A stretch of 64,000 bases of DNA from Sedimentisphaerales bacterium (GTDB lineage Bacteria > Planctomycetota > Phycisphaerae > Sedimentisphaerales > SM23-30), in contig CAXXFK010000030.1 in the NCBI GenBank assembly GCA_963663965.2, positions 1 to 64,000 of the forward strand, written 5' to 3'. A program made the position numbers and the translations under genes. Shown here in pieces: positions 1 through 64,000 of this stretch (positions within the stretch are counted from its first letter, which is position 1; each line of letters begins with the position of its first letter). The notes beneath the pieces are model-generated. The model did no database searches and was not told where the DNA came from. It was given only the letters and a program-made list of their open reading frames with translations.

Positions 1-45
1 AATTACGATCGGTTCTGATCTTTGAGCGGTTAAGTTCCCGGTACG

Positions 46-1047
46 CTAAGGTTTCGTGTGTTGGGACGTGTTGCCCTGACGCAGGGTATCAGATAAGGAT
101 GGCGAGAGCAGCTGACCGTTGGGGAGGGTGCGCCATTTGGATTTTCTGAAATCGCGCCAGAATCCGGGTCGTTCGCGGGTGATTGTTTCATCACTGCCCA
201 GGGTCAGGCGGCACCAGCCGTTATCGCCGGGAACGTCGGGGGTGTTGCGTTTGGCGGGGAAGGCAATGTCTCCTAGGGGGATGATTTGAGTGTTGAGATT
301 GGGGCCGAACTTTTCAATTGCCATATTGGGTGTGGAATGGCCGTGGAACCAGTATCGGCATATTTCGGTGTCTGCAATTAAGTCCAAAATAGAAGCGCCG
401 TGTTCACCTTGGTTGACCTGGGGGCCCTGGTGTGTGATCAGGATATCAAACGGGTCGGAATCCAGCAAATGGAGAACGGCCTGATCGTTGATATAGGCCA
501 GGTCGTGATAGCCGGCCCGGCGCCGGCCGGATTCGATGCCGCCGATACCGCCGATTGTGATGCCGGATCGGGTGTGACACTTCCAGCCGGAGGGCAAATA
601 GCGAATATAACCGGCGGAATCAACGGCTGGCAAGTTGGAGATTGGGATGGTTTCGGCGGGAACGGGATCGGTAATGAGACCGGCCAGATGGGTAAAGCCT
701 TCGTGATTGCCGTGGACCATCACCACCGGGCAGGTGAGGCCCAGGCCGTTTTGGGTGGTGGGGGTGAAGATCCGGGCCAGCCAGTGGGGTTGGGGGGTTA
801 CAGACCACTGATATAGGAATTCCAGTTCACAGGGATTGGATCGGGCGTGGCGCCGGGTAGTGCTGTCCAGTTGAGATTCATCGGTGAATGTGCCAACGTC
901 GCCACAGAGCAGGACCGCATCAAAGGGGGTATTCAGTATTTGCTGCCATCGGGCCGCGACGCAAAGAGCCAGTTGCAGATGGCCGTGGGTGTCACCGATG
1001 ACACAAAGAGAAGTGTTTTGATGGCTGATATTGTCCGGACTGTTCAT
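46..1047 (-). CDS. Calcineurin-like metallophosphoesterase
   Basis: Motifs GDTHG, CGDVG, HGNHE, THQGP and FHGH in canonical order. Confidence 0.85.
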   Translation of the reverse strand: MNSPDNISHQNTSLCVIGDTHGHLQLALCVAARWQQILNTPFDAVLLCGDVGTFTDESQLDSTTRRHARSNPCELEFLYQWSVTPQPHWLARIFTPTTQNGLGLTCPVVMVHGNHEGFTHLAGLITDPVPAETIPISNLPAVDSAGYIRYLPSGWKCHTRSGITIGGIGGIESGRRRAGYHDLAYINDQAVLHLLDSDPFDILITHQGPQVNQGEHGASILDLIADTEICRYWFHGHSTPNMAIEKFGPNLNTQIIPLGDIAFPAKRNTPDVPGDNGWCRLTLGSDETITRERPGFWRDFRKSKWRTLPNGQLLSPSLSDTLRQGNTSQHTKP

Positions 1048-1199
1048 GGCTGGCCGCTTTCAGAGCCAAGGTTTTTCGTATTGGTACAGATGAGCCTTAA
1101 CGGAGTTTTATTGTAGAGGAAATCTGAAGTTCGGACAAGTATTTAGCGGCGGACCGGAGGGGATAACCAAGGGAGGCGCTGGTGGATATCACTAAAAAA

Positions 1200-1225
1200 G
1201 GGCAACCACGGGGGGTTGCCCTTAC
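1200..1225 (-). repeat. REP-like palindrome (minus strand GTAAGGGCAACCCCCCGTGGTTGCCC); possible terminator for the GH128 gene
   Basis: GGGCAACC/GGTTGCCC stem with a GTA tag, flanked by A and T runs; near-identical copy at 13188-13213. Confidence 0.75.
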
Positions 1226-1240
1226 TTTTTTGGGGGGTGA

Positions 1241-4108
1241 TTATTGGAGCCAGTTGTGGGTCAGGAGATCGAAGTCCGTGAGGGTGACGGCCTGGTCGTT
1301 GTTGAGGTCGGCGCCGGAGCAGGCAGGGGTATCGAGGCAGCCCTGTTCGAGCCAATGGGCGGCGAGACCGAGCAGATCTTCGACACCACGGGCGCCGGAA
1401 TAAATATTGGCAACCTGGATGGTCATCAGATTGGTGTCGTAGAGTCCGGTGGAATCGGAGACGCGGACCGTGAAGGTATTTGGGCCGGTATCGGCGTCGA
1501 GTGGGATACCAGACAATGTGCCGTTAGTGGCAATGGAGAGCCAGTTGGGGCCGGTAATTTTAGTGAAAGTGACCGCGTCACTGTCGGGATCGGCGGCGTT
1601 GCCCGCCAAAGTGTCGCTGTAGGCGGTGTTTTCGATGGCGGCAGTTTTGACCACGGGGCTGGTGTCGAAGGCCGGCGGCTGATTTTGCGGCGGCCAGATG
1701 CGGGAATCCAGAATACTGAACCAGGCGCTGCCGGAACTGTTATTGCCGGTCATGGTAATAGTGACATAGCGGCCGGTCGTGGGCGCGAATGAGGTTTCCC
1801 AGAATCCGGTACTCGTATAGCTGTTGCCGCTGAAAACCGGGACGCCGTCGATCTCGATGCGGAGCGGGTAGGTACGAGAGGCGCCGTTATAAAGGGCCAA
1901 CTGGACGCGGCTGATTTTCTGGCTGGAGCCGAGGTCGTATTTGATCCAGCTATTGGCTATGGCGCCGTCGTTGGCCCAGCGGGTGTTGAGGTTACGGTCA
2001 CAGGCATTGAAAGCCGGATTGCCGGATTGGGCCGAGCCTGCGGATACGGCAGCAAGGTTGAGCGGGGCATTGATAAAGCGGGCCGGTTGGTCGGAGTTGA
2101 TCAGTTCGTTGATCTGGGCGGAGGTCAGGGCGTAATCGGCGATGATGATATCATCGATCATGCCGTTAAAGAGCGGATCGGCGGACCACTGGCTGTCGCC
2201 GATGTAGTTGATGGCTGGATTGAAATCGGAAGGATTCAGCGTGATTGAACTGCTGGTTGCCCTGGGGGTTCCGTTGACGTAGAGGGCGCCGGTATTGCCA
2301 TTTAGTGTGACAGCGACATGGACCCACTGGTTGGCGGTCAATTGAGCCGTTTCGATTTTCTGTTCGTTGCCGCCGCCCCCGGATGTGGTAATGGCAAAAC
2401 GCAGGGTATTGCTCCCAGAGGTGGGTGTTAAAAACATATATTCGGTGGTGTTATTGCCGAAATCGAAGATACGCTGCCAGGAATCGCCGCCCCTCCAGTA
2501 GACCCAGGCGGCGAAAGTGAAATCGGCAGCCTGGCCCATATTGGCAGGGAGGATAAGGCGGTCGTCGACGCCGTCGAGGTTGAGGGCGTTGGCGTTGCGG
2601 CCGGCGGGGCGTTGGGGCGCGCCATAAATGAGCGGGTTGTTGCCGTTGCCGGAAACGTCGCGGAAATTGTTGTTGAAGGTATAGATAGCGGCGGCGCTTT
2701 TGCCGGAACCGGGTGTTTCCTGGCGATAGCCGATGGGAGAGACCTGGTCGCGATAGACGAAGCCGGCGGTGGTGGGCCAGCCATCGTCCCACTGGACCCG
2801 GCGGACATCTTCAACCCAGTTGTAGATGGCGTATCGCTCGACCCAGGGTGTGCTGTCGAGCATATCGAGCATGGCGCCGATGGCGGCGGCCTGCTGATCG
2901 TAGGTGGGATCGCCGCACCCGGTCCAGTTGGCGCCGTTGTTCCATTCGGTAATCCAGATGGGGCGATTGGTGCGGTCGTGGACGGCTTTGAGGAAGTTGT
3001 ACATCTGGTTGGCGGCGCCGGTTGGGTTGGAGGGATTGTAGCACCAGTAGTAGTGGACGGCGACAAAATCGACGCGGAGGTCGGCGGCGTCAGCCTGGTC
3101 GATGAAGGGGTAGAGCCAACTGTCGCGGCCGCCGTCGGTGGTGGCGGGTGAACCGACGCGCAGGCCGGTGGCGAGCAGATCAGGCCAGGACCAGATGGCG
3201 TCGCCGACGGCAATGTTGGCCTGGTCGGTGTGATCGGGTTCGTTGTAACCGAGCAGGTGCGAGGCGCCGCGGGCTTTCCAATCCTGGCCGAGACCGGGCC
3301 ACCAGCGGTTCTGGCGGATAGGAACGTATTCTTTATCGAGAGTGGAGTTCTGGTCGAGGTTCCAGTTATACCACCATTTGATATCGAGGTTGGCGCCGAT
3401 ATTGCCTCCGATGCCTTTTTTGCTGACCCAGCGCCAGGGGAAGATACGAATGAAGTTGATCTGGTTGTTGAGTTTGGCGGGCAGCACGGCGATTTCGAGG
3501 TCGCAATCCTGCGCGACGTAGTTTTTGCTGTAGCCGGTGCCGTTGGAATTCTGGGCAAAGGTGGCGGTGTAGCCGCGCTTTAATATGAAGGAACTGATAG
3601 TGTTCGCCATGGCGCCGAGGGAACTGGTCGTGTAGGCGGTATACTGGCTGAGGGAGGCGGAACTGCCCTGGAAATTGTCGCTGGTGAAGACCTGCAAGGG
3701 CTTAAAGGTTGATGATTGCGGTATGATCACCGCGCCGGAGGCGTATTCAACCACCCGGACGTTGGTATTCAGGGCCGCGTTGGTATTGTTGACTTTGACC
3801 TGGCTGAGGTATGACGCGGCGGCGACGGAGGGCTTGATGTTTTCAAGGAACAGGAAAGCATCGGTGGAGTTGAGGTTGATAGTGCAGCCGGAAAGGGGCG
3901 CGGACCCGTCGGTAAGATGGAGTTCGGAGATACCGGTCATGTTGACGATGTCGCCGGTCAGGCTGGTATAAAAGTGAATGTCGCTGGCGATGTTAATGGT
4001 CCCGGCGCCGGCTGATTGCAAACAGACCGGCAGGAAGCCGAGGATGACAGACAAAAACCAGGTGTAGTGGATAATAGTGTTCCGGTGGGAGTGGGATCGA
4101 TTTTTCAT
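1241..4108 (-). CDS. Secreted GH128-like glycoside hydrolase with LamG, F5/8 (CBM32-like), cadherin-like and dockerin-like C-terminal domains
   Basis: Signal-like N-terminus; WWYNW, LGYNEPD, AVHYY, PIWITEW; LamG WQRIFDFG; GPNWLSI cadherin-like repeat; ADLNND tail. Confidence 0.8.
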   Translation of the reverse strand: MKNRSHSHRNTIIHYTWFLSVILGFLPVCLQSAGAGTINIASDIHFYTSLTGDIVNMTGISELHLTDGSAPLSGCTINLNSTDAFLFLENIKPSVAAASYLSQVKVNNTNAALNTNVRVVEYASGAVIIPQSSTFKPLQVFTSDNFQGSSASLSQYTAYTTSSLGAMANTISSFILKRGYTATFAQNSNGTGYSKNYVAQDCDLEIAVLPAKLNNQINFIRIFPWRWVSKKGIGGNIGANLDIKWWYNWNLDQNSTLDKEYVPIRQNRWWPGLGQDWKARGASHLLGYNEPDHTDQANIAVGDAIWSWPDLLATGLRVGSPATTDGGRDSWLYPFIDQADAADLRVDFVAVHYYWCYNPSNPTGAANQMYNFLKAVHDRTNRPIWITEWNNGANWTGCGDPTYDQQAAAIGAMLDMLDSTPWVERYAIYNWVEDVRRVQWDDGWPTTAGFVYRDQVSPIGYRQETPGSGKSAAAIYTFNNNFRDVSGNGNNPLIYGAPQRPAGRNANALNLDGVDDRLILPANMGQAADFTFAAWVYWRGGDSWQRIFDFGNNTTEYMFLTPTSGSNTLRFAITTSGGGGNEQKIETAQLTANQWVHVAVTLNGNTGALYVNGTPRATSSSITLNPSDFNPAINYIGDSQWSADPLFNGMIDDIIIADYALTSAQINELINSDQPARFINAPLNLAAVSAGSAQSGNPAFNACDRNLNTRWANDGAIANSWIKYDLGSSQKISRVQLALYNGASRTYPLRIEIDGVPVFSGNSYTSTGFWETSFAPTTGRYVTITMTGNNSSGSAWFSILDSRIWPPQNQPPAFDTSPVVKTAAIENTAYSDTLAGNAADPDSDAVTFTKITGPNWLSIATNGTLSGIPLDADTGPNTFTVRVSDSTGLYDTNLMTIQVANIYSGARGVEDLLGLAAHWLEQGCLDTPACSGADLNNDQAVTLTDFDLLTHNWLQ

Positions 4109-4330
4109 GGTTAATCTGGGGGGGGCTGTTTTTTCCGTGTTTATGTTCTTTTCGTTCCTTAGAGCTATATAAAATTATAATAAAAACGGGCGGTTGGAGC
4201 AAAGGAATTATGGTTTTGGCTTGATTTGGGATTGGGTCTGATAATGTTTGAAATTTACTTGGAGAATAAAAGTAAAAAAGCCAAAAAGGGATCAGGCGAA
4301 TCGCTTTGTGAAAAATATCACAGAATGGGG

Positions 4331-4359
4331 TTGACATGGGTTAACAGGGTGTTTATAAT
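4331..4359 (+). promoter_or_regulatory. Consensus sigma70 promoter for DUF1015-serC
   Basis: TTGACA, 17-bp spacer, TATAAT: perfect match. Confidence 0.8.
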
Positions 4360-4465
4360 ATCACTCTATTTGCCGGGACAAGGAGTATCCGGGGAGGCGA
4401 TTGGGATTTGTAAGTGATTGTTTTGCATTGAGTTATTGGCTATTAACCGAATAGAAGGCTGAAGT

Positions 4466-5776
4466 ATGAATATTAAACCCTTTCGGGGTTATCGATTTAA
4501 TGGCGCGGTGGTGGGTGATCCAGGGATGTGTATTGCGCCGCCGTATGATGTGATTGATGGTGAGCAGCAGCAGGCGCTGTATGATCGCAGCGATTATAAT
4601 GTTGTGCGGATAACCAAAGGCAAGCCGAACGCGTCGGATACCGGCCAGGATAATGTCTATACCCGCGCGGCGGACTTTTTCAAGCAGTTTATCGAGGCGC
4701 GCGCGCTGGTTCAGGATGAGGTGGAAACGATTTACGTGTATGCCCAGGAGTTTGAGGTGGCCGGTCAGCGCTGGCGGCGGAGCGGTTTTATCGCGCTGGG
4801 TGAACTGGAAGAATATGGCGGGAAGATCAAGCCGCATGAGCAGACACTGGCCGGCCCGAAGGCGGACCGGTTGAACCTGATGCGGGCGACAGGGGCGAAT
4901 ACCGGGCAGATCTTTATGCTGTACAGCGAGCCGGAAAAGACGGTGGACGCGCAATTGGAGAAGGCGGCCGAAGGCGAGCCGCTGCTGGTGTGTGAGGATG
5001 AGGGCGTGCGGCATACCTTGTATGCCATCACCGACCCGGCGGCGATCCAGGCGATCCAGCAGGCGCTGGCGGAGCATCATGTGTTTATCGCGGACGGACA
5101 TCATCGTTATGAGACGGCGCTGAATTACTCGCGCGAATGCAACGAGCCGGCGGCGCGGTACTGTATGATGACGTTTGTTAATACGCACAATGAGGGGCTG
5201 GTGATCCTGCCGACGCACCGGCTGGTGCACAGTCTGGCGACGTTTTCGATGGGCGATCTGCTGGCGGCGATGACGCCGTATTTTGATGTGGCGCGGATGG
5301 CGTTTGGCGATATTGTAGAGAAGAAATCGCGTCTGGGCCAGATGAACGAGGCGCTGCGGTTTGAATACGAGAGCGGCGAGCACGCTTTTGGTATGTACTG
5401 TGATGACGGCGCGTTTTATGTGGCGACGTTGCGAAGCGAAGCGGTGATGGCAGAACTGGCCCCGGACAAGAGCGAGGCCTGGCGGAAGCTGGATGTGGCC
5501 ATTCTGCACAAGTTGATTCTGGAGAAGATGATGGGGATCGACGAGGCGGCGCTGAGTTCGGAGTCGAACGTGGAATATATCAAGGATTTTGGAGATGCGA
5601 CCCTGGCGGCAATCGACCGGGTGGATGAGGGCTCGGCGCAGATCCTGTTCTTTATGAATACAACCCGGCCGGACGATGTCGAGGCGGTGGCGGGACACGG
5701 CGAGAAGATGCCGCAGAAATCGACGTTTTTCTATCCGAAAATATTTTCGGGGCTGGTGATAAACAAAATTGTTTGA
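4466..5776 (+). CDS. DUF1015 family protein (ParB/SerK-like fold)
   Basis: PPYDVI, IKPHEQT, IADGHHRYETA, MPQKSTFFYPK; next to serC. Confidence 0.9.
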   Translation: MNIKPFRGYRFNGAVVGDPGMCIAPPYDVIDGEQQQALYDRSDYNVVRITKGKPNASDTGQDNVYTRAADFFKQFIEARALVQDEVETIYVYAQEFEVAGQRWRRSGFIALGELEEYGGKIKPHEQTLAGPKADRLNLMRATGANTGQIFMLYSEPEKTVDAQLEKAAEGEPLLVCEDEGVRHTLYAITDPAAIQAIQQALAEHHVFIADGHHRYETALNYSRECNEPAARYCMMTFVNTHNEGLVILPTHRLVHSLATFSMGDLLAAMTPYFDVARMAFGDIVEKKSRLGQMNEALRFEYESGEHAFGMYCDDGAFYVATLRSEAVMAELAPDKSEAWRKLDVAILHKLILEKMMGIDEAALSSESNVEYIKDFGDATLAAIDRVDEGSAQILFFMNTTRPDDVEAVAGHGEKMPQKSTFFYPKIFSGLVINKIV

Positions 5777-5880
5777 AGGGGAACGGCGCCCACAAGCCAC
5801 GCTTGATGACGCTCCTCAACTGTTGACCATTTAACCTTTTTTTCAATATCAGGACACTCTTCTTATTAAGGAGAACGATC

Positions 5881-6972
5881 ATGGCAAGACCTTATAATTT
5901 TTATGCCGGACCGGCGGCAATCCCATTGCCGGCGCTGCAGGCTGTTCAAAGTGAATTGCTGGACTATAACGGCAGCGGATTGAGTATTATGGAAGTATCG
6001 CACCGGGGCAAGGATTATGACCACGTGCATGAGGAAACCATCGCACTGGTAAAAGAGCTGATGGGACTGGATGACCGGTTCCATGTGCTGCTGCTGCATG
6101 GCGGGGCCAGTACCCAGTTCGCCATGGTGCCGATGAATTTTCTGCCGGCGGATGGCTCGGCGGATTATATCCTTACCGGCGAATGGAGCAAGAAGGCGCT
6201 GAAGGAAGCGAAGGGTCTGGGCAAGCCGCGCGTGGCGGCGACGACCGAACTGGAAGGCGGGGTATTCCGGGCGATTCCGAAACAGGACCAACTGGATCTG
6301 GACGCGAATGCGGCCTATTGCCACTTTACCACCAACAACACCATTTTCGGCACCCAGTTCAACACCATGCCGCAGACGGGCGATGTCCCGCTGGTGGCGG
6401 ATATGTCCAGCGATATTCTGTCGCGCCAGATCGATCCCAGTCCATTTGGGTTGATCTACGCGGGCGCGCAGAAAAACCTGGGGCCGTCTGGCCTGGCGCT
6501 GGTGGTGATCCGCGATGATATGGTGGGCAAGTGCAAGGCGGGCGTGCCGACCATGTTCTCTTACAAGACACATGTGGATAAAAACTCCCTGTTCAATACG
6601 CCGCCGTGTCTGGCGATTTATGTGATGAACAAGGTACTGCACTGGCTGAAAGGCGAGGGCGGTGTGGACGCGATCGAGAAGGTGAACGCGGAAAAGGCCG
6701 CGATCATTTATGGCGCCATCGACGGTTCGGGCGGGTATTATCGCAATACCATCGCGCCGGAAGACCGTTCGAAGATGAATATTGTGTTCAACCTGCCCAG
6801 TGAAGAGCTGGAGAAGAAGTTTGTGAAGGAAGGCGAAGCCGCCGGCTTTATCGGGATCAAGGGCCACCGCAGTGTGGGCGGGATCCGGATTTCGGCTTAT
6901 AACGCCGCGCCGCTGCAGGCCGCCAAGGACGTGGCTGTGTTTATGAAAGAGTTCTGCGCGAAAAACGGCTAA
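5881..6972 (+). CDS. serC: Phosphoserine aminotransferase
   Basis: NFYAGPA, MEVSHR, GAQKNLGPSG (PLP lysine), NTPP, GHRSVGGIR. Confidence 0.97.
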   Translation: MARPYNFYAGPAAIPLPALQAVQSELLDYNGSGLSIMEVSHRGKDYDHVHEETIALVKELMGLDDRFHVLLLHGGASTQFAMVPMNFLPADGSADYILTGEWSKKALKEAKGLGKPRVAATTELEGGVFRAIPKQDQLDLDANAAYCHFTTNNTIFGTQFNTMPQTGDVPLVADMSSDILSRQIDPSPFGLIYAGAQKNLGPSGLALVVIRDDMVGKCKAGVPTMFSYKTHVDKNSLFNTPPCLAIYVMNKVLHWLKGEGGVDAIEKVNAEKAAIIYGAIDGSGGYYRNTIAPEDRSKMNIVFNLPSEELEKKFVKEGEAAGFIGIKGHRSVGGIRISAYNAAPLQAAKDVAVFMKEFCAKNG

Positions 6973-7001
6973 GCCGCGGGAGCCCTATTAAAAAAAGAAA
7001 C

Positions 7002-7030
7002 AAGGCTCGCAGGAATGCGGGTCTTTTTTT
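7002..7030 (+). terminator. Rho-independent terminator after serC
   Basis: GGCTCGCA-GGAA-TGCGGGTC stem followed by a T run. Confidence 0.7.
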
Positions 7031-7218
7031 ATGCGCCCGCAAGGCATGGCCGGGGGGCGGTCGGCGCGGGCCGCAAGATTTTTGGTCCGGCGCGCCGTAT
7101 TCTGGCCGTATTTTTGCAATATTTGCGGGACCGGGTGCGTCACTATTGGCATAGGGGCGGTCCGATTGGCCGTTTGCCGTCAGTATTCAGACGCAGGTTC
7201 GTCAAACTGAGGAATTTC

Positions 7219-10041
7219 ATGCGAAGACAATTTCAAACAGCCATCCACCGGATTTATAGCGCATTTACTAACCATAACCAGGATTTAACCATTGGCCGGG
7301 CGGCTCTTTTCCTGTTGTTGTGTCTGCCGGCTGCAGCCTTTTCCGGTTCGATCAAATTGAATGACAAAGGGATCGAGATCGACGGCGGCAATATGGGAAC
7401 CTTTCAGTTGAAAATGCTGTCCATTCAGGTGAAAGGCAACTATCAGGACCCGATTGAGGTGCGCTTGAACGGCAATGAACTCCAGGCTAAATACGCCGCC
7501 GGGATCCGGCTTTCGATCAAGCTCGAAGATAAAGAGACGGTGGCGTTGCGATTTTCCGGTGATACCTCGAATCTGACCCAATTTAAATTGAGCGAGTTTC
7601 ATATCCCGTTCAATTACGCGGATGGCGGGACCTGGATGATCGGCGATGATCCGGCCCGGCCGTTTCCCAGGGAGCAGCCCGCCAAGCCCTTTTTATATCA
7701 GGGTAATGCCTCGAAATTTCAACTGGCCAGTCTGGATGGTCAGAAGATCCGGATCGGTATCCCGCCCTATTCGTATCAGCAGTTGCAGGATAATCGGGAA
7801 TGGGGCTGGAAGATCTTTGACTGGTGGTGCCAGATCCCGTTTAATAAGGACTGGGATGTTCATAAAATTACCGTTCAGTTCGATCAGAGCGACGCACAGG
7901 CAGTCAAGCTGGTTGATCGTTTCGGCCAGAGCACGCGCAAGGCATTTCCGGGAAAAATCAGCCGGGAATCGGAATTGAAAAGTGATGCCGAAAATGAATC
8001 GGCTTACTACCAATCCCTGCAACCGCCGCCAGTGGATCGATGGGGCGGACTGCCAACCAGCGGCGAAAAACTGGGCTTAAAGAAAACCGGGTTCTTTCAC
8101 GTCGAGCAGCGGGCGGGTCGATGGATCCTGGTTGATCCGGATGGCAACGCGTTCTTTCACCTGGGTATCTGCAGCTTCGGTTTTACCGAGGATTATACCA
8201 CAATCGCCGGCCGGGAATCGATTTATGAATGGCTGCCCTCCCACGACGGCGCGTACAAAGACGCCTGGCACACGGATCGATGGTGGAATCCCCGGGCGGT
8301 CTCGTTCTACAAGGCCAACCTGATTCGCAAATATGGCCGCTTCAACCAGGATGAATGGACGGGTATGATGGTGGATCGCATTCGCCGGATGGGCTTTAAT
8401 TCCATCGGGGCGTTCTCCGGCTCGCCGGTCTTTAAGGAAAAAGGGATCCCCTATGTCGCGCATCTGCCGCTGGGACAACAGGCCGTGGGGAAATTCATTC
8501 CCGGCATTCGGGGCGTGTTCGATCCGTTCGATGACACCGTTTTGAAAAAAATGGATGAACAGTTCGCCGGCAGCGTCGCGGCCCTGGCGGATGAGCCGCT
8601 GATCATCGGTTATTTTCTGGAAAACGAGCAGGCAATGGAGGATATTCCCAGGGTGGTACCCACGCTGGATGGCGCCTTCGCCTGCAAACGCGAACTGGTG
8701 GACCGGCTGCGAAAAAAGTATGGCACGGTTGACGCATTCAACCGGGCCTGGGGAACCGAAGCGGTTTCTTTTGACGCGCTCAGGGATCAGGGTCTGCCGG
8801 TCACTACGGAAGCGGCCTTTGAGGATATCCATGGCTATCTGGAGCATTTTCTGGATGCTTATTACCGGTCCGTGGTCCAGACGTTTCGCAAATACGACCG
8901 CCATCATCTGCTGATCGGCAATCGCTGGCAGCCGGGCACGGCCAACAACGAAACGCTGTGCCGGGTGGCCGGGCGGTATCTGGATGTGGTCAGTATCAAT
9001 TATTACGCCGACCGCATTGATGAGCCATATATCCGCCGGCTCTATCAATGGACAGGCGGCAAGCCCCAGATCTGGAGCGAGTTTTATTATACCAGCGACA
9101 AAGAGAGCAATGTGTCGGGCAGCGGTCTGGATGTGGCCAGTCAGCAGGCCCGCGGACAGGCGTATCGCCAGTATGTCGAAGGCGCGGCGGCGTTGGGATT
9201 TGTCGTGGGGGTGGAATGGTTTACGCTGATTGATCAGGCGGTAACCGGGCGTTTTTTTGAAGAATTTAACGGCGAGCGGAACAATACCGGATTGTTTAAT
9301 GTACTGGATCGTCCTTATAAACCGCTGATCGCGGAGATGGTAAAAACGCATCAGGCGCTTTATGATGTCTGGCTGAACGGCAAGGCGCCTTATGTCTTTG
9401 ACCATCCGCGTTTCCGGGCGCAGGCCGATACCACCCGTTCGGTAACGGCCGGCCGCGCAGTCGGAACAATGGTGATAGATGGCAAACTCACCGGCTGGCC
9501 CAACCGTCCCTCCACTCACATCGCTTCGGACCGTCTGGTTTCGGGCAGCGATAACAAGGACTTGCAGGCCGATTTCAAGGTGTGCTGGGATGATACCCAT
9601 CTGTATATCCTGGTGAACGTTACCGATGAGTCACCCATGCAGAATGAACATACCGGGGCGGATATCTGGAATGCCGATGCGATTGAGCTGTTCATTGGCA
9701 GCCGGCAACTGGAACAGCCGGGCCCCCTGCTGTTCAGCGATCGACAGGTATTGATTGGAGCCGGCCAAAACAACCAGGTTTTTGTGGCCAATATTGCCAG
9801 ACAACCGGTTATCGAAAGTGTGGTGGCGCCCTTTGTAGACCGGCGGGGCTATACCATGGAAGCGGCTCTGCCCTGGGCGAGCCTGGCGATTGAGCCGAAA
9901 GAAGGACTGGAGCTGATTTTTGACCTGGCGATCGATGCAAGCGGCGATGGAACCCAGCGCAAAACCCAGCTGATGTGGAACGGAATTGCCAGAAATTCCT
10001 CAGACCGCAGCGCCTGGGGGAGGCTGAAGCTGCAACGGTAA
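7219..10041 (+). CDS. Secreted GH50-like (beta-agarase-like) hydrolase with C-terminal CBM9-like domain
   Basis: DRWGG, TGFFHVE, WILVDPDGNAFF, GFNSIGAFS, GYFLENE, WSEF; C-terminal IDGKL/WDDTHLY; ATG at 7219 after GAGGA (ORF track starts at 7015). Confidence 0.7.
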   Translation: MRRQFQTAIHRIYSAFTNHNQDLTIGRAALFLLLCLPAAAFSGSIKLNDKGIEIDGGNMGTFQLKMLSIQVKGNYQDPIEVRLNGNELQAKYAAGIRLSIKLEDKETVALRFSGDTSNLTQFKLSEFHIPFNYADGGTWMIGDDPARPFPREQPAKPFLYQGNASKFQLASLDGQKIRIGIPPYSYQQLQDNREWGWKIFDWWCQIPFNKDWDVHKITVQFDQSDAQAVKLVDRFGQSTRKAFPGKISRESELKSDAENESAYYQSLQPPPVDRWGGLPTSGEKLGLKKTGFFHVEQRAGRWILVDPDGNAFFHLGICSFGFTEDYTTIAGRESIYEWLPSHDGAYKDAWHTDRWWNPRAVSFYKANLIRKYGRFNQDEWTGMMVDRIRRMGFNSIGAFSGSPVFKEKGIPYVAHLPLGQQAVGKFIPGIRGVFDPFDDTVLKKMDEQFAGSVAALADEPLIIGYFLENEQAMEDIPRVVPTLDGAFACKRELVDRLRKKYGTVDAFNRAWGTEAVSFDALRDQGLPVTTEAAFEDIHGYLEHFLDAYYRSVVQTFRKYDRHHLLIGNRWQPGTANNETLCRVAGRYLDVVSINYYADRIDEPYIRRLYQWTGGKPQIWSEFYYTSDKESNVSGSGLDVASQQARGQAYRQYVEGAAALGFVVGVEWFTLIDQAVTGRFFEEFNGERNNTGLFNVLDRPYKPLIAEMVKTHQALYDVWLNGKAPYVFDHPRFRAQADTTRSVTAGRAVGTMVIDGKLTGWPNRPSTHIASDRLVSGSDNKDLQADFKVCWDDTHLYILVNVTDESPMQNEHTGADIWNADAIELFIGSRQLEQPGPLLFSDRQVLIGAGQNNQVFVANIARQPVIESVVAPFVDRRGYTMEAALPWASLAIEPKEGLELIFDLAIDASGDGTQRKTQLMWNGIARNSSDRSAWGRLKLQR

Positions 10042-10248
10042 GTGAGGGGGAAGAAATGGTTCACGCGAAGCCGCCAGACCGCGAAAGGAATACAGCCTGA
10101 GCGGCCAGCGTCGCAGGCAAAAATGAACTTGTGATAATTATTCTCCACAAATGGCTCGGATGAAGAAATCCGAATCAACGCCCGATGTGCTTCTACGAAA
10201 TAACGAAAAACAAAATGCGAAAATCAACGGTATGGAAAGGGATGCGAT

Positions 10249-11420
10249 ATGTTTGAAACACTACCGACCCACGCGCTGTACGACGATCAGCACGCGTATC
10301 TTAGCGAAAGGTATTTATGGTGTCTGGAATCGGATCATGAAAATCCTGACTCATTTTTCAAGCTCAAGGAAGAGGTCGAATCCGGTGTGGTTGAGGTACG
10401 CGCGGCCACGGATGTCATGGAAGATTTGGCGCCGCATTATAAGAAGTTGTTTCCGGGCGGCCGCTGGCTAAAGGCCGGGGCTCCGGCGCCCGCAGACGCG
10501 GTCCGGCATGGCTATGACGATCAGGGCCGGATCGTAATTATCGATGGGATTCAGTGCATTCTGTTTCGCTATGGCGACCATTTCGCGGAAAAGATGGTGT
10601 TCGGTACTTACTACCGCATCAATGTGCTGATGCATTTTTATTACGACGAACAAGGCAAGCTGAAGCGAGTATTGTCTTTCGGCGGATATAGCGGCGTGGA
10701 GAGCGTTTATGAGTGGGCCGGCGATCGGGTAGAGCGGGTCGTCAAGCGATGCTGGAAGTGCGAAGAATATCTGTTCAAAGACGAGCCCTGGTCGGATGTG
10801 ATTACCCACCAGGAGATTCAGTGTCTTGTGTTCGAGTATGGGCTGGACAATGAAGTGGAGCAGATCCGGCGTGAATACCCCAACTCGAGCAACCAGATTG
10901 TCGAATATCGCCGCCATAAAAAAGGCGATACCGTCAAGTCACTGTCCCGGGAAATCGAGCATTATCTTTTAAAGCGGATTCCGGATTTTATCGGCGAGTT
11001 GACTATCGACAGTCCGGCTTATTGCCTGTTCATCGCTTATTGTTCCAGTAATTTGAATTTACCGCCGGTTTTGATTGTCGGCACGGAGAAGGGCTATGAG
11101 CAGGCCGGGATCGAAAACAAGTGGTTTATTGGCGAAATCAGCGACGAGTGGCGAGATTTTCGCGATCCTGTTTTTGCCGGCCGCGCTGGGAGTATTTTAA
11201 TCAACTGGCTGAAGAGACGGACCAGAGAGAGGCCCTTATCGACACTTTGCGGCGGATTGCCAAACAGTTGAACAAATCGGATTGGTCGGCGCTGCTGAAA
11301 ACCACACAGGATTTTATTGTGACCGCCGCGGACACTTCGGATGGTGTCGATCTGCCTGACGATTTAAAACAGTGCGTCAGCAGGGCGCAGTATAATAAGC
11401 TGGATCTGTCTGGATATTAA
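10249..11420 (+). pseudogene. Hypothetical protein split by a frameshift near 11185
   Basis: ORF 10249-11271 continues in an overlapping frame (WEYFNQL...LNKSDW..LLKTTQDFIV) to 11420. Confidence 0.55.
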
Positions 11421-11459
11421 GGAGTCTCGCAAAAATAACACCTTCATTTTTCATCCCAC
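11418..11459 (+). mobile_element. Truncated MITE end related to the 42256 element
   Basis: TAAGGAGTCTCGCAAAAATAAC...CATTTTTCATCCCA aligns with 42253-42293. Confidence 0.6.
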
Positions 11460-11570
11460 TCAAGGAAGAGAGCCGGGGCAGCGCTGTCGGTGTCGGGAAG
11501 TGACCCAGGAAAACTCTCAGGGCGATTGAAGCGCAATCCGAAAGAAACAGGCAGAAGAATTAAACGCGGA

Positions 11571-11603
11571 TTCACGAAGCGCGCCTGCGGCGCTACACGA
11601 AGG
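11571..11603 (+). repeat. CACGAAG-hairpin repeat, left copy
   Basis: TTCACGAAGCGCGCCTGCGGCGCTACACGAAGG; recurs at 13030-13084 with a 22-bp insert. Confidence 0.75.
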
Positions 11604-11685
11604 ACCGGTGGCTTGATTGGCGCATGGATTCCGATTGAAACTTCGACGAGAGAAATTCGCCCATTAATTGTATAAAGGATAAATA

Positions 11686-11931
11686 ATGACCAGGCATAAT
11701 CAGAAGATGGCGATAACCAATGGCGATGGCAGTTGGAAGTTACGGATCACGCATCGAAAGAAAACGCCGGGTAAAGGGGGTGCGCGGTTTCGAGTCAAAT
11801 GCGGCGATTGCGATCAATCGTTCGATGTCTATTACGGCGATGACGCCTTGGAGATTAATGGGGTGTATGCCTCAATCGAGCAATGGCAGGAGTTTTGGGG
11901 CCCATTGTTGGGAATGAAGAAAATAGAATAA
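11686..11931 (+). CDS. Small hypothetical protein with CxxC
   Basis: AAGGA RBS; CGDC motif; 81 aa. Confidence 0.6.
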   Translation: MTRHNQKMAITNGDGSWKLRITHRKKTPGKGGARFRVKCGDCDQSFDVYYGDDALEINGVYASIEQWQEFWGPLLGMKKIE

Positions 11932-12346
11932 GTTTTGGCGGAACATCCGTTCTGAGAGGTGGATGAAAGCCAGTAAGAGGCTGGCGATGGAGAAGATTGA
12001 GCTTGTCTGCAGTCCGGCGGCGGTGTATAATTTTGAGGTTGATAAGCTGCACAGCTATTATGTGGCCGGTAGTCAGGTGTTGGTGCATAATGAGTGTGCA
12101 GATTCAAACAGGCTTCACCATCTTTTCGATAATCCGGATCAAAATCTTGGACCACTTGTCAAAAAGTTTGGCGATCTATCTGAAGCGTATGATGCCGTGT
12201 ATGGCGCATTCAAAAAAGTTGCGCATAATTTTACGCCAGAACAACTAATAAAAGGTGTTGTTGTTATGGTTGATGGAATAGACGTAACTGTTAAGGGCGC
12301 TATTCATAATGGTGTAGTACAAATAGGGATATTTTTTATAAAATAG
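11932..12346 (+). pseudogene. Orphan polymorphic-toxin C-terminus behind a decayed HINT (intein-like) domain
   Basis: EHPF* and WMKAS remnants, then VYNFEVDKLHSYYV...VLVHN followed by an ~85-aa toxin-like tip. Confidence 0.75.
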
Positions 12347-12359
12347 AGGTAAGAGACAG

Positions 12360-12806
12360 GTGATGGACCGCCATCTGGACTATAATATTCTTGAAAATAA
12401 TGTATTAAGCTGGAATCTTTCTGGTAATCATGAAATTCTACAAGAGTTAAGGCAACAGTACCATTCTTCAAGAGTTAAAAAAAGGCAATTTACTGGCGTT
12501 GGATTTTACACCGACATAGTAGTACCTCACATCATTCCACCACTACACCATAAATATCCTGTAAAGAAAAACTTTACTATTGGTTTAGTTGGCGCCAGAC
12601 CCAGATCAGGAAATATAGCTATGGAAGTCGGGTTTGTTATATTTGTAAAAGATGGATACCTCAAAATGCTAGAAGGTTATACTTATGGAGACGAACCATG
12701 GCCGGATGATTTCCTTACTTATGATATATTTTATTTTTCTGCGAAAGAAAGTGACAGAATGGAGGATTTAAACAAGGAATGGAAACTGGGGGCAGACACA
12801 ATTTAA
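12360..12806 (+). CDS. Putative immunity protein
   Basis: Directly after the toxin tip; AT-rich; FTGVGFYTD...LEGYTYGDEPWP. Confidence 0.6.
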   Translation: MMDRHLDYNILENNVLSWNLSGNHEILQELRQQYHSSRVKKRQFTGVGFYTDIVVPHIIPPLHHKYPVKKNFTIGLVGARPRSGNIAMEVGFVIFVKDGYLKMLEGYTYGDEPWPDDFLTYDIFYFSAKESDRMEDLNKEWKLGADTI

Positions 12807-12990
12807 ATCTGCGCAATTTACAACTCCCTTCCCATAACGGCCGGTATCGAAGCGAATTCGAGAAATTAAAGAGGTTGACATGGCGCTGATATGGTACCAG
12901 GATAGACTGATCATGCCACGAGCTAGACGCAAAAGGAGGGGGTTGGGGAAAGGCGGGAGTAAGGGTTGAGCATATAACGGCCGATTGAAC

Positions 12991-13084
12991 CACGAAGCGC
13001 CCTCCTAAGGCGGATCATCGACCTTCGGCTTCACGAAGCGCGTCCTCCTGAGGCGGATCTTCGACCTGCGGCGCTACACGAAGG
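12991..13084 (+). repeat. Tandem CACGAAG / CCT.AGGCGGATC repeat, right copy
   Basis: Two ~40-bp related units ending CCTGCGGCGCTACACGAAGG. Confidence 0.75.
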
Positions 13085-13187
13085 GGGAATGGGAAATTTT
13101 TTGAAATACCGAGGCCGGTGAGGAAAGGCGGAATATGAGATTTGAAAAAAGACAAATGGGGGGAAGGTGATGGGTGATTGCGGGGGA

Positions 13188-13213
13188 GGACAACCACGGG
13201 GGGTTGCCCGTAC
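13188..13213 (-). repeat. REP-like palindrome (minus strand GTACGGGCAACCCCCCGTGGTTGTCC)
   Basis: 24/26 identical to 1200-1225. Confidence 0.75.
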
Positions 13214-13439
13214 AGATCGGCTTAAAAGGTTCACGATCCCTTTGAATTTTCCTTTAAATTTTGGTAATTTTTAGCTTTACGACGCCTGAAGTCCGATATA
13301 ATAATGACTCGCCGAAGGCGTAACCTTGTCCAGGCAGCGGTCTGCCGGCCGGCATGTCAGGTGGAAATGGAAGGCGTTGCGGTATCTGATGCCGGTTCCG
13401 ATCAGTATGCCGGCGTCCTGTAAAGAGTGTTACTGAAAA

Positions 13440-14783
13440 ATGAATCCAATAACCAATGTGCCATTTGAAACCATTCGGATCAGGGAGCTTGATCCTTTTC
13501 CTGAAATAGACGCGCTGGTCACCTCCTGCCGAATCAATAAAGAACAGTATCTGTTTGATGCGATTGATTTTGCCGATAAGTCGATCCAAAGGTGGTCTCT
13601 GCCCCTTTTTAGCTCGCCTCCCATACTGAAGCAGCTTGAAAACGACCTGGATGTACAGTATTTACCGGTTGGCATTGACACCCATGAACAATTTTTAAAA
13701 AACCGCTTTTTTGAGCCTCATGTGGCCCAATTGTCACCCAACGGAAAATTATTTGTATCTCTGGGCAATGGCGCCAATGGGCCCTTTGTTCTGATTATCG
13801 ATTCCAGGGATCATACCGCCCGGATGACGCCCGGCGATTACGAGTCTAACCGCATGCTGTACACCGCCACCGGGGATTTGACCAGCGACCATCGCCACTT
13901 TGTGTTTGCCCGATGGCCATTGGAAGACACCATTGGCATTTTGAATAAAGAACAGGAGGCGGTCGCCTGCCAGATCGGCCGGATGAATGTCGATACCCTG
14001 GATATGGATATTGTCTATCAACTGGAATCGGATGACAACCTGCATCAATCCACCTGTTCATCCGATAACCGCTATGTCGTTTTTACCCCTTTTCGGCTCG
14101 ATCCGGTCATCCCCTATCCCCGGGTTCTCCCGAATGAAGATCCGGACGGGTACCGCCGCTCTCATCTTTCGGGAATAAATAAATGTAAAATGGTCACCAT
14201 CGATCTGGGCAAGAAACGGCATTGGGAGACGGAAATACCCACACCGGTACCGGCGCATTTTGAATTCGATCCGATCGATCCGCATGTTTTTTATGTATCG
14301 GCCCATAATTTTGCCAGCTCTCGTTTCGGCATTGTTATTGAAGGGCAGGCGGCGATCTATAAAATGCGAATAACGGAACAACAGACGATCGTTGACGGTT
14401 GTTTTTCCGATGATGAGTTTTTCAGAATCACCCAACATACCCCATTTTGCTATGACGGCCAGACTTTTATTGCCGTGACTACCATACCCAATAAACTGGA
14501 TATCATAGAAGCCCGGACCATGCAGCTATGGCGACGGATTGAATTGTTCGCGGCACCGCCGTTGGATTTTACCCGAACCGGTAATGTACTCTGCCCCAAA
14601 TATCCCAACATGTGTTTGAATGTCAGCCCCAGTAACGATGGCCGATTTATCATTCTGGAATCGCCCCGTTCTTTTGTTATCTATAGTATGGATGAAGACC
14701 GGCTGTATAATGACATTGTTGTTCCCAATTACATGCCGGAAAACACCGGCATTAGCGGCCATTCCAGATTAGCGGGCTGCTGA
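13440..14783 (+). CDS. Hypothetical beta-propeller-like protein
   Basis: 447-aa ORF with repeated SPNGK, SSDNRY and SNDGRF blade-like motifs. Confidence 0.6.
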   Translation: MNPITNVPFETIRIRELDPFPEIDALVTSCRINKEQYLFDAIDFADKSIQRWSLPLFSSPPILKQLENDLDVQYLPVGIDTHEQFLKNRFFEPHVAQLSPNGKLFVSLGNGANGPFVLIIDSRDHTARMTPGDYESNRMLYTATGDLTSDHRHFVFARWPLEDTIGILNKEQEAVACQIGRMNVDTLDMDIVYQLESDDNLHQSTCSSDNRYVVFTPFRLDPVIPYPRVLPNEDPDGYRRSHLSGINKCKMVTIDLGKKRHWETEIPTPVPAHFEFDPIDPHVFYVSAHNFASSRFGIVIEGQAAIYKMRITEQQTIVDGCFSDDEFFRITQHTPFCYDGQTFIAVTTIPNKLDIIEARTMQLWRRIELFAAPPLDFTRTGNVLCPKYPNMCLNVSPSNDGRFIILESPRSFVIYSMDEDRLYNDIVVPNYMPENTGISGHSRLAGC

Positions 14784-15160
14784 AAAATGGTCTTATATTG
14801 CCGGTGACCTTTCGGCAATTCGTTATGATAGTTGTCGAGCGGAATTAAAGTGGTCGGGAGCCAATGGCACTGTCATGTTTTTTTCAAACCGGCGCAAAAT
14901 TTCTCTGGCGGCACGGTTGAAAAATATTAAAGTCGACCGAGCTTTAATGTTTTCGACCCTCTTCTGGCCGAAGAAGCATATGTCGCCTCTCTGGCTTGTC
15001 GCAATAATTAAGCCGGCGAGATTTTACCATGTCAATGAGTTTATCACAAAAGTCACAGGTTGACAATATTGGATTTTCGGTGTTTGATCAGTTTTCATAT
15101 TCAGATAAAACTCTGGCATTCAATAATGTCTTGTCTGCGGATTTAATCAGAAATTATTAA

Positions 15161-16573
15161 ATACACAGTGTATATTATGTGGTTGACAGGGCTTTCGCTG
15201 AGTATGAATTGGGTGGGCAATTTGATCCGGCTCGACAATATCTTTATTGAAGTGTCCTGTGGTATGATCTGGGGTTGATATGGGCAGGGTATGATCGGGT
15301 CATCGAATTACCCTGCCCGGTGGGTATGCTTGGGATTTGAACCATTTTTTGCTGTGTTATGGACCGTTCATGCTCTGGTAAGAAGGTCGGTTGCCCGGCT
15401 GCTGGTTTTTGGGGCTATGGTTGATAGACACTGGGTGTGTTGCATTGATGGGATTGATGCAATTCGGGGGGATCGGATCGCAATTTTGCTGGCTGGGTGG
15501 TTGTCAACTGGCGTGGACGGCTTTGAGGGCGAAGAGGCCGGTGGGGAGGGGGATGGGGTTGGTGCGGCGGTGGTATTGGCCGGTTTGTCGGAAGGTTTGA
15601 AGTTGCTGGCGGATGTAGGTTTCGGAGCCGATGGCCAGGCCGTCGATGAAGTGTTTGAACTGTTGCAGGAAGAGGCCGGGGTGGGCGAAACCCAGGGATT
15701 GCTCGTTTTCGAGGATGGCGGCGGGGATTGGGGGGTGCTTGGCCTGGGAGTCGGCGTCTGAAGGTGTGAGGTTGCCGCGGTAGGTGAGGCGGTGGGTGTA
15801 ATCTTTGAGGGCCTGGGGCTCGGTGGTGCGCTGGTCGAAGAGTTGATGGAGGGGCAGCAGCCAGGCGGCGGTGTGGCCGCGCTGGGTGCGTTGGTGGTAG
15901 GAGCAGAACTCGTAATCGGCGGGGTGGGCGGCCTGGCCGGCGCGGACAGGGTTGAGATCGACGTAGAGCATGCAGTCGCGGACGGCGCGTAAGTCTTTGA
16001 GGAATACAGACTTGAAGCGCGTGGCCCAGAAGCGGCCGCGGCGTTCGAAGGTCTGGTTGTACCATTTGGCGAAGCGGGCCTGGAGGTTGCGGAGGAGCTC
16101 GGAGAGGTCGAAGAGGCGGTCGTTGAAGCGCTGCCATTGGGCCGGGGACCAGTTGGCGATGATTTCCTGGGAATGGGGGCCGGGGTAGAGGAGGTGGGCG
16201 CGGCGGGCGAGTTCGGCGGGCGGGAGCTGGGATTTGGGGTCGAAGCGGAGGATGAGGTGGTAGTGGTTGCCCATGAGGGCGAAGGCGGCGACCTCGCAGC
16301 AGTAGGCGCGGGTGTAGTGCTGGATGAGGGCGAGGAGTTTGCGGCGGCAATTGGGCTGCTGGAGCGGGCGGTCGGCGGGTGAGCCGGCGATGCGGCTGTA
16401 GACGTGGTAGAAGGCGGCGAACCGGGTCTGCTTAAAGCGAAGGCGGCATGACATAACATAACTCCTTTTATATAAATACGATATACTAATTAATGATTGG
16501 TATGAGGGCTTTGGATAGTTGAAGGATAATGGGTGAAAAAAGAGTTGTCAACTAAATAAATAACACTGTGTAT
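15161..16573. mobile_element. Element bounded by imperfect 28-bp inverted repeats, carrying the HUH transposase
   Basis: ATACACAGTGTATATTATGTGGTTGACA (15161-15188) vs reverse complement of 16546-16573, 23/28 identical. Confidence 0.55.
15504..16454 (-). CDS. RAYT-like (Y1, IS200/IS605 superfamily) HUH tyrosine transposase
   Basis: YHVYSR, ALMGNHYHL (HUH), GRFWATRFKS, YVDLNPVRAG, DYEFCSY. Confidence 0.9.
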   Translation of the reverse strand: MSCRLRFKQTRFAAFYHVYSRIAGSPADRPLQQPNCRRKLLALIQHYTRAYCCEVAAFALMGNHYHLILRFDPKSQLPPAELARRAHLLYPGPHSQEIIANWSPAQWQRFNDRLFDLSELLRNLQARFAKWYNQTFERRGRFWATRFKSVFLKDLRAVRDCMLYVDLNPVRAGQAAHPADYEFCSYHQRTQRGHTAAWLLPLHQLFDQRTTEPQALKDYTHRLTYRGNLTPSDADSQAKHPPIPAAILENEQSLGFAHPGLFLQQFKHFIDGLAIGSETYIRQQLQTFRQTGQYHRRTNPIPLPTGLFALKAVHAS

Positions 16574-16628
16574 AATAAATTCTGTGTATATCATGTTATG
16601 GTGGTTGGGGGGGGAGGGGAGAGGGGGG

Positions 16629-19154
16629 TTAGATGAACATTGGGTTGACTTTGTTGGGATTGATGTCGAACTGTTTCATGGCGGTGGTTAGGATGTTGGC
16701 TTCGATCTGACCTTCTAATACGAGTCCGTGTAAGGCGGCCAAAACAATGAAACGCCAGCTGACTTCAAAATAGTCCCGTAGATCACGGCGGGTATCACTG
16801 CGTCCGTAGCCATCGGTTCCAAGCGCTACCAGCCGGCCGGGGATCCATTGGGCCATTGAGCAGGGCAAGGCTTTGACATAATCGGAAGCCGCCACAAAAA
16901 CGCCTTTTTCGCCGGCCAGACATTGCTGGATATGGGATTGCCGGGGTTTTTCGGCCGGATGCAGGAAATTCCAGCGGTCGGTTGAAACCGCGTCGGTATA
17001 GAGCTGCTTGTAACTGGTCACGCTCCAGACATCCGCGGCAATGTCAAACTGCGTCTGAAGTACCTGCTGGGCCCGAATGACCTCGTTCAAGATGGTCCCG
17101 CTGCCGAAAAGGTTCACTTTATGCGGGGCGTCAGGTTTATCGGCGGTCCGGTACCGGTACATGCCTTTGAGAATCCCGTCCCGGCAGTTTTCGGGCATGA
17201 CGGGCATGGCATAGTTTTCATTCATCATGGTGATATAATAGAAAATATTCTCCTGCTTTTGATACATCCGGTAAAGCCCATCCTGAATAATCACCGCCAG
17301 TTCATAGGCAAAGGCGGGGTCATAGCACATCAGCGGCGGTACTGAAAGGAAGGTATGATGACTGTGGCCATCCTGATGTTGCAGGCCTTCCCCGGCCAGG
17401 GTGGTCTTGCCGGCAATGCCGCCCAGCAGGAATCCCCGGCACAGCATATCGCCGGCGGCCCAGATCAGATCGATCATCCGGTGACAGCCGAATAATGAGT
17501 AGAACAGGTAAAATGGGATGGTATTGACGCCATGGTTGGTATAGGCGGTTCCGGCGGCGATAAAAGAGGACATGGAGCCGGATTCGGTGATGCCCTCCTC
17601 CAGAATCATGCCATCTTTTTTCTCGTTGTAAAAGAGCAGATATTCCTTATCCACCGGTTCGTATAGCTGGCCCACGGATGAGTAAATGCCGGCTTTGGCG
17701 AACAGCGGCTCCATTCCGAACGTCCGCCCTTCGTCTGGGATAATCGGAACAATCAACGGGCCGATGGTCGGATCTTTTAAGAGCTTGGATAACAGCCGCA
17801 CTGTCGCCATGGTGGTACTGACCTTGTGGTCGCCGGAACCCTGATAAAATTCTTCAAACAGGGTTTCATCCGGCGTCTGGACCGGCCCGGCCTGAACGAT
17901 GCGCCGGGGCAGGAAGCCGCCCAGTTTCTGGCGGCATTGCTGCAGATAGGCAATCTCCTCGCTATCGGCCATGGGTTTATAGAACGGCGCCTCCTGAACC
18001 TCATAGTCCGGGACCGGAATGCCGAACCGGGAGCGGAATTTGAGCAGTTCCTGCTCATTCAGTTTCTTTTGCTGATGAGAAATGTTCTGTCCCTCGCCGG
18101 CTTCGCCCATTCCGTATCCCTTGATCGTCTGGGCCAGGATCAGGGTGGGACTGCCGGTGTGTTCGACCGCAGCTTTGTAGGCAGTATAGACTTTCAAGGG
18201 GTCGTGGCCGCCGCGATTGAGTTTTTCGAGCTGTTCGTCGGAGTAGTTTTTGACCAGGTCCAGCAGCCGGGGATCCTCGCCGAAAAAGTCTTTGCGGATA
18301 TAATCGCCGCTGGAGACCGCGTATTTCTGGAACTGGCCATCCACCACCTCTCCCAGTCTTTTGACAAGGACGCCCTCTTTATCTTTTTCCAGCAGCGGAT
18401 CCCAATCCGAACCCCAGAGCACTTTAATGACATTCCATCCGGCAGCCGTAAAGGCAGCCTCAAATTCCTGGACCACTTTCGCATTGCCGCGGACCGGTCC
18501 GTCGAGCCGCTGCAGATTGCAGTTAATGACAAAAATCAGATTGTCCAGTTTCTCGCGGCCGGCCACCCCGATGGCGCCGGTGCTTTCGGGTTCATCCATT
18601 TCGCCGTCTCCGAGAAACGCCCAGATTTTCTGGTCGGAGGGTTTTTTCAGGCCCCGGTTTTCCAGATACCTGGTGAAACGGGCGTTGTATATCGCCATGA
18701 TCGGGGCGAGTCCCATCGAAACCGAGGGGAACTGCCAGAAATCCGGCATTAAACGCGGGTGCGGGTAAGAAGGCAAACCGCCCTCCGGACTCAGCTCGCG
18801 CCTGAAATTACTTAAATCAAAACCGCTTAAACGTCCTTCCAGAAAAGCACGGGCATAGATGCCGGGGGTAACGTGGCCCTGAATGTAGATCAGATCGCCT
18901 TCGTGCTGATCGCTTCGGGCACGGAAAAAGTGGTTGAAGCCCACATCATAAAGCGTGGCGGAAGAGGCATAACTGGAAATATGCCCACCCAGTCCACTTT
19001 CCTCCCGATTGGCCCGCACGACCATGGCCATGGCATTCCATCGGATAATGCTCTTGATACGGCGTTCGATTTCTCTGCGTCCGGGATACGGCCCCTGGTT
19101 GTCGACACTAATCGTATTGATATATGGTGTGGTGGCTGGTTTTTGCTGGCCCAT
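16629..19154 (-). CDS. aceE: Pyruvate dehydrogenase E1, homodimeric type, with short N-terminus
   Basis: GGHISSYAS, SYPHPRLMPDFWQFP, GDGEMDEPES (ThDP motif), NLQRLDGPV, GEGLQHQDG. Confidence 0.95.
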   Translation of the reverse strand: MGQQKPATTPYINTISVDNQGPYPGRREIERRIKSIIRWNAMAMVVRANREESGLGGHISSYASSATLYDVGFNHFFRARSDQHEGDLIYIQGHVTPGIYARAFLEGRLSGFDLSNFRRELSPEGGLPSYPHPRLMPDFWQFPSVSMGLAPIMAIYNARFTRYLENRGLKKPSDQKIWAFLGDGEMDEPESTGAIGVAGREKLDNLIFVINCNLQRLDGPVRGNAKVVQEFEAAFTAAGWNVIKVLWGSDWDPLLEKDKEGVLVKRLGEVVDGQFQKYAVSSGDYIRKDFFGEDPRLLDLVKNYSDEQLEKLNRGGHDPLKVYTAYKAAVEHTGSPTLILAQTIKGYGMGEAGEGQNISHQQKKLNEQELLKFRSRFGIPVPDYEVQEAPFYKPMADSEEIAYLQQCRQKLGGFLPRRIVQAGPVQTPDETLFEEFYQGSGDHKVSTTMATVRLLSKLLKDPTIGPLIVPIIPDEGRTFGMEPLFAKAGIYSSVGQLYEPVDKEYLLFYNEKKDGMILEEGITESGSMSSFIAAGTAYTNHGVNTIPFYLFYSLFGCHRMIDLIWAAGDMLCRGFLLGGIAGKTTLAGEGLQHQDGHSHHTFLSVPPLMCYDPAFAYELAVIIQDGLYRMYQKQENIFYYITMMNENYAMPVMPENCRDGILKGMYRYRTADKPDAPHKVNLFGSGTILNEVIRAQQVLQTQFDIAADVWSVTSYKQLYTDAVSTDRWNFLHPAEKPRQSHIQQCLAGEKGVFVAASDYVKALPCSMAQWIPGRLVALGTDGYGRSDTRRDLRDYFEVSWRFIVLAALHGLVLEGQIEANILTTAMKQFDINPNKVNPMFI

Positions 19155-19182
19155 CAATAACCCCTTGTCTGTTTTGAAGTTA

Positions 19183-19383
19183 GAGTCCCTAACAAAATGA
19201 GTTTTCTACTCCGACCGGCTGCAAAAGTCGTCCACGGCGTTCTCGGGGCCAAACATCCTCGACAACCCATAGCAGGGTTGCCTGCGGGGGTTTGACCCCT
19301 TCGGCCCGCCTGAGGCGGATCTTCGGCCTTGCTGACTACTTTTTCGCTCAGTTTCGCTACGAAAATCATTTTGGTAGGCACTC
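19183..19383. mobile_element. ~200-bp MITE upstream of aceE
   Basis: TIRs GAGTCCCTAACAAAATGA and reverse complement GAGTGCCTACCAAAATGA (16/18); internal ATCCTCGACA..GCCTGCGG core. Confidence 0.7.
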
Positions 19384-19417
19384 ATAGAATTATGCGGGAT
19401 GGCGTTACGCCAATAAT

Positions 19418-19603
19418 CTACAATTTTACCGGTTTGCAAAGATTGTTGGGACTGGCGGCGGCCCGTCCGCAATTTTGACAGAAATAGGCGGCGTCTTTTA
19501 ACAGCTGTTTATACTCTTCGGGATTGGTATCCTGGAAGCGAAGATTGTTGAGATAGCACAGGTGTTTATCGTGACCTTTATGCGGTATTTCCTGATTCGA
19601 CAT
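19418..19603 (-). CDS. Small Cys/His-rich putative metal-binding protein
   Basis: HKGHDKHLC...CQNCGR...NLCKP; AAGGGG RBS. Confidence 0.7.
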   Translation of the reverse strand: MSNQEIPHKGHDKHLCYLNNLRFQDTNPEEYKQLLKDAAYFCQNCGRAAASPNNLCKPVKL

Positions 19604-20073
19604 ATCAGCCCCTTTTGAACTAAAACATATCTCTTGGTTTAACAGGTATTACCGGGATGATCGCCCGGATATTCATAGTCCCTTTAAATTATCCAAAATT
19701 GTGTCTCCCCTGTCCGAAATATACGACAGCCGGTTATGGGCCGCAATCAAAAATAAAAAGCCATCCCGGCGCGCAGGGATACATTACACAGATTTTGTAA
19801 TATAAAGACTTATTTTATGGCCAGTTATAAAATAACTTATTAAAAATCATTAAAAAAGCAAGAAGTTGGTAGATTATAGTACAGAATTTTCCGTATAAAC
19901 GGTTAAAAAGCAAAATTTTCTCCTGACGCCATCAAATAATTCACAAAATTTTCATTCGCTTAGACGAGGATACGCCCGAGTTCCAGTTTGATATTTTGTT
20001 TATATTATGGTGTATTATTTACGATCAAGCGGGATTAAATTGTTGATGAACTATTCATGAAAGGGTTGTTACG

Positions 20074-20367
20074 ATGTCTGACAAGAAATCAGTGGACAGG
20101 TTGAAGGAAAAACGTGAAGCGCTATTGAATGAGGTGGAGAGGAAAAGTAATATCCTCGGGGTGATTGCGGAAAATTATCCGGCGGAATCTCAGGTTTATC
20201 AGGTTCTGGAGGAGGTCGCATTTGCGCGGTGGTTTATCCATTGGGAAGGCCTGGATGAGGCGTTCGCGGCGTTTCTTGCGAAGACGAAGCAGCCGTTGTC
20301 TGAAGAAGAGATGTGCCATATGAAAGAAATGCTGGGCGAGGATTATGATAACGGCGATGAGCAGTGA
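20074..20367 (+). CDS. Hypothetical protein
   Basis: 97-aa ORF with AAGGG RBS. Confidence 0.55.
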   Translation: MSDKKSVDRLKEKREALLNEVERKSNILGVIAENYPAESQVYQVLEEVAFARWFIHWEGLDEAFAAFLAKTKQPLSEEEMCHMKEMLGEDYDNGDEQ

Positions 20368-20657
20368 AAAGGGCAATTTCGATGCCAGGGAGTTCATTGC
20401 GACGAGTCCTGATGTTGTTTAGCCCTATTATCGCTTTTATCAATACGGTTGTAAAATATTGTCCGGCGTCACCAGATGGATAGATTATTGGGGAGATATT
20501 GAAAATTAAATTACGCTTGGTAAAATCATATAGCAGGATAAGAGTCTTAGGTTGAGATCATGATAGTATATTGTAATGTGACCTGCCCCAGGAATCGCGG
20601 AGGAAAAAGGCAGATTAATGGGAGCGTTTAAATTTTTATAGGATTACTTTGGCATGG

Positions 20658-21740
20658 TCAGGGCAGGCAGACGCGGAAGCCGAAGGCGTTGCTACGGCCG
20701 GAGGGGGCGACGGCGCCGCGACAGGCGGTGCGGCAGTAGCAGGCGTTGTCGTACCAGCTGCCGCCCCGGAATACGCGGAAATTGCCGTAGAGGGGGCCGG
20801 TGGGATCGGTGGCGGGGGTGTCGGAGTAGTTGCCGTAGCGGTCGGCGCACCATTCCCAGGCGTTGCCGGTCATGTCGTGCAGATTGAAGGCGTTGGGGGC
20901 GAAGCTGCCGACGGGGGCGGTAAAGGGGGGTGTGCCGGTGTTATAAGTTGGATGGTAACCCTGGCTGGCGCAGGTGTCGTAGGCGTAGGCAGGCTGGCCG
21001 GCGCGCCAGGAGCTGTAAAAATTGGCCAGGGAATGGTTGATCGTCTGGCCGTTGGCGAAGCGCTGGAGTGAGTCGCCTCCGCGGGCGGCGTATTCCCATT
21101 GGGCCTCGGTGGGCAGGCGGTAACCGTAGAAAAAGCAGAAGGCATCGGCACCGTGCCAGCTGACTTCGACGACGGGATGGTTGAGTTGGGACTGGCCGTC
21201 ACGCGTCAGGACGATAAACGCGCCGTCAACAAAGTCGATCTGGCTGTCGCTGCCGGAGGCGTGAGTGTCGCAGAAGGGCTGGATGTTGTTGCGATCGGCG
21301 ACGTGATAGACGGCGCCGTCGACCAGTTTGATCTGGCGCTGGATGTTGAGGGCATTGAGGAACCAGGCGTACTGGGCGTTGGTGATTTCGTATTTGCTGA
21401 TCTGGAACGTGCTTAGTGTGACGGTATGGACCGGTTTTTCGTTGGCTTCGCCTTCATTGAAACTGTCGCCCATTTGAAATGTTCCTGCGGGAATGGTGAC
21501 AAATACGATTCCTTCGGGCGGGGGCATGGGGGCGTTCCACTGGGCGCTGAGATCGATCAGGTCCTGGGGGGTGTAATCGAGCAGCCAGGCGGCCGAGACA
21601 ATATTGAAATCGTGCAGGTCGACCCGACAATCGTGATTGAAATCGAGGGATGGGCACTGGGCATTGAGGATCGAAGCGGCCGACAGGGTGATCAGGATGA
21701 TAACAACGCAAACAGAGGGTGAAAATGATCGGGCTTTCAA
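20658..21740 (-). CDS. FGE-sulfatase (SUMF1) domain protein with N-terminal dockerin-like motif
   Basis: GTFQMG, YEITNAQY, HPVVEVSW, RLPTEAQWEYAARGG, RGGSW, GFRV; TTG start after AAGGAG. Confidence 0.9.
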   Translation of the reverse strand: MKARSFSPSVCVVIILITLSAASILNAQCPSLDFNHDCRVDLHDFNIVSAAWLLDYTPQDLIDLSAQWNAPMPPPEGIVFVTIPAGTFQMGDSFNEGEANEKPVHTVTLSTFQISKYEITNAQYAWFLNALNIQRQIKLVDGAVYHVADRNNIQPFCDTHASGSDSQIDFVDGAFIVLTRDGQSQLNHPVVEVSWHGADAFCFFYGYRLPTEAQWEYAARGGDSLQRFANGQTINHSLANFYSSWRAGQPAYAYDTCASQGYHPTYNTGTPPFTAPVGSFAPNAFNLHDMTGNAWEWCADRYGNYSDTPATDPTGPLYGNFRVFRGGSWYDNACYCRTACRGAVAPSGRSNAFGFRVCLP

Positions 21741-22266
21741 TGTCGTTCTCCTTTGGTTTTTATCGCCGGTATGGAAAAGATTTTGCCAATGCTGGTTTGG
21801 TGATGGCGAAGTCGAGCCATAACGGGCAGACAAATCCCTTGCCCGGCGATGCGATTTTGTTGCTGAATTAAAATTATTTTACTAAAAATGGCCGGGGGGG
21901 TGCAAGTGATATGCGGGCAGGAATATTAAAAATATTTTAGTTTAATTGTTAAGATAGGAAAAATATAGGGATTGAAGTGGCTGGGCAGTATGGAATGGAT
22001 TAAATATGGTCATGATAAGAATTTATTCTAAGATATTAAATTACAATGTGATATGACTGATTAAGATGGATTGGAGGGCTATTACTGATGGATTATGATC
22101 AATGGTATGTGGGGCCTTGTTGTCGTGTTAGTTTACAAGCATCGTTTAGAGGGATGATTTTTATTTGAGTTTTAAAGGACTGTGATCAATTTTGCACTAT
22201 AGTAGCGGGTGAAATGCAATCCCGCTGCATGATACACGATAAGTTATTGGCTGGAGATTAGTTCTA

Positions 22267-23485
22267 CTGCTCTGTAAAAACTAAATATTCTTATATAGCA
22301 TGTCCGATAATAACTCCATAAACCGAATATTTATGGAGTTTGTTATGAAAAAGTACATCGTTCGTCTCACTGACGCAGAACGGAAAGAGCTGCTTGAAGT
22401 TGTTACAAAACTCAAGGGCACCTCGCAAAAAGTCAAACGGGCTCAAATCTTGCTTAAGGCGGATGCGGACGGTCCCAACTGGTCCTGCAATCAAATTGCC
22501 GACGCTTTTTTGTGTCGTCTCAGGACCGTAACCAAAGTTCGTAAATCGCTGGTAGAAAGAGGGTTTGACATCACATTGAACGGTAAGCAGCGTGACACGC
22601 CGCCTCGCGCCAAGCTGCTGGATGGCGAGCAGGAGGCAAAGATCATTGCCCTGAGGCTGAGCGATCCGCCGGAAGGTTACAGTAATTGGTCGTTGCGTTT
22701 GATCGCCGACAAAGCGGTGGAATTGGGAATCGTAGAATCCATCAGTCACACCACCGTTGCCACGACGCTTAAAAAAATGAAATAACGAACCGAAAGATAC
22801 AGTACTGGGTGATACCGCCGGCGCAAAACAGTGAATTTGTCGCGTGCATGGAAGATGTCCTGAATGTCTATTCCCTGCCGTATGACCCGGATTTTCCGGC
22901 GCTCTGCATGGATGAACAGCCGGTGCAATTGCTCAAGGAAACTCGCACTCCGATGGCCGCGACCTTGCATCATCCTCGTCGAGTGGACTATGAATATGAA
23001 CGTGCCGGAACCGCCAGCCTATTCATGTTCACAGAACCAAAATCCGGCTGGCGTGGGGTGAGCGTTCGTCCACAACGGAAAAAGGTTGACTGGGCCGTTG
23101 AAATGGCAGAGTTGCTGGAGGGCCGCTATGCCCAAGCGAAACGAGTGCTTCTGGTGTGCGACAATTTGAATACTCATACCAAGGGAGCTTTTTACGAGGT
23201 TTTTCCTCCGGAGCAGGCGCGCCGGTATGTGGAAAAAATTGAATTTCATTACACGCCCAAGCATGGCAGTTGGCTCAATGTGGCCGAAAATGAACTGAGT
23301 GCGATGACCCGGCAATGTCTGAAGGATCGAAAAATGACCGACATGGATAGGCTGAAAAAAGAGACGAAAGCATGGGCCACCCACTCCAACGAAAAGCAAC
23401 GAGGCGTTAACTGGCAATTTAAAGTGGAAGATGCCAGGTGTAAATTGAGATCACTATATCCGAATATTTAATCTTTACAGAGCAC
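22267..23485 (+). mobile_element. Complete IS630-family insertion sequence
   Basis: TIRs CTGCTCTGTAAAAACTAAATATTC and GTGCTCTGTAAAGATTAAATATTC; TA duplicated at 22265-66 and 23486-87; empty site reads CTAG. Confidence 0.92.
22345..23471 (+). CDS. IS630 transposase (orfA HTH + orfB DDE joined by -1 frameshift at the A7 run, 22771-22777)
   Basis: Frameshift gives LKKNEITNRKIQYWVIPP; MDEQP, DYEYERAG, DNLNTH, YTPKHGSWLNVAE. Confidence 0.92.
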
Positions 23486-23540
23486 TAGTTTAATGCATTA
23501 CAGTTGCGTTGCGCTTCCAAAGCTAATGGCGCTGATGTGA

Positions 23541-24479
23541 TCAGGCGGTGTAGTAATAGCGGATGATGTGGAAGAAGACGGGGGCGGCGAAGCAGATGGA
23601 GTCGATGCGGTCCATGATACCGCCGTGGCCTTCGATCATGTGGCCGAAATCCTTGATGCCACGGTCGCGTTTGATGGCGGACATGCACAGGCCTCCGGCG
23701 AAGCCCATGAAGGCGATGGTTAGTGAGATATTCAGGGCCGCCAGCGGCGAGAAGGGGGTGGCCCACCAGAGGGCCATACCGAGCAGCGACGCAGTGAGAA
23801 TGCCGCCGATAAAGCCTTCCCAGGTTTTGTTGGGGCTGACGGTGGGGGCGATTTTGTGTTTGCCGAAGAGTTTGCCGAAAACGTATTGCAGGACATCGCT
23901 CATCTGGACGACGAGGACCAGAAACAGCAGCAGATTGGCGTTCTGGGACTGGAAGTTGGGGATATTGAGCATGAGCAGGGCCGGGGCATGGCTGACGCAG
24001 TAGACACAGACCATCAGGCCCCACTGGATTTTGGCGGTCCGTTCGAGGAAATTGTCGGTATCGCCGGCCAGGGCACTGCGGAGCGGGACAAACAAAAAGG
24101 CATAGACCGGGATAAAAACGATATAGAATCCGTACCACTGGATGTGGATCAGGTAATAATTCAGGGGCAGGATGACAAAGAAGATCCAGAACAAGGTGCG
24201 ATGATCGCCCGGGCGGGTGGGGGTGAGCGTGATAAATTCCCGCAGGGCGAGAAAGGAGGTGAGCGCGAACATGATAGTAGAGCCGATGCCACCGGTGAGG
24301 ACCGCGACGGCGAAGATCAGGCACATGATCCACCAGGCTCGGGTTCGGGCGTTGAGGTTGTCGATGATGGGGCGGGCGGCAGGAGACTGGACTTTGAGGT
24401 GCAGGATCCAGCCGATGAGTGAGGCGGTGAGCAGGAGCGCCAGGACACCGCCAAAGAGATATTTCATTTCAGGATCCAT
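23541..24479 (-). CDS. Phosphatidate cytidylyltransferase (CdsA/YnbB-like)
   Basis: SPNKTWEG, SAIKRDRGIKD, GHGGIMDRIDS. Confidence 0.92.
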   Translation of the reverse strand: MDPEMKYLFGGVLALLLTASLIGWILHLKVQSPAARPIIDNLNARTRAWWIMCLIFAVAVLTGGIGSTIMFALTSFLALREFITLTPTRPGDHRTLFWIFFVILPLNYYLIHIQWYGFYIVFIPVYAFLFVPLRSALAGDTDNFLERTAKIQWGLMVCVYCVSHAPALLMLNIPNFQSQNANLLLFLVLVVQMSDVLQYVFGKLFGKHKIAPTVSPNKTWEGFIGGILTASLLGMALWWATPFSPLAALNISLTIAFMGFAGGLCMSAIKRDRGIKDFGHMIEGHGGIMDRIDSICFAAPVFFHIIRYYYTA

Positions 24480-24490
24480 AGGCAGACTTT

Positions 24491-25123
24491 TTAATGGTGA
24501 GATTCTTTCAGTTGGACAAGGGTATGGTAAGCACGCTGGAGAAACTCCGGTTTGGATTCGTTTTCCATCAGGTAGAGGGATTCGCCGAAAACCGCCCGGC
24601 TCAGGAAGGGGATGGGCAGGAATTCGCCTTTGGGCAGGATTCGGTTGAGGTTTTCGAGATAAATCGGGACCAGTGGGATGGCCGGGTTGTGGCGGGCCAG
24701 ATGATAGAGACCAATTTTGAAGGGGGCAATTTCGGTACTGGTTCCGCGGGTGCCTTCGGGGAAAATCAGTAATGAACTGCCATCGTCGAGGGCCTGGTAC
24801 ATGGTGGTTAATGACTGCCGCGCCCCGGCGGGACCGGCTTCGTTGTTGCGGTCAACCAGCGCCATATTGAAAACCCGGCAGGAAAGATAACGCCGGAAGG
24901 GAGAACGCTGCCAGTATTGCCGGGAGGCGACGAAGCGGAGCTTGTGCCGGACTTCAACCGGCAGGAGCGCCCAGATTACCATGGCGTCCAGATGGCTGCC
25001 GTGATTGGCATAGTAAATGGCTTGAGTGCGGAGCAGGTCATGGCAGGTGAGTTGTGCCTGAATGCCCGATATCAGGCGGGCGGTCTGGGCAATGACACTG
25101 GCTATGATCTGATCGAAATTCAT
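24491..25123 (-). CDS. PlsC-like lysophospholipid acyltransferase
   Basis: NHGSHLD and FPEGTR motifs. Confidence 0.9.
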   Translation of the reverse strand: MNFDQIIASVIAQTARLISGIQAQLTCHDLLRTQAIYYANHGSHLDAMVIWALLPVEVRHKLRFVASRQYWQRSPFRRYLSCRVFNMALVDRNNEAGPAGARQSLTTMYQALDDGSSLLIFPEGTRGTSTEIAPFKIGLYHLARHNPAIPLVPIYLENLNRILPKGEFLPIPFLSRAVFGESLYLMENESKPEFLQRAYHTLVQLKESHH

Positions 25124-25776
25124 TGCTGCTCCAGGGTGATGACGATACGCCGGATGCGCCGGTAGATGGTAATGAGAGCGCCTAAGACGATGGCCAGCAG
25201 GGCCAGATAAATCACATTGATTTGCGGGAAAATGAACAGGCAGGCGGCCTGGGCTAGGGCTGCGATTGTCAGTGTGGCCATACGGTGAGGTTTGGCCATG
25301 GGGCCCAGAAAGTTCATACCGGCGCCCATGGCGGCGCCAAGGTAGCGGACATAGGCGGTTATGATGGCTAATAATGCGGCGATCCAGCCCAGTTCGGCGC
25401 CGAAAGGGTGGGAGGACGCGGCATAGCCAGAACCGATCAGGATAAAGGCATCGGCAAAGCGGTCGGGGATATCGTTAAATAATTCGCCGGTGGATGAGGC
25501 CTGGCCACCTTCGATAGCGATCATGCCATCCAGTAGATTGCAGAGCAGGCGGAGTTGGATGCAGATGGCGGACAGAACCAGTAATAGTGCTTGGCGCCAA
25601 CCGTTCTGGTGGCTGGACCAGGTAAAGCCTGCTCCGGCCAGCAGGGCAAAAACAGCGCTGAACAGAGAGATGGTATTGGGTTTGATTTTAAGACGAGCAC
25701 ATAAACGGGCCAGCGAATGGGCCCAGGCGGTTTGTCTGGACTTCAGCGGGCGACGATTGATGGGTGGTTCGGTCAT
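25120..25776 (-). CDS. CDP-alcohol phosphatidyltransferase (YnbA-like)
   Basis: NLLDGMIA...GELFNDIPDRFAD; PN motif; GPMAKPHRM. Confidence 0.9.
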   Translation of the reverse strand: MTEPPINRRPLKSRQTAWAHSLARLCARLKIKPNTISLFSAVFALLAGAGFTWSSHQNGWRQALLLVLSAICIQLRLLCNLLDGMIAIEGGQASSTGELFNDIPDRFADAFILIGSGYAASSHPFGAELGWIAALLAIITAYVRYLGAAMGAGMNFLGPMAKPHRMATLTIAALAQAACLFIFPQINVIYLALLAIVLGALITIYRRIRRIVITLEQQ

Positions 25777-26297
25777 GCAATTTCCCTCGTAATGAGTGTC
25801 TATTTTAGGGATTATGTATTGGGTGTCAAGTGTGCAATAAACGGATATCTGGCGTGTTAACAAAATGTTAAGATGACTGTTGCGCCTGATTTCAGGAGAA
25901 AGCTTGTGATCGTGGCGAATTCAGGTAAGATGGTATTTCAACATAAAGCGCTTAATAAAAAGAGTTTTCTATTATGATCGGTTGGTTTGCATAGTCGGGG
26001 ACAAGGAACCTTAGATACTCCAGGGTAAGGATTTTATTTGGCCTCGATGGGGCTCCCAGGGAGGATCTTCAATCTTATTTGAAAAACTTGTTCGAAGTCT
26101 CCCCAGAAAAATATTTTGTTAGATGTTCTCAATAAAAATGTAAAACTCTTATAACTGTCTGATATATAGCTTATTATGGCAGATTAGTGATTCGGGGAAT
26201 TTTATATTGCATGATTGAAAGCTATTTGTTATAAAAGATATTTGATTATTATGTCGATAGTTATGGTGTAACCCATTTTTTCAATAGACAGATTATT

Positions 26298-26951
26298 ATG
26301 GCTAAAATTAGTAGAGATTTTTTTAACATTGTTGTAATTGGCAGCATGAATCCCCAGATTATGAACCATGATTGGCTTGTGAAGCATAAGATTATTTCCA
26401 GGTCCTTTTATGTAAAAGATAATCCTGCAAAGTTTAACCAATTTATAAATATGCCACAACTCGCTCATATTTTTTATAAAGATGTTGACATACAAATTCA
26501 TTTGGATAGATTCGCACTGACTGCCCGTACCCCAAATATTACGAAAAGTGTCATCAATATTGCTACTAAATATTTTAGTTGTCTTAATCATACTCCTATC
26601 AAAGTAGTCGGTTTTAATGTCAATCACACAATTAGTTTTGATGACCAAAATGAAGAAACTAGATTTGATGAAAAATATGTTTCACCAAATGCAGCCATGA
26701 AAAAAATGATTGGTTCTTGCACATCATATAGACCCGGTTTTACTTTGTTTTGTTGTAAGAATGGATGTAATTATCGTTTTGTATGCGCGAAGACGCCGAA
26801 TAAATTAACCGCTCATATCAGCCATAATTGTGAATATAAGATAAATAAAACAGATTCTTCAGACGAGTTAATTGCTTTTCTTGATCAAAAAGCGTACGCC
26901 ATAGTAAAGGAAATGAATGATATTAATGAGGGTTTAACAGCGGAATTATGA
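26298..26951 (+). CDS. Hypothetical protein, TIGR04255-like by motif
   Basis: IVVIGSMNPQI..HDWL and HTPIKVVGFN; AT-rich. Confidence 0.55.
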   Translation: MAKISRDFFNIVVIGSMNPQIMNHDWLVKHKIISRSFYVKDNPAKFNQFINMPQLAHIFYKDVDIQIHLDRFALTARTPNITKSVINIATKYFSCLNHTPIKVVGFNVNHTISFDDQNEETRFDEKYVSPNAAMKKMIGSCTSYRPGFTLFCCKNGCNYRFVCAKTPNKLTAHISHNCEYKINKTDSSDELIAFLDQKAYAIVKEMNDINEGLTAEL

Positions 26952-27391
26952 CACCTGAAACTTCAAATACCGAAATAAGCATAACTATAGATAACGTCTC
27001 TACATATCCTTTTGCCAGGTATGTTCCCAACTGTTTGGGAGATACATTTTTTGTTGATGATAATTCTACGAGAAGGCCTACTGTATCCACCTACAGGCTG
27101 CCCATGTGGGCGGAGAAGTGGGTTCGCATTAACAATTACGAAACATCCGATTTGATTTTCAGGCATTCTTTACAAGAATCGATCGATACTTGTCTGGCAA
27201 TAATCAAATCTATAATGAGGACTGGATTTCTTGTTGTTATTGGCGAAGAGTATGACAATAATATCACATTGTCAATACAGACAAAAAATAAAACGGCTCA
27301 TGATCAGATAAAATTATTAATGGATATTAATCGTACGATTACTAGCCAAATATCCAGTGAAGCGCTATCGTTTATTAATATTATTATTTAG
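26948..27391 (+). CDS. Hypothetical protein, possible antitoxin-like partner
   Basis: ATGA overlap with the upstream gene; AT-rich. Confidence 0.55.
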   Translation: MTPETSNTEISITIDNVSTYPFARYVPNCLGDTFFVDDNSTRRPTVSTYRLPMWAEKWVRINNYETSDLIFRHSLQESIDTCLAIIKSIMRTGFLVVIGEEYDNNITLSIQTKNKTAHDQIKLLMDINRTITSQISSEALSFINIII

Positions 27392-27407
27392 CGGTCGGGT
27401 ATTGATT

Positions 27408-27830
27408 ATGGAGGCCATAAAATTTCTCACTATTACAGCCAGAAAGTTAAAGGGAGGCAATCAAGAATCAGATTGGCGTTCTTCGGCAAGCCGATCTTAT
27501 TATGCTGTTTTTCACTACATCAGGGATGTTTTTCAAAACTCTGGATTGGATCTTATTAAAGGGGATACGCACAACCTTCCACAGTATTTTTATTGTTCTT
27601 CTGACATCGAAATAAAAACGATTGGTCAAAATATCCAATCCCTCTATCGCTATCGAGCTCGTGCAGACTATGAGATTAAGTTGGAATTCATGAAAAATGA
27701 TTCTCAAAAAGCTTACATTCTAGCCGAACTACTTATAGAGCAATTCGATAAAATGTTTAGAGCCAAAAAGCGTGAAGTTATTGATTCGGCCCAAAAATTT
27801 ATTTCATCAAAAAACTTTAAGAATAATTGA
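27408..27830 (+). CDS. HEPN domain protein
   Basis: RSSASRSYYAVFH, THNL, RARADY. Confidence 0.8.
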   Translation: MEAIKFLTITARKLKGGNQESDWRSSASRSYYAVFHYIRDVFQNSGLDLIKGDTHNLPQYFYCSSDIEIKTIGQNIQSLYRYRARADYEIKLEFMKNDSQKAYILAELLIEQFDKMFRAKKREVIDSAQKFISSKNFKNN

Positions 27831-27944
27831 AGTAACATAGTGACTATATTATTTCAGTATACGCTGGATCGAGTAGCTCTGGCTGTTGTGTTTGCGGTTA
27901 TAGGTAATAATTTTAGATAATCTCATTTATCCGGGGAGTTTGTT

Positions 27945-29141
27945 ATGGCTGATGCGATGGCGAGTTTGTATGAGCGGCGGAAGAAGCGGTATGTGACGGC
28001 ATTGCGGAACGGGAAGCCGGATATGGTGCCGATCCGGCCGTTTGCGGCGGAGTTCGCGGCGAAGTACGCGGGATTTACCTGTCAGGAGGTGACGCATGAT
28101 TATAACAAGGCGTTTGCGGCGGTGATCCGGACGGCGCGGGATTTTGACTGGGACGCGATGGTGGCGAATATGGTGTATGTGTGGACGGGGTTGACCGAGG
28201 CGATCGGGTTGAAGTATTATGCCGCGCCGGGGATTCATATCGAGCCGGATGTGGGGTTTCAGTATCGCGAGCCGGCGGAGTCGGACGCGTTTATGAAGGC
28301 GGATGAGTATGATGAGCTGATCAAGGATCCGACGTCGTTTCTGTACCAGGTCTGGCTGCCGCGGGTGACGCGCGAGGTGCGGGGGGTGGGTGAGCCGGTG
28401 AGCCTGGGGCATAACCTGTCGCTGGTGAGGGGCAGTATGGCGATGATGAATTATTTTCACGCGTTCGGGCCGCAGGTGGAGCGGATGCGAACCGAGACCG
28501 GGACAGTGTCGGCGATCGCGGGGATCCTGAAAGCGCCGATGGATATCCTGGCGGATAAATTGCGGGGGTACCTGGGTTTGGTGGAGGATCTGTGGGAGCG
28601 GCCGGAGAAGGTGTTGGCGGCCTGTGAGGCGCTGGCGCCGCATCTGGCGAAGATCGCGCTGGCGACGGCGGACCCGGATAAGCTGGTTCCGGTGGGATTC
28701 TGGATGCACCGCAGCTGCACGCCGTTTGTGCATAAGAAGCATTTTGATGAGATATTCTGGCCGACACTCAAGCCGATAATTCTGGAGTTGTGGCGGAATG
28801 GGATACAGACGCTGTTTTACGCCGAGGGCAACTGGGACAACCATCTGGAGGCGTTTTTGGAATTGCCGGCCGGGTCGATTGTGTATCATGTGGATCAGGG
28901 CGATATTGTCAAGGTGCACCGGGCACTGGGTGAGAAATTCTGTCTGTCGGGTGGGGTGCCCAACGCGATGTTGAGCTATGGTACGCCCGATGAGGTCCGG
29001 CAGCGGTGCAAGTTTATCCTTGATGAGGTGGCCGGCGATGGCGGGTATATTATGGACGCGTCGGCGATTATTCAAAATGACGCGTCGATTGAGAATATGC
29101 GGGTGTTGACTGAGTTTACGCGGGAGTATGGGCAGTATTGA
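27945..29141 (+). CDS. Uroporphyrinogen decarboxylase / MtaA-CmuA family protein
   Basis: PDMVPI, FDEIFWPTLK, LSGGVP, GTPDEVR, GGYIM. Confidence 0.85.
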   Translation: MADAMASLYERRKKRYVTALRNGKPDMVPIRPFAAEFAAKYAGFTCQEVTHDYNKAFAAVIRTARDFDWDAMVANMVYVWTGLTEAIGLKYYAAPGIHIEPDVGFQYREPAESDAFMKADEYDELIKDPTSFLYQVWLPRVTREVRGVGEPVSLGHNLSLVRGSMAMMNYFHAFGPQVERMRTETGTVSAIAGILKAPMDILADKLRGYLGLVEDLWERPEKVLAACEALAPHLAKIALATADPDKLVPVGFWMHRSCTPFVHKKHFDEIFWPTLKPIILELWRNGIQTLFYAEGNWDNHLEAFLELPAGSIVYHVDQGDIVKVHRALGEKFCLSGGVPNAMLSYGTPDEVRQRCKFILDEVAGDGGYIMDASAIIQNDASIENMRVLTEFTREYGQY

Positions 29142-29282
29142 GTAAGGATAAACCGCAAGCGAAGAAAAAAGATTTCACACAAAGCCGCGAAGCCACGAAG
29201 AAAGACAAGCATAAAACATAAAAGCGAAACACGAATCCCGCGATTAATCGGGACGAATAGACGCGCGGAAAGGAAACATGTT

Positions 29283-29459
29283 ATGGATATGAATCAAGTT
29301 AATGAAAACGGGACACGGCCGGGCGAGTGTGCGTCGTGGGAGAGTTATCGTGAACGGCTGGAGGCGATCAAGGGTGATCCGGAGTTGATCAAGACGATCT
29401 GGCAGGATACGGATTTTATGGCGTATTTTTATATCTGGCAGGTGTTATTATCGTTTTGA
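29283..29459 (+). CDS. 58-aa small protein below the ORF-track cutoff
   Basis: AAGGA RBS; MDMNQVNENGTRPGECASWESYRERLEAIKGDPELIKTIWQDTDFMAYFYIWQVLLSF. Confidence 0.6.
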   Translation: MDMNQVNENGTRPGECASWESYRERLEAIKGDPELIKTIWQDTDFMAYFYIWQVLLSF

Positions 29460-29559
29460 TTTGTAGATTAACTGGATTGATAAATCTGCAGGCAAAGAAA
29501 TAATAGCTCACACCAAGCCGCCAAGGCACGAAGCAAAACATTTATAAGGAGATCCACGA

Positions 29560-31026
29560 ATGGACATGAAGAAACGCACTAAGTCAATTGGCAGCCGGAG
29601 GGAGTTTCTTAAATATTCCATGGCCGGGATTGGATTGGGCTTATGGTCAGTAACGGCTGTTTCGGGAGCGCCTCAGGCGGAGCGTTTGGCGGCGGGTGGT
29701 TTAAGAGGGAATGGCAGGAATGTGTTGTTTATTATTGTGGAAGATTTGAAGAATATCATGGGGTGTTATGGGAATCCGCTGGTGAAGACGCCGAATCTGG
29801 ATCGTCTGGCTCGAAAGGGTGTGGTTTTTGACCGGGCTTATTGTCAGTATCCGGTGTGCAATCCGAGCCGGACCTCGTTTTTAACCGGACTGCGGCCGGA
29901 TACGACTCAAATTCTGGATAATCGGGTTCCCTGGAATACGCATATTAAAAACCAGCCTACGTTGCCCAGATGGTTTAAAGACGATGGTTATTTTACAGTT
30001 AGTCTGGGCAAGATATTTCATGGCCAAGGGGAGCATGATGATGGACCGGCCTGGGATGTGGATCTGGATTATGGTCCGACTGATATCGGGAAAACGGGTG
30101 AAGGACGCAATATGACCGGGGGTAAAGTAAAATGGTGCAGCTGGCTGGCGGCGGAAGGGACCGATATGGACCAGCCGGATGGCCGGCTAGCGGCGAAGGC
30201 GATTGAACTACTGCGGCAAAAGCGGGCAAAGCCATTTTTTATGGCGTTGGGTTTTCATAAGCCGCACGATCCCTTTCATGCCCCGAAAGACTATTTTGAG
30301 CTGTATCCGCTGGAAAAGCTGATGCCGCCGGTGGTGCCGGATAATCGTAGTCCGAAGGAACCGTATGTGATTGGCAGTGAGTGGCATGCTGCTTTTCAGA
30401 AATTTTCACTACAGGAACAGCGCGAGTTTCTGCGCGCTTATTATGCCTGTACCACTTTTACAGACGCGCAGATCGGTAAAGTGATGGATGAACTGGACCG
30501 GCAGGGGCTCTGGAAGGATACGGTGGTGGTATTTGTCGGGGATCATGGTTACAACCTGGGTGAGTATGACTGGTGGAATAAGGCGGTGTTGATGGAAGAT
30601 TCCTGCCGCATTCCGATGATCGCCGTGGTTGAAGGTGAGACAAGGCCCGATACGCGATGCGATCAGTTTGTCGAGATGGTTGATCTGTACCCGACTTTTG
30701 TTGATCTGTGCGGATTGAAAGCCCCTGATAATCTTGAGGGGGTGAGTTTTCGGCCCTTGTTGAGTTCACCGGAGACCCCTTGGAAGAACGCGGTGTTTAC
30801 CCAGGTACAGCGGGGGGAGATTGCGGGCCGGTCGGTGCGGACGAGACGCTGGCGGTATAACGAATGGACCAGAGATGGGAAGGTGTTATCCAGGGAGTTG
30901 TTCGATTATGCCAGCGATCCCCAGGAATATCGAAACCTGGCCGGGATGGATGATTTTAAGGATGTGTGTGATGAATTGAGTCCGCTTTTGAAAGAGGGAT
31001 ATCAAGCGGTGACAATGGGTCATTAA
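29560..31026 (+). CDS. Tat-exported Cys-type sulfatase (iduronate-2-sulfatase-like)
   Basis: SRREFLK; CNPSRTSFLTG; GKIFH; FHKPHDP; GDHG. Confidence 0.92.
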   Translation: MDMKKRTKSIGSRREFLKYSMAGIGLGLWSVTAVSGAPQAERLAAGGLRGNGRNVLFIIVEDLKNIMGCYGNPLVKTPNLDRLARKGVVFDRAYCQYPVCNPSRTSFLTGLRPDTTQILDNRVPWNTHIKNQPTLPRWFKDDGYFTVSLGKIFHGQGEHDDGPAWDVDLDYGPTDIGKTGEGRNMTGGKVKWCSWLAAEGTDMDQPDGRLAAKAIELLRQKRAKPFFMALGFHKPHDPFHAPKDYFELYPLEKLMPPVVPDNRSPKEPYVIGSEWHAAFQKFSLQEQREFLRAYYACTTFTDAQIGKVMDELDRQGLWKDTVVVFVGDHGYNLGEYDWWNKAVLMEDSCRIPMIAVVEGETRPDTRCDQFVEMVDLYPTFVDLCGLKAPDNLEGVSFRPLLSSPETPWKNAVFTQVQRGEIAGRSVRTRRWRYNEWTRDGKVLSRELFDYASDPQEYRNLAGMDDFKDVCDELSPLLKEGYQAVTMGH

Positions 31027-31088
31027 TCGTTTAAAGTAAACAAAAAATCATGAAACAGAATCTAATTTCATTATGAAAGGGTGATCAG

Positions 31089-32309
31089 ATGAACGAGTCA
31101 ACCGATATGAATCGACGTGGATTTCTGGCGAGTGCGGCGGGGTTGTCGCTGGCGGCGGCGACGGGCAATTTATCGGGAGCGGGTGAAGATACGGCCAGGA
31201 TCAAATTGGGTTTGATTGGTTGCGGGCGGCGCGGGACCTGGATCGCGGATCTGTTTGTGAAACATGGCGGTTATGAGCTTTGGGCCTGCGCGGATTATTT
31301 TGCCGATCGGAGCGCGGCGGCGGGCATTCGATTTGGCGTGCCGGGGGAACGGCAGTTTGCGACATTGTCGGCGTATAAACGGTTGCTGGAGAGCGGGGTG
31401 GAGGCGGTGGCGATCGAGAGTCCGCCTTATTTTCATCCGGAGCAGGCGGCCGCGGCGGTCGAGGCGGGGTTGCATGTGTACCTGGCCAAGCCGATGGCGG
31501 TGGACGTGCCGGGGTGTCAGACGGTGCTGGCCAGCGGGAAGGCGGCGCGCGCGAAGAAACAGTGTTTTCTGATCGATTTTCAGACGCGGGCCAACGGCTA
31601 TTTTATCGAAGCGATCAAGCGGGTGCATGACGGGGCGCTGGGCGCGGTGGCGTTTGGCGAGGCTAGCTATCACGCGGATTGCCCGTGGTACGGCGATATG
31701 GAGCTTATGCGCAAAGATCTGAATAATCCGGAGAACCGGTTGATTGGGTGGGGAGTGAATGTGGCGCTGTCGGGCGATATTATCGTTGAACAGAATATCC
31801 ATACCCTGGATGTGATGAACTGGATCATGAAGGTGCCGCCGCTGTCGGCGACGGGTACGGCCGGGCGCAAGGTGCGGCCGCTGGGCGATTGCAGCGATCA
31901 TTATGCCTGTGTGTATCAGTATCCCGACCGGGTTGGGATTACCTTCAGTTCGCGCCAGTTCAAGGGGCATGGGATGCAGCCGGAGGGGATACGCAACCGG
32001 ATGTTTGGCGCGGAAGGCGCGCTGGCCACGGAGTATGGCGGGCAGGTGGTGATCCTGGGCGACCATTTCTACCAGGGGGGCAAGACCTCGGGGATTTATG
32101 GCGAAGGGGCGGCGGCCAATATTGCGACGTTTTATGACAATATCAAGGCGGGGAACTACGACAATGTGACGGTGGAGCCGAGTGTGCAGAGTAACCTGGT
32201 GAGTATCCTGGGGCGGGAGGCCGCGCGGCGTCAGACGACGGTGACCTGGGAGCAGCTGATGAAAGACGCGCCCCGGCTGGAATATGATTTTAAGGGGTTG
32301 AAGCGTTAG
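31089..32309 (+). CDS. Tat-exported Gfo/Idh/MocA oxidoreductase
   Basis: NRRGFL; LIGCGRRG; AKPMA; EQNIHTLD. Confidence 0.9.
   Translation: MNESTDMNRRGFLASAAGLSLAAATGNLSGAGEDTARIKLGLIGCGRRGTWIADLFVKHGGYELWACADYFADRSAAAGIRFGVPGERQFATLSAYKRLLESGVEAVAIESPPYFHPEQAAAAVEAGLHVYLAKPMAVDVPGCQTVLASGKAARAKKQCFLIDFQTRANGYFIEAIKRVHDGALGAVAFGEASYHADCPWYGDMELMRKDLNNPENRLIGWGVNVALSGDIIVEQNIHTLDVMNWIMKVPPLSATGTAGRKVRPLGDCSDHYACVYQYPDRVGITFSSRQFKGHGMQPEGIRNRMFGAEGALATEYGGQVVILGDHFYQGGKTSGIYGEGAAANIATFYDNIKAGNYDNVTVEPSVQSNLVSILGREAARRQTTVTWEQLMKDAPRLEYDFKGLKR
32273..32309 (+). repeat. 37-bp direct repeat, left copy (attL-like; the oxidoreductase 3' end)
   Basis: CCGGCTGGAATATGATTTTAAGGGGTTGAAGCGTTAG, identical at 34735-34771. 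Confidence 0.92.
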
Positions 32310-32344
32310 AGATTAATCTCATATGATAAGACAGGTTTCTGGTA

Positions 32345-33163
32345 ATGGCTAACAAAAATCAGCCGGTGGCATATGCCCGGATTCATGTTCTGATGGCCCG
32401 GAGCGCGCTGTATGGGGTGGTTATGCGACGGGGGCCGTCTAAGCAGGTTTGTACGATCGGGTGGGACCGGGAGCATGATACTTTCCAGATCGGGCAGTGG
32501 CTGAAGGGGCGTATTTATGAACGGCGCTGCGATTTGTCGCCGGATGGCAAACGCATGATTTATTTTGCCATGAACGGGAAATGGCAGTCAGATGTCGGGG
32601 GGAGTTGGACGGCCATTTCCAGGGCGCCGTATCTGAACTCGGACATGCTGGAGGGTAAGGGAGACTGTTGGCATGGGGGTGGTCTTTTTATGGATAATGA
32701 GACTTACTGGATTAACGACGGGTATGGCCATAAAGTTGTTCCGGGTCATGCTCCTTTCGATTTCAGTTTTAAAGAGAATAATTATCTCGGAGAATGTCCG
32801 GGTGTTTATTATCCTCGACTCAAGCGTGACGGCTGGGTGATGACAGGAAAAACCGATACGATCAGTTCTTTTGAGAAAGAGTTGTGGGGCGGCTGGATAT
32901 TGCGGAAGCAAGCTTATGCTACAATCGATCATCCGCCCGGCAAGGGGTGTTATTATGATGAACATGAATTGATCCATACGACAAGAGGGAAGGCTATTCG
33001 CCATCCAGATTGGGAATGGGCCGAACGGGATCGGGACCGTCTGGTCTGGGCCGAGAAGGGGTGTTTGTACACCGGCACGCTAAATAATGATGGGCTGGCA
33101 GAGATTCAGTTGCTGCGGGATTTTAACGATATGGTTTTTGAGCCGATTAAGGCGCCTTATTAA
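32345..33163 (+). CDS. Hypothetical Trp-rich protein
   Basis: 272-aa ORF; RRGPSK, GRIYERRCDLSPDG. Confidence 0.7.
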   Translation: MANKNQPVAYARIHVLMARSALYGVVMRRGPSKQVCTIGWDREHDTFQIGQWLKGRIYERRCDLSPDGKRMIYFAMNGKWQSDVGGSWTAISRAPYLNSDMLEGKGDCWHGGGLFMDNETYWINDGYGHKVVPGHAPFDFSFKENNYLGECPGVYYPRLKRDGWVMTGKTDTISSFEKELWGGWILRKQAYATIDHPPGKGCYYDEHELIHTTRGKAIRHPDWEWAERDRDRLVWAEKGCLYTGTLNNDGLAEIQLLRDFNDMVFEPIKAPY

Positions 33164-33235
33164 CCTGAAGTTGCTTAAAGAGATTTTTCAGGTAATTCAT
33201 AAAATCACTCAAAATCCTTGGGCAAATACAATGTC

Positions 33236-33305
33236 TTGGCCCCGACGCTCGATGGACCTAAATTGCACAATCGAACTCCTTGCCGGTCAATGGAACTTTC
33301 TGCAT
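33236..33305 (-). pseudogene. Decayed 5' fragment of a GxxExxY gene
   Basis: MQKVPLTGKEFDCAI*VHRASGP vs MQKDPLTGKVIGCAIEVHRALGP. Confidence 0.85.
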
Positions 33306-33334
33306 CTTATACCTCAATACAATAAACAACAATA

Positions 33335-33473
33335 ACCACAGAGGGCACAGAGAACACAGAGTAAAATAACAGCCGCCAGTGGCTTGTTGACGAATAATAA
33401 GATACCCGAACATAGGAATAAAATCTTGTGGGTGCAATGAAATCTGAGTGTTTTTCTCTGTGCCCTTTGTGGT
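33335..33473. repeat. Inverted-repeat-bounded segment 1 (CACAGAG 9-bp periodic arms)
   Basis: ACCACAGAGGGCACAGAG ... CTCTGTGCCCTTTGTGGT (17/18). Confidence 0.88.
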
Positions 33474-33572
33474 AGTATTTTTTCAAAACCTGTCATATTT
33501 TCATTATCGACTTTTTGTCTTAACGTATGTAAAAATTCGTTCGTCGCTTCTTTTCATGGAGCAAAGGAGTCT

Positions 33573-34016
33573 TTATATCTTTTTAATCAGATCAGCAAAA
33601 TGGGCCGGGTATTGAACCGTTTTATTGGAGACATGATCAAAAAGAGTCTCGCCGCGAATTTCATATCTGGCCAGTAACGTTTGGGTATCGAAAACCAGCA
33701 TGCCGCCAATGGATAGACGGCGGAACAGCGCGTAAGTTACAGAAGCCATCGTCATCAGTTGTAAAGGCCGAAAGTCCGCGTCGGACCATGGAGTGCGAAT
33801 ACTGATTTTATATTGAAAGTTTTCAACGTCCAGCTCGCCATCATTTTCAAGGGTATGTTCGCCAAAATAAAATTCCATACCCAAAAGCCAACAGAAACGA
33901 TAGTCATCGGGATCTTCGCGTGAGGCAAACCGGCACCCAATCCATCCTTCCAGATCTTTGAGCAACGTCTCCTGATCGCCATCGTAATTAAACAAGAAAT
34001 CTATTGTAATACTCAT
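33573..34016 (-). CDS. Acidic hypothetical protein, possibly immunity-like
   Basis: 147-aa ORF co-oriented directly downstream of GxxExxY. Confidence 0.6.
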   Translation of the reverse strand: MSITIDFLFNYDGDQETLLKDLEGWIGCRFASREDPDDYRFCWLLGMEFYFGEHTLENDGELDVENFQYKISIRTPWSDADFRPLQLMTMASVTYALFRRLSIGGMLVFDTQTLLARYEIRGETLFDHVSNKTVQYPAHFADLIKKI

Positions 34017-34049
34017 ATATTCATTTTCTGAAGGGATATCACAAAGCCC

Positions 34050-34421
34050 CTAAAACACGTACCGTTGAATGCCGTCAACCAGCCTCAGCACATTAAAATT
34101 GATTAACAATCCCTTATGGATATCCGCCAGTTTCATATAGGTCATTAATTGGGCCTTATGGATCTCCTGGACCGTATCTACCGCCTTCAACTCTACAATC
34201 AGCTTGCCTTCGACCATGAGATCTATTCTGTAGCCACAATCCAGTTTTATCCCTTTATAGACCACCGGTAGCGATGCTTCGACTTGATGTGTCACAGCAT
34301 TCAATCCCAACTCGTGAGCCAGACATTTCTGGTAAGTCGATTCCAGCAATCCCGGCCCCAATGCCCGATGAACTTCAATCGCACAACCAATCACTTTTCC
34401 TGTCAATGGGTCTTTTTGCAT
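34050..34421 (-). CDS. GxxExxY family protein (PD-(D/E)XK nuclease-like)
   Basis: LGPGLLESTY, YRIDLMVE, IVELKAV, QLMTYMK, GLLINF; GGAGG RBS before ATG 34421. Confidence 0.95.
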   Translation of the reverse strand: MQKDPLTGKVIGCAIEVHRALGPGLLESTYQKCLAHELGLNAVTHQVEASLPVVYKGIKLDCGYRIDLMVEGKLIVELKAVDTVQEIHKAQLMTYMKLADIHKGLLINFNVLRLVDGIQRYVF

Positions 34422-34449
34422 CTTACACCTCCACTCAATAAAAGCACTA

Positions 34450-34623
34450 ACCACAGAGGGCGCAGGGTTCACAGAGAAAAAACACTTGTGATTAAACACT
34501 CAGATTCCATTATAACAACAAGCCATTTATAATCAATTTATTTCTATGTTCTATATGCCGTTATCCGTTAGCTAGTCATTGGCGACTTTTGTTTTACTCT
34601 GAGTTCTTAGCGCCCTCTGTGGT
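34450..34623. repeat. Inverted-repeat-bounded segment 2
   Basis: Perfect 14-bp IR ACCACAGAGGGCGC / GCGCCCTCTGTGGT, extending imperfectly to 27 bp. Confidence 0.9.
34509..34536 (-). promoter_or_regulatory. Sigma70-like promoter inside segment 2, facing GxxExxY
   Basis: Minus strand TTGATT, 16-bp spacer, TATAAT with TGn extended -10. Confidence 0.6.
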
Positions 34624-34734
34624 AACAATATTTTTATCAGCCCGGTCGATTCGTAAAAAGCAGGCTCATTTACCCTTCTCCCTGTCTCATGGTACCATTT
34701 CGATCATGTGAGAGCAGTTGAAGAAAGATGCGAT

Positions 34735-34771
34735 CCGGCTGGAATATGATTTTAAGGGGTTGAAGCGTTAG
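34735..34771 (+). repeat. 37-bp direct repeat, right copy (attR-like)
   Basis: Identical to 32273-32309; 18/23 similarity continues upstream. Confidence 0.92.
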
Positions 34772-34893
34772 GCTTGATCTGCATTTATAGATTTAAGGGC
34801 TCCCCTAAAAATTCAATATGTGAATTATTTCCAGAAATTCTATGTATGTTTATTCCGCATGGAGCGAGGCCCCGTTCGCGAAACTGTTCCTTA

Positions 34894-37437
34894 TTAATCC
34901 TTGAGAAGGAAAAGTCCGTCTTTAGGTCCGAGCGTGACGGTTTGGGCTATGGCTGTTCCGTTGTTGGTCCGGGTGTCCTGGTTGGCGGTCGCCTGGAGTC
35001 GACGGTAGCTGTTGCCGGGGGCGATCTGTGACAGGTCGAAGGTGAAGGGTTTCAGGCCGGGATTGGCCAGGACGATCCCCTTTTCGTAGATTCGATACAT
35101 GGCGTCGGGCTTGTTGTGGAGGGTCATCGACGAGATGGTGACAGGTTCTGTGCCCTCGATGTAACAGGTCAGGTTGATGGTATTGGATTTGATGTGGCGG
35201 TAGTAGAACGTTGAGGCGAGGGGTTCGGAGCCCGCCCAGGTCATGAAACGTTCCGGCGGGGTCAGTCGTTCCGGATCGACGTTCTTTGGGATGATAAAGA
35301 CGTCCGACCAATAGGCGTGGTCGGTCGTGGCATTGTTCTGCGGCCCGCAGTCGGCAACGAATTTCAGGCGGATTTGCTTGTCCGCATAGGGTGTGAGGTT
35401 GACGGTCAGGTCTGTCCATTTGTATTCTTTGGTATGCGTTTCTTTAAGTTTTTTGAAGGGCCCCGGTGTGCCATTGGTGAGTTCGGCCGCATGGATACTG
35501 AACCAGACACCATCGCTTCTGGTTGGGCTTTTCGGTCCCATACCGATGGCGCAGGTAAGTACGGCGTCCCCGGTGAGCTGAACATCCCTGGTCCAATAGA
35601 CGTAGCCTTTCGAGTCGACATAGGGCGGGTGGACAAAGAACGCGTCGCGCTGTTCTTGGCCGATGGTGGGGCGCTGGCGTCGGAACATGGCGCCCGAGGC
35701 TGGGTCGAGGGGCTGTTCATCCCGGCCGCGCAGTCCCATGCCGATATCGGGCTCATCCCCGGTCATCAGGTTGATCCCGCTCGACGCTTCGAGCTGGATG
35801 AAGCGGGCACAGGTCTCAGGGTAATCCTTCATGGGCTCCGCCTTCATAACGAGAGATACCGTTAAATCTGGGCCAGTGGTCGGGATATTACGAATGGAGA
35901 AGTGATAACCGTCAGGCGACAGCGACCTGGGTGACACGCACAGTCCATCGGGTTTTGTGTTGAGTGTGACATCACCTGTAATGCACTGTATCAGCGGCTT
36001 GCCGTTGAGCAGGTCGGGGGATTTCATTGCCAGGTGGACAGCGGGTCCGACCGGCTTCCCAAGCCAGCCTAATTTGTTGTCGACACCGCAGCGTAATTCA
36101 TCCCAGATGCCGAACTTGCCATCAGGATCGCTCGCCGGCGGGAAGGCATAACAGATGGCCGTGTCCGTGAAGCAGCCGGCAGCAAAGACCAGTCGATGGA
36201 TATTGAATTCAACCTCCGGACGGCGTTGCGCGCCGGGCGGTCCGCCGGGTACGCTTTCGACGTACTTGTGATTGATGTAATTAAATACGGGCTTACGGGC
36301 ATAGGCCTGCCAGGCGCTGTGGCGATTCAGACCTCCGGACCAGTTGTGAACTTCAGGATCGCCCAGGTCCGGCCAGCCCTCGCTCTCGATGCCGTTGAGG
36401 TATCCCCAGGCGCGCTGTGATCGGACGCTGTCGGGGCCAAGCGCACCGTCACCAAGGATCAGGAAATCATCGCCCATGCGTTCTCGCAGCTGACGGCAGA
36501 ACTTGACCATGCCGATACCGTAGTGATTGATGCCGTCGATGACACCGTCATCCTCGATGCCGTTGCCGCTGGTGTCGCCGTGCGTGTCGTTGAAGAGCAC
36601 GTCGAACTCAAGACCGTCGTATTGAGCCAGCGGGCCAGTGGGTCCGAACCATCGCGCGATGTCATCGATGTAGCGATCGGCCGCAGTCTTGCCGGTACTG
36701 TCTTTCGGGCAAAGATCTGAGAAGTTGTAGTACCACATGATATTGTTGTTCTTACCCCACGGGCCCTCGACCTGATGGGCAACGGCACGGGCTTTTCCGG
36801 CCGTGAACGCCAGCGGCTTCGTCCCGTATTGGCCGCGACGTACCCGGATGGTGTTGGTATTCATATCGATGGAAACGAGCTGAACTTCTTCGCAGCAATC
36901 CCAGTCGTACGTACCGTCGGCCTTGAGTCTGAACAACGCGATATCATCATTGCTGTCGGCGTATCGTCCCATTTTTACGCGGAATCGGCCTGCGTCACTG
37001 ACCTGAATAGTCGTCTCGCCTGTGACGGCAGGAATATCGTGCAGGATTTCGGCGGGAGTGCGGTAGATCCAATGGCCCGGGAAGAAGTTGGATGCCTCGA
37101 ATCGCGGGTCGCGGGCGTTGCCGTTGAGATGGAGCAATACGACCTGGTCCGGGTGCTCGTGTTTGAACCGGCTGAAGACCGCCGGGTTGTTTTTCATGCG
37201 GCCCTGGACCTCCTCGTCGAGAGATTTGCCGATGATACCCATCAGCCGGCTGTAGTCGGCATGCCATTTGTCGTAATCGAAATTCGTTTGGGCCGGCGGC
37301 CCCTCGCACGATCGGAAGAAAAACGCGCGTGGCCAGCCGTCGTTAAGGATGCGCAGTTGCCCGGGATTGCGTGTCTGTCCGCTGATGCCGGTTGCCGTCA
37401 GTATTGCAGTAAGGATAATTATAAACCTACTGTGCAT
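34894..37437 (-). CDS. Large secreted hypothetical protein, possibly glycoside-hydrolase-like
   Basis: Signal peptide from MHSRF; DGLEFD and NGIESEG; beta-sandwich-like C-terminus. Confidence 0.65.
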   Translation of the reverse strand: MHSRFIIILTAILTATGISGQTRNPGQLRILNDGWPRAFFFRSCEGPPAQTNFDYDKWHADYSRLMGIIGKSLDEEVQGRMKNNPAVFSRFKHEHPDQVVLLHLNGNARDPRFEASNFFPGHWIYRTPAEILHDIPAVTGETTIQVSDAGRFRVKMGRYADSNDDIALFRLKADGTYDWDCCEEVQLVSIDMNTNTIRVRRGQYGTKPLAFTAGKARAVAHQVEGPWGKNNNIMWYYNFSDLCPKDSTGKTAADRYIDDIARWFGPTGPLAQYDGLEFDVLFNDTHGDTSGNGIEDDGVIDGINHYGIGMVKFCRQLRERMGDDFLILGDGALGPDSVRSQRAWGYLNGIESEGWPDLGDPEVHNWSGGLNRHSAWQAYARKPVFNYINHKYVESVPGGPPGAQRRPEVEFNIHRLVFAAGCFTDTAICYAFPPASDPDGKFGIWDELRCGVDNKLGWLGKPVGPAVHLAMKSPDLLNGKPLIQCITGDVTLNTKPDGLCVSPRSLSPDGYHFSIRNIPTTGPDLTVSLVMKAEPMKDYPETCARFIQLEASSGINLMTGDEPDIGMGLRGRDEQPLDPASGAMFRRQRPTIGQEQRDAFFVHPPYVDSKGYVYWTRDVQLTGDAVLTCAIGMGPKSPTRSDGVWFSIHAAELTNGTPGPFKKLKETHTKEYKWTDLTVNLTPYADKQIRLKFVADCGPQNNATTDHAYWSDVFIIPKNVDPERLTPPERFMTWAGSEPLASTFYYRHIKSNTINLTCYIEGTEPVTISSMTLHNKPDAMYRIYEKGIVLANPGLKPFTFDLSQIAPGNSYRRLQATANQDTRTNNGTAIAQTVTLGPKDGLFLLKD

Positions 37438-37577
37438 TTTGATACTCCATGTTCTAGGCGCCGTAATAGCGCACCTGACAAAATGAATTTCCACCTGCAA
37501 CCGGTTGCCAAAACGGGCCGCTTTGTTCCAGGAGCCAAATATCCTCAACAGCTTGTCAGCCACTCATAGTTTATTTT

Positions 37578-38366
37578 TCAAGGTGCGATTTCGCCGACGT
37601 GGTTGAGGATGAGGCCGGGTTGGTAGGGGTAGTTGTTGAGGTCGTCCATCTGGGTGATACCGGAGAGGACCAGGATGGTATCGATTTCGGATTCAATCCC
37701 GGCGATGATATCGGTATCCATGCGGTCGCCGATAATGGCGGTTTCTTCGCGTCGGCACTGGATGAGTTTAAGAGCGTGGCGCATGATGAGCGGGTTGGGC
37801 TTACCGATGAAGTAGGCGTTGCGTTTGGTGGCCAGTTCGATGGGCGCGACCAGGGCGCGGCAGGCGGGCGAGATGCCATATTCAGTGGGGCCGGTGATAT
37901 CGGGATTGGTGCCGATGAGTTTGGCGCCGTTGATGACATGGCGAACGGCCAGTTCGAGTTTTTCGAAGCCGTAGGAACGGGTTTCGCCGATGACGACGTA
38001 GTCGGGTTTGCTTTCGTCGATGACCAGGCCAGCGTCGTGCAGGGCCTGGGTCAGGCCAGGATCGCCAATGACAAAGACGCGGCCGCCGGGACACTGTGAG
38101 GCGATGAACCAGGCGGTGGCCATGGCCGAAGTAATGAAATGATCTTCGGTGACGTGGATACCCAGTCCGGCGAGCTTGCTTTTGAGTTCGCGGGGTGACC
38201 GGGCGGAACTGTTGGTCAGGAAGAGAAATTGTTTATTGGATTGCTGGAGCCATTGCACAAAATGCCGGGCGCCGTCAAGGACCCGGCTGCCATGGTAAAT
38301 GACACCGTCCATATCACAGATAAAGCCGCGTTTGTTCCGGATACTGGTCAGGTCCGGTTTCTGCAT
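37578..38366 (-). CDS. HAD-IIA hydrolase (NagD-like)
   Basis: DMDGVIY, LTNSS, GKPNP, IGDRMDTDI. Confidence 0.92.
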   Translation of the reverse strand: MQKPDLTSIRNKRGFICDMDGVIYHGSRVLDGARHFVQWLQQSNKQFLFLTNSSARSPRELKSKLAGLGIHVTEDHFITSAMATAWFIASQCPGGRVFVIGDPGLTQALHDAGLVIDESKPDYVVIGETRSYGFEKLELAVRHVINGAKLIGTNPDITGPTEYGISPACRALVAPIELATKRNAYFIGKPNPLIMRHALKLIQCRREETAIIGDRMDTDIIAGIESEIDTILVLSGITQMDDLNNYPYQPGLILNHVGEIAP

Positions 38367-38625
38367 GAGTTTACTCCATTTAAGTGTGCCGGGCGTTTTT
38401 GGCGCTTGATGAAAACACTGGATCAGTTTATATTGATATTATCCCGGCAACGCCGGTACCAAACAGGGTTACGGCAGCATTTGCCTCCCTGTCAGGATTT
38501 ATTTGCCATTTTGTGCAATATTCTTCTCGTAAAAGCTTATTATGTCATGATCCGGGCAAAATGCAACAGGTGGCTAAAAATGTCCGGCCCGGGCCGCTTG
38601 AGCCTATTGTGAAAGGAACTCACTG

Positions 38626-40950
38626 ATGAAACGATTGTCGGCAGTATGGATGATATTGTGTTTGAGTTTGCCCCTGGCGGCACAATCCACAGGTTCATTG
38701 CCGCGCAGTACGCCGGAGGCGCAGGGTGTTTCATCAGCGGGATTGGTTGATTTTCTGGACGCGGTGGCGCAGAGTCCGCATGAGCTGCATAGTGTGATGG
38801 TGGTGCGGCATGGCTATGTGGTGGCCGAGGGTTGGTGGTCGCCGTACCGGCCGGACCTGAAACATATGCTGTATTCCACCAGTAAGAGTTTTACCGCGAC
38901 GGCGGTTGGTTTCGCGGTGGCGGAAAAGAAATTGACGGTTGATGACAAGGTGATCGACATTTTTCCGGAGGATGTACCGGAGACGATCAGTGCGGAACTG
39001 GCGGCGCTGCGGGTGCGGGATCTGTTGAGTATGAGTGTGGGTCATGGCTCGGATCCGACCTGGACGATCGGGACAAATCATGACAACTGGGTCAAGGCAT
39101 TTCTGGCGACACCGATTGTGAACCGGCCGGGCAGCAAGTTTCTGTATAATTCGATGGCCACCTATATGCTGTCGGCCATTGTGCAGAAGGTGACGGGCGA
39201 GAAGGTGATCGATTATCTGGGGCCGAGATTGTTTGCGCCGTTGGGGATCGAAGGGATGGACTGGGAAACCGATCCGCGCGGGATTAATTCCGGGGGGTGG
39301 GGGCTGCGGTTGAAGACGGAGGATATGGCGAAATTCGGTCAGTTATTTTTGCAGAAGGGGGTCTGGCAGGGCCGGCGGCTGTTGCCGGAGAGCTGGATCG
39401 ATGAGGCGAGCAGTATGAAGATCGAGCAGGATCCGGGCGCGCCCCAGTCCCGCAAGGACAGCAATGACTGGCTGCAGGGTTATTGTTATCAGATGTGGCG
39501 TTGCCGGCATAATGGCTACCGGGCGGATGGGGCTTACGGGCAGTTTATTATTATGCTGCCGGATGAAGATGCGGTAGTGGCGATTACGGCGGAGACCGGT
39601 GATATGCAGTCGGAATTGAACCTGGTATGGGACCATATTTTGCCGGCTTTTCATCAGGAGGCGCTGCCGGCCGATCCGCAAGCGGCCGGTCAGTTGAAGG
39701 AGAGGCTGGCCGGGCTGGCATTGAAGCCGCTGAAGGGCGGGGATTCGCCGCTGGCTAAGGGTGTGTCGGGTAAGCGTTATCGGTTCGCGGATAACGATCA
39801 GAAGCTGCAAGGTGTTCGGGTGGTATTTGAAGATGGGGCGTGCCGGTTGACGCTGGTGACGGAGGCGGGCCGGTATCGATTGCGCTTTGGCGCGGGGCAG
39901 TGGCTGGCAGGGGAGACTACGAGGCTGGGGCCGAATCTGGTGGGCGGGATTCGAAACAGTCAGGCGGGTTTACCGCCGTTTAAGGTGGCGGGCAGTTATG
40001 GCTGGGAGGATGACCAGACGCTCGCTTTGGGCCTGCGGTATGTGGAGGGGCCGCATACCGAAATGATCCGGTTGCGATTTAATGACGATAAGGTGGAGTT
40101 GAGTTTTAATACCCTGTTTAACAAAAATAATGTCAAGACCTATGAAGGGCTGGCCCAGGATGAGTCGGCCGCAGCGCGTTTGATCGTGCGCGGGGATGAT
40201 ATGGGGTATACCCAGGCTGGTAATGAAGCGCTGGCGGCCTGTTACCGGGATGGGATTGAACAAACGATTGAGGTGATGGCGCCAACACCCTGGTTTCCGC
40301 AGGCGGTGGCGATGCTGAAGGATTATCCGGGTGTCGATGTGGGCGTGCATCTGACGCTGACCAGTGAATGGGATACGCTGAAATGGCGGCCGTTGACTGA
40401 CTGTCCGAGTTTGATGGGTGAGGATGGCTATTTCTATCCATTTGTGTATCCGAATACCAAATATCCCGGCCGGTCGATGATGGAAAATGGCTGGAAGATC
40501 GAGGAGGTGGAACGGGAATTTCGCGCACAGATCGAGAGGACGATGAACGTGATTCCGCAGGTCAGTCATCTGTCGGCTCATATGGGCTGCAGCGGGCTGG
40601 ATGAAGAAGTTAAGGCGCTGACGGAGAGGCTGGCGCGGGACTATGGGATCCGCAATGATATCCAGGGGACTGCGGTGCGCCGGGTGGGCTATGACGGACC
40701 CTCGAAAACATCTGAGGAGAAGATCCAGAGTTTTATGAAGATGTTAACGAGTCTGGAGCCGGGTCAGACTTATCTGTTTCTGGATCATCCGGGGTTGGAT
40801 ACCCCGGAACTGCGGGCGGTGCGCCATGTGGGGTATGATCAGGTGGCGATGGACCGGCAAGGGGTGACGGATATGTTTACCGATAAGCGGGTGAAGGCGC
40901 TGATTGAAGAGAAGGGGATTGAGTTGATCGGTTATGATGATCTGGAATAG
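38626..40950 (+). CDS. Secreted serine hydrolase (class C beta-lactamase family) fused to a ChbG/YdjC deacetylase-like domain
   Basis: STSKS (SxxK), FLYNS, GAYGQF; C-terminal RGDDMG, GVHLTLTSEW, HLSAHMG, DHPG. Confidence 0.85.
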   Translation: MKRLSAVWMILCLSLPLAAQSTGSLPRSTPEAQGVSSAGLVDFLDAVAQSPHELHSVMVVRHGYVVAEGWWSPYRPDLKHMLYSTSKSFTATAVGFAVAEKKLTVDDKVIDIFPEDVPETISAELAALRVRDLLSMSVGHGSDPTWTIGTNHDNWVKAFLATPIVNRPGSKFLYNSMATYMLSAIVQKVTGEKVIDYLGPRLFAPLGIEGMDWETDPRGINSGGWGLRLKTEDMAKFGQLFLQKGVWQGRRLLPESWIDEASSMKIEQDPGAPQSRKDSNDWLQGYCYQMWRCRHNGYRADGAYGQFIIMLPDEDAVVAITAETGDMQSELNLVWDHILPAFHQEALPADPQAAGQLKERLAGLALKPLKGGDSPLAKGVSGKRYRFADNDQKLQGVRVVFEDGACRLTLVTEAGRYRLRFGAGQWLAGETTRLGPNLVGGIRNSQAGLPPFKVAGSYGWEDDQTLALGLRYVEGPHTEMIRLRFNDDKVELSFNTLFNKNNVKTYEGLAQDESAAARLIVRGDDMGYTQAGNEALAACYRDGIEQTIEVMAPTPWFPQAVAMLKDYPGVDVGVHLTLTSEWDTLKWRPLTDCPSLMGEDGYFYPFVYPNTKYPGRSMMENGWKIEEVEREFRAQIERTMNVIPQVSHLSAHMGCSGLDEEVKALTERLARDYGIRNDIQGTAVRRVGYDGPSKTSEEKIQSFMKMLTSLEPGQTYLFLDHPGLDTPELRAVRHVGYDQVAMDRQGVTDMFTDKRVKALIEEKGIELIGYDDLE

Positions 40951-41187
40951 TCTTTATCGGAAGGAATTTTTACAAGCATATTATGGTTTGATTACTATTT
41001 AATATGAATGTTATACGGAAATAACGGTCCAATAATTAAATTTATACTTATGCTATATTTGCTTGAATTTTTGGGGCAAAAGCAATATAATTATATACTC
41101 AGTTTTATTAGATGGTTTCGTAACGGGCATGGTGCATGCTTGCGATTGCCATCGTGAAATGAACAGCAATTCATCGGAGGAGATGAA

Positions 41188-42255
41188 ATGAAGAAGGCAA
41201 CGCTTGCTACTGTTATTATGCTGGCATCTGTTATCGGGGTGTTGCCGGTGGGAGCCGGTTGTCCCTCGGCGGATTTGAATGGGGATTGTCAGGTCGATCT
41301 GGAAGATTTTGGCATTGTCTCGGCGCAATGGCTGATCACCTACGATCAGGTTAATCTGACGCAGATCACAGATCAATGGCGTATGGGGCCGGTGGTTCCG
41401 GCGGGGATCGAATTTGCGACGATTCCGGGCGGGACGTTTCAGATGGGCGACAGTTTTTCGGAAGGTCTGCCGTTTGAAAGGCCGGTTCATACCGTTACGG
41501 TGAGTTCGTTTAAGATGAGCCGTCATGCAATTACCGCAGCCCAGTATGTTCATTTTCTCAATGAGGCGGCCGCGGCGGGATTAGTCAAGGAACGTTACGG
41601 CACAATCTATCCGATAGACGATCATGTGTATGGTCAGCCCTGGTGTGATATTTCATCGTGGTACGGTTCCAGTCCGATCGTTTATGATAACGGTGTTTTT
41701 TCGGTTCAGGTGGTGGATGGCGAGGACCGTAGCAATCATCCGGTGGTGCATGTCAGCTGGATAGGCGCGAAGGCGTTTTGCGATCAATATGGTTTCATAT
41801 TCCCAACCGAGGCGCAATGGGAGTATGCGGCGCGCAGCGGTGAAGCGGGCCGGCGATACCCGTGGGGGAACACTATTACTCATGACCTGGCGAATTATTA
41901 TAGCGATCCATATTATGCCTACGATATCAGTGACACCCGGGGCTATCATCCGCATTTTAAAACCACCGCATTTAATTACACTGCTCCGGTTGGTACTTTT
42001 GCACCGACGGGTTATGGCCTGCATGAGATGATCGGCAATGTTTATGAGTGGTGTGGAGACTGGTACGCGGATTATTCCGCCGAGCCGCAGATCGATCCGA
42101 CCGGACCGACGACCAAGCCGGAAATTGCCGCGGCGCGGGTGACTCGCGGCGGCTGCTGGCAGTTTGGCGCTTATTACTGCCGCAATTCGTCGCGTTCGGC
42201 CCGGGAGCCCGATTTTCGCGAGCCCTATATCGGGTTCCGGGTGGTGCAGCCGTAA
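41188..42255 (+). CDS. FGE-sulfatase domain protein with N-terminal dockerin-like motif
   Basis: CPSADLNGDCQVDLEDF; PTEAQWEYAAR; GNVYEW; GFRVV. Confidence 0.9.
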   Translation: MKKATLATVIMLASVIGVLPVGAGCPSADLNGDCQVDLEDFGIVSAQWLITYDQVNLTQITDQWRMGPVVPAGIEFATIPGGTFQMGDSFSEGLPFERPVHTVTVSSFKMSRHAITAAQYVHFLNEAAAAGLVKERYGTIYPIDDHVYGQPWCDISSWYGSSPIVYDNGVFSVQVVDGEDRSNHPVVHVSWIGAKAFCDQYGFIFPTEAQWEYAARSGEAGRRYPWGNTITHDLANYYSDPYYAYDISDTRGYHPHFKTTAFNYTAPVGTFAPTGYGLHEMIGNVYEWCGDWYADYSAEPQIDPTGPTTKPEIAAARVTRGGCWQFGAYYCRNSSRSAREPDFREPYIGFRVVQP

Positions 42256-42433
42256 GGAACCGCGCATAAATAACTACTCCATTTTTCATCCCATCTTGCC
42301 ACCATCTTCAGCCGCTTCTCAATCGCGAAATCCTCGACATAGAATAGCTATGCCTGCGGTTTTGCTCAATCGGCGCGACTGAATCTGACAACAAACTGTG
42401 CGAGAAATGTAGCATTTATTTATGCGCGGCTCC
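42256..42433. mobile_element. 178-bp MITE
   Basis: TIRs GGAACCGCGCATAAATAA / TTATTTATGCGCGGCTCC (17/18); TAA and TTA flanks. Confidence 0.8.
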
Positions 42434-42676
42434 TTAGCTACGGATTTTTAGTTTTGGCTTGGTTGCATGAATCAACTGAAATTTCTATCAGTTGGGTTCG
42501 GGTAGTTTTGTTTGCGCGTGCGGGAACGATCGGGCTAATTTGACCCCATTGCTTTTATACTTGACTCCGGTAAGTCGGTGAATATAGTAATGTTTGTTGG
42601 CCGCGTTGATCATGATTTGATTTGCGACTTCAAAAGCGGCTTGTTTGATATTTTTTTTATTATTTTGGGGATCATA

Positions 42677-43549
42677 ATGATAATTCGAGGTAAGTTGATT
42701 ATTGGTTTGGTAAGTTTATCGATGATTATTGTGAGTGGTTGTATCCGGGTGATGCCAAAGGAGACAGCCGGGGTGGAAGAACAGGTATCGGATTCGGTTG
42801 CTATTGCCATGTGTCAGATTTTTTGTCTGGACGGGGATCGGGAGGGTAATTTTGTGCGGATCGAGAACGCCTTAAAGAAAGCGGTCGCGGCGGGGGCGGA
42901 GGTGGCGTGTTTTCCGGAGACGGCGTTGCTGGGCTGGGTGAATCCGGACGCCCATCAGCGGGCGCTGGCGATACCGGGGGCGGATTCGGAGCGGCTGTGT
43001 GGTCTGGCGGCGCGTTATGGTGTTTATCTCTGCATCGGGCTGGCGGAGAAAGAAGGTGACAAGCTGTACGATACGGCGTTGCTGATTGATGATAACGGTG
43101 AGATTCTGCTTAAGCATCGCAAGATCAATATTATGCAGGGGTTGATGACGCCGGGTTATACCCCGGGGGACTCGGTTCGGGCGGTCGATACCGAGCTGGG
43201 GCGTATGGGTGTGTTGATATGCGCGGATACCTTTGATGACAAGATACTGGAGAAGATGCGGGCGCAAAGGCCGGAGATCCTGCTGGTACCTTATGGCTGG
43301 GCGGCGCGGGAGGAGCAATGGCCGGGCCATGGCAAGGCATTGGAAAACACTGTGGTCAGGGCGGCCCAGGCGGTTGGATGTCCATTGGTTGGCACTGATC
43401 TGGTGGGGGCCATTTCACAGGGGCCGTGGCAGAAGATGGTTTATGGCGGGCAGAGTATTGCGGTGGATGCCGAGGGGCAGGTTCTGGGACGCTGTTGTGA
43501 TCGGGATTGGGATGTGCAATTGGTTCGAGTGAGGCGGAGTAAACGATGA
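42677..43549 (+). CDS. Carbon-nitrogen hydrolase (nitrilase family), putative lipoprotein
   Basis: FPE, HRK, ICAD triad; IVSGC lipobox. Confidence 0.88.
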   Translation: MIIRGKLIIGLVSLSMIIVSGCIRVMPKETAGVEEQVSDSVAIAMCQIFCLDGDREGNFVRIENALKKAVAAGAEVACFPETALLGWVNPDAHQRALAIPGADSERLCGLAARYGVYLCIGLAEKEGDKLYDTALLIDDNGEILLKHRKINIMQGLMTPGYTPGDSVRAVDTELGRMGVLICADTFDDKILEKMRAQRPEILLVPYGWAAREEQWPGHGKALENTVVRAAQAVGCPLVGTDLVGAISQGPWQKMVYGGQSIAVDAEGQVLGRCCDRDWDVQLVRVRRSKR

Positions 43550-43932
43550 AGATTGAGCATATCGCGATCTGGGCGCGGGATATTGAACGGCTGCGGGAAT
43601 TTTATGAAACCTATTTTGAGGCGAAAGCGGGGGAACGGTATGTCAATGATGCGAAGGGTTTTTCATCCCGGTTTCTCAGGTTTGAATCGGGCGCGCGGTT
43701 TGAGTTAATGCAAATGGATGGGATTGAGGCCGGGCCTGAATCTGATGGGCTTTGTTTTGGATTGGCGCATTTTGCGATATCGGTGGGATCGGAAACCAGG
43801 GTGGATCAGTTAACGGCCAGGCTCAAAGCCGACGGGTATTGCGTGTTGGATGGCCCAAGGCGGACCGGGGATGGGTATTATGAGGCGACGGTTCTGGATC
43901 CGGAGAATAATCGGCTGGAAATTACGGTTTGA
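43546..43932 (+). CDS. VOC/glyoxalase family protein
   Basis: IEHIAIW, GPRRTGDGYYE, DPENNRLE. Confidence 0.9.
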   Translation: MKIEHIAIWARDIERLREFYETYFEAKAGERYVNDAKGFSSRFLRFESGARFELMQMDGIEAGPESDGLCFGLAHFAISVGSETRVDQLTARLKADGYCVLDGPRRTGDGYYEATVLDPENNRLEITV

Positions 43933-43952
43933 AAGAAACAAAATCATAAAAG

Positions 43953-43987
43953 AAACCTCCAGGTCTGTTATCAGAACCTGGAGGTTT
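43953..43987. terminator. Bidirectional terminator between convergent genes
   Basis: AAACCTCCAGG...CCTGGAGGTTT. Confidence 0.75.
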
Positions 43988-44042
43988 TGAAATTGGTTTA
44001 CAAGCAGTCAAGGCGATTCATCATCGCCAGTATAAACAGGAT

Positions 44043-44762
44043 TTATCGTTGGGTTCGTTTTCTGAACCAGCCGATTACTCCGGTACCCAATCCGCTCAAT
44101 AATAATGCACCCGGGGCCGGGACTGCTGAAGTGCAGCCAGCTGATGCGTAAACTACATTATCGTAGCCTATAATGTCACTGCCAACACCGTCAAATTGGA
44201 TAGTTAATTTGGTTATGTTCTGAGCGTCACTCATCAGACCCATGAAATAAAGATTATTGGGCTGGAAATTAAGGTTAATGCTGTCAAAGGTTCCCAATAC
44301 GTTATCGTAACTATCATAGGCTGTCATGATCACTTCACTGCCATAATCAATACCATACCATTTGTCAATCGTGAACAAACCGGCACCCATAACAGCATTA
44401 TCAAACGTCAGTGTCAGGATTGAGTTGGCATACGCGCGAATGAAGTAAGATGGGGTATGTGTGCCTTCACCTGATTGCGAATAGTCATGATTGGCCTGGG
44501 CGGGTCCGGTACCAAATTCAACTGATCCAATGTTAGCATAATTTATCGTAACACCACTATAGAAGCCACTTTGTAAAGAACCGGTGGGGTGAGTATCGAA
44601 GTTCATATCGGTATTGATGGTTGCCCCGGCCGCATTGGCGGCATTGAACCAGTCCAGTGAATTGGATGATGGATTACTCACAAATCCTGTTATACCCGCA
44701 TTAAGCTGGATGCAAAACAGGCAAACGACCACAATGGATGACCATACAAATTTTCTTGTCAT
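44043..44762 (-). CDS. PEP-CTERM-type surface protein
   Basis: Signal peptide; C-terminal VPAPGA, TM helix and basic tail. Confidence 0.85.
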   Translation of the reverse strand: MTRKFVWSSIVVVCLFCIQLNAGITGFVSNPSSNSLDWFNAANAAGATINTDMNFDTHPTGSLQSGFYSGVTINYANIGSVEFGTGPAQANHDYSQSGEGTHTPSYFIRAYANSILTLTFDNAVMGAGLFTIDKWYGIDYGSEVIMTAYDSYDNVLGTFDSINLNFQPNNLYFMGLMSDAQNITKLTIQFDGVGSDIIGYDNVVYASAGCTSAVPAPGALLLSGLGTGVIGWFRKRTQR

Positions 44763-45157
44763 AACTCTATTCTCCTAAGAACGTTATATGACTCTATTTT
44801 TATTATCGGACGACTTGCCGATAACCAGTTGTCAGTAAACAATAAACAAAACCTTTGCGGAAAATCCTGAAAAGCAGGGTGTTCACCCAAACAACGGAAT
44901 ACCAATCATCATAAAAGGATTTTATCAAAATTCGCCCATTATGTCAATCGTGGTTACTACGGTATTTTTCATGTTTTTCTGTTGATAATTATTTACATGG
45001 TGTGATTCTGTCAACAATACCAATTTTTTCGATTGACTTTATGAAAAGGGGAAACCTATAAAAGTATGGTTGATAGCGGAAGCGTTGTTATCGGACTGGC
45101 AAGGTCGATAAGCGAGTTTCGCCATAAGGAGATCAGGGATTTAGAAAGGAGCTTCTA

Positions 45158-45781
45158 ATGGAAACTGGCGTACCGGCAATTGAGGTTGGCAGCGAGGTAT
45201 GGGAACAACTGGTCAAACTGGCCAGTTTTGGAACGGCGGGCGTGTGTGTTTTGATCGTATTTATTGTCGGGGTGTGTATCATGCGATTACCCAGTGATAC
45301 CTCTGCGTTGAAAGTATCGTTGATTAAGTGGTATATGACGGTTTGTACTATCATCGCGTTCATTTCAGCGGGATCAGGGATTGCCAACGCCTATTTTAAT
45401 CGGGAGAAGCTGGTCGTCGCGAATCGTCAGATCGGGATTGCCAACCAGCAGATCGAAGAAGCGGAAACGCAAGCGGAGACGGCCCGTATCGAGCAGCAGG
45501 CCACATTGGAGGTGCTGGAAAGGAACCGGGCGGAGATCGACGATACCAAACTGGCTTTGTCACGGATCATTAGCGATTTGGAACCGGTTAGCGCCATACC
45601 GAGAACCAAGATTGACGAGTTGAAATCGGCCCAGGTTCGCTTGCAGGAGATCAGCGGCAGGCGGGTAGAGGCAATCGAAGAAGGCGTTCAGAAACGCCGA
45701 CCTGAGACACGTATCAATGAGGGGGCTAATAAAGCGGTTCCGGTACCGGGACGGGATTCGCGTTTGCAGCCTGGTGGATAA
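45158..45781 (+). CDS. Hypothetical 2-TM coiled-coil protein
   Basis: AAGGAG RBS; two hydrophobic helices then a coiled coil. Confidence 0.7.
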   Translation: METGVPAIEVGSEVWEQLVKLASFGTAGVCVLIVFIVGVCIMRLPSDTSALKVSLIKWYMTVCTIIAFISAGSGIANAYFNREKLVVANRQIGIANQQIEEAETQAETARIEQQATLEVLERNRAEIDDTKLALSRIISDLEPVSAIPRTKIDELKSAQVRLQEISGRRVEAIEEGVQKRRPETRINEGANKAVPVPGRDSRLQPGG

Positions 45782-45841
45782 ATATGGTTGTGAGGCGTTT
45801 TAAATTTCAATAGCACTTTTAAACTGGAGGTATAGACGATT

Positions 45842-46417
45842 ATGGCAATTGAGCTTTTTTCCGATTTAATCGATGTCCTGGGCAAGGTGGCTAATAGTAT
45901 CAAGAGTATGGCCGAGTTTTCCGCTGCCGAGCGAGATAAGATCCGTCAGACCCTGGATGAGACTTATCGGTTAATCGATTCGACGTTGAATATGGTGATT
46001 GTGCGACTGGGAGACATTAAGCTGGAAGAGGAGGATGGCAAGTTTCTGGCGGAATGTTTCCAACTGGATAATTATAACGACTGGATGCAGGTTGAGCGGG
46101 ATTTTCGATTATGCCGGGCGCTGAGGGTGGCCCTGCGTGAGATGGAGACGCTGAAAGGAAAACTGGCCAGTAAGGTCAGCGCCAAAGACTGGGATACCTT
46201 GCTCTATTTAATGAACTCAATTATTGCCACGGAGGGAGAAGTGGCGATGTTCATATCACAGAAATTTCGGCAACTGGCCGATGAGGCCCGTGCCGCGAGT
46301 GAGGGAAGTCCGGCGGTACCGGCGATCCGATCCGATTTACAAGCGTTTCGTTCGGCGCTGATTGATGAGCGACAGGCGCTGATTCAGCAGGAAATCACGC
46401 TGTATGATGTTGTGTAG
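45842..46417 (+). CDS. Hypothetical alpha-helical protein
   Basis: GGAGG RBS; 191 aa. Confidence 0.7.
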   Translation: MAIELFSDLIDVLGKVANSIKSMAEFSAAERDKIRQTLDETYRLIDSTLNMVIVRLGDIKLEEEDGKFLAECFQLDNYNDWMQVERDFRLCRALRVALREMETLKGKLASKVSAKDWDTLLYLMNSIIATEGEVAMFISQKFRQLADEARAASEGSPAVPAIRSDLQAFRSALIDERQALIQQEITLYDVV

Positions 46418-46492
46418 ATTTGGGGCAATTCCGCACAAACGTTTCATTGTTGACAATTTATTATTTTGACAGAAATTAAACAGGAGGCGATC

Positions 46493-48079
46493 ATGTCGAT
46501 CAATACGCATCATCCCTATCACCCTATTATATTTGTGCGCGGTTTTGCCATGACCCAGAGCGAGATCGAAGAGGCGGTTGCCGATCCGTATATGGGATTT
46601 AATATCGGCTCGACCAAGACGCGGATGGCCTGGTCCGGGGATGTCAGGCGGTTTTTCTTCGAGTCGCCGCTGGTGCGGCTGATGACCGAATATCAATACA
46701 GCGACACTTACTATGACGGGGACGATCTGCTGGCCAAGGATCATTCGGATATCGCCATGCCCTATCGCAGTATCGTCATCTATCGCTATTATGACGAAGC
46801 GAGCAAGGATTTTGGTTCGGGCGAAACCCCACCGATCGAGCAGTTTGCCAAAGGATTGAACCAGTTGATTCTGGTATTGCGCGATCGCATTTGCAGTAAT
46901 CCGAAAAACGAAGTGACACCGGGCGATTTTCGGGTTTATCTAGTGGCTCATTCCATGGGCGGATTGATCTGTCGGGCGTTTATGCAGAATTCGAAGCTGA
47001 GCGAACCGGAAGCCAGACAGGCGGTCGATAAACTATTTACCTATGCCACACCCCACAACGGGATCGACATGCGGGTTGTGCGTAATGTTCCGGGCTGGTT
47101 GAGTTTTGGCGATATCAACAATTTCAATCGCGATCGGATGGCCGGCTATCTGGGGTATGCGGAAGCTGAAAAGGATGGCAACGTCTCGCGTATTGTCCAT
47201 TTTCCGGCTGAGCGCGTTTTTAACCTGGTAGGGACTAACGCGCGCGATTACGCGGTGGCGAGCGGGTTATCGGCCTGGGCGGTTGGGGACGCCAGCGACG
47301 GTCTGGTACGGATCGAAAACGCCACCACCTTTGGCATTGGTCCTGATGGCAGTAAAGTGACCTCGCCGCGCGCGTTTGTGCATCGCAGTCATTCGGGCCA
47401 TTACGGGATCGTGAATTCGGAAGAGGGCTATCAGAACCTGACCCGGTTTTTGTTTGGGGCCTTGCGGATCGATGGCATTCTGGATATCGACGCGATATCT
47501 CTGCCCCCGGAGGTCCAGCGTGAATATCAGGATGGCAAGAAGATCCGGGCGTCCTATCAGTTTGAGATCGCGGTAAGTGTGCGAGGGTGTCAATGGCAGT
47601 TGACGCGCCGGGAAGTGCGTGAAAATTCGGCGATGTTCCGGGAATACGACACGTTATTTCCAAAGAGCGGCGATGGAAAACGCGCGCCGGATCGCTCCCA
47701 GAGTCCGCATCTGTTTTCGGTTTTTCTCGATCCGAGTCAAAGCGTCAAGGCGTCCGGTTCGGTCAGTTTCGCGTTTGATTTGAAAATGCTGGTGCCCGAT
47801 TACGAAGTTGACGGCATTCTTTTCATGAAGCGGCATTATGAAGGCGGTTATATTTTGCGCGAATTGATCCTGGTGGAGGCCATTCCGGATAAGAAGACGG
47901 ACACCGGCTGGCGTATCAAATATGGTTATCAGGAAATGAATCCAGGCAAGCCCGGCAAATCGGCTGATATGTACGCAATCGATCAAGGCAATGGAATTGC
48001 GTTTGATATTCCCATCGAACAGAAGACGCGGCCCGGCATGAAAGGGACGCTCAGGATTGAAGCGCGGCCCTGGCGGTAA
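46493..48079 (+). CDS. Alpha/beta hydrolase (PGAP1/lipase-like)
   Basis: PIIFVRG, VAHSMGGL, ATPHNG, SDGLV, RSHSG; AGGAGG RBS. Confidence 0.85.
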   Translation: MSINTHHPYHPIIFVRGFAMTQSEIEEAVADPYMGFNIGSTKTRMAWSGDVRRFFFESPLVRLMTEYQYSDTYYDGDDLLAKDHSDIAMPYRSIVIYRYYDEASKDFGSGETPPIEQFAKGLNQLILVLRDRICSNPKNEVTPGDFRVYLVAHSMGGLICRAFMQNSKLSEPEARQAVDKLFTYATPHNGIDMRVVRNVPGWLSFGDINNFNRDRMAGYLGYAEAEKDGNVSRIVHFPAERVFNLVGTNARDYAVASGLSAWAVGDASDGLVRIENATTFGIGPDGSKVTSPRAFVHRSHSGHYGIVNSEEGYQNLTRFLFGALRIDGILDIDAISLPPEVQREYQDGKKIRASYQFEIAVSVRGCQWQLTRREVRENSAMFREYDTLFPKSGDGKRAPDRSQSPHLFSVFLDPSQSVKASGSVSFAFDLKMLVPDYEVDGILFMKRHYEGGYILRELILVEAIPDKKTDTGWRIKYGYQEMNPGKPGKSADMYAIDQGNGIAFDIPIEQKTRPGMKGTLRIEARPWR

Positions 48080-48084
48080 ACAGT

Positions 48085-51000
48085 TTAATTGTCGTTTTTG
48101 AGCCAGTTGCCGGCCAGAATAAAGAAGTCTGTCATATCGACGGCGCTGTTGCCGTTCAGGTCGGCGCCCTGGCAGCGCGGGTTATCCATGCAGCCGGTTG
48201 TCATCCATTGCGACACCAGACCCAGCAAATCTTCCATGCCCTGGGAGCCGGAATAGATGTTGGCAACCTGAATTGTCATCTGAGCCGTATCGAACAGGCC
48301 TTCGGGGTCCTGGACACGGATTTTAAAGGCATTGAGACCGACATTGGTATTCTGTGGCGTTCCGGAAAGTGAGCCATTACCGGCGATGGTCAACCAGTTG
48401 GGTCCGGACATTTTGCTGAACGTGACGGTAGCCATGCCATCCGCATCGGTCGCATAGGTCGAAAGTGGGGCGCCGGTATAACTGCTGAGTTCGATTCCAT
48501 TCAGATTGCCGATTGGATCGGTAATAAATGAGGGCGCGGTATTTCCTGCGGCAATCGCGGCGATCTGGGTCGCTGACAGGGCGTAGTTATAAATGCGGAA
48601 ATCGTCAATGCGGCCGTTAAAAAGCGGATCTCCGGGCCATTGGCTATCGCCAATAAAGTTATTGGCCGGATTGAAATCAGATGGATTGATGGAAATGTTA
48701 TTGTCAGAATCCCGTTGAGTACCGTTCACATAGAGTTTGCCGACATTGCCTTGCAGTGTGACCGCTATGTGCACCCACTGACCGGTTGGCAATATGGCGG
48801 TTTCCAGCATCTGTTCGGCGCCGTTACCTGATGTCGTGACCGCGAACCGCAGGGTGCCGCCGCCTGAGCGCGGCGTCAGGAACATGTACTGAGAGGTATT
48901 ATTGCCGAAATCAAAAATACGCTGCCAATAGCCGCCGCCATCCCAGTTTACCCATGCGGTTACGGTTATATCCTCCATGTTGAACAGACCGGCCGGCAAG
49001 GTCACATAATCCTGGCTGCCGTCCAGGTCAATGGCCTGATCGATTCTACCGGCAGGATAAGTTACGGCTCCGGTAATGGTGCCATGGTTGGTACCGATAC
49101 TGTCGTTTGGGTTATTATCAAAAGTATAATGGGCTATCATACTCAGGCTGTGGACGGTTATGGAGAGCATGGCATCGTCATAGTCGCCATTACTATCGCT
49201 GACTCGCAGGGTAAATATATTTTCGCCGACATCCGTTGCTGTGGGTATGCCGGAAAGGGCGCCATTGGAATCCACGGTAAGCCAGTCCGGCCCGTTTATT
49301 TTACTGAAGGTCAGGGTATCCCCGGCATCGATGTCGGACGCCTCGCCGGAAATCGAGCCGCTGTAAAGGGTGTTTTCCAGAGCGTCGGTTATGATAATCG
49401 ATTGCGTATTCCAGGCGGGCGGGTCATTGACATTGATGACATTGATGATCAGCGCCGCTTCGTCACTATTATCGTTACTATCGCTGACACGAATGGTGAA
49501 TGTATTCGAGCCCGTGTCACTATTGGCGGGTGTGCCGGAGAGTTCGCCATTGCCAGCTACGATGAGCCAGTCCGGTCCGCTTACCTTGCGGTAGGTTAAC
49601 GGATCGTTTTGGGGATCGGTGGCGCTGTCGGCGATGGAGTCAAGATAGGCTGAATCTTGGGTGGCGTCGGTCGCGTTGACCGGATTACTTAAAAAAACCG
49701 GAGAATTCAATTCCCGGCCGATGGTCACCAGGGCCATAATGTCTGGTTTTGGCAGGGCATGATGGTAGATTCTGAAATCATCGAACAGGCCATGAAAATA
49801 CGGGTCCGACCAGCGGCTTTTGCCAATGAAATTTTCGGTTGGATTAAGATCGGTTGGATTCAAGGTGATGTTGTCGCTAGTAGCCGCCTCCAAACCATTG
49901 ACGTACAGTGTTCCCGTATCGCCTGCCAGGGTAACGGCGACATGAGTCCACTGACCGACGGCGAGTCGGGAAGATTCGAGTGTCTGTTCACCGCCGCTGG
50001 TGGTCCGGATGGTGAAACGCATCGTTTTATTACTGGTAGAGGGAGTCAGGTACATATATTTAGAGGTACTGCTGCCGAAATCAAAAATCCGCTGCCAGTT
50101 GCTGCCGCCATCCCATCTGATCCAGGTTGCGATGGTGATATCCTCATGATTAACGGTGTCGCCGGGAATTGACAAATAATCGTCGGCGCCATCCAGATCG
50201 ATGGCATGATCACCAAGGTATCCGGCTGAGTATGCCGGGGCGCCATTGGGAGTCGCGTGAAAATTGTTGCCGGATGAGTCAAAGGTGTCGCCTTCGAAGT
50301 CGTATTGCACATCAGCGGTTTCAACGGCGGTCCGGTCAATCATATCGGCGATAAAGGTATGGTCGCCGGCATAGACCGATCCCAGGCTCAGCGCGCTTTT
50401 AGCGCTGGTGCGATAGGCTGAACCGCCGGGATAGCCATTGCTGTTGACGCCGGCAGTTTCAAAAGAAAAGTTCGGGCCGGAAGAGGGTACGGTGATATCG
50501 AAGGCGTATTGGGTATCTGGTGGTAAGGCGATCACCTGGCCCAGATCGAAATGGATCCAGGTTCCCGTTCCAGTGTTATTCGTGGCGGGATCGGCCATCA
50601 GGGTGTTGCCCGGTTCATCGCCGGTTACGGTGTAATTCGATACCAGTATCTCTGACAAGGATGATCCTTGCACAGAGAGTAAGCGAATCTGGAGGCGGGC
50701 GCCGCGGTTATTGATATCCCATTCGGTGGGGGCGTAATTTACATGCCTGAGCCAGAGGCCGGAGAGTAGATAGCCTTGCGGATCGGGACCGGTAGTAAAG
50801 GTCTGTCCCAGCGAGTTATTATCTTGAGAGATGACGGTCGCTGCGTCATTGCCTTCGTTTACATTGCCGGTGTCGGCGGTTGATTCATTCAGAAAATAGA
50901 TATCCTCACTGCCGTAATCGGGCAGATCGCCCTGGAATCGGATGCTTACCTGCTGTTTTCCCTTGAAGGTTACTGAAATGGTATAATTACCGCGGACATT

Positions 51001-52740
51001 ATTAAAGGTGTAACTGTCCAGGGTACCGATGGGTAATCCGTTCAATAAGACCTGATCAACTTCAAAGCCGGGGTCAGGATTAAAGGTAAATGTCTGAGAG
51101 CCGCCGGCATTAACCGAAACGGGACCGGCGGGAATGATGGCGCCGTTGATATCGGCCGAAGCCGTGATGGTATAGCTGGATGGCGAGTAGTTGTACCATC
51201 GCGTGTAGATATTGGCTTTCTGGGTGATGCCTTCATCCAGAGACAGGGTATAATCAAATTTCGCGGTGCGGGTGCTTTCGCCATTGTATATGTAGTCGGT
51301 ATTGCAGATGACCGCGATGATGACATTATTCATGACATTAGCCAACGGGATACTACACGCGCCACTGCTGACCGGGACACCGTAGTGAATGGATCCGCCG
51401 GTATCGCGATAAACCAGCTGGCAGCTCATGTTGGCGCCGATGGGATTGAATGTGACGGAGGCTTGCGCGGCGGCGGGATCGATCGTGAGTGGAATTTGAT
51501 TGGCCCCGCTCCATCCGGGCAAGGTGCGTTCTTCCGGAATCAGCACGTTGTCAGATTGAGAGGTGTTGACATAACAGGTGGCGTTCCAGGTGGGGCAATT
51601 GATCCAGTAAGGCTGCCATTCGGGTTCGATCGACGCATTCCAGGAATTATTCAGCAATTGTCGGAAGGCATAAGACCAGGGACCGAAATCGCAAAAGGCC
51701 TGACGCGCGCGGTATTCCTGGATCAGGCGTCGGGTCTGCGCGGCGCCCAATCCTCCCGGCGCCTCGGCCAGATCCTGTAACACGCGGCCGCTATAGTGGC
51801 AATTGCGCCAGATCCAGGCGATGCTTTTTGGGCCCAGAATGACTTCGAGTGCGTGCGGGAAGCATTCGCCGTATTGAGCGCCGCCCAGCAGGTTTCGCCA
51901 GGTACAGATTTGCTGGTTATCTTCGAAGCGATTAACCCCTTCGGCGCAAGGACCGCCAAAGGAACCATCCTGCAACCAGCCGCTATAGCATTCAATCGGC
52001 ATGAAGGGCGCGATCGCCGCGCCGACGCTCAACCAGCCCAGCCCGCTGAAGTTGCCGGATCGCTGCGCTTCCATGGTGCCTTGCAACCAGGTATTGCCTC
52101 CTTCATGGAACCAGCAGGAACGGGTGCAGCCGGGCATACTGGCCAGAATGCAGTGAATGCCCTCATGAACCATGGCGCCGGTTTGATAGCCTTTATCGCT
52201 ATTGGTGTATGAGGGATCGAAACAATTGACTGGATAATAGGAGGCGAGTATCATCGGCCAGTTCTGGCCATTGTAATACACCGAACCCATCCAGCCGCCG
52301 GTGTCGGTATTGGAGGCGTTGTCGGTGCTTAAGCCGGAGCCGTATAAATAGACGGCGCTGTAATAGCCGTTGCGGGCGCGGAGATCACGCGGCCAGCGCA
52401 TGATGTCAGTGATATAGGCGAAATCTTCGTTGAGCCGCTCGAGCATCGGTATCCAGTCGGCCTCGGTGACGGCTGGGTTTTTATTGGCGCCCCAGCGAAA
52501 ACACCACCAGCCATCGGTATAGGTTCCCGCGACGCCCGATACATCATTCAGCACTTTGGTTGGGGGATTGAGTGTGCCGAATTCATCCTGGTAGTCGTAA
52601 GCGATGGCGGGCTGGTATTGCGGCCATTGGAAATACTGGGATGATTGCGCGGGGCATTTTGTGGCTAGCACGACCATTACCAAAAATAACAAGAATAATC
52701 GAATGCCTGAGCTGCTTTTTTTCACGTTCGAAGATTTCAT
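48085..52740 (-). CDS. Large secreted protein: DUF6055-like (HExxH) domain, two LamG, three cadherin-like and a dockerin-like tail
   Basis: VHEGIH, WFHEGG; WQRIFDFG twice; GP(D/N)WL three times; ADLNGN tail. Confidence 0.8.
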   Translation of the reverse strand: MKSSNVKKSSSGIRLFLLFLVMVVLATKCPAQSSQYFQWPQYQPAIAYDYQDEFGTLNPPTKVLNDVSGVAGTYTDGWWCFRWGANKNPAVTEADWIPMLERLNEDFAYITDIMRWPRDLRARNGYYSAVYLYGSGLSTDNASNTDTGGWMGSVYYNGQNWPMILASYYPVNCFDPSYTNSDKGYQTGAMVHEGIHCILASMPGCTRSCWFHEGGNTWLQGTMEAQRSGNFSGLGWLSVGAAIAPFMPIECYSGWLQDGSFGGPCAEGVNRFEDNQQICTWRNLLGGAQYGECFPHALEVILGPKSIAWIWRNCHYSGRVLQDLAEAPGGLGAAQTRRLIQEYRARQAFCDFGPWSYAFRQLLNNSWNASIEPEWQPYWINCPTWNATCYVNTSQSDNVLIPEERTLPGWSGANQIPLTIDPAAAQASVTFNPIGANMSCQLVYRDTGGSIHYGVPVSSGACSIPLANVMNNVIIAVICNTDYIYNGESTRTAKFDYTLSLDEGITQKANIYTRWYNYSPSSYTITASADINGAIIPAGPVSVNAGGSQTFTFNPDPGFEVDQVLLNGLPIGTLDSYTFNNVRGNYTISVTFKGKQQVSIRFQGDLPDYGSEDIYFLNESTADTGNVNEGNDAATVISQDNNSLGQTFTTGPDPQGYLLSGLWLRHVNYAPTEWDINNRGARLQIRLLSVQGSSLSEILVSNYTVTGDEPGNTLMADPATNNTGTGTWIHFDLGQVIALPPDTQYAFDITVPSSGPNFSFETAGVNSNGYPGGSAYRTSAKSALSLGSVYAGDHTFIADMIDRTAVETADVQYDFEGDTFDSSGNNFHATPNGAPAYSAGYLGDHAIDLDGADDYLSIPGDTVNHEDITIATWIRWDGGSNWQRIFDFGSSTSKYMYLTPSTSNKTMRFTIRTTSGGEQTLESSRLAVGQWTHVAVTLAGDTGTLYVNGLEAATSDNITLNPTDLNPTENFIGKSRWSDPYFHGLFDDFRIYHHALPKPDIMALVTIGRELNSPVFLSNPVNATDATQDSAYLDSIADSATDPQNDPLTYRKVSGPDWLIVAGNGELSGTPANSDTGSNTFTIRVSDSNDNSDEAALIINVINVNDPPAWNTQSIIITDALENTLYSGSISGEASDIDAGDTLTFSKINGPDWLTVDSNGALSGIPTATDVGENIFTLRVSDSNGDYDDAMLSITVHSLSMIAHYTFDNNPNDSIGTNHGTITGAVTYPAGRIDQAIDLDGSQDYVTLPAGLFNMEDITVTAWVNWDGGGYWQRIFDFGNNTSQYMFLTPRSGGGTLRFAVTTSGNGAEQMLETAILPTGQWVHIAVTLQGNVGKLYVNGTQRDSDNNISINPSDFNPANNFIGDSQWPGDPLFNGRIDDFRIYNYALSATQIAAIAAGNTAPSFITDPIGNLNGIELSSYTGAPLSTYATDADGMATVTFSKMSGPNWLTIAGNGSLSGTPQNTNVGLNAFKIRVQDPEGLFDTAQMTIQVANIYSGSQGMEDLLGLVSQWMTTGCMDNPRCQGADLNGNSAVDMTDFFILAGNWLKNDN

Positions 52741-53072
52741 AACAGGCCTTTAAAAAAAGCTTTTAATTTCAGCTGTTCGAAATAATATTGTTTCGATATC
52801 TGCCTGTTACGATTATATCATTGTCATGTGATTTTACCAAAAGAAAACCTGCCGGACAAGGCTAACTGAAACTATTATGAGAATCAGATATGATCTAATA
52901 GTGAGACGATAAACTAAGTAGGCTATTTCCAGACAGTTATCAATGGCGAGACCATTGCCGGCCTTATCCGGTTTCAGACTGCTGGGATAAGCTTATTGTC
53001 AGTATATCCAACTTAATGTTACAATCAAAGCATATCAGGGATGCCGGTTGGGGAGCAGATCGACAGGGCAGG

Positions 53073-54455
53073 TTACGCCATGGGATCGGCTTCCAACTGG
53101 TAGTGTTTCATTTTTTTGTAGAGAGTCGTGCGGTTGATATCGAGCAGATCGGCGGCGGCCTGCCGGTTCCAATTGACTTTGCGAAGCGCCACTTCAATGA
53201 TGCGTTTTTCCGGTTCTTCGAGCGCTTTTTTCAGACTGACGATCTGATCGGACCGGTCTTCATGATGGTCATCCTGAACCCATTTGAGGATGTGTTCGGG
53301 CAGATCTTCCGGTCGTACCAGCGGATTGCGGCTGAGGACCACGGCGCGTTCGATGACGTTTTCCAGTTCGCGGACGTTACCGGGCCAGTTATAACTTTCA
53401 AGGATTTTGAGCGCTTCATCGGAGAACCCGGTTTTAGTGCGCTGGTGAGTGGCGCACATATTTTTAAGGAACCGTTCGGACAGCAGGGCGATATCGGTGA
53501 TTCGTTCATGCAGGGGCGGCAGTTCGATATTGACGACATTGATACGATAATAAAGGTCTTCGCGGAATCGGCCGGCTCGGACCTCTTCGCGCAGATCGAC
53601 ATTGGCCGCCAGTACCACGCGGACATCGATAGTGTGGGTCTGGTTGCTGCCGACCGGTTCGAACTGGCGTTCCTGCAGGACGCGCAGCAGTTTCATCTGC
53701 ATGGTCATAGGCGCGGAATTAATTTCGTCCAGAAAGATTGTGCCGCCATCGGCTGCCAGGAATTTGCCGGGTTTATCGTTAACGGCGCCGGTGAAAGAGC
53801 CTTTGACATGACCGAACAGTTCGCTTTCGAGCAAGGTTTCGGGCAAGGCGCCGCAACTTAACTCAATAAAAGGTTTGTCCATGCGATCCGATCGATGATG
53901 AATGGCGCGCGCAATCAGACTTTTACCGGTACCGCTCTGGCCGCTGATCAGGACGGTGGCCTTGCTTTCGGCGACGGCGTCGACCAGTTCGAATACCTTG
54001 AGCATTTTGAAATCGTGGCCCACGACATTTTCCAGGCCGTACTGCTGGCGGAGTTGCTGTTTGAGGTTGCGGTTTTCCTCGAGCAGGGCCTGTTGGTCCA
54101 GCGCTCGTTTGATAGTCAGGCGAATTTCATCATCGACGATCGGTTTAGTCAGATAGTCATAAGCGCCCATCTTGATGGCTTCGACGGCGCTTTCGATGGT
54201 GCCGTAACCGGTGACGACGATCGTGACGATGGCCGGATAGCGTTTGCGTATAACCCGGAGCAATTCAAAGCCATCGGAACCGGGCATATTGACATCGGTA
54301 ATTACCAGATGGTAGGGGTGGCGTTCCAGTTCTTTGAGGGCGCTATTGAAACTGTCGGCGCCCTGGCACTGATAGCCTTCCATTTTAATGAATTCACAGA
54401 GGGAATCACGAATGATCTGGTCATCGTCAACGATAAGGATTCTCTTGTCTGACAT
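53073..54455 (-). CDS. Sigma54-dependent response regulator (NtrC/AtoC family)
   Basis: REC ILIVDD; GQSGTGKS; ESELFGHVKGSFTGA; WPGNVRELEN; Fis HTH. Confidence 0.95.
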   Translation of the reverse strand: MSDKRILIVDDDQIIRDSLCEFIKMEGYQCQGADSFNSALKELERHPYHLVITDVNMPGSDGFELLRVIRKRYPAIVTIVVTGYGTIESAVEAIKMGAYDYLTKPIVDDEIRLTIKRALDQQALLEENRNLKQQLRQQYGLENVVGHDFKMLKVFELVDAVAESKATVLISGQSGTGKSLIARAIHHRSDRMDKPFIELSCGALPETLLESELFGHVKGSFTGAVNDKPGKFLAADGGTIFLDEINSAPMTMQMKLLRVLQERQFEPVGSNQTHTIDVRVVLAANVDLREEVRAGRFREDLYYRINVVNIELPPLHERITDIALLSERFLKNMCATHQRTKTGFSDEALKILESYNWPGNVRELENVIERAVVLSRNPLVRPEDLPEHILKWVQDDHHEDRSDQIVSLKKALEEPEKRIIEVALRKVNWNRQAAADLLDINRTTLYKKMKHYQLEADPMA

Positions 54456-54514
54456 AGATAACACTCTCCGGTGGGTTAAGCTGGTTATCCCATTCAAGGA
54501 TAGCAGGTCGATTA

Positions 54515-55606
54515 TTAGTTACTCATTTCGGATTGGCCATTGGCCCAGCTGGTTTGATCCAGCGGGATGGTAATAGTAAAAGTACAGCCCCGGTCGGGAT
54601 TATTAGCGACGGTAAGCCGGCCGCCATAACGTTCGATGATATCGCGGCAGATGGGCAGGCCCAGGCCGGTGCCTTTGCCGGTTTCTTTTGTGGTAAAGAA
54701 TGGTTCAAATACGCGGTCTATCAGATTCTGATCGATACCGCTGCCCTGATCGGAGCAGGTGACGATCATATTGGTGTCATTGGTTTCAGTGGCCAGGACA
54801 ATCCGGCCGCCATCGGGCATGGCATCAATCGCATTTTTAATCAGGTTGCAAAAGACCTGGAACAGATTGCCGCTACGGATATTGGGCATGGGTTCCTGTA
54901 AGTCGCGTACAATTTCAATATCGAACTCTTCCGCCTTGAGTTCCAGCATGCGCACGGCGTCTTCCAGTAGTTTGTTGACGTCGGCATGTTCGGACGAGGA
55001 ACGGGCCTCCCGGGAAAAATCGAGCATATCGCTCAGAATGCGCACCATGCGTAACAGGCCGTGATGGGATTCCTTGAGATATTTAATCAGGGTCAGATTT
55101 TCCTGCTGCTGGGCCAGCCGGATGCCCAGATTCAGATAGCGGATAATCCCATCGAGAGGATTATTCAACTCGTGGGCCACTTTGGAAGATAATTTACCAA
55201 GGGCCGCCAGGCGTTCGGCATTGGCCAGATCGCGGGTCACGAGGGCTTCTCGAGTGACATCTTCGGCAATCAGATATCCGCCGGCAGAGGGCGAGCGATC
55301 CTCCTGCAGCATAGGAATGCAGATCAATTTAAGAATCAGGTCGCGTTGGGGGTGTTGACAGGTTACCTGCTCGAAAGAACGGGTCTGATTATTATGTAAT
55401 ATGGTCTGGAACAGGTTGTGCCAGGAATCTCCATTGGGTGGCGTTGCCCCGATTAGCAAATCGGGCAGTTCATCGCCGGCCGGCAGAAGCTTGACGGCGG
55501 CTGGATTCGAGTCGATGATCTTTAGTTCATGATCGAACACAACCACTGCCATGGGCATCTGGCTGATGAATTGGCGGGCAAATTTTGTTAAAAGGCTTCC
55601 TGACAT
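54515..55606 (-). CDS. PAS-containing histidine kinase
   Basis: VAHELNNPL, NLIKNA, DQGSGI, FFTTK, GTGLGL. Confidence 0.93.
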   Translation of the reverse strand: MSGSLLTKFARQFISQMPMAVVVFDHELKIIDSNPAAVKLLPAGDELPDLLIGATPPNGDSWHNLFQTILHNNQTRSFEQVTCQHPQRDLILKLICIPMLQEDRSPSAGGYLIAEDVTREALVTRDLANAERLAALGKLSSKVAHELNNPLDGIIRYLNLGIRLAQQQENLTLIKYLKESHHGLLRMVRILSDMLDFSREARSSSEHADVNKLLEDAVRMLELKAEEFDIEIVRDLQEPMPNIRSGNLFQVFCNLIKNAIDAMPDGGRIVLATETNDTNMIVTCSDQGSGIDQNLIDRVFEPFFTTKETGKGTGLGLPICRDIIERYGGRLTVANNPDRGCTFTITIPLDQTSWANGQSEMSN

Positions 55607-55881
55607 GGTGATGTTTCATTAAATCACACTTGTTTATTTCTGGCACACCGCGGTACAATCCCCGCAACATGTTCAATATGAAAAATAAAATTGATTTGGT
55701 AGGGTGTCAAGCGAGTTGTTGAATTAAAACAACATTCATGAGGTGTTTCGTTGCATTGTCTAGAATGGCGATACGATTATATGGATTATATAAAATTTAA
55801 GGATAAAATAGACTATAACGATTGTATTGATTATAATGGATGTGTTTATTGTAGTCAGAGAATCCAAACAGGAGACCAGCG

Positions 55882-56196
55882 ATGATTCGTAACGCTTTTA
55901 AAATGAAGTTAAAACCGGGCCATGAAGAAGAATATAAGCGCCGTCACGACGCGCTCTGGCCGGAATTGGCTGACGCGCTGAAACAGGCGGGCATATCCGA
56001 TTACGCGATTTTTCTGGATGAAGAGACACTGACTCTCTTTGCCGTTCAGAAACTGGCCGAAGGGCATCGCGCCGACACTCTTCCGGACCATCCGGTGGTA
56101 AAAAAGTGGTGGGCCTATATGGCGGATATCATGGAGACCAATCCGGATAATTCTCCGGCCTGGGAACCCTTGCGGGAGGTGTTTTATTTACCGTAA
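55882..56196 (+). CDS. rhaM: L-rhamnose mutarotase
   Basis: [37 protein letters not shown]. Confidence 0.92.
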
Positions 56197-56259
56197 CCGC
56201 GGCCTGTCAAGCAGGGGGGAATTCTGGGGAAGAGAAATCGGCAGGATTGCCGGGCTGTT

Positions 56260-57459
56260 TTATTGAATTTGCAAGCCGACGATGGTGACGTCATCCCTTG
56301 GGTGGAGCGACCCTTCTTCCATATCGATGATCTGAGCCAGTTGGTTGCACATGGATTCGATATCGAGATTGGAAAGGTAGGCGAATTCATGGCGGAACTG
56401 GAGCGTGCTTTCGGGACCTTCATTGGTGAAGGCCAGTTCGACGCCATCGCTATAGAGCAGGAGTTTGTCGCCCTGATGCAGCTGGAAAGTCTGGGTTTCC
56501 CAGCTCTGGTTATCAAAGACTCCCAGCAGGGAACCCCGAACATCCAGTTCGTGATTCAAATGATTGCAATCGATGCGCAGCGGCATGGGATGGCCGCCGT
56601 TGGCGATTCTTAGTTCCAGTGTTTTATAATTCAGGATGCCGTAACAGCAGGTTACGAACTGAAAATCGCTCAGATGCTGGTTGAGCAGATCGTTATTGAG
56701 CATCATCAGCGCTTCGCCGGGATCGACCAGTTCATAGTTGTGTCCGGTGATGCGTTTGGTAATGAGGGCCCGTTTGATAAAAATGGTTAACAAGGCGGCC
56801 GGCATACCATGCCCAACGGCATCGGCGACATAGAAGCCCACGTGCTCTTCATCCAGTCGCATGATATCGTAAATGTCACCGCTGACCCAGGTGGCGGGAC
56901 GGAAAACCGTGGTGAATTTCAAGCCGGGCAGTTCCGGCAGGCTTTTGGGCAGAAAATCGCGCTGCAAACGCGCGGCGAGGTGCATTTCTTCATTGACTTC
57001 CTGGAAATGATGACTGAGCGGTTGGCCAACGAGTTTCAGGCGCTGAATTTCCTGGTAGAGATTCTGGATATGTCCCCGAACATCGCGTAAAGCCGCCAAT
57101 CGGCCCTTGAACATATCGATGGATTCCCGGCTATCGACTGTAAAAATACCCCTGTCGCCATCGGCGATTGGTCCGGCTTGATTTTGATTGGGATCGGCCA
57201 AAACCAGCGTTTGTATCGTCAGGCGATTCAATTCATGGAGCAACGGCTTGATCTCCGCGTGCAGCGAGCTGGCTGACAACCCCTCCAGTGTCAGAACAGC
57301 CGCCGCAAACGGATGATTGGATTTTGCCAGATTCAACGCGTCTTCCGGACAGCAGGCACGGCAAATGAGTCCTAACTCCGTGATGGCAGATTCCAGTGAG
57401 GCGACCTGCTCAGAGGGCCGCTGAGGATCTGTGATCAGTAAAATTTCTTTTGTGGTCAT
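56260..57459 (-). CDS. PP2C/SpoIIE (RsbU-like) phosphatase
   Basis: LQRDFLP, VSGDIYD, ADAVGHG, NGGHP, YSDGV, DDVT. Confidence 0.9.
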   Translation of the reverse strand: MTTKEILLITDPQRPSEQVASLESAITELGLICRACCPEDALNLAKSNHPFAAAVLTLEGLSASSLHAEIKPLLHELNRLTIQTLVLADPNQNQAGPIADGDRGIFTVDSRESIDMFKGRLAALRDVRGHIQNLYQEIQRLKLVGQPLSHHFQEVNEEMHLAARLQRDFLPKSLPELPGLKFTTVFRPATWVSGDIYDIMRLDEEHVGFYVADAVGHGMPAALLTIFIKRALITKRITGHNYELVDPGEALMMLNNDLLNQHLSDFQFVTCCYGILNYKTLELRIANGGHPMPLRIDCNHLNHELDVRGSLLGVFDNQSWETQTFQLHQGDKLLLYSDGVELAFTNEGPESTLQFRHEFAYLSNLDIESMCNQLAQIIDMEEGSLHPRDDVTIVGLQIQ

Positions 57460-57621
57460 GAAAAATCTGGTTAAAACACTTGATAGAAAACAAGTTATTG
57501 CTTGATGACTCCGGTCGGCAAACCGGTCGCCGGGCATTTTCCTGGGGAAACTTGCCCTACTTAACATCGTCGTTAACCGGGGGCGTCTTTATCCTTAAAA
57601 TCGATAAAGTTTAAATATCAT

Positions 57622-57647
57622 AAAAAAAGCGCACCTTTAGGGTGCGC
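57622..57647 (-). terminator. Rho-independent terminator
   Basis: GCGCACC/GGTGCGC stem followed by T7 on the minus strand. Confidence 0.7.
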
Positions 57648-57695
57648 CAGGGAAAATCTGATTTAAAGTTAATAATACAAGAGCATTATCAGCGT

Positions 57696-58664
57696 TTACG
57701 CTTCATTCAATTTATCATAGAATTTGACAAATTGATCACGTTCCGGGCTGTCCAGCCATTCGATGGCGGCTGAAGGATGGCGGTTGAGATGGGCAGTGAC
57801 CAGATAGGGGATCATATAGCCCCATTCCATTTCAGTACGAAGTTTAAGGAAATGATCTTCGATGCACTTAAGTATCGGACGTAATTGATATTTGGGATTT
57901 TTGATAAACGATATCAGCAATTCGAGGGGGCAGTTGCCGGCGCCGCGGCCCATGCCGAAAATGGTTGCGTCGAGACGGGTAACCCCGGCAAACATCGCTT
58001 CGAGAGTATTGGAAAAGCCCAGCTGCAGGTTGTTGTGACCATGGAAACCGACTTCTTTGCCGGTGGCGCGGGCGGCCTTGAGATATTTTTTGGCCAGATC
58101 ACGGATATGTTCACCCATGAGGGTGCCAAAACTGTCAACAATAACGATGGTTTCGGCTTCGGACTGGGAAAAGATTTCGAGCGCTTCGAGCAGTTCCTTG
58201 TCTTTAACGATGGAAATGGCCATTAAATTGACGCAGACTTCATAGCCTTTATCCTTGGCATCTTTGATCATATTGATGGCAGTGGGTATCTGGTGGATAT
58301 AGGTGGCCACCCGAATCAGGTCGATCACGCTTTGTTCGCGGGGCAGGATATCGGTCCGATAATCGGTTTTTTCGGCGTCGGCCATAACGGAGAGTTTCAG
58401 ATCGGTTGGGTTATCGCCGACGATCCGGCGGATACTGTCTTCGTCGCTGAATTTCCAGTCGCCGAATTTATTACGTGCGAAAATCTTTTTATCTCCTTTG
58501 TAGCCAACTTCCATGTAATCGACGCCGCCTTCGACACAGGCGTGGTAGACGCCGCGTACGACCTCGTCATCAAACAGGTGACTGTTGATTAATCCGCCAT
58601 CGCGAATCGTGCAGTCAAGCACTTTGACATCCGATCTGGAATCGAGCAGGGTTACTTGTGCCAT
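57696..58664 (-). CDS. DRE-TIM aldolase-like protein (4-hydroxy-2-oxovalerate aldolase-related)
   Basis: DCTIRDGG, VDSFG, FHGHNN, GMGRGAGN. Confidence 0.85.
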   Translation of the reverse strand: MAQVTLLDSRSDVKVLDCTIRDGGLINSHLFDDEVVRGVYHACVEGGVDYMEVGYKGDKKIFARNKFGDWKFSDEDSIRRIVGDNPTDLKLSVMADAEKTDYRTDILPREQSVIDLIRVATYIHQIPTAINMIKDAKDKGYEVCVNLMAISIVKDKELLEALEIFSQSEAETIVIVDSFGTLMGEHIRDLAKKYLKAARATGKEVGFHGHNNLQLGFSNTLEAMFAGVTRLDATIFGMGRGAGNCPLELLISFIKNPKYQLRPILKCIEDHFLKLRTEMEWGYMIPYLVTAHLNRHPSAAIEWLDSPERDQFVKFYDKLNEA

Positions 58665-58823
58665 TGGGATTCTCCGGTTAACAAGGTTTCCAATCCAGCC
58701 AGAGAAAGACGGTTGGATGTGAATGAATTATTAAAGCTGACTGAAAGCCCGATAAATAGCGGGCCAATTCGAATAATTCATTATACCATACGGCGCGGGA
58801 AACGGGAATAGAAAATCAGGTTA

Positions 58824-60152
58824 TCAGGAGTTTTCGCCTGGTTTGGCGCGCTCGAGCCATTCATCGAGGAGTGCTTTGTTTTCGCGAAGAAACCGGACGG
58901 GTTTGGTGTTGCGGGGGGTGATCATGCCGGCGGGCGACAGGATGAGCCAATCCGTGAGCTGGTTGACGGGATGCCGGCCGCGATCCCCCAGTTTCATGTT
59001 TTGAATATTGAATGGATTGCATTCCAGGGTCGCATCGATTTCGTTGTCATAGAGATCATTCACGGAAAACCACATATGTTCCAGGTCGTCTGGACCGCCA
59101 TTATCGATGGGATACCCGATTTTAATCAGGGGTTGAAATCCGTAGGGCAGGAATTCCCGGGTATAGGTTCTATAAGCGTGATACGTTGCCCGGGCCCGTT
59201 CGGCCATCATTAAGGACGCGGCGTGAGAAAATTGAATCAGGCCTTCATCTTCGAAGGGTTGGGACAGGAATTTTGACGGGATGATTTTTCTGGATCGGAA
59301 GAACGCAAAGCCTCTTTGAGGTTCACACGCAACGGATCGTTTGGCGGAATGATATTCATCATGATCCCGCAGGCCGGTGAATGACTTTTCAGCGTTCGAC
59401 TGAAAATCGGCCGCCGGTACCAGGCGAATCGGTTTGTTATGGGCCAGCGAGAATTTATCCGTATTGGGTTTGAGGTTGCCTTCGATAATGGCAAAGATTA
59501 AAGACCTTAAGACATCTTTGGCGCGACCGGTCACGTCTTCTGAAGGCCGCAGGATGTCGATATCAAAGAATCCGATCTCGGCCAGGCCATGGGAATGGAG
59601 CCAGTTTACCGGAGTATTGGAATTATCGTCCTTTTCGTTGTCTGATTCCGCATGGACGGCATGCCAGTGAATGATATGATCGACATCCAGGTCGGCGTTG
59701 TGGGCCACTTCTTCAGCCAGCGCCTGGGGCGACCAGATGGACCGGGCCAGCAGGTCTATAGCCCCCAGTCCATCCTGTCCCATGATGGCGTGCATGAAGC
59801 GCAAGGCGCATTTCCGATCATGCAGGATGTTATTTTTCTGCGAATTCATCGATAGCGACAGCCAGTGTCCGGCGCGCGAGACTTCCTGTCGTTCCAGATC
59901 GGTTAACGACACCACCTGCTCGACCAGGCTTCGAAGGGGGGGGCTGGTTTTTTGCGGGCAAAATAAAGTCGCGCGACCCCATTCGGAATGATTCAGTTCG
60001 AGAGCCCAGCGATGGGGATGTTCCGGCCGAGCGGGTTTGAGTTCGATACAGTTTTGAGTTAGAAACTGAAAATCTTCCGGACGGGCCGGCAAAGATCCGG
60101 GAAACAGCAGGCCGCCCATAAACGGCACAGGTTTTTTAAAAAGGTCAAACAC
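58824..60152 (-). CDS. DUF4026/DUF2314-like protein
   Basis: WLHSHGL, EHMWF, LECNP, LTDWLI. Confidence 0.7.
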   Translation of the reverse strand: MFDLFKKPVPFMGGLLFPGSLPARPEDFQFLTQNCIELKPARPEHPHRWALELNHSEWGRATLFCPQKTSPPLRSLVEQVVSLTDLERQEVSRAGHWLSLSMNSQKNNILHDRKCALRFMHAIMGQDGLGAIDLLARSIWSPQALAEEVAHNADLDVDHIIHWHAVHAESDNEKDDNSNTPVNWLHSHGLAEIGFFDIDILRPSEDVTGRAKDVLRSLIFAIIEGNLKPNTDKFSLAHNKPIRLVPAADFQSNAEKSFTGLRDHDEYHSAKRSVACEPQRGFAFFRSRKIIPSKFLSQPFEDEGLIQFSHAASLMMAERARATYHAYRTYTREFLPYGFQPLIKIGYPIDNGGPDDLEHMWFSVNDLYDNEIDATLECNPFNIQNMKLGDRGRHPVNQLTDWLILSPAGMITPRNTKPVRFLRENKALLDEWLERAKPGENS

Positions 60153-60260
60153 AATGAATTCCTCCTGACTCAGGGTACCTCATATCGATTAAGTTACTTG
60201 TTTTTTTGCTATCGTAGTCCGCTTTGAGGCGTACACGCCTGCCAAATTGCCAACGGGGAT

Positions 60261-62180
60261 TTATGGCAAAGGTGCGGACCATTCCAGTACCGATTTTGCG
60301 GGGATGACGGGCGTCTGGGTGACGCCGGGCGGGGTCATCAGGATTGGCAACCGAATGGATTGGTTGGGCTCGAGCCGGACTTCAAAGCCGATCATGATGG
60401 TGTTGGGATTGGGTTCGTCATAATCTGCTTTCGGCTCGGTGGAATAGGTCGTCAACCTGGCCGGGAGGTCGCCCAGCAATTGAAATGCCATGGTTTTGCC
60501 ATTTAGTTTTAAATCGGCGTTGAGATCGTCTTTGATAGCCACCTGGGCCGGGGTGGCCATGGCCCAGCGGATGGAGGCGGGTTTATCGAGAGCGGTTATT
60601 TCATCCTGAATCAGAATCTGGCCGGTAGGCAGTAAGGCGGCTCCGCGCAGGGCTTTCTCGAGCTGACCGAGATAGACATTGGACATATCCATAACGGCAT
60701 GATTAAAAGGTTTGTCGTTGCTGAAGCGGGTAAACGAGGCTTTGCCGGAGACAATTTGGTGTTGGCCGTTTACCACGAGCGTATTATGTGACAGATTGTT
60801 GTAGCGGAATATTGCCCAGCGTTGCGCATCCTGGCCCATGGCCCAGAGGTTCATGCCGAGGGTTTCGATTTTGTTATAGTCTTCGGGGCCAAGATCCACT
60901 GCCCAGCGCTGGCCGGCGGCGTCCAGCACAAACGAGCCGACGTCCATGTGACCGTGTGAAACCGAAGGTGAACCAGCTTTAATGGCCAGCCAGGTGGCGT
61001 TGTTGTCGGTCCAGTTTGTGCGAAACATGGCCACGGGAGTCTGTCCCCGGCCCATCCAGCCCAGCGATTGAGGGGGTGTCGCTTTATCGCCCGCCCAGAT
61101 CAATGCCAGGGGAGCCGTTCGATCGTTGGCAAATTCACTGGTTTTATTGGGAAAACGGCTTGAGACATAACGGTGCTGCATCCAAGCCATTGTGGGATCG
61201 TTGTAATGATGTGCGAACCAGAAAACCGCCGGAGTAAAACCCACCTTGGAGCCGCTGTCGGGGTAATTGAAGTATTGGCGGAATGGTCCGGTGACATTAT
61301 TCAGGTAGACTGCGGCATGGGAAAAACCCTGTTTGTCAGAGAGGCCGAAATCGGTTCCCAGCGCGGATTCGAGCGCGGCCAGCAGCATAACATTATAAGT
61401 CGTACCATACACCCAGTAGCCAGGGCCTTCGGGATAGGCGCCATCCGGTTCGTAGAGTTCCATAACAGTCTGAACATTATTGACAGCGCGATGTACGATC
61501 TCGCGAGCGAGTTGCCCCTGATCTTCCAGAATGGCCAGGGCGCCCATGGTCATACCACTATGGCAGACCTGGTTCCAGTTGTTACGGCCGCGTACAAACC
61601 AGTTGTAGCGGGCGTCAAAGGAGGGTTTGAGGCCTTTTTCCAGGATGGCATCGGCAATTGATTGGCGGCTGGCCGGATCCAGTTCAGGGTACAGCCAGTC
61701 ATAACCGAGCGCCAGGGCGGCCGTCATTTCGGCGACATCGAGGAAGTGGCTGGGATTCCAATTGGTAAATTCGGCGGCGGCGAGCATTTCCTGTTCGCAT
61801 CGGTTCAGAAAGCGGCGATCATCGGTCATGCGCCAGGCATAGCTGAGCAGCATGGTCCTGCGCAGGCATTCGCGCGAGACCGAGAGTAAGCGCCGGCCGG
61901 TCACAACCCTTTTTAGGGGGGGCTGGTCGATGAGCCGTTCCGCCCCGGCAATCAGCGCGTCGTGGATTCCGGTCAGCATTTGATCGGATTTGATTTTCTG
62001 TTTTAAAGTGGTTAATTGGGGCTCGGTCAGGAACAGGCGGGGGTGATTGGGAATGGGTTTCTCGAAAGCCGCATTAACCGTTTCTTCTGAAATTTTTATG
62101 ATTTTTGCGGTCGTAACGTTGCTGGTTAATGTCAGAGCGAAAATAAGACCGATGAGTGATAATAGAGTTTTCATAGTCAA
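60261..62180 (-). CDS. Secreted heparinase II/III-like polysaccharide lyase
   Basis: HPRLF, HFLDVAE, NNWNQVC, EGPGYW, HGHMDVGSF, HNTL. Confidence 0.85.
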   Translation of the reverse strand: MTMKTLLSLIGLIFALTLTSNVTTAKIIKISEETVNAAFEKPIPNHPRLFLTEPQLTTLKQKIKSDQMLTGIHDALIAGAERLIDQPPLKRVVTGRRLLSVSRECLRRTMLLSYAWRMTDDRRFLNRCEQEMLAAAEFTNWNPSHFLDVAEMTAALALGYDWLYPELDPASRQSIADAILEKGLKPSFDARYNWFVRGRNNWNQVCHSGMTMGALAILEDQGQLAREIVHRAVNNVQTVMELYEPDGAYPEGPGYWVYGTTYNVMLLAALESALGTDFGLSDKQGFSHAAVYLNNVTGPFRQYFNYPDSGSKVGFTPAVFWFAHHYNDPTMAWMQHRYVSSRFPNKTSEFANDRTAPLALIWAGDKATPPQSLGWMGRGQTPVAMFRTNWTDNNATWLAIKAGSPSVSHGHMDVGSFVLDAAGQRWAVDLGPEDYNKIETLGMNLWAMGQDAQRWAIFRYNNLSHNTLVVNGQHQIVSGKASFTRFSNDKPFNHAVMDMSNVYLGQLEKALRGAALLPTGQILIQDEITALDKPASIRWAMATPAQVAIKDDLNADLKLNGKTMAFQLLGDLPARLTTYSTEPKADYDEPNPNTIMIGFEVRLEPNQSIRLPILMTPPGVTQTPVIPAKSVLEWSAPLP

Positions 62181-62339
62181 GATCCTTAATTTACCTTAAA
62201 TGAGCCATGTAATTGAAATAACAACGCTACGGTGTCAATTTTATTGCCAGATAATTCACGGTTGCGGAGGGCGGGGCGGTGAGGTAAGATAGTAACCCGT
62301 AAAGTTCGTATGTGAACATCAATTTGCGCGGAGATTGTT

Positions 62340-62879
62340 ATGGACTTGTTTGAAGCGATACAAAAGCGGCACAGTTATCGGGGCGAATTCCGATTGCAGC
62401 GGATACCCCGTGAGGACTTGCAGAAAATTGTTCAGGCCGGATTGCAGGCGCCATCGGGGAAAAACTGTCAGACGACGGAATTTGTGATTATAGACGATAC
62501 GGATATTATCGCCAAGATCCGGTCGATGCATCCGACCAATAAAGCCATGCAGCAGGCGGCGGCGTATATTGCGTGTATTGTCAACGTTGACGCACCGGAA
62601 ACCTACGAGGGTTTTTCGTTTGAGATTGAAGATTGTGCGGCCGCGGTAGAGAATATGCTGCTGGCAATCACGGCGCTGGGTTATGCCAGCGTGTGGGTGG
62701 ATGGCTGGTTGCGACTGGAAGGCCGGGCCGGAGAAATTGGTAAGGAGATCGGATTACCCGTGGGGAAAATTATCCGGATTATATTGCCGGTGGGCGTGCC
62801 GACTGAGCAGCGCAGTCAGCCGGAGAAGAAGCCGTTTGAGGAGCGGGCCTGGTTTAACCGCTATCGCGATCTGCCTTAA
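62340..62879 (+). CDS. Nitroreductase family protein
   Basis: RHSYR, APSGKN, ENMLLAITALGYASVW. Confidence 0.9.
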   Translation: MDLFEAIQKRHSYRGEFRLQRIPREDLQKIVQAGLQAPSGKNCQTTEFVIIDDTDIIAKIRSMHPTNKAMQQAAAYIACIVNVDAPETYEGFSFEIEDCAAAVENMLLAITALGYASVWVDGWLRLEGRAGEIGKEIGLPVGKIIRIILPVGVPTEQRSQPEKKPFEERAWFNRYRDLP

Positions 62880-62891
62880 TGGAAACAAAAA

Positions 62892-62926
62892 AAACAGGCC
62901 GGCAATAATACCAGCCTGTTCTTTTT
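62892..62926. terminator. Bidirectional terminator
   Basis: AACAGGC.GG...CCAGCCTGTT between convergent genes. Confidence 0.65.
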
Positions 62927-62929
62927 ATA

Positions 62930-64000
62930 TTATTCTGCGATGCAGTAAAGGGATTTTTTGCCTTTGAGATAGAGTTCGTTGCCCACGATTACAGGCGAGC
63001 AATCGATACGGTCGTCCAGTTGGTTGAGAGCAAGCACTTCAAGTTTGTCTGAATTTTTAATTACGCAGGTGGCGCCGTTGCGTCCAATGAAATAGACGCG
63101 TCCGGCAGCGGCGGCGGGAGAGGCGTACACGCCTTGCAGGCCGTCAAGATTTTGCTTTTGATAGTAGTTCTGGCCGGTTTGGGCGTTATAACAACTGACG
63201 ACATTGTTGTTACTGGTGAGAACATAGAGTTTATCTTGATAGAGCAAAGGGGAAGGAACATAAGGTGTGGCGGTATTGACTTCCCAGGCGATGGCGTCGG
63301 TACCAGTCAGATCACCAGCATGGCCGAGTTTGATCGCTTGCAGTTTACTGCCTCGATATCCGCTGGTGCAGAAGACCATATTGAATCCGGCAACGGGCGT
63401 TGGAATCACATTGTCGGTCTGGCCACCGCATTCCCAGATCACGTTGCCGTTGGCCGGATCGTAGGCACGAGTCAGGTTGGTGCATGCGACAACGATTTGA
63501 GGTTTGCCATTGGCTTCGACAATAAACGGGGTCGTCCAGGAGGTTCGTTCGTCGCGACTTTGACGCCAGATTGGGTCACCGGTGATTTTATTAAAGGCGG
63601 CGATAAAGGAATCGCCTTCATGATCACAAAGAATAATCAATTTGTCATCAACCAGAGTGGCCGAGCCGCCTTCGCCAAATCCGGCGCGGATCGTCATTTG
63701 GGGTAATTCCTTGCTCCATTTAATGTTACCCTCCATATCGAGACAATAGAGACCGCGTGAACCGAAGTTGGCCCAGATCAATTTGCCGTCGGTAACCGGT
63801 GAGTAGGAGACGAAACCATGGTCGTTATGGTGGCCTTCGTGAGGCAGGACTTCGGTGACGGTTTTTTCCCAGACAGGCTGACCGTTGGCACGATTGAGGC
63901 AGACGACATTGAATTGATAAATATTGGTTGGCTTGCCTCCACCCATCCCGCCTCGTCTGCCGGAATTCTGGGAAGGTTGTGGCTGGGCCGTTGCTCCCTG
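62930..64000 (-). CDS. PQQ-like beta-propeller protein (5' end beyond the window)
   Basis: SPVTDG, SWTTP, PYVPSP, YASP repeats. Confidence 0.85.
   Translation of the reverse strand, partial: QGATAQPQPSQNSGRRGGMGGGKPTNIYQFNVVCLNRANGQPVWEKTVTEVLPHEGHHNDHGFVSYSPVTDGKLIWANFGSRGLYCLDMEGNIKWSKELPQMTIRAGFGEGGSATLVDDKLIILCDHEGDSFIAAFNKITGDPIWRQSRDERTSWTTPFIVEANGKPQIVVACTNLTRAYDPANGNVIWECGGQTDNVIPTPVAGFNMVFCTSGYRGSKLQAIKLGHAGDLTGTDAIAWEVNTATPYVPSPLLYQDKLYVLTSNNNVVSCYNAQTGQNYYQKQNLDGLQGVYASPAAAAGRVYFIGRNGATCVIKNSDKLEVLALNQLDDRIDCSPVIVGNELYLKGKKSLYCIAE

What the first reader, a model, noticed from the sequence alone, without database searches (positions are those of the whole stretch)
33335..34623. Putative invertible promoter switch in front of GxxExxY: two paralogous IR-bounded segments in opposite orientations
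Seen: the intact GxxExxY gene (start 34421) and its decayed 5' copy (start 33305) are each preceded by a segment bounded by ACCACAGAGGGC inverted repeats (34450-34623 and 33335-33473). The gene-side flanks align in the same orientation. The interiors align only as reverse complements: segment 1 TAAAATAACAGCCGCCAGTGGC...GAACATAGGAATAAA...AATGAAATCTGAGTGTTT vs segment 2 reverse complement TAAAACAAAAGTCGCCAATGAC...GAACATAGAAATAAA...AATGGAATCTGAGTGTTT. Segment 2 carries TTGATT-16-TATAAT with an extended -10 pointing at the intact gene. In segment 1 the homologous site points away and is degraded (TGCAAT). The two arms of each copy share a copy-specific base (GGGCGC vs GGGCAC). Known: GxxExxY proteins are PD-(D/E)XK-like and functionally uncharacterised. 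Inference: this is an ON/OFF inverton, or a hairpin element that flips, with no invertase in the window; GxxExxY itself or a distant recombinase could act on the 9-bp-periodic arms.
Basis: partly seen in the sequence, partly recalled or inferred. Interest (0 to 1): 0.88.

Follow-up and report, generated by a model that had tools for sequence, protein, structure and literature searches.

The report
One-off flipped hairpin before nuclease gene
A short hairpin-shaped repeat in front of a small nuclease gene really does sit the other way round in a dead duplicate nearby, but related repeats elsewhere keep their orientation, so this looks like an old one-time flip within a widespread, little-studied repeat family and not a working on/off switch.

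Summary
The units at 33335-33473 and 34450-34623 align end to end only as reverse complements (111 of 138 positions), while the gene-side flanks align directly (86 of 111). The inverton reading is poorly supported. The arms belong to a widespread CACAGAG-word hairpin family that surrounds GxxExxY (PF13366) genes in many phyla; this scan has noted that family before on other DNA. Among 127 orientable pairs of related units, 126 keep their orientation and only the window's pair is flipped, also in genomes with intact GxxExxY genes. Contigs from the probable source sample show one orientation, at low depth. The flipped copy is decayed: three deletions, one removing the -35 box, in front of a 23-codon gene stump. 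The protein models as a bare PD-(D/E)XK nuclease, not a recombinase. Best reading: unit plus gene start was duplicated and one copy inverted once through the outer 12-14 bp of its arms. A locus-specific switch is not excluded (about 0.1); it needs deep raw reads. The association of arms with GxxExxY is the interesting part; I found no description of it.

The parts
34450..34623 (.). Segment 2: 174-bp hairpin unit (arm, interior, arm) directly upstream of the intact GxxExxY gene
   Evidence: (folds with z -4.8)
34450..34476 (+). Gene-side arm of segment 2 (three 9-nt words); the outer 14 bp are perfectly complementary to the far arm
34597..34623 (-). Far arm of segment 2; homologous to the gene-side arm of segment 1
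34509..34536 (-). Sigma-70-like site TTGATT-16-TATAAT with TG, pointing at GxxExxY; predicted only
34050..34421 (-). Intact GxxExxY gene, 123 aa (PF13366, TIGR04256), catalytic-type residues E27, D67, E77, K79 present
33573..34016 (-). 147-aa ORF downstream of GxxExxY, between the two copies; no Pfam or NCBIfam match; weak lead to SitI3-like immunity proteins
33335..33473 (.). Segment 1: 139-bp decayed copy of the unit, inverted relative to its gene-side flank; three deletions (12, 15 and 9 nt) against segment 2
33335..33361 (+). Gene-side arm of segment 1 (three words)
33454..33473 (-). Far arm of segment 1 (two words; one word lost)
33237..33305 (-). Stump of a second GxxExxY copy, codons 1-23, 74% amino-acid identity to the intact gene
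32345..33163 (+). 272-aa ORF of no known family, inside the repeat-bounded low-GC stretch
32247..32319 (+). Left direct repeat: 3' end of a Gfo/Idh/MocA gene plus about 10 nt
34709..34780 (+). Right direct repeat (88% identical over 73 columns), closing a stretch of about 2.4 kb and 45% GC that holds both copies

Best explanation
The two segments are gene-less hairpin units of a widespread repeat family that accompanies GxxExxY nuclease genes, laid out like REPINs beside a RAYT gene. Here one unit carries a 100-120 bp interior that probably serves as the promoter of GxxExxY and the ORF behind it (inferred). Long ago the block 'unit, leader, first codons of the gene' was duplicated (shown by homology; about 20% diverged). 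During or after the duplication one copy was inverted once through the outer 12-14 bp of its arms, by homologous recombination or polymerase template switching, with no dedicated invertase (the inversion is shown; the route is inferred). The downstream copy then decayed. Which copy flipped is not settled; segment 1 is the likelier one. The intact unit is normally fixed in the orientation that points at the gene.
For: End-to-end reverse alignment with all three large deletions in segment 1. Arms of this type flank GxxExxY genes across phyla: 27 of 103 genes sit inside an inverted pair and 10 of 103 have a complete unit just upstream, as here. A hairpin pattern of this type matches in 50 of 301 genomes of the order, and the reversed control in none of the rows listed. 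Orientation census: 126 of 127 orientable pairs concordant, in 15 groups of 60 units; the one exception is the window. Gene versus orthologous flank: 33 concordant matches in 11 groups, no flip. Five genomes rich in stable units each carry several full-length GxxExxY genes. Duplicated gene ends with arms recur: 3 of 89 genes have an extra 5' piece (window included) and 2 an extra 3' piece, with more in L368. One orientation and no strand-changing joint in the contigs. Inversions between inverted repeats can arise by general recombination (PMC4272514, passages); template switching homogenises arms and inverts spacers (PMC8604942, passages).
Against: The census compares species and paralogues, not cells of one population; a switch resting mostly in one state would look stable. 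Pairs within a group are not independent, 42 of the 60 concordant units are not in GxxExxY loci and come largely from one genus, and 150 further pairs had no orientable flank and were dropped. No other copy of this particular interior was found, so its own behaviour is known from two copies only, and they differ. The yeast spacer inversions in PMC8604942 are 2-5 bp, far shorter than here. Segment 2 has a 14-bp perfect repeat and a good promoter match, which is what an inverton looks like. Contig depth is only about 4.5 and contigs drop rare variants.
Confidence: 0.7

Rival explanations
1. Locus-specific ON/OFF inverton: segment 2 flips repeatedly, driven in trans by one of the genome's tyrosine recombinases or provoked by GxxExxY cutting the extruded hairpin, and so switches the nuclease and the next gene on and off; segment 1 froze in the OFF state.
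For: Opposite orientations in two paralogues; 14-bp perfect repeat, within the 10-40 nt range given for invertons (PMC11892184, passages); promoter-like site pointing at the gene; both arms of segment 2 share a rare G (16 of 328 arms); 16 tyrosine-recombinase domains elsewhere in the genome.
Against: No other flip in 127 orientable pairs or among 146 GxxExxY loci screened by a second method; no recombinase domain nearer than about 170 kb on this contig and no serine-resolvase match in a 94.6% complete genome; one orientation in contigs; the arms are a generic dispersed repeat (21 hits in this genome), which a dedicated invertase would risk recombining; the protein has a hydrolytic nuclease fold.
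Confidence: 0.1
2. The whole hairpin unit is a REPIN- or MITE-like mobile piece that was excised and re-inserted, or inserted twice, at the same spot upstream of two GxxExxY paralogues, in opposite orientations.
For: The units are reverse complements from end to end, so the boundary could lie at the outer edge of the arms; the far flanks are unrelated; dispersed families of related units exist in other genomes; REPIN excision is described (PMC3116915, passages).
Against: No third copy of this interior in the genome, in 401 genomes of the class or in the metagenome scan; no target duplication seen; dispersed units elsewhere keep their orientation to their flanks; unit and flank have diverged to a similar degree (80% and 77%), as expected from one duplication.
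Confidence: 0.13
3. Assembly artefact: the assembler reversed one interior between the short repeats.
For: Hairpins and repeats can mislead assemblers (general knowledge).
Against: A Logan contig of 2485 bp covers both segments with no differences; the perfect repeats (14 and 20 bp) are shorter than the 31-letter words; the copies differ by 20%.
Confidence: 0.02

Closest known systems
REPINs with RAYT genes (Bertels and Rainey 2011, PMC3116915; passages read)
   Same: Inverted doublets with a spacer that fold as hairpins, dispersed between genes, with singlets and tandem clusters, and gathered next to one small nuclease-type gene.
   Different: The partner is a PD-(D/E)XK protein (PF13366), not an IS200-like tyrosine transposase; the arms are built of 9-nt words; the gene often sits inside the hairpin; no mobility of the unit is shown here.
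Invertible promoters / invertons (fimS type; definitions from PMC11892184, PMC4272514 and bioRxiv 10.1101/2023.03.11.532203, passages read)
   Same: Short inverted repeats around a 100-150 bp intergenic segment with a promoter-like site; two orientations seen relative to a homologous flank.
   Different: The two orientations are in two diverged paralogues, one dead, not in one population; no adjacent invertase; the repeats are a dispersed family whose other members do not flip.
Spacer inversion and arm homogenisation by template switching (PMC8604942; abstract and passages read)
   Same: Enzyme-independent inversion between short inverted repeats, with arms made alike.
   Different: Described there for 2-5 bp spacers in yeast genes; the spacer here is 100-146 bp.
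GxxExxY / PDDEXK_3 family (TIGR04256, PF13366)
   Same: Full-length member; function listed as unknown in PMC3424549 (table row read).
   Different: The flanking repeat family was not found described in the library.

Membership tests
Invertible promoter (inverton) | Short inverted repeats (10-40 nt) around the segment | tested here: met
   14-bp perfect and 32-nt imperfect repeat in segment 2; 20 nt at 95% in segment 1
Invertible promoter (inverton) | Both orientations present at one locus within a population | tested here: inconclusive
   Only contigs, depth about 4.5, two runs of one sample; one orientation, no strand-changing joint
Invertible promoter (inverton) | Orientation varies among homologous copies | tested here: not met
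   For the arm family: 126 of 127 pairs and 33 of 33 same-site gene-flank matches concordant. The window's own pair is the single exception; no further copy of its interior was found
Invertible promoter (inverton) | A cognate tyrosine or serine invertase | tested here: inconclusive
   None in the window; 16 PF00589 matches elsewhere, nearest at C30:206560; no PF00239 match. Action in trans cannot be excluded
Invertible promoter (inverton) | A working promoter inside the segment | not testable with these tools
   Consensus match only
GxxExxY / PDDEXK_3 | Match above the curated cut-off and conserved motif | tested here: met
   PF13366 140.6 bits; TIGR04256 145.2 bits; G24, E27, Y30, D67, E77, K79 invariant in 38 sequences
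GxxExxY / PDDEXK_3 | Restriction-endonuclease-like fold | tested here: met
   Model pLDDT 96; best matches BpuSI Z 7.9, rmsd 2.7, 91 aligned; Cas4 SSO0001 Z 7.8, rmsd 5.1, 101 aligned; many further nucleases of this fold; all Z under 8
REPIN/RAYT | Inverted doublet with spacer folding as a hairpin, repeated between genes | tested here: met
REPIN/RAYT | Associated gene is an IS200-like tyrosine (HUH) transposase | tested here: not met
   The adjacent gene is PF13366. The genome was not searched for a RAYT elsewhere
REPIN/RAYT | Excision or spread of the doublet as a unit | not tested
   No orthologous empty site was available

The most novel reading that the evidence does not exclude
The GxxExxY protein cuts the hairpin or cruciform formed by its own arm repeats, and repair of that cut drives the duplications of gene ends and, at this locus, repeated inversion of a promoter-bearing interior: a phase switch run by a PD-(D/E)XK nuclease instead of a recombinase, controlling the nuclease itself.
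Probability: 0.07. Interest if true: 0.85.

Novelty: new variant of a known kind. Interest (0 to 1): 0.4.

Why it matters
As a single historical inversion the finding is modest: it shows that these arms can serve as a recombination substrate. The wider association matters more. GxxExxY is a large nuclease family of unknown function, and its genes are very often wrapped in or preceded by word-built hairpins, which gives a direct substrate to test. The census also gives a useful negative: these hairpins are not general invertons, so inverted-repeat-based inverton predictions at such loci need read evidence. If the switch reading proved true, it would be a phase switch without a recombinase of the usual classes.

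Tried and rejected
Metagenome pattern scan for the interior: 27 stretches, none with a GxxExxY gene or a homologous interior, judged chance. Viral contigs: no relative of the protein. DNA searches of 41 relatives and 401 genomes of the class found genes and arms but no second interior and no orthologous locus. Sequencing runs: no RNA holder listed and no raw reads, so nothing can be said about transcription; run X3 does not cover the locus apart from arm-like pieces of other organisms. Rfam: one chance-level match. Sequence search of solved structures: no match; no recombinase or transposase among the 50 fold matches shown, which does not exclude one. The first census run and the first locus screen missed the window's own pair because of over-strict scoring or masking; I loosened them until this positive control was found and report those runs. 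The screen of 146 loci flagged 6 besides the window: L066, L329, L368 and L369 were aligned and are arm-only or separate left and right arms; L029 (short tandem array) and L032 (another element's ends) were judged by reading the sequence. An ORF-based test of gene orientation (11 of 23 co-oriented with both neighbours, 2 opposite to both) was too crude and was replaced by the flank test. The 28 near-identical copies in one Waddliaceae genome are a passenger cassette in a larger insertion sequence, not evidence that GxxExxY mobilises itself; 27 of them were left out of all counts. A hint that the unit upstream of a GxxExxY gene in G019 resembles this interior in segment 2's orientation (p about 0.008 uncorrected, AT-rich) is too weak to fix the ancestral state. 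Searches of earlier scan notes for an invertible case and for this genome returned nothing.

Full report
1. Observation. Both segments are present as described. With arms trimmed, the interiors align as reverse complements with score 67 (1000 shuffles: mean 18.7, maximum 33) and on the same strand with score 14. A global alignment of segment 1 with the reverse complement of segment 2 runs from the first base to the last, 111 of 138 aligned positions identical, with three larger gaps, all of them losses in segment 1: 12 nt that take out the -35 box, 15 nt between two short direct repeats, and one 9-nt arm word. The gene-side flank (leader and first 23 codons) aligns directly at 86 of 111; the far flanks are not detectably related. 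The whole unit is therefore inverted relative to the gene, and the exchange points lie in the outer 12-14 bp that both arm types share, or at their outer edge. Each unit folds as a hairpin (z -4.8 and -4.6). The promoter-like site is the best of 5 in the region, where 4.0 are expected; 132 of 2000 shuffles of the interior give 10 of 12 or better, TG not counted. It is plausible, not shown. The copy-specific base is weaker evidence than it looks: A is the norm (296 of 328 arms), and loss of one word produces it in segment 1's far arm. Only the G shared by both arms of segment 2 (16 of 328 arms) is informative, and it fits arm homogenisation by any route.

2. Surroundings. The gene is an intact 123-aa GxxExxY protein (PF13366; TIGR04256). 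Downstream lie a 147-aa ORF, then segment 1 and a 23-codon stump. All of this, plus a 272-aa ORF of no known family, sits in a stretch of about 2.4 kb and 45% GC between two copies of the 3' end of a Gfo/Idh/MocA gene (32247-32319 and 34709-34780, 88% identical; flanking genes 57-60% GC). This looks like an old acquired stretch (inference); no recombinase gene lies in it.

3. The arms are a widespread family. The genome has 21 matches to the arm motif, mostly single, and 5 full-length GxxExxY genes, several with arms built of other words. Arms of this kind flank most of the 80 related loci from named genomes of many phyla. Of 103 distinct genes, 27 sit inside an inverted pair, 10 (window included) have a complete gene-less unit just upstream, and 35 have no arm of this word type nearby. 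A pattern for gene-less units matches in 50 of 301 genomes of the order. Duplicated gene ends recur: 3 of 89 genes have an extra 5' piece and 2 an extra 3' piece; one cluster in G004 holds three tandem 3' ends and a 5' stump. Earlier notes of this scan describe the same gene-and-arms family in other genomes; they are unchecked AI notes, and I rely on my own calls.

4. Do such units flip? From 282 of 337 loci (left out: 27 near-identical insertion-sequence copies, 27 chance hits, one duplicate of the window) I extracted 178 distinct units. 277 pairs had homologous interiors; 150 had no orientable flank and were dropped. Of the remaining 127, 126 are concordant (15 groups, 60 units) and one, the window's pair, is discordant (earlier rounds). 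Five groups (18 units) are in GxxExxY loci; ten (42 units) are dispersed or orthologous units, mostly from one genus, five of whose genomes were checked and each carry several full-length GxxExxY genes. Where the gene itself could be compared with orthologous flanks, 33 matches in 11 groups were concordant, none flipped, and 8 were different insertion sites. A second screen that does not depend on the arm pattern, over 146 GxxExxY loci, recovered the window and six other flags, none a flipped interior on inspection. Thresholds were loosened until the window was recovered (searches missed it). Limits: pairs are not independent, there is one genome per species, and a switch resting mostly in one state would pass as stable. 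No other copy of this interior was found.

5. Population data. Only Logan contigs were available. In run X1 one 2485-bp contig covers 32280-34764 with no differences at depth 4.5; X2, from the same sample, agrees in two pieces; no strand-changing joint is listed. This supports the assembly, though the sample may be the window's source. It says little about rare variants.

6. The protein. The model (pLDDT 96) is a bare restriction-endonuclease-like domain; the best fold matches are restriction enzymes, Cas4 and other nucleases of that fold, with Holliday junction resolvases lower down, all at Z under 8. The catalytic-type residues are invariant. From established knowledge (recalled), such enzymes hydrolyse DNA and form no covalent intermediate, so they are poor candidates for a conservative invertase, though a cut at an extruded hairpin could provoke repair. 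The genome has 16 tyrosine-recombinase matches, the nearest about 170 kb away, and no serine-resolvase match.

7. How it most likely works. Shown: duplication of unit plus gene start; one inversion through the arms; decay of the downstream copy; stability of related units. Inferred: the intact unit supplies the promoter; the inversion came from general recombination or template switching between the arms (PMC4272514, passages; PMC11040001, passages; PMC8604942, abstract and passages, where inverted spacers are only 2-5 bp); segment 1 is the copy that flipped. I put this at 0.7, re-insertion of a mobile unit at 0.13, a locus-specific inverton at 0.1 and an artefact at 0.02.

8. Comparison and novelty. 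It works like a REPIN beside a RAYT gene in layout (PMC3116915, passages) but is not a member, since the partner is a PD-(D/E)XK protein. It meets the shape of an inverton (PMC11892184 and bioRxiv 10.1101/2023.03.11.532203, passages) but fails the family-wide orientation test, and the population test is inconclusive. Searches for 'GxxExxY' (3 papers, 2 listed; one passage read in bioRxiv 10.1101/2021.01.26.428298, the other paper seen only in the listing) and for 'PDDEXK_3', 'PF13366' or 'TIGR04256' (2 papers; one table row read in PMC3424549, function unknown) found no description of the arms. The library lacks most subscription papers and I read no supplements. Verdict: a real, probably one-off inversion in an apparently undescribed nuclease-and-repeat family; interest 0.4.

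Noticed in passing
window 32247-32319 and 34709-34780: The 3' end of a Gfo/Idh/MocA gene is repeated (88%) on the far side of a 2.4-kb low-GC stretch, as at the ends of elements that integrate into gene ends, but no integrase lies within it. Contigs break at both copies.
   Followed up: partly
window 33573-34016 (-): The 147-aa ORF resembles clusters in which 42% of members carry PF28107 SitI3 (score 0.90); a lead to an orphan immunity gene behind GxxExxY. SitI3 as a myxobacterial immunity protein is recalled and seen only in a search listing.
   Followed up: partly
L032-L061 (Waddliaceae genome): An arm-GxxExxY-arm cassette rides as a passenger in an insertion sequence of about 1.76 kb with TA ends, present in at least 28 near-identical copies; the IS630 label is my recall from the ends and layout.
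   Followed up: partly
G000:C30:101900-111830: Four single arms in the same orientation, 3.0-3.6 kb apart, sit at the starts of small gene blocks, two of which hold paralogous genes; possibly a cassette array punctuated by arms.
   Followed up: no
L368 (G004:C1:4378000-4397500): Three GxxExxY genes, a 31-codon stump and three tandem copies of a gene 3' end with its arm lie within 11 kb.
   Followed up: partly
L174, L258 and related loci (genus g304): Dispersed repeated elements of several hundred bases contain an arm-bounded unit at their centre, at least 13 and 11 copies sampled, with fixed orientation and no adjacent GxxExxY gene where checked.
   Followed up: partly
G000, many arms; window 33366-33375: The motif ATAACAGCC often lies just before or after arms in this genome and at one end of segment 1's interior.
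   Followed up: no
window 26298-27830: Three small low-GC genes ending in a HEPN-domain gene, a possible toxin-antitoxin or defence module.
   Followed up: no
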